The translations under genes were made by a program, and so were the position numbers. Positions 1-6,662 of a stretch of DNA of 6,662 nucleotides are shown here, piece after piece. Within the stretch, counting starts at the first letter, position 1. Each line of letters starts with the position of its first letter. The DNA is from an archaeon. GTDB lineage: Archaea; Asgardarchaeota; Thorarchaeia; Thorarchaeales; Thorarchaeaceae. Below the pieces are notes generated by a model, which made no database searches, was not told the origin of the DNA, and saw nothing but the letters and a program-made list of their open reading frames with translations. The DNA lies in the NCBI GenBank assembly GCA_024275415.1, contig JAJRZD010000116.1, positions 1 through 6,662 of the forward strand. The letters are read 5' to 3'.

Positions 1-49
1 CTGGTGACCAAGGTTGTACAACTAAAAATGAACGGTAAGGCACATTCCT

Positions 50-951
50 ATCCTCAATACGATAGACAACCTCGACCAGCAGAACCCGAACTCGTCGACA
101 CCACCCCCAACGCAGGATTCGCCGGATGGGGGAGAGCCAGAACCCGTGGTGCATGATGGAACTGGCACTGGCTCAATAAGAGAATCGCAATCTCAATCTG
201 CAGATGTTGCTCTTGCTCAGACTACTCGGCAGCTGACCGTTTACTTTTGGACAGGTTGGTGGCCCCTTTTGCACACTGTAATATATGAAGCACTTGGTCA
301 AGTAAGTTCGATAAACGAAATAATATCTACTTCAACAGTTATACTCCATACAACAATAGATTTACTGGGTGAGATAATCTGGTTGATTGATGATTTCATC
401 CAATGGGCTATGAATACTTTTGGTTGGGGGGCAGAATTCGTGGAATACCTTATCGCAATCATCAATGAGATTGCTGATGAAGCCATGGAAGCTGGAGTTC
501 TAATACTTATGGAGATGGCTGCTGCAGATGGATGGTCTATGATACGGTCATCTTGATTCCTCCAAATCCAGCTAATGCAGGACTTGTTCCAATGGCACTA
601 ACAACAGCTGCATTCCTCACGTGCCTTTTTATTGCAGTTGCCTTTACATTGACTGCCACACTCATCGAGCTATTTGGTTACTCGGCAGCTGGCGCATTGT
701 GGGTTTTCATTGGCATTGTAGCAGTGTTATCATATTTTGGCTTGGGATACATTAACTTGGTGTCTTCATCAATGAGGTCAATTGCAAGAGGGGTGTTCAA
801 TGCTGCAGCGAAATTCTTTGGATTTGGTGTCTATTACTTGGACAAGTCCAAGATCATATATGCACACGGAACACGGAATTTCTTTTATCCATTAATTGCC
901 ATTTCCATTGGTGCCATTGCATACTATGGATGGCTAGCGGGTCAAGAATAG
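50..951 (+). pseudogene. Cassette 1: start-less C-terminal module (conserved junction, WxGWWP domain, multi-TM tail), split by a frameshift near 525-545
   Basis: Frame +2 is open from 32 (after TGA 29-31) and reads ILNTIDNLDQQNPNSSTPPPTQDSPDGGEPEPVVHDG into ORF 146..556, with no ATG before the junction. ORF 532..951 (frame +1) supplies the hydrophobic tail. Joined, they give the same domain order as cassettes 2 and 3 (junction, WTGWWP at 248-265, IDLLG with DLLG at 359-370, TM helices). Confidence 0.75.
53..130 (+). repeat. Conserved junction repeat, copy 1 (most diverged)
   Basis: Encodes LNTIDNLDQQNPNSSTPPPTQDSPDG, 14 of 26 aa identical to copy 2 by manual alignment. The 13-mer acctcgaccagca (69-81) is also present in copy 3. 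Confidence 0.8.
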
Positions 952-954
952 GAG
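950..954 (+). promoter_or_regulatory. Putative Shine-Dalgarno site for the 964 gene
   Basis: AGGAG overlaps the cassette 1 stop codon (TAG 949-951) and lies 9 nt upstream of ATG 964. Confidence 0.5.
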
Positions 955-963
955 CGAACTCAA

Positions 964-1410
964 ATGCAATCTGAAAAGTCAATCATAGAGGGACTATGGC
1001 TTGTGGTAGGTGGAGAGGCGATACTATTCGCAATCTTTGGACTGATAATATATATCCTAACAATAAAGACTGACCAAACCCTTCTATCCAAATTATCTAG
1101 GATGAGTAATCCCTCTCAGGAGGCGGAATGTGGACTAATCAGGTTCTACACTAGACATACCCTTGGTTATGATATTCTGTTCTGGTCGCTCATTGTCGCT
1201 TCATTCACATGTGTGCTGTCCTATTTTTATCTCCGTATCGATATAGGAGGCTTTCTGATCACCGTTGTATTTCTGGTGTCATTCCTCTGGCAACTGAAAG
1301 ACGAAAAGCGTACTGCAAAGGGACGTGCTTTCCACTATCAGAGAACAAACGAAACCAATGGCATACTCCTCTTAGAAACTGAGGAGGACTCTGACATGAC
1401 AGGAGCATGA
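964..1410 (+). CDS. Small 3-TM membrane protein, putative cognate partner (immunity-like) of cassette 1
   Basis: Intact 148 aa ORF starting 12 nt after the cassette stop, with an RBS. Three hydrophobic segments, a polar loop after the first and an acidic C-terminal end. The function is inferred from position only. Confidence 0.75.
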   Translation: MQSEKSIIEGLWLVVGGEAILFAIFGLIIYILTIKTDQTLLSKLSRMSNPSQEAECGLIRFYTRHTLGYDILFWSLIVASFTCVLSYFYLRIDIGGFLITVVFLVSFLWQLKDEKRTAKGRAFHYQRTNETNGILLLETEEDSDMTGA

Positions 1411-1512
1411 ATTCTTCTACAAACTAATGTGGGAATATTCCCCTACGTTCTTAGTTTGGACGGTTCTATTGCCATGTACCATCCATAACGCACACTCGAG
1501 CAAGATGATTAA

Positions 1513-2340
1513 CTTCAAAGGACATTATTCACCTATGTCATCAACGTCGTCACTGACCTCAACAAGCACGACCCCAACTCAGCTACTCCGCCACCGACGC
1601 AGGATCCGCCTGCTGGTACTTCTGACACCACAGTACAATATGATGGTACTAACAAAGGTGTACCTGATTGTAGTGGTGGTCGAACATTTACTGCAAGCTA
1701 TGAGCAAATCGCCCAGAATGCCATTACTATAGCATGGGCCGGATGGTGGCCCACTCTGGTCATCACATGCAACTTAGATCTCCATGGACTTGCATTTGCA
1801 ATGGAACTAAGAGTCGACCTCCTTGGCTCACTCACAGTGTCCTCAATCAGTGTAAGCCATTCTGTCTTGAATTCTGCATCGGATGCAGAACTACAGGTAT
1901 CCATAGATACAATAATGGGTCTTAGTCCTGTGAAGTTCTACAGCATAGTAGCAGTCCTATCATTGACTAGCGCACAGTTTTGGGCAACATTTAGTTTGCT
2001 TCCATATGCAAAAGCGTTGTTTATCGCTTCAGTTGTTGCATATACGCTCTCTTCATTGGCGTTGATATACTCGATAGCGCAAGCCTATTTTGATGGTTCA
2101 CTAGGTTACCTTGATGCATTCGTTGGACTATTTTCAATAGTCTGGGGTCTTGTATTCGCAGGGCACACAATCTCGAACCAGAGCATTTTTGGTCGAATCT
2201 TCAGCTGCTTGGAAAAGTACCGAGCTCCACCCACTGATTGGGGTTACCCAGATGTCTTCCTACTTATGTCACGGGTATTGATTTTGCTCTTAGGAGTTGC
2301 AGTTGCTGCAGGTATCTTTTTTAGCGGAATTAGTGGCTAA
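1513..2340 (+). pseudogene. Cassette 2: start-less but otherwise uninterrupted C-terminal module
   Basis: Frame +1 is open from 1513 (after TAA 1510-1512) to 2340 and reads LQRTLFTYVINVVTDLNKHDPNSATPPPTQDPPAGTSDTTVQYDG...IAWAGWWPTL...MELRVDLLG... plus a multi-TM tail. The called ORF 1801..2340 is only its 3' part; there is no ATG before the junction. Confidence 0.8.
1540..1617 (+). repeat. Conserved junction repeat, copy 2
   Basis: Encodes INVVTDLNKHDPNSATPPPTQDPPAG. Bases 1539-1607 match 4707-4773 at 63 of 69 positions (4 substitutions, one 2-nt gap). Confidence 0.92.
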
Positions 2341-2381
2341 ACAAAATGGGCAGTATCAAAAAAAACTGGAAGTGCTGAGAG

Positions 2382-2807
2382 ATGGCGATTGATATTTCGC
2401 TTGTGTTATTCATATTTACACTTTCTAGCATCCCCTTCCTAATCATTGCAATTGCAACCGTACAGACAGTGATCTATAAGAATCGCATACTGAGAGGGGA
2501 TATCTCTCATGCATCCGAACTTCCCTACTTGGTTCGGATGCATGGAATAACGGTGCGGAAACTATCTACTAGTATCTTTACTAATGCTATAGTAGTTTCC
2601 ATCTTCTTTGGATTTCCGATTCTGTCTGTAGGGGTGCTGTGGCCCGAAGAACTGGGTTCTTTTATTGCAGACCTGCAATTTTGGATTATCCTATGGTTTG
2701 TGCTGGCCTTCATAAGAATCATGTTCTATAGTCCTGACTCAACAGGTGGCCTAGGCAATGCATATGAGCTTCTAGATGTGGACGAAAACAGAGAACATGA
2801 TACATAG
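2382..2807 (+). CDS. Small 3-TM membrane protein, putative cognate partner (immunity-like) of cassette 2
   Basis: Intact 141 aa ORF starting 41 nt after the cassette stop. Pattern is TM1, basic loop, TM2, TM3, acidic tail (ELLDVDENREHDT). Confidence 0.75.
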   Translation: MAIDISLVLFIFTLSSIPFLIIAIATVQTVIYKNRILRGDISHASELPYLVRMHGITVRKLSTSIFTNAIVVSIFFGFPILSVGVLWPEELGSFIADLQFWIILWFVLAFIRIMFYSPDSTGGLGNAYELLDVDENREHDT

Positions 2808-2858
2808 TATGTATCATTGAATTGGAAAGGGTCAAGGGTTTGATACTGGATTCAATGG

Positions 2859-3184
2859 ATGGAAAGGATAATCTTTGAACTAATACTTGGGATCATTTCT
2901 GTGGTAACAATGATCGTACTAGGTGCAATCTTGCTTCGCACACCCATCGGCAACAAAAAACAGGAGCGAAAAGAGGATCTAGAATTGTATTGATATGGGT
3001 CTTTGCGATTGCTATTCTGTCTTCTAGTTCTTACATTTTATGGTTAGCTCCCATAGATACAACCCCCATTGTACTAGATATTGTCATGACATTCATGGGG
3101 GCGATAGTATTTCCAAGTATCATGTACCCAACCCAAGGAGAAACGCAGGTACATGATCCAGATTCCACGGAACATCTCGAATGA
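2859..3184 (+). pseudogene. Frameshifted small membrane protein (second, orphan partner-like gene)
   Basis: ATG 2859 (frame +3) reads MERIIFELILGIISVVTMIVLGAILLRTPIGNKK. One extra A in the A6 run at 2955-2960 would join it to frame +2 TGAKRGSRIVLIWVFAIAIL...TEHLE (called ORF 2990..3184), giving an approximately 108 aa 3-TM protein. Confidence 0.6.
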
Positions 3185-3432
3185 TGATGGCTTTCAATTC
3201 ATTCCCTGGGAGAGGCTCGACATATCTCATTAGGGATACGAGTCGCATTGAGGTAATCTACTATGATCCAACACCTAATAGACACCACAATGGTTAGTGT
3301 CAATGCTCGTACAGAAATATGACAATGCTGATGCAATCGGTTCCTGATGTACATGAGTCTGCACTAATCGTTTTTGTGATTTCCGCAGTCCACTGGCTGA
3401 CTGTGCCGTAATGACTATATGCAGACAGACTT

Positions 3433-3777
3433 TCAATCACGCATCTCTTGGAAAAGCCTGATGATTTCGGGTTTGATCTGGGGTATGGCAATCTCTATCG
3501 CATCCCATACGAGCTTGTAATCGATTCCAAAATAGGCATGAATTAGTCTGTCACGCATCCCTGCCATCTCCTTCCATGGTACATTGGGAGCCTTGTCCCT
3601 GACACTATCGGGAACTCTCTTCGCAGCCTCTCCAATGATTTGGAACTTCAATACGACCGCACTGGATGTCTTATCGTCATTGACAAAATCCTGATAGTCA
3701 ATACCTTCCACGAATCGCTCAATCGCCTCAATAGCATCCAGTATATCGCTTAAGAAGAATCGGGTCTCTCGGTTCAT
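3433..3777 (-). CDS. hepT: HEPN-domain (DUF86/HepT-like) RNase toxin
   Basis: 114 aa with a typical DUF86 pattern (LSDILDAIEAIERF...IIGEAAKRV...VPWKEMAGMRDRLIHAYFGID...VWDAI). RDRLIHAY fits the RX4HXY motif. Its start overlaps the upstream MNT stop (ATGA, 3774-3777). Confidence 0.93.
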   Translation of the reverse strand: MNRETRFFLSDILDAIEAIERFVEGIDYQDFVNDDKTSSAVVLKFQIIGEAAKRVPDSVRDKAPNVPWKEMAGMRDRLIHAYFGIDYKLVWDAIEIAIPQIKPEIIRLFQEMRD

Positions 3778-4067
3778 ATTGCCACGACCTCGGCTAATAT
3801 CATATTCCTTAGCTCTGAACGCAGCGTCCTCTCAGAAACAACATCTACTTTCTTGCCCAGCAACTCTTCGAGGAAGAAACCTAGTCCGACCATGTCGAAT
3901 AGAGTGGCACCATCTTTGAATCTGACGAGGATATCGATATCACTTCCTGGCTTTTGGGTACCTCTTGCATATGAACCGAAAATGCCTAGGATTTGGGCCT
4001 TGAACTTGGATGCGACCAGTTCTTTCTTGCCATTAAGGGTCATTTTCAGTTCTTCTAATGCATCCAT
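3774..4067 (-). CDS. mntA: Minimal nucleotidyltransferase (MNT) antitoxin
   Basis: 97 aa with IFGSYARGTQKPGSDIDILV, which fits GSX10DXD, and a C-terminal LEELLGKKVDVV segment typical of MNTs. Translationally coupled to the HEPN gene. Confidence 0.93.
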   Translation of the reverse strand: MDALEELKMTLNGKKELVASKFKAQILGIFGSYARGTQKPGSDIDILVRFKDGATLFDMVGLGFFLEELLGKKVDVVSERTLRSELRNMILAEVVAI

Positions 4068-4076
4068 ACTTTCGTG

Positions 4077-4082
4077 ACCACC
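4077..4082 (-). promoter_or_regulatory. Possible Shine-Dalgarno site for the MNT gene
   Basis: GGTGGT on the minus strand, 9 nt upstream of the ATG at 4067. Confidence 0.35.
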
Positions 4083-4119
4083 AAGATCTATTCATGTATC
4101 AATGTCGTCCAGAACCTAA

Positions 4120-4339
4120 AAAGCATTTGAAAAGCATGAACCAGAGCAACTTTTGGACTACACATTTGGATCCATCCTTGCAACAGCAGCATTATTTGTG
4201 GTCACGGCCATCCTAGCTATATGGCAACCAATAACCACAGTTGACATTTCATCGGATCTAGAATACTGACAGCATCTATAATGTTGGCTTGGCATACACT
4301 GCATTTTTGGGTTCTCTGATACTAATAGGAGAACAATGA
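4120..4339 (+). pseudogene. Possible remnant of another small membrane protein gene
   Basis: Frame +1 (4120-4269) reads KAFEKHEPEQLLDYTFGSILATAALFVVTAILAIWQPITTVDISSDLEY. Frame +2 (4262-4339) reads NTDSIYNVGLAYTAFLGSLILIGEQ. This gives two TM-like stretches in adjacent frames with no start codon. Confidence 0.35.
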
Positions 4340-4475
4340 ACAGCCCGATTGGTAAGACAGATGGAGGTTGGTGAATGCAAACAGGAATAGATCACCTTTC
4401 ACACATCTCATTGTCGAATGAGTTATATTCGGGCTGTCGTATGCTACATCACGAGTAATGTAAAAGGGGGATGAG

Positions 4476-5545
4476 ATGTCGTGTCCTCATGCGGACTTGC
4501 GGATAACCTATACGAAGGACCACTACTACGAGGTATGGTACGCTCGCAGCTCCTGCCCCCGGAAACCCGATCTTTACAAGCATCGACGGGTCAGGGTCGT
4601 CCCAGCCCATCGGTGAGGTAGAGAACGCCTCCCGGGTCATCACGTACGTGGGGGTCCTGGGCTACCGCCTTGACAGCTACACCCTGGTGGACATGCGCCT
4701 CCACGACATCAACGTCGTCACAGACCTCGACCAGCACGACCCCAACTCAGCTACTCCCACCGACGCATGATCCTCCAGCCGGAGAAGAATCATCCTTCAT
4801 CGAGTATGATGGGATCTCCAATGGCAATGATGCTGTGATTGAAGAAACATATGGGACTCATTTTGACCAGATCCAAAATGACGCAGCTGATGCTGTAGTG
4901 ACTTACTGGATCGGTTGGTGGCCTGAACTACATGTTGATGTTACAAAATCATATTCAGCGGATGTCCAGATTACAGTCCGCTCCAAAATAGATATCCTCG
5001 GAAGTTGTACCATTGAGAGCATTGATGTACAATTGGCTGGATTGGAAGACCTTACTGAGGAAGAGGCAGATGTAATGGTTCAAACTCAGCAACAAAATAC
5101 TAACCAGTTTGCCAAAGATATGGTGGCATTTTGGGGGTATGCAGTCATGCTCGCGTTTTTTGTATTGGGAATAACAACAATGCTCCCAACGCCAATTGCT
5201 GATGGCCCACTTGCTTCAATATGTGTCATTGTTGGTTTTACATATTTCTTCTATTGCTGGACACTTGTTTATGCTTTGAGACATTCAGCACTTACACAAG
5301 AACAAATATCTGACACGTTCATAACGCAGAGTCTATCGCTACTCCTTGCCGCATTAACCTTTTTCCTGGGAGCTAGATGGGCTGGAGGTAGCTTCGGAAG
5401 AGTTCTGGGAGAATTCGGGGGTAATTATGGCATCACCAAGAAGGGCTTTGCCATTCGCTCAAACATGGCAGCGTTTATTACATGTCTGCTATGTCTTTTG
5501 ATGACTCTGGGAATATGGCATGGTGTAAACATGGGATGGTGGTAA
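4476..5545 (+). pseudogene. Cassette 3: long GC-rich parent-gene fragment with two frameshifts, fused to an intact variable C-terminal module
   Basis: Frame +3 reads ADLRITYTKDHYYEVWYARSSCP with GC-rich third positions, then shifts at the C5 run (4556-4560) to frame +1 GNPIFTSIDGSGSSQPIGEVENASRVITYVGVLGYRLDSYTLVDMRLHDINVVTDLDQHDPNSAT. A 2-nt deletion relative to copy 2 (about 4757) then shifts to frame +2 PPTHDPPAG...YWIGWWPELH...IDILG... and the multi-TM tail ending at 5545. GC is 145/240 (60%) over 4501-4740. Confidence 0.8.
4708..4783 (+). repeat. Conserved junction repeat, copy 3 (carries a 2-nt deletion)
   Basis: About 91% identical to copy 2 over 69 aligned positions. It reads gctactc-ccaccg where copy 2 has gctactccgccaccg. 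Confidence 0.92.
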
Positions 5546-5569
5546 ATATAAGGTTAAAGAAACAAAAGG

Positions 5570-5935
5570 ATGGAGTGGATAGAGATGTTTAGGGTTGAGT
5601 ATTTAGTGCCAGGGTTGATGGTGACCATTGCAAGTTTCATCTACGTCTATTCTGCCATGAGGGCAAGATCCAAGATGCAGAGTGTAGATGATTATTTGAC
5701 AGTTTGGGGTAGAAGGTTCGTTCAGAATACAGACAACATGATTGCCATGGGGACGTTCTGGATCCTCACGTTGACAGCGCCATTCCTTTCTGCATACTTG
5801 CTGACGTTTATCTTCATGCCCCTCGATCTAAATGATGTATTCTCAACCACCTATGTCGGATTTGGCTTATCATTGATAATAGGCATTCTGGCACCATTCC
5901 GTTTCAAAGAAATAGAAGACACGGTCATTTCCTGA
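5570..5935 (+). CDS. Small 3-TM membrane protein, putative cognate partner (immunity-like) of cassette 3
   Basis: Intact 121 aa ORF starting 24 nt after the cassette stop (ATG 5585 is an alternative start). Pattern is TM1, basic loop, TM2, TM3, acidic tail. Confidence 0.75.
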   Translation: MEWIEMFRVEYLVPGLMVTIASFIYVYSAMRARSKMQSVDDYLTVWGRRFVQNTDNMIAMGTFWILTLTAPFLSAYLLTFIFMPLDLNDVFSTTYVGFGLSLIIGILAPFRFKEIEDTVIS

Positions 5936-5954
5936 ACTACAAGGGGAGAACAGG

Positions 5955-6343
5955 GTGCAGAATTTACTCGATACGGCACTGTTCTTCAATTTCGTACTAG
6001 CGGGTATTCTTGATTCATCGGGGGAGAAATAATCGATGGAACAATTGAATCGCTGGAGGACAAGGACGTCGGTGAGTTCGGCCTGAGGATGGGACTACTT
6101 TATCGTGAGAAACGACGCACATGGCATGCTCTTGCGGGTGGATCTGTAGTTATGGCATGGATCTTGCTTGCGACTGGTGGATATATATCCAGCCTGCAAT
6201 TGCTATGGGACTATCCGGGCCTTGTCATTGAAAGCGTGGCCATTGTAATCGTTGCATTCACCTTGCTTCCCATTTTTCTCTGGCATCGATTAAGGTACAT
6301 GTCCAAGTTCTCCACGCAGACACACGTAAGGGAAAACATCTGA
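5955..6343 (+). pseudogene. Frameshifted small membrane protein (second, orphan partner-like gene)
   Basis: GTG 5955 follows GGGGAG (5943-5948) and reads MQNLLDTALFFNFVLAGIL in frame +3. A shift near 6012 to frame +2 gives FIGGEIIDGTIESLEDKDVGEFGLR, which runs into ORF 6089..6343. The joined product is an approximately 129 aa 3-TM protein. Confidence 0.6.
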
Positions 6344-6443
6344 CCATGATGGTTCTATTGACGACTAGGAATTCATGAGCAAACTCAGATGTTGGTATCG
6401 GGATTGACAACCACATGAAGGTGCCCCATTTGACTTGTTCTCT

Positions 6444-6662
6444 ATGAATGTCTGGATGGGCAAGACTTACGTTGCCCTCTTCGACGAGGACAAGCAGACC
6501 GTCATGTAGATCCTCTGGGGCGACTCCTGGGTGGGGAGCACGAAGGGGTACTTCAACGTCTACTACTACCCCCAGAGCGGCGGTTACTATACGCAAGGCT
6601 CAGGGTACCTCTACTCCTCCTTCACCAAGACGGGGAAGTTGTGGTGGGGCCCGTACCAGGGC
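6444..6662 (+). pseudogene. Probable start of cassette 4: GC-rich parent-gene fragment with an in-frame stop, truncated by the window edge
   Basis: Frame +3 reads MNVWMGKTYVALFDEDKQTVM*ILWGDSWVGSTKGYFNVYYYPQSGGYYTQGSGYLYSSFTKTGKLWWGPYQG, with TAG at 6507-6509. GC is 107/180 (59%) over 6481-6660, third positions are strongly G/C, and the Tyr/Gly/Trp-rich composition resembles the cassette 3 arm. Confidence 0.55.

What the first reader, a model, noticed from the sequence alone, without database searches (positions are those of the whole stretch)
50..6662. Tandem array of silent, interchangeable C-terminal cassettes, each with a partner gene: candidate uncharacterised polymorphic toxin or kin-recognition system
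Seen: three units of [start-less conserved fragment, variable membrane domain, intact small 3-TM gene], plus the probable start of a fourth. Established: orphan rhs-CT/rhsI and cdiA-CT/cdiI arrays have this logic, where a degraded homologous 5' stub allows recombination of a new C-terminus and its cognate immunity gene onto a full-length gene. Inference: these cassettes are a reservoir of alternative C-termini for a large surface protein outside the window. The stub has no YD/RHS or filamentous haemagglutinin features that I can recognise, so the delivery protein may belong to a different family.
Basis: partly seen in the sequence, partly recalled or inferred. Interest (0 to 1): 0.9.

Follow-up and report, generated by a model that had tools for sequence, protein, structure and literature searches.

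The report
Spare membrane-tail cassettes, Thorarchaeota surface protein
This contig from an Asgard (Thorarchaeota) archaeon is a row of spare "tail plus partner" gene cassettes for the end of a large surface protein, laid out like bacterial polymorphic toxin/immunity loci but made of unknown protein families, so it is a candidate archaeal cell-to-cell weapon or recognition system whose function is untested.

Summary
The window is a whole 6.6-kb contig. It holds three complete units and the start of a fourth.

**Each unit**
- A short stub copied from the 3' end of a large gene.
- A Pro-rich linker and a conserved small head with the motifs W-x-G-W-W-P-x-L-H and D-L-L-G.
- A hypervariable tail of about 165 aa with about four membrane helices.
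- An intact small partner gene with about three membrane helices, 12-41 nt downstream.

**Parent gene**
- It lies on contig C119 and is split there by a 2-nt insertion.
- Intact versions of 1061-2115 aa occur in nine related Thorarchaeota genomes.
- Among parents, the N-terminal domain is 54% identical (median). The tails are 21% identical, about the shuffled level of 19%.

**Links between cassettes and parents**
- Tail type and partner type travel together for units 2 and 3.
- A tail/partner type that is an orphan here ends a full-length gene in another genome.
- All four units here are untranslatable as stub-tail fusions, while all three partner genes are intact.

**Known families**
- The tail model is confident (pLDDT 86.5) but matches no known fold.
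- No Pfam family matches the tail, the partner or the parent.

**Reading:** a Thorarchaeota-restricted polymorphic system. Most likely it is a membrane-depolarising toxin with a membrane immunity protein, closest in logic to the CDI ionophore toxins. Function is untested.

The scan reached the same reading earlier on two other contigs of this genome (e1-5424397, e1-916453).

The parts
53..136 (+). Unit 1 stub (diverged last strand of the parent's lectin-like domain) and Pro-rich linker
   Evidence: It aligns to parent residues 174 onward. Window 1-123 is 98.4% identical to C110:79274-79396, and window 1-128 is 94.5% identical to the last 128 nt of the parent contig C119.
137..553 (+). Unit 1 head (W-G-W-W-P and D-L-L-G motifs); the frame ends early
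   Evidence: Head-profile hit at E 7.6e-16. The first start codon in this frame is GTG at 146.
481..951 (+). Unit 1 membrane tail, in another frame (frameshift within about 481-553)
   Evidence: Membrane helices are predicted. P0079 carries homologues of both the head and this tail in a single ORF.
964..1410 (+). Unit 1 partner gene, 148 aa, about 3 membrane helices, intact with an ATG start
   Evidence: It starts 12 nt after the tail's stop codon.
1513..2340 (+). Unit 2 cassette: short stub (1540-1590), linker, head and 4-helix tail in one open frame, with no start codon before 1801
   Evidence: The tail is 42-54% identical to tails in other Thorarchaeota records.
2382..2807 (+). Unit 2 partner gene, 141 aa, about 3 membrane helices
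   Evidence: A 41%-identical homologue lies directly after the unit-2-like tail in L056 and L057. A decayed tail-plus-partner copy lies at C39:7437-7908.
2859..3184 (+). Two short overlapping membrane ORFs (44 and 64 aa); possibly a decayed partner-type gene
   Evidence: No homologue was found in the sequences held.
3433..3777 (-). HepT-like (HEPN) ribonuclease toxin gene
   Evidence: Pfam PF01934, E 1.6e-29.
3774..4067 (-). MNT nucleotidyltransferase antitoxin gene; overlaps HepT by 4 nt
   Evidence: Pfam PF01909, E 2.2e-15.
4487..4539 (+). Relic of the parent's N-terminal part, fused to the unit 3 stub (internal-deletion scar)
   Evidence: 89% identical to C119:103421-103473.
4570..4756 (+). 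Unit 3 stub: last ~60 codons of the parent's last lectin-like domain
   Evidence: 81% amino-acid identity to the parent, and 87-97% DNA identity in 30-nt windows. G+C is 60% here against 43% in the tail.
4757..5545 (+). Unit 3 linker, head and 4-helix tail, out of frame with its stub because of a 2-nt deletion between 4756 and 4757
   Evidence: DNA alignment A5. AF2 model with pLDDT 86.5. Tail homologues found in G020, G037, G024 and G052.
5570..5935 (+). Unit 3 partner gene, 121 aa, 3 membrane helices
   Evidence: Its homologues lie directly after the unit-3-like tails in G020, G037, G052 and G015. Alignment A4.
6089..6343 (+). Extra small membrane ORF (84 aa) between unit 3 and unit 4
   Evidence: Homologues lie at own C38:47562-47852 and upstream of a cassette in G015 C400.
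6456..6662 (+). Unit 4 stub: middle of the parent's last lectin-like domain, with an in-frame TAG at about 6507; cut by the contig end
   Evidence: 91% DNA identity to C119:104759-104962. One TAG is reported inside the match.

Best explanation
The window is an array of orphan cassettes that belongs to a polymorphic surface-protein system found only in Thorarchaeota.

The parent protein has these parts, in order:
- a signal-like N-terminus;
- a conserved alpha/beta domain with an invariant His and Cys;
- two or three lectin-like beta-sandwich repeats;
- a junction (V-D-M-R-x-H-D-I-N-V-V-x-D-L) and a Pro-rich linker;
- a small conserved head;
- a hypervariable bundle of about four membrane helices.

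Each tail is followed by a small cognate membrane protein. Orphan cassettes keep a stub of near-identical parent DNA. Inferred: this stub allows homologous recombination that replaces the parent's tail and partner together.

Most likely mechanism (inferred, not shown): the tail is a membrane-inserting, depolarising (ionophore or pore type) toxin, and the partner is an intramembrane immunity protein that binds it. Because the protein leaves by the Sec route, the tail also sits in the producer's own membrane. That would explain the strict one-to-one linkage with a partner gene.

Transfer to neighbours is the weakest step. It could happen by vesicles or membrane exchange, or after cleavage by the His/Cys domain.

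In this genome the only parent gene and all four window cassettes are broken or lack a start, while the partner genes are intact. That is what is expected if immunity is kept under selection.

My odds:
- about 0.9 that this is a parent-plus-orphan-cassette polymorphic system;
- about 0.5 that the pair is specifically a membrane toxin with its immunity protein.
For: Repeats and stubs:
- The junction is repeated 16-17 times on six contigs.
- Stubs are 90-100% identical to the parent in DNA. Similarity is random upstream and decays within about 90 nt downstream.
- G+C drops from 56-60% in the parent ectodomain and stubs to 42-44% in tails and partners.

Parents:
- Intact parent genes exist in nine relatives.
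- The N-terminal domain is 54% identical (median) and the tails 21%, about the shuffled level of 19%.

Linkage of tail and partner:
- Every tail is followed within tens of nt by a membrane ORF of 100-220 aa.
- Unit 3 tail homologues in four genomes are each followed by a unit 3 partner homologue.
- The same holds for unit 2 in L056 and L057.
- Across 378 cassette pairs the odds ratio is 15.8, p = 7e-4, although the pairs are not independent.
- The orphan type at C110:84206 is the tail of the full-length gene in G052 (tail 47% identical, partner 43%).

Mosaic breakpoints:
- Window 1-123 is 98.4% identical to another cassette and then unrelated to it.

Condition of the cassettes:
- 12 of 18 orphan tails in this genome remain open.
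- All three window partner genes are intact, while the stub-tail fusions are broken.

Structure and analogy:
- The tail model has pLDDT 86.5. It shows one helix, a 4-stranded sheet, and then four long helices and one short one.
- CDI alpha-helical ionophore toxins are helix bundles with small hydrophobic immunity proteins. They have radiated into many cognate pairs at 20-39% identity (PMC11630599).
- Sec-dependent polymorphic toxins with releasing peptidases are known (PMC3482391).
Against: - No toxicity, binding or transfer has been shown.
- The tail matches no known toxin or pore fold.
- All tails belong to one homologous family. Classic polymorphic toxin loci instead carry unrelated toxin domains.
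- As made, the tail should be an ordinary membrane anchor in the producer. No secretion or injection machinery lies next to the parent gene.
- Some database orphans begin at the conserved Met of the junction (18 of 178 proteins). They might therefore be expressed on their own rather than silent.
- The only parent gene in this 93%-complete assembly is frameshifted.
- The G+C break could partly reflect the amino-acid composition of membrane proteins.
Confidence: 0.55

Rival explanations
1. It is a non-lethal self or kin recognition system. The variable membrane tail and its partner would form an allele-restricted intramembrane complex, as with Proteus IdsD/IdsE, which tells a cell whether a neighbour is kin. 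The lectin-like ectodomain would provide the contact.
For: - The architecture and the co-variation are the same as in the best explanation.
- The variable determinants are membrane-embedded, as reported for the IdsD/IdsE variable regions (PMC4471559, listed; I saw only its listing and the start of its abstract).
- No recognisable toxin fold was found.
Against: - Ids depends on a type VI secretion system. None is seen near the parent gene.
- Arrays of orphan cassettes with retained partner genes are typical of toxin/immunity loci.
- There is no evidence of transfer between cells.
Confidence: 0.2
2. It is a cell-intrinsic module. The tail would simply be the membrane anchor or signalling end of a surface lectin and the partner its membrane co-factor. 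The cassettes would provide variation for another reason, for example escape from viruses or from other organisms' toxins that use this protein as a receptor. That would be pilS-like or vls-like antigenic variation.
For: - Export by a signal peptide would leave the four helices in the producer's own membrane (topology read from the sequence).
- There is no delivery machinery nearby.
- A defence-type HepT/MNT pair sits inside the array, here and in another genome.
Against: - The most variable part is buried in the membrane, not the exposed lectin-like part.
- Antigenic-variation cassettes do not need a co-varying partner gene, yet one is present in every unit.
Confidence: 0.12
3. The cassettes are not silent spares. 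They would be a family of independently expressed two-gene operons (a membrane protein plus a small membrane protein), and the stub would be a conserved N-terminal leader.
For: - Gene callers predict 260-400 aa proteins for most family members (154 of 178 proteins held are under 450 aa). 18 of the 178 start at the conserved Met-Arg-x-His-Asp.
- 12 of 18 orphan tails in this genome are open.
Against: - In the window no unit can make a stub-head-tail protein from a normal start.
- Stub lengths vary from about 20 to over 200 nt, with stop codons just upstream.
- Stubs are truncated pieces of a folded beta-sandwich domain.
- There is no signal peptide to export the head.
Confidence: 0.1

Closest known systems
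Polymorphic toxin systems with orphan CT/immunity arrays (CdiA-CT/CdiI, Rhs-CT/RhsI), as defined by Zhang et al. 2012 (PMC3482391)
   Same: - A large exported protein with a conserved demarcation before a hypervariable C-terminus.
- A cognate small gene immediately downstream.
- Downstream arrays of start-less CT-plus-partner cassettes that keep a homology stub.
- A possible releasing peptidase domain.
- Embedded toxin-antitoxin genes.
   Different: - The host is an Asgard archaeon.
- There are no RHS/YD or haemagglutinin repeats, and no PAAR, LXG or other known trafficking domain.
- All tails belong to one new family of membrane domains, not to diverse enzyme toxins.
- Toxicity is unproven.
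CDI alpha-helical ionophore toxins (CdiA-CT EC93 family) and their CdiI proteins (PMC11630599)
   Same: - A two-part CT: an N-terminal domain followed by a membrane-spanning helix bundle.
- A small, very hydrophobic cognate partner.
- One homologous family that has radiated into many cognate pairs at about 20-30% identity.
   Different: - No sequence or fold match was detected.
- Here the N-terminal head is the conserved part and the bundle the variable part.
- The partner is larger (100-220 aa, about 3 helices, against 72-100 aa with 2 helices).
- Delivery cannot go through CdiB or an outer membrane.
Proteus mirabilis IdsD/IdsE self-recognition pair (PMC4471559)
   Same: Two membrane-associated proteins whose variable subdomains set allele-restricted binding.
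   Different: - Ids is exported by a type VI secretion system and has no orphan cassette arrays.
- No homology was found.
VARTIG module of Thermococcales (PMC8416519)
   Same: - An archaeal PTS-like locus.
- A large surface protein whose C-terminal region is shuffled by recombination.
- Downstream membrane proteins that track the variable subfamily.
- No identifiable toxin.
   Different: - The variable part of VARTIG is a soluble Ig domain, not a membrane bundle.
- The lineage and the protein families are different.

Membership tests
Polymorphic toxin system (Zhang et al. 2012) | Large exported multidomain protein with an N-terminal export signal | tested here: met
   Parents of 1061-2115 aa have a hydrophobic N-terminal segment followed by an A-x-A-like site. 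This was read from the sequences, not from a predictor.
Polymorphic toxin system (Zhang et al. 2012) | Hypervariable C-terminal domain after a conserved demarcation | tested here: met
   Median identity is 54% for the N-terminal domain and 21% for the tails, against 19% for shuffled tails. The junction motif is conserved.
Polymorphic toxin system (Zhang et al. 2012) | Cognate gene immediately downstream that co-varies with the C-terminus | tested here: met
   Adjacency holds in all cassettes. Co-variation is shown for units 2 and 3. It was not detectable for unit 1.
Polymorphic toxin system (Zhang et al. 2012) | Orphan CT-plus-partner cassettes with a stub homologous to the parent | tested here: met
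   There are 18 orphan cassettes in this genome. Their stubs are 90-100% identical to the parent in DNA.
Polymorphic toxin system (Zhang et al. 2012) | The C-terminal domain is a toxin and the partner protects against it | not testable with these tools
   This needs expression and competition assays.
Polymorphic toxin system (Zhang et al. 2012) | A recognised toxin or immunity domain family | tested here: not met
   No Pfam hit reaches its cut-off for tails or partners. Fold searches found no known match.
Rhs/YD or CdiA (two-partner secretion) effectors | RHS/YD repeats, or a TPS domain with haemagglutinin repeats and a VENN motif | tested here: not met
   No such Pfam domains occur in the own parent or in seven full-length relatives. 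The junction motif is different.
CDI alpha-helical ionophore toxins | Homology to the CT-EC93 five-helix bundle | tested here: inconclusive
   The model has four long helices and one short one. No sequence or fold match was found, but those toxins may have no solved structure in the libraries searched.
Caspase-like (clan CD) peptidase, for the parent's N-terminal domain | Caspase-haemoglobinase fold with a His...Cys dyad after consecutive strands | tested here: inconclusive
   - His115 and Cys150 are invariant in 10 sequences and follow strands in the model.
- The model is poor (pLDDT 56.7).
- Z is 7.0-7.6 to CHAT and caspases, tied with other generic alpha/beta folds at Z 8.5.
- There is no Pfam hit.
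HepT/MNT type VII toxin-antitoxin pair (minus strand 3433-4067) | Adjacent HepT-like HEPN gene and MNT nucleotidyltransferase gene | tested here: met
   PF01934 scores 102.5 bits and PF01909 scores 57.2 bits, both above their cut-offs. The genes overlap by 4 nt.

The most novel reading that the evidence does not exclude
Thorarchaeota would have a lineage-specific, contact-dependent or vesicle-dependent weapon or kin-discrimination system. A Sec-exported lectin-type surface protein would carry a swappable, membrane-embedded ionophore tail of a new fold, and each tail would be neutralised inside the membrane by its own small partner. The tail would reach neighbours by membrane exchange or vesicles, not by an injection machine. 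This would be the first membrane-targeting polymorphic toxin system of archaea. It would also be a handle on how Asgard cells tell each other apart when their membranes touch.
Probability: 0.4. Interest if true: 0.8.

Novelty: new variant of a known kind. Interest (0 to 1): 0.7.

Why it matters
- Intercellular conflict and recognition in archaea are almost unstudied experimentally, and nothing of the kind is described for Asgard archaea in the literature I could search.
- The locus has the full genomic logic of polymorphic toxin systems, yet the delivery protein, the tail and the partner are all new families.
- It is confined to one Asgard phylum. The profile search found 286 cluster representatives, and every one of the ten checked that carries an organism name is Thorarchaeota.
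- It gives concrete, small, testable protein pairs. Units 2 and 3 have natural non-cognate controls.
- It would extend the ionophore-plus-membrane-immunity theme to archaea.
- It may bear on how Asgard cells, which interact through membrane protrusions, discriminate partners.

Tried and rejected
- **Complex prediction.** The unit 3 tail (residues 95-262 of A2) with its partner (A4) gave no verdict (score 0.01). This is not evidence either way.
- **Sequencing runs.** None was listed for the window, and no RNA holder was listed. Expression, population variants at the two 2-nt indels and switched junctions could therefore not be examined.
- **Sequence searches for known families.**
  - Pfam on the tails, partners and own parent gave nothing above cut-off.
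  - Pfam on the N-terminal domain alignment gave nothing.
  - Pfam on seven full-length relatives gave only accessory beta-sandwich domains (DUF2341, Glce_b_sandwich) in some of them.
  - A profile search of PDB sequences with the parent N-terminal alignment gave no hit.
- **Fold searches with the tail model.**
  - PDB: the best hit is CorA at E 0.011 and TM 0.23, which is not meaningful.
  - AlphaFold DB clusters: the only hits better than E 1e-3 are two uncharacterised proteins, probably members of this family; the rest are weaker and not meaningful.
  - ESM Atlas: nothing meaningful.
- **Lectin-like repeat.** The Atlas feature search gave only weak leads (0.82-0.87) to glycan-binding beta-sandwiches.
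- **Unit 1 partner co-variation.** The nearest tail relative, P0079, is 27% identical, and its downstream gene is not significantly similar (E 0.14).
- **Shared toxin-antitoxin pair.** I asked whether the window's HepT/MNT pair is the same one as in the array of L056/L057. It is only weakly similar (37% over 49 aa), so these are probably independent insertions.
- **Contig order.** I tried to order the contigs. C119 and C110 end, and C102 starts and ends, inside stubs at 88-98% identity. No exact overlap exists, so the order is unresolved.
- **Literature.** Makarova et al. 2019 (mBio 10:e00715-19) is the main survey of archaeal polymorphic toxins. It is not held, so I could not check whether it lists this family.


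Full report
**Where the window lies.** The window is the whole of contig C102 (6662 bp) of a 3.5-Mb, 127-contig genome that is 92.9% complete. Homologues that carry an organism name are all Candidatus Thorarchaeota, which are Asgard archaea.

**Observation: shared unit layout.** On the plus strand there are three full units and the start of a fourth. Each unit consists of:
- a stub that matches the end of a large gene;
- a Pro-rich linker (P-P-P-T-Q-D-P-P-A-G type);
- a conserved head of about 60 aa with the motifs W-x-G-W-W-P-x-L-H and D-L-L-G;
- a tail of about 150-165 aa with about four hydrophobic helices;
- after 12-41 nt, an ATG-started gene for a small protein with about three membrane helices.

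**Observation: the individual units.**
- Unit 1 runs from 53 to 951 and its partner gene is 964-1410. It is frameshifted between head and tail. The homologue P0079 has both in one ORF.
- Unit 2 (1513-2340, partner 2382-2807) is one open frame, but it has no ATG, GTG or TTG before 1801 and only a 17-codon stub.
- Unit 3 has a long stub (4570-4756). A 2-nt deletion inside the Pro-codon run, relative to seven other copies, puts the tail (to 5545) in another frame. Its partner gene is 5570-5935.
- Unit 3 is also preceded by a 53-nt relic of the parent's N-terminal region (4487-4539). That marks it as the remnant of a once longer gene.
- Unit 4 (6456-6662) is 91% identical in DNA to the parent. It contains a TAG and runs off the contig.

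So none of the four units can be translated as a stub-head-tail fusion, while all three partner genes are intact.

**Other features of the window.**
- A HepT/MNT toxin-antitoxin pair lies on the minus strand at 3433-4067.
- Small membrane ORFs lie at 2859-3184 and 6089-6343.

**The parent gene.**
- The junction occurs 16-17 times in the genome: on C102, C39, C110, C53, C96 and C119.
- Only C119 carries the upstream part. ORFs 102543-104624 and 104594-105958 together make the parent. They are split by a 2-nt insertion relative to homologues. A partner gene follows at 105981-106520.
- C119 then ends inside a new stub that is 94.5% identical to the first 128 nt of the window. The assembly therefore breaks at these repeats, and the window may lie downstream of the parent or in a second array.
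- Nine related genomes from several genera have the gene intact, at 1061-2115 aa.

**Parent architecture.**
- A hydrophobic, signal-like N-terminus.
- A conserved domain of about 260 aa with invariant His115 and Cys150.
- A middle region.
- Two or three copies of a beta-rich repeat of about 170 aa. Atlas features give only weak leads to glycan-binding sandwiches. Some relatives add DUF2341 or Glce_b_sandwich domains.
- The junction, which is the last strand of the last repeat, followed by linker, head and tail.

No Pfam family matches the own parent gene, and no RHS/YD or haemagglutinin domain matches it or its relatives. The parent's neighbours are aromatic amino-acid biosynthesis genes and a 2606-aa Ig/macroglobulin-type surface protein. 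There is no secretion machine.

**Evidence that the cassettes are spare ends for the parent.**
1. In 30-nt windows the stubs are 90-100% identical to the parent over 30-180 nt. Similarity is random upstream and is lost about 90 nt after the junction.
2. G+C falls from 56-60% in the parent ectodomain and stubs to 42-44% in tails and partners. The genome average is 47%. Membrane-protein composition may contribute to this drop.
3. Among ten parents, median identity is 54% in the N-terminal domain, 32% in the last repeat, 23% in the head and 21% in the tail. Shuffled tails give 19%.
4. The same tail/partner type can be an orphan in one genome and the end of a full-length gene in another.
   - C110:84206 here matches the G052 parent, with tail 47% and partner 43% identical.
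   - Two further tail-only cases exist: the own parent's tail resembles a G022 orphan, and the G007 parent's tail resembles the C39:10929 orphan.
5. Cassettes are mosaics with breakpoints at the linker. Window 1-123 is 98.4% identical to C110:79274-79396 and then unrelated to it. The next segment resembles C39:2851-2944.

**Tail and partner form a unit.**
- In all cassettes and parents examined, the tail is followed at once by a membrane ORF of 100-220 aa.
- Unit 3 tail homologues in G020 (63%), G037, G052 and G015 are each followed by a unit 3 partner homologue. The G020 partner is 50% identical.
- The unit 2 tail (42%) and partner (41%, E 4e-27) are adjacent in two other Thorarchaeota records.
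- A decayed unit-2-like tail-plus-partner copy lies on C39.
- Across 378 cassette pairs, tail similarity predicts partner similarity (odds ratio 15.8, p = 7e-4). The pairs are not independent.
- For unit 1 the nearest relative is too distant to tell.

**Size and spread of the family.**
- A profile of stub end, head and tail finds 286 cluster representatives among 1.84 billion proteins.
- In the sample of ten representatives I looked up, six carry an organism name and all six are Thorarchaeota.

**Structure.**
- With 67 sequences, AlphaFold2 models the unit 3 tail region at pLDDT 86.5. It shows one helix, a four-stranded sheet that carries the conserved motifs, and then four long helices and one short one.
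- Foldseek against the PDB, AlphaFold DB clusters and the ESM Atlas find no known fold. Only two uncharacterised proteins, probably members of the same family, match in AlphaFold DB clusters.
- Reading the sequence with the positive-inside rule puts the head outside and the Lys/Arg-rich loop between helices 3 and 4 inside. This fits an exported ectodomain. It is an inference.
- The N-terminal domain model is poor (pLDDT 56.7). It is a generic alpha/beta sandwich in which the conserved His and Cys follow strands. Matches to CHAT and caspases (Z 7.0-7.6) are tied with many unrelated folds, and there is no Pfam hit. The caspase-like idea from earlier scan notes therefore remains unproven.

**Mechanism.**
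- Shown: the genomic logic of a polymorphic toxin system (parent, demarcation, hypervariable end, co-varying neighbour gene, orphan arrays with stubs).
- Inferred: recombination at the stub or linker swaps the tail and partner together.
- For the action of the pair, the closest precedent is the CDI alpha-helical ionophore family.
  - It has a helix bundle with a small hydrophobic immunity protein.
  - It is one homologous family that has diversified into many cognate pairs at 20-39% identity.
  - Its authors attribute this to the mutational robustness of ionophore-immunity pairs (PMC11630599).
- That precedent also explains why all tails here belong to one family.
- Sec-dependent polymorphic toxins with releasing peptidases are known (PMC3482391).
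- I therefore favour a membrane-depolarising tail with an intramembrane immunity partner (about 0.5).
- Delivery is the weak point. As synthesised, the tail should sit in the producer's membrane, and no delivery machine is nearby. Vesicle or membrane exchange, or cleavage and release, are speculation.
- Rivals are an Ids-like recognition pair, a cell-intrinsic variable anchor, and independently expressed two-gene operons. For the last, 18 of 178 database proteins start at the junction's conserved Met.

**Novelty.**
- Searches of the held literature found no description of an Asgard or Thorarchaeota polymorphic system.
- The 2019 survey of archaeal polymorphic toxins is not held, so it could not be checked.
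- The Thermococcales VARTIG module is an archaeal analogue with a soluble variable domain.
- The scan itself has already reached the same reading on two other contigs of this genome. My tests agree with those notes, except that the caspase-like and lectin-like labels are not established.
- I class it as a new variant of a known kind.

**What failed.** The complex prediction gave no verdict. No sequencing runs were listed.

Noticed in passing
window 3433-4067 (minus strand); L056 4251-5113: A HepT/MNT toxin-antitoxin pair sits inside the cassette array. Another Thorarchaeota record (L056/L057) also has an MNT/HepT pair between cassettes, just upstream of a unit-2-like cassette. The two pairs are only weakly similar (37% over 49 aa), so these look like independent insertions into the same kind of variable locus.
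   Followed up: partly
G000 C119:104585-104600 (L009 4585-4600): The only parent gene in this assembly is split into 717-codon and 474-codon frames. The cause is a 2-nt insertion in a TCTC run, relative to intact homologues. I could not tell whether this is fixed, variable in the population or an assembly error.
   Followed up: partly
G000 C119:90397-98217 (L054 2398-10215): A 2606-aa surface protein lies about 4 kb upstream of the parent gene. It has Big_1, Big_3_5, filamin, MG2/MG4 macroglobulin-type and prenyltransferase-toroid domains. Archaeal macroglobulin-type modules have been discussed as sharing features with polymorphic toxin loci (PMC8416519).
   Followed up: no
window 6089-6343; G000 C38:47562-47852; G015 C400 (L051 3156-3359): The small 2-helix membrane ORF between unit 3 and unit 4 belongs to a family. 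One member lies upstream of a cassette in another genome. Another lies elsewhere in this genome, next to LarA-like and cysteinyl-tRNA synthetase genes. Its role is unknown.
   Followed up: partly
window 1-128 and 6403-6662; ends of C119 and C110; C53 and C39: Several contigs of this assembly start or end inside cassette stubs at 82-98% identity, so the assembly is broken at these repeats. The true number and order of arrays is unknown.
   Followed up: partly
G007 C61 parent gene (L036 12451-16278): In one relative the head and tail follow fibronectin-type-III-like repeats instead of the lectin-like junction. The head-plus-tail module can therefore sit on different stalks.
   Followed up: no
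window 2859-3184: Two short overlapping membrane ORFs (44 and 64 aa, three helices in total) lie after the unit 2 partner. They look like a frameshifted partner-type gene without a tail, but no homologue was found.
   Followed up: partly

Follow-up and report, generated by a model that had tools for sequence, protein, structure and literature searches.

Spare cassettes encoding a hyperdivergent four-helix membrane tail and its partner in a Thorarchaeota surface-protein array

Polymorphic toxin systems (CdiA-CT/CdiI, Rhs, MafB) carry arrays of orphan C-terminal (CT)/immunity cassettes and exchange toxin folds that are unrelated and mostly enzymatic (Zhang et al., 2012, PMC3482391). In Thermococcales, the VARTIG module consists of a surface protein (arCOG07710) with a hypervariable C-terminal Ig domain and of variable small genes; its function is unknown, and its authors, who liken it to polymorphic toxin systems, detected no equivalent beyond Thermococcales (Makarova et al., 2021, PMC8416519). 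The window analyzed here, i.e., the whole 6.6-kb contig (6,662 nt) of a Thorarchaeota MAG, holds, one after another, spare "tail + partner" cassettes for the C-terminus of a large Thorarchaeota surface protein exported via Sec (Table 1). As in polymorphic toxin systems (PMC3482391), a large exported protein combines a constant body with a C-terminal module that can be exchanged, a small cognate gene follows immediately 3' of it, and rows of spare cassettes without start codons, three of them in the window, keep a stretch of the constant part for recombination. The exchange of unrelated toxins was not found here. No paper describing this system was found in the literature searched.

This surface protein bears lectin-like jelly-roll domains. 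At full length it has an N-terminal signal anchor, and the main gene, which on C119 is in two parts (679 + 445 aa), is a single 1081-aa ORF in a relative. The constant part, whose last domain is a galectin/PL7-like jelly roll, runs to the linker, beyond which the sequence is variable. The CHAT/caspase-like resemblance of the N-terminal part, with a feature-search score of 0.88 only, is a weak lead. Orphan cassettes have no start codons, and their core remnants are kept with stops or frameshifts. The contig begins inside the linker repeat of one such remnant, its start sharing direct repeats (D1/D2) with 1539-1616 and 4707-4782. Shared linker DNA is ~70% identical among 16 copies and drops to ~30% past the linker. 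The sole DNA common to the cassettes is a stretch of ~90 nt encoding …VDMRxHDxNVVxDLxxHDPNSSTPPPTQDPPAG, which is likely the crossover site. About 22 cassette copies are present in this genome, on five contigs, and a downstream ORF lies behind nearly every cassette with readable downstream DNA, at gaps mostly <90 nt and up to ~150 nt.

The three tails of the window are in different states. CT1 is short of one base, lost in the G-run 533-536: its front frame closes at a stop after the frameshift, two homologues (P0141 and P0137) align in frame +2 to ~base 535 and resume in frame +1 from ~base 529, and intact homologues read straight across this point. CT2 has no start codon; it comes after a stop at 1510, and its first Met (MELRVDLLG) is at 1801. 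CT3 and its own core remnant upstream differ in frame by 2 nt; the remnant stops owing to a 2-nt gap relative to other copies (repeat spacing 3168 vs 3166). As they stand, two of the three tails are not joinable in frame to the constant part. Stop positions also differ between the core remnants of other copies and the remnant at the contig end. Besides, two short ORFs behind P2 gave no significant match in a sequence search; together they show the partner plan (TM, basic loop, two TM) and are probably a frameshifted extra partner gene. The HepT/MNT genes are, from their Pfam assignments, a toxin-antitoxin pair inserted in the array and outside the cassette system. The window contains no secretion or delivery gene.

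Table 1. Features of the 6.6-kb window and their coordinates.
Feature	Positions	Strand	Details
Core-gene constant end and Pro/Thr linker remnant (…LNTIDNLDQQNPNSSTPPPTQDSPDG)	1..130	+	frame 2 from base 29; repeats D1/D2; tblastn matches to other arrays
CT1 front	29..556	+	frame 2; linker, DGT 155-163, W motif WTGWWPLL 248-271, IDLLG 356-370 (D 359), acidic helix
CT1 rear	532..951	+	frame 1; hydrophobic helices, amphipathic SIARGVF segment, terminal helix
P1, CT1 partner	964..1410	+	ORF, 148 aa, three predicted TM helices; no Pfam family
CT2, intact orphan cassette without start codon	1513..2340	+	translation, AlphaFold2 model
CT2 linker	1540-1620	+	translation/model
CT2 DGT	1642-1650	+	translation/model
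CT2 helix before sheet	1675-1722	+	translation/model
CT2 four strands	1723-1860	+	W motif WAGWWPTL 1735-1758 and VDLLG 1813-1827 (D 1816) inside
CT2 TM1, TM2, TM3	1924-1989, 2008-2091, 2107-2157	+	translation/model
CT2 amphipathic helix (FGRIF)	2185-2220	+	translation/model
CT2 TM4	2245-2334	+	translation/model
P2, CT2 partner	2382..2807	+	141 aa, three TM; conserved motifs with partners of four other CT2-type cassettes
Probable extra partner	2859..3184	+	two short ORFs, 44 and 64 aa, in different frames; ORF sequences
HepT and MNT nucleotidyltransferase	3433..4067	-	HepT 3433-3777, Pfam PF01934 1.6e-29; MNT 3774-4067, PF01909 2.2e-15
Lectin-like constant-domain remnant (last ~85 residues) and linker	4507..4770	+	frame 1; 81-89% identical to C119, C53 and C39 copies
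CT3	4760..5545	+	frame 2; PPTHDPPAG linker end, DGI 4808-4816, W motif WIGWWPEL 4907-4930, IDILG 4988-5002 (D 4991); four hydrophobic helices, FGRVL segment, C-terminus ending …GWW
P3, CT3 partner	5570..5935	+	121 aa, three TM; weak match to partner of a CT3-type cassette, E 5e-4
84-aa ORF	6089..6343	+	two TM helices; recurrent in such arrays; 38% identity to L044:3150-3527, an array ORF from a congeneric genome, and 33% to C38 (same genome as the window)
Degenerate start of another constant lectin-like domain copy	6402..6662	+	81-93% identical to C119:104760-104962; in-frame TGA 6405-6407 and TAG 6508-6510; contig end falls inside

According to the original prediction, the three C-termini form one hyperdivergent family with a conserved scaffold. 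This was borne out by shared motifs, by a uniform length and 4-TM plan, by transitive links between sequences and by models of two tail types that agree in architecture. The tails are very divergent versions of one homologous module, in which a small sheet sits on a membrane bundle of four helices. The W motif and [IV]D[LI]LG are present in all three tails at the positions predicted (Table 1), as are the hydrophobic helices, the amphipathic segment (ARGVF, FGRIF or FGRVL) and the terminal TM helix. The predicted differences in inter-motif spacing between copies were right, but the absolute values of 31, 21 and 22 residues were each three too high, since 28, 18 and 19 residues separate the end of the W motif from [IV] of the second motif. 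A third near-invariant motif, DGT (DGI in CT3), precedes the W motif by ~30 residues. Six-frame translation of the 3.5-Mb genome yields 17 occurrences of W.G[WFY]WP, 16 of them in such cassettes, against a chance expectation of ~0.04 estimated from residue frequencies, and the remaining copies fit looser forms (WTGPWP, W..QWWP, W..NFWP). Both motifs also recur in ~22 copies of this genome and in ~210 relatives.

The module starts with an amphipathic helix, a four-stranded sheet with WxG[WP]WPxLH and hDhLG as its core, and an acidic helix; three hydrophobic helices follow, and a basic amphipathic loop leads from them to the fourth. It could be argued that sharing is confined to a "pre-toxin" junction formed by the first ~100 residues (linker, DGT, W motif, DLLG), and that the membrane regions are unrelated and alike only through hydrophobicity. 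This would account for the many clusters, the CT1 type included, that have no significant profile match, and for the low number of cluster pairs (2 of 153) that reach 90% probability in hhalign. However, the tails are uniform in length (174-188 aa past DLLG, interquartile range), their helices start at consistent positions (standard deviations of 8-9 residues) and their charge pattern is alike. In addition, 29 of the 153 cluster pairs exceed every reversed decoy (top decoy score 16.8) while being collinear end-to-end, and the same third cluster aligns collinearly with the CT3 type (96%) and, at 59% and E 9e-5, with the CT2 type. When the TM-only parts of 165 tails were joined by blastp single linkage, one cluster comprised 95 tails at E<=1e-3 and 133 at E<=0.01, with 0, 3 and 9 reversed-sequence decoys at 1e-5, 1e-3 and 0.01, respectively; CT1 and some other clusters showed no sequence link to the rest by blastp or hhalign. 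Finally, AlphaFold2 gave the same element order for CT2 (pLDDT 82.5, pTM 0.69) and for the C119 protein, whose tail is of another type. A shared junction followed by unrelated membrane regions is very improbable in our judgment. The CT2 tail is 42-52% identical to tails of other Thorarchaeota genomes, and the CT3 tail can be aligned over its full length with tails from two other genomes at 25-28% identity.

A known housekeeping membrane domain was sought among the tails, and none matched by Pfam or fold searches. The tail family has no Pfam, PDB or Atlas match; Pfam gave no hit, including to the colicin pore-forming domain, among 38 tail members, and the fold searches gave nothing but generic helical bundles (Z up to 11.4, vs designed repeat proteins). 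No toxin, pore or immunity family matches tail or partner, and Pfam detected no signaling domain on either. The loop ahead of TM1 contains on average 7.2 D+E and the TM3-TM4 loop 4.3 K+R. With its strong hydrophobicity and predicted N-out topology, the tail looks more like a resident anchor in the membrane, belonging to the lectin-like surface protein, than like a secreted toxin in soluble form.

Only one archaeal family gave matches: 18 of its 43 genomes and 13 of its 16 genera have them, with up to ~22 cassettes in a genome, and none appeared in 157 genomes from other Asgard families. The partners were predicted to be as divergent as the tails: their 3-TM plan is indeed common, being arranged as TM, loop, TM-TM in 29 of 44 cases, but profile links join no more than a part of the partner types, which falls short of showing one family. 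Five CT2-type tails are followed by members of the conserved P2 family, and the motifs LPxLVxLH, FGxPxL…LWPE and SPDxTGGLG are kept in the partners of four other CT2-type cassettes. More generally, tail type co-varies with the type of the adjacent partner, as similar partners accompany 21 of 36 similar-tail pairs vs 4 of 825 dissimilar-tail pairs; the lack of coevolution that would have refuted the original prediction was not observed. Some tail types are exceptions, e.g., C119 and L007, whose tails are 48% identical and whose partners have no detectable match. In the one tail type with unsaturated dS, dN/dS was ~0.09 for the tail and 0.24 for the partner, which indicates purifying selection on both genes within that type, while between types they have diverged nearly beyond recognition.

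Hence, the original prediction stands in part: there is one hyperdivergent family, and a function as pore-forming toxin with immunity, or in self/non-self recognition, is an inference. Our preferred explanation, to which we give slightly better than even chances, is that the array of spare cassettes, with one tail family and cognate partners, serves a poison-antidote system with type switching. The tail would insert N-out in the membrane of the producer and pair helix to helix with its cognate partner, and an unpartnered or mismatched tail would harm the membrane. Cassette exchange would alter the "type" of the cell, and retained spare partners would protect against other types. Delivery of the tail to another cell might proceed through protease-domain release, vesicles, or membrane contact or fusion. 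Against this explanation, four such hydrophobic helices behind a signal-anchored ectodomain resemble a permanent anchor, and no route to a target cell is evident. Recognition could also operate without a poison, an allele-specific intramembrane tail-partner complex telling kin from non-kin as in IdsD/IdsE, with the lectin-like ectodomain making contact and a mismatch altering behavior without killing. All alleles keep one fold and differ in their membrane helices, as a binding-specificity code would look, and the co-variation of tail and partner types, the lectin-like ectodomain and the failure to detect a toxin family agree with it. However, neither tail nor partner has a signaling domain, and intact partners adjoin broken tails (CT1/P1, CT3/P3), which is easier to explain if spare partners protect; we regard recognition without poison as rather unlikely.

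A system with no role in conflict was also considered, in which the module is the anchor of a surface lectin, the small gene an assembly or stabilizing subunit, the arrays decaying duplicates, and the variation a result of weak constraint or of escape from viruses or toxins using the anchor as receptor. This would be in line with the N-out 4-TM topology predicted behind a signal-anchored ectodomain, the many broken copies and the missing toxin signature. Nevertheless, the low tail dN/dS is maintained within a type across genera, yet types are almost unalignable, which does not look like relaxed drift; cassettes retain the shared crossover segment and their own partner, and their number per genome and spread over genera also weigh against it. 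We judge this alternative quite unlikely. A bolder and rather doubtful reading is an intramembrane allorecognition code of Thorarchaeota, in which the four-helix allelic tail of a lectin-like surface protein and its three-helix partner would form an allele-specific seven-helix complex, a tail without its cognate partner would damage the membrane upon contact, material exchange or fusion between two cells so that only kin share membrane, and spare cassettes would let cells switch type and be protected against several types.

How archaea, and Asgard archaea especially, compete with or recognize one another is little known, and Thorarchaeota are close relatives of the eukaryotic ancestor. If killing or kin recognition on membrane contact were true, it would bear on the control of membrane interaction in syntrophic, protrusion-forming relatives of eukaryotes. 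The system is laid out like bacterial polymorphic toxin/immunity loci; the proteins match no described family or solved fold, and variability is confined to one membrane fold and its matching partner. With dozens of natural alleles of one scaffold, this is a clean and testable case of specificity in helix-helix contacts.

Among known systems, membrane-acting CT toxins include the ionophoric CdiA-CT/CdiI of E. coli EC93 and the pore-forming colicins with their 3-4-TM immunity proteins. As here, the hydrophobic domain at the C-terminus has as its partner a small polytopic membrane protein from the neighboring gene, and specificity presumably sits in helix-helix contacts, but they have no sequence or fold match with the tails. 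The colicin pore-forming domain is a ten-helix bundle, water-soluble before insertion, whereas the present tails look constitutively membrane-embedded. The IdsD/IdsE pair of Proteus mirabilis is alike in its adjacent genes, in which variable regions in or near membrane helices set allele-restricted pairing, one fold having many alleles; it is set apart by type VI export and is not known to have such cassette arrays. The YD shell and PxxxxDPxGL motif of Rhs/YD-repeat toxins are absent, the junction here being DPNSSTPPPTQDPPAG…DGT…WxGWWPxLH, and Pfam found no RHS/YD domain in the proteins of the window, the C119 proteins or the long homologues, nor any TPS domain, FHA repeats, VENN junction or CdiB of CDI systems in the same proteins. 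Unlike in polymorphic toxins (PMC3482391), no RHS/YD, TPS/FHA, PAAR, LXG or other known trafficking domain was detected by Pfam, the core proteins giving only beta-sandwich domains; all C-termini are divergent versions of a single fold, which is an integral membrane domain of four helices, and the host is an archaeon. Like VARTIG, the system is archaeal and lineage-restricted, with a large surface protein whose hypervariable C-terminus is made by recombination and is followed by variable small genes, whereas its variable part is a membrane-embedded helical bundle behind a lectin-like jelly roll, with tandem spare cassettes, instead of an extracellular Ig domain.

C102 (6662 bases) is a complete contig of a 127-contig, 3.5-Mb metagenome-assembled genome, whose 16S gene appears archaeal, and both ends of the window fall within repeats. 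Between them lie three like units, each made of a short piece left from the constant region (the lectin-like ectodomain end of a large exported surface protein, the core), a variable C-terminal tail (CT1-CT3) and a small membrane-protein gene, the partner (P1-P3); a tail and its partner form a cassette. The other features are listed in the table. The two short ORFs probably make up a second partner gene, frameshifted, that follows P2; a significant match to other sequences was searched for and none was found. The 84-aa ORF shares 38% identity (E 1e-10) with L044:3150-3527 (-), in the array of a congeneric genome, and 33% with C38:47562-47777 of the present genome (G000), and may encode another small membrane protein associated with the arrays. 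Besides, two other Thorarchaeota assemblies (L046:4251-5113 and L047:3767-4629) have a pair from the MNT and HepT families immediately preceding a CT2-type gene.

Coordinates of features in the window
Feature	Position	Strand	Remarks
End of constant region	1-130		Repeat
Two short ORFs, 44 and 64 aa, in differing frames	2859-3184	+	Jointly match the plan of the partners, with a TM, a basic loop and two more TM
MNT/HepT toxin-antitoxin pair	3433-4067	-	Pfam; breaks up the row of cassettes
84-aa two-helix ORF	6089-6343	+	Recurs in other arrays
Degenerate start of the same constant domain	6402-6662		Repeat

About 22 cassette-type units were found in the genome, on contigs C39, C110, C119, C53 and C96 and in the window, and one of them, on C119, is joined to a full-length gene. 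This main gene (L001, C119 2586-5956) consists of two ORFs overlapping by ATGA, the first encoding 679 aa that begin with a signal anchor and the second 445 aa, and the homologous protein P0092 is a single 1081-aa ORF spanning both; a genuine split, a frameshift and an assembly error are all possible causes of the two-ORF state. Domains of the Glce-type beta-sandwich and DUF2341 kinds occur in longer relatives (up to 2092 aa), and a protease-like part of the core is only a lead. In the 445-aa protein as modelled by AlphaFold2, a jelly roll at residues 1-175 resembles galectins, PL7 lyases and a phage CBM (Foldseek E about 1e-5, target TM up to 0.62); a disordered stretch (181-214) separates it from the tail module. 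The ~90 nt of the linker encoding …HDxNVVxDLxxHDPNSSTPPPTQDPPAG are about 70% identical across 16 copies of this genome, and nucleotide identity drops to about 30% immediately past them, rising slightly again only at the W motif (WxGWWPxL). Hence, this linker is the likely crossover segment, as judged from the identity profile.

None of the three tails of the window is an intact gene. CT1 lacks one base in a G-run at 533-536, where intact homologues pass from frame 2 to frame 1; no start codon precedes the second motif, DLLG, in CT2; and CT3 is 2 nt off register relative to its own upstream core remnant, with a 2-nt gap in the linker at 4757-4760. For the frame breaks at 533-536 and 4757-4760, mutation and assembly error are both possible. 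In-frame stops or frameshifts are also present in the constant lectin-like remnants (6402-6662; C110:86621-86821; C39:5756-6280), at a position that differs per copy. Recoding through a conserved in-frame TAG was ruled out, since the stops of separate remnants lie at different codons, which instead points to independent decay.

Translation placed both the W motif and DLLG ([IV]D[LI]LG) where they had originally been predicted, and the spacers between them were recounted as 28, 18 and 19 residues instead of 31, 21 and 22. In the six-frame translation of the genome, W.G[WFY]WP occurs 17 times, 16 of them within cassette-type units, an enrichment far beyond chance, and the remaining cassette copies are covered by looser forms (WTGPWP and others). 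A third near-invariant motif, DGT, lies ~30 residues upstream of the W motif. Every copy of this genome, like about 210 relatives, has W-x-G-[WP]-W-P-x-L-H and h-D-h-L-G or variants close to them. GAIN/GPS-like autoproteolysis at the conserved LH, prompted by weak GAIN and polycystin rows in a fold search, was considered and dropped, because no nucleophile is conserved after LH and these rows were far from significance. At the opposite end, several dissimilar tail types finish with …G-W-W or a like aromatic pair directly after the last helix (window 5534-5542; C53, C110:77144, L025, L039 and L022), which may be an interfacial anchor.

The original prediction held that the C-termini are one hyperdivergent family, and this is supported by five lines of evidence, namely motifs, size, helix plan, sequence links and predicted structure. 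After DLLG, the tail has a median size of 184 aa (interquartile range 174-188), and in the 80 tails with four helices by a simple hydropathy scan (TM1-TM4), the helix starts lie 36, 66, 101 and 153 residues past DLLG (standard deviations 8-9). Ahead of TM1, the segment is acidic (7.2 D+E, 0.85 K+R) and the TM3-TM4 loop is basic (4.3 K+R), which under the positive-inside rule suggests an N-out, C-out topology that fits an extracellular lectin domain. Sequence linkage was evaluated on the membrane part alone, the first 45 residues after DLLG being removed. Collinear blastp links joined 165 distinct tails into 26 clusters at E<=1e-5, the largest cluster reaching 95 tails at E<=1e-3 and 133 at E<=0.01, with 0, 3 and 9 reversed-sequence matches at 1e-5, 1e-3 and 0.01, respectively. 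By hhalign on a 53-tail set, the CT3-type cluster (96%, 130 columns) and the CT2-type cluster (59%, E 9e-5, 117 columns) both aligned end to end with the same third cluster, and 29 of 153 cluster pairs scored above all reversed decoys in this profile-profile comparison. The CT1 type is weakly linked to the other tails (blastp E 0.004-0.007; hhalign 6%), and sequence alone supports common ancestry for some of the clusters rather than for all. The predicted structure of CT2 (138 aligned sequences, pLDDT 82.5, pTM 0.69) comprises a helix (43-58), four strands (59-64, 69-78, 81-90 and 95-104), short helices, and then long helices at 126-147, 154-181, 187-203, 213-224 (amphipathic) and 233-262. The first hairpin is the W motif and strand 3 ends with DLLG. 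The same order of elements was predicted for the C119 tail, which belongs to another sequence cluster. Set against these lines, the null reading that only the junction is shared, with unrelated tails behind it, is unlikely, even with CT1 so weakly linked.

A known housekeeping membrane domain, which would have contradicted the original prediction, was looked for in Pfam, PDB sequences and fold searches without any significant match. No Pfam family was found at E<=0.01 either in 38 aligned tails or in the three tails and three partners of the window, and the tail profile had no significant match among PDB sequences. The best of these, the TM region of the nhTMEM16 lipid scramblase (E 0.01, 18.9 bits), was rejected as probably compositional, no single stretch passing. 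With the CT2 model, Foldseek returned nothing under E 0.008 against PDB and TM below 0.3 against Atlas, VIA-align wide returned generic helical bundles only, with no match above the usual bundle level, and an Atlas feature search with the CT2 module gave no usable match; MacB/FtsX-type TM domains (Z 7-8.6, rmsd above 5 Å) were taken as generic. Word-indexed protein searches with CT2 and P2 retrieved almost solely proteins of this genome. The exhaustive tail-profile search of 1.84 billion representative proteins gave 234 matches at E<=1e-3. The match reaches the C-terminal end or near it in nearly all of the 150 listed, and the named relatives among those listed are all "Candidatus Thorarchaeota archaeon". 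Among whole genomes of this archaeal family, the profile matched 27 of 81, from 13 of 16 genera. In a phylum-wide sample, this genome excluded, it matched 18 of 43 genomes of the family and 0 of 157 from 26 other families. Within the genomes searched, the module was thus not seen beyond this archaeal family.

A small ORF comes after nearly every cassette whose downstream DNA is readable, mostly within about 90 nt of the tail stop, and in 29 of 44 partners a hydropathy scan gave the same plan, i.e., an N-terminal TM1, a 30-40-residue loop and a TM2-TM3 hairpin. Tail and partner types co-vary, so that the lack of coevolution that would have contradicted the original prediction was not seen: similar partners (E<1e-3) occur in 21 of 36 cassette pairs with similar tails (E<1e-5), versus 4 of 825 with dissimilar tails. 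The pairs lack phylogenetic independence, yet this co-variation recurs in about ten separate tail types. Four other CT2-type tails, all of other genomes, are followed by clear relatives of P2, with 15 positions invariant. Among the exceptions are C119 and L007, whose tails are 48% identical and whose downstream ORFs do not match each other. Partner clusters are partly linkable by profiles, so that a single family is not supported for the partners. Complex prediction of CT2 (residues 43-263) with P2 scored 0.01, which counts neither way. Between cassette types, dS is saturated except in one tail type. Within a type common to three genomes, where dS is unsaturated, the tail has a dN/dS of about 0.09 and the partner one of about 0.24, indicating that both are functional genes under within-type constraint.

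A lock-and-key toxin or recognition role of the tail/partner pairs is plausible. Tail and partner would pair in the membrane in an allele-specific manner, and a tail without its partner would be deleterious. Recombination at the linker would swap the expressed tail, while retained partners would guard against other types. Delivery looks like the weakest step of this mechanism: the tail resembles a resident anchor of the producer, and no secretion apparatus was seen in the window. Recognition without killing would account for the co-variation of tail and partner types and is a less likely, though serious, alternative. A plain membrane anchor with its subunit, without any role in conflict, agrees with the anchor-like tail, and is also less likely in view of partners that change with tail type.

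Among described kinds, the nearest are polymorphic toxin systems of bacteria that have orphan arrays, CTs that act on membranes and are paired with membrane immunity proteins, and the IdsD/IdsE recognition pair. Among archaea, it is the VARTIG module of Thermococcales, for which its authors found no counterpart outside that group (PMC8416519). By Pfam, the features that define Rhs and CDI membership are absent from the Thorarchaeota system, and none of the 38 tails matched colicins. In the literature searched, no paper was found joining Thorarchaeota with polymorphic toxins or describing the tail module; new here are the one-family test, the count of co-varying tails and partners, the predicted topology, the confinement to a single archaeal family among the genomes searched and the fold searches. 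As in polymorphic toxin/immunity systems (PMC3482391), the Thorarchaeota cassettes would follow the logic of an exchangeable tail with a protective partner. However, their polymorphism is allelic within one membrane fold, whereas that of polymorphic toxin systems is a choice among unrelated enzymes (PMC3482391).
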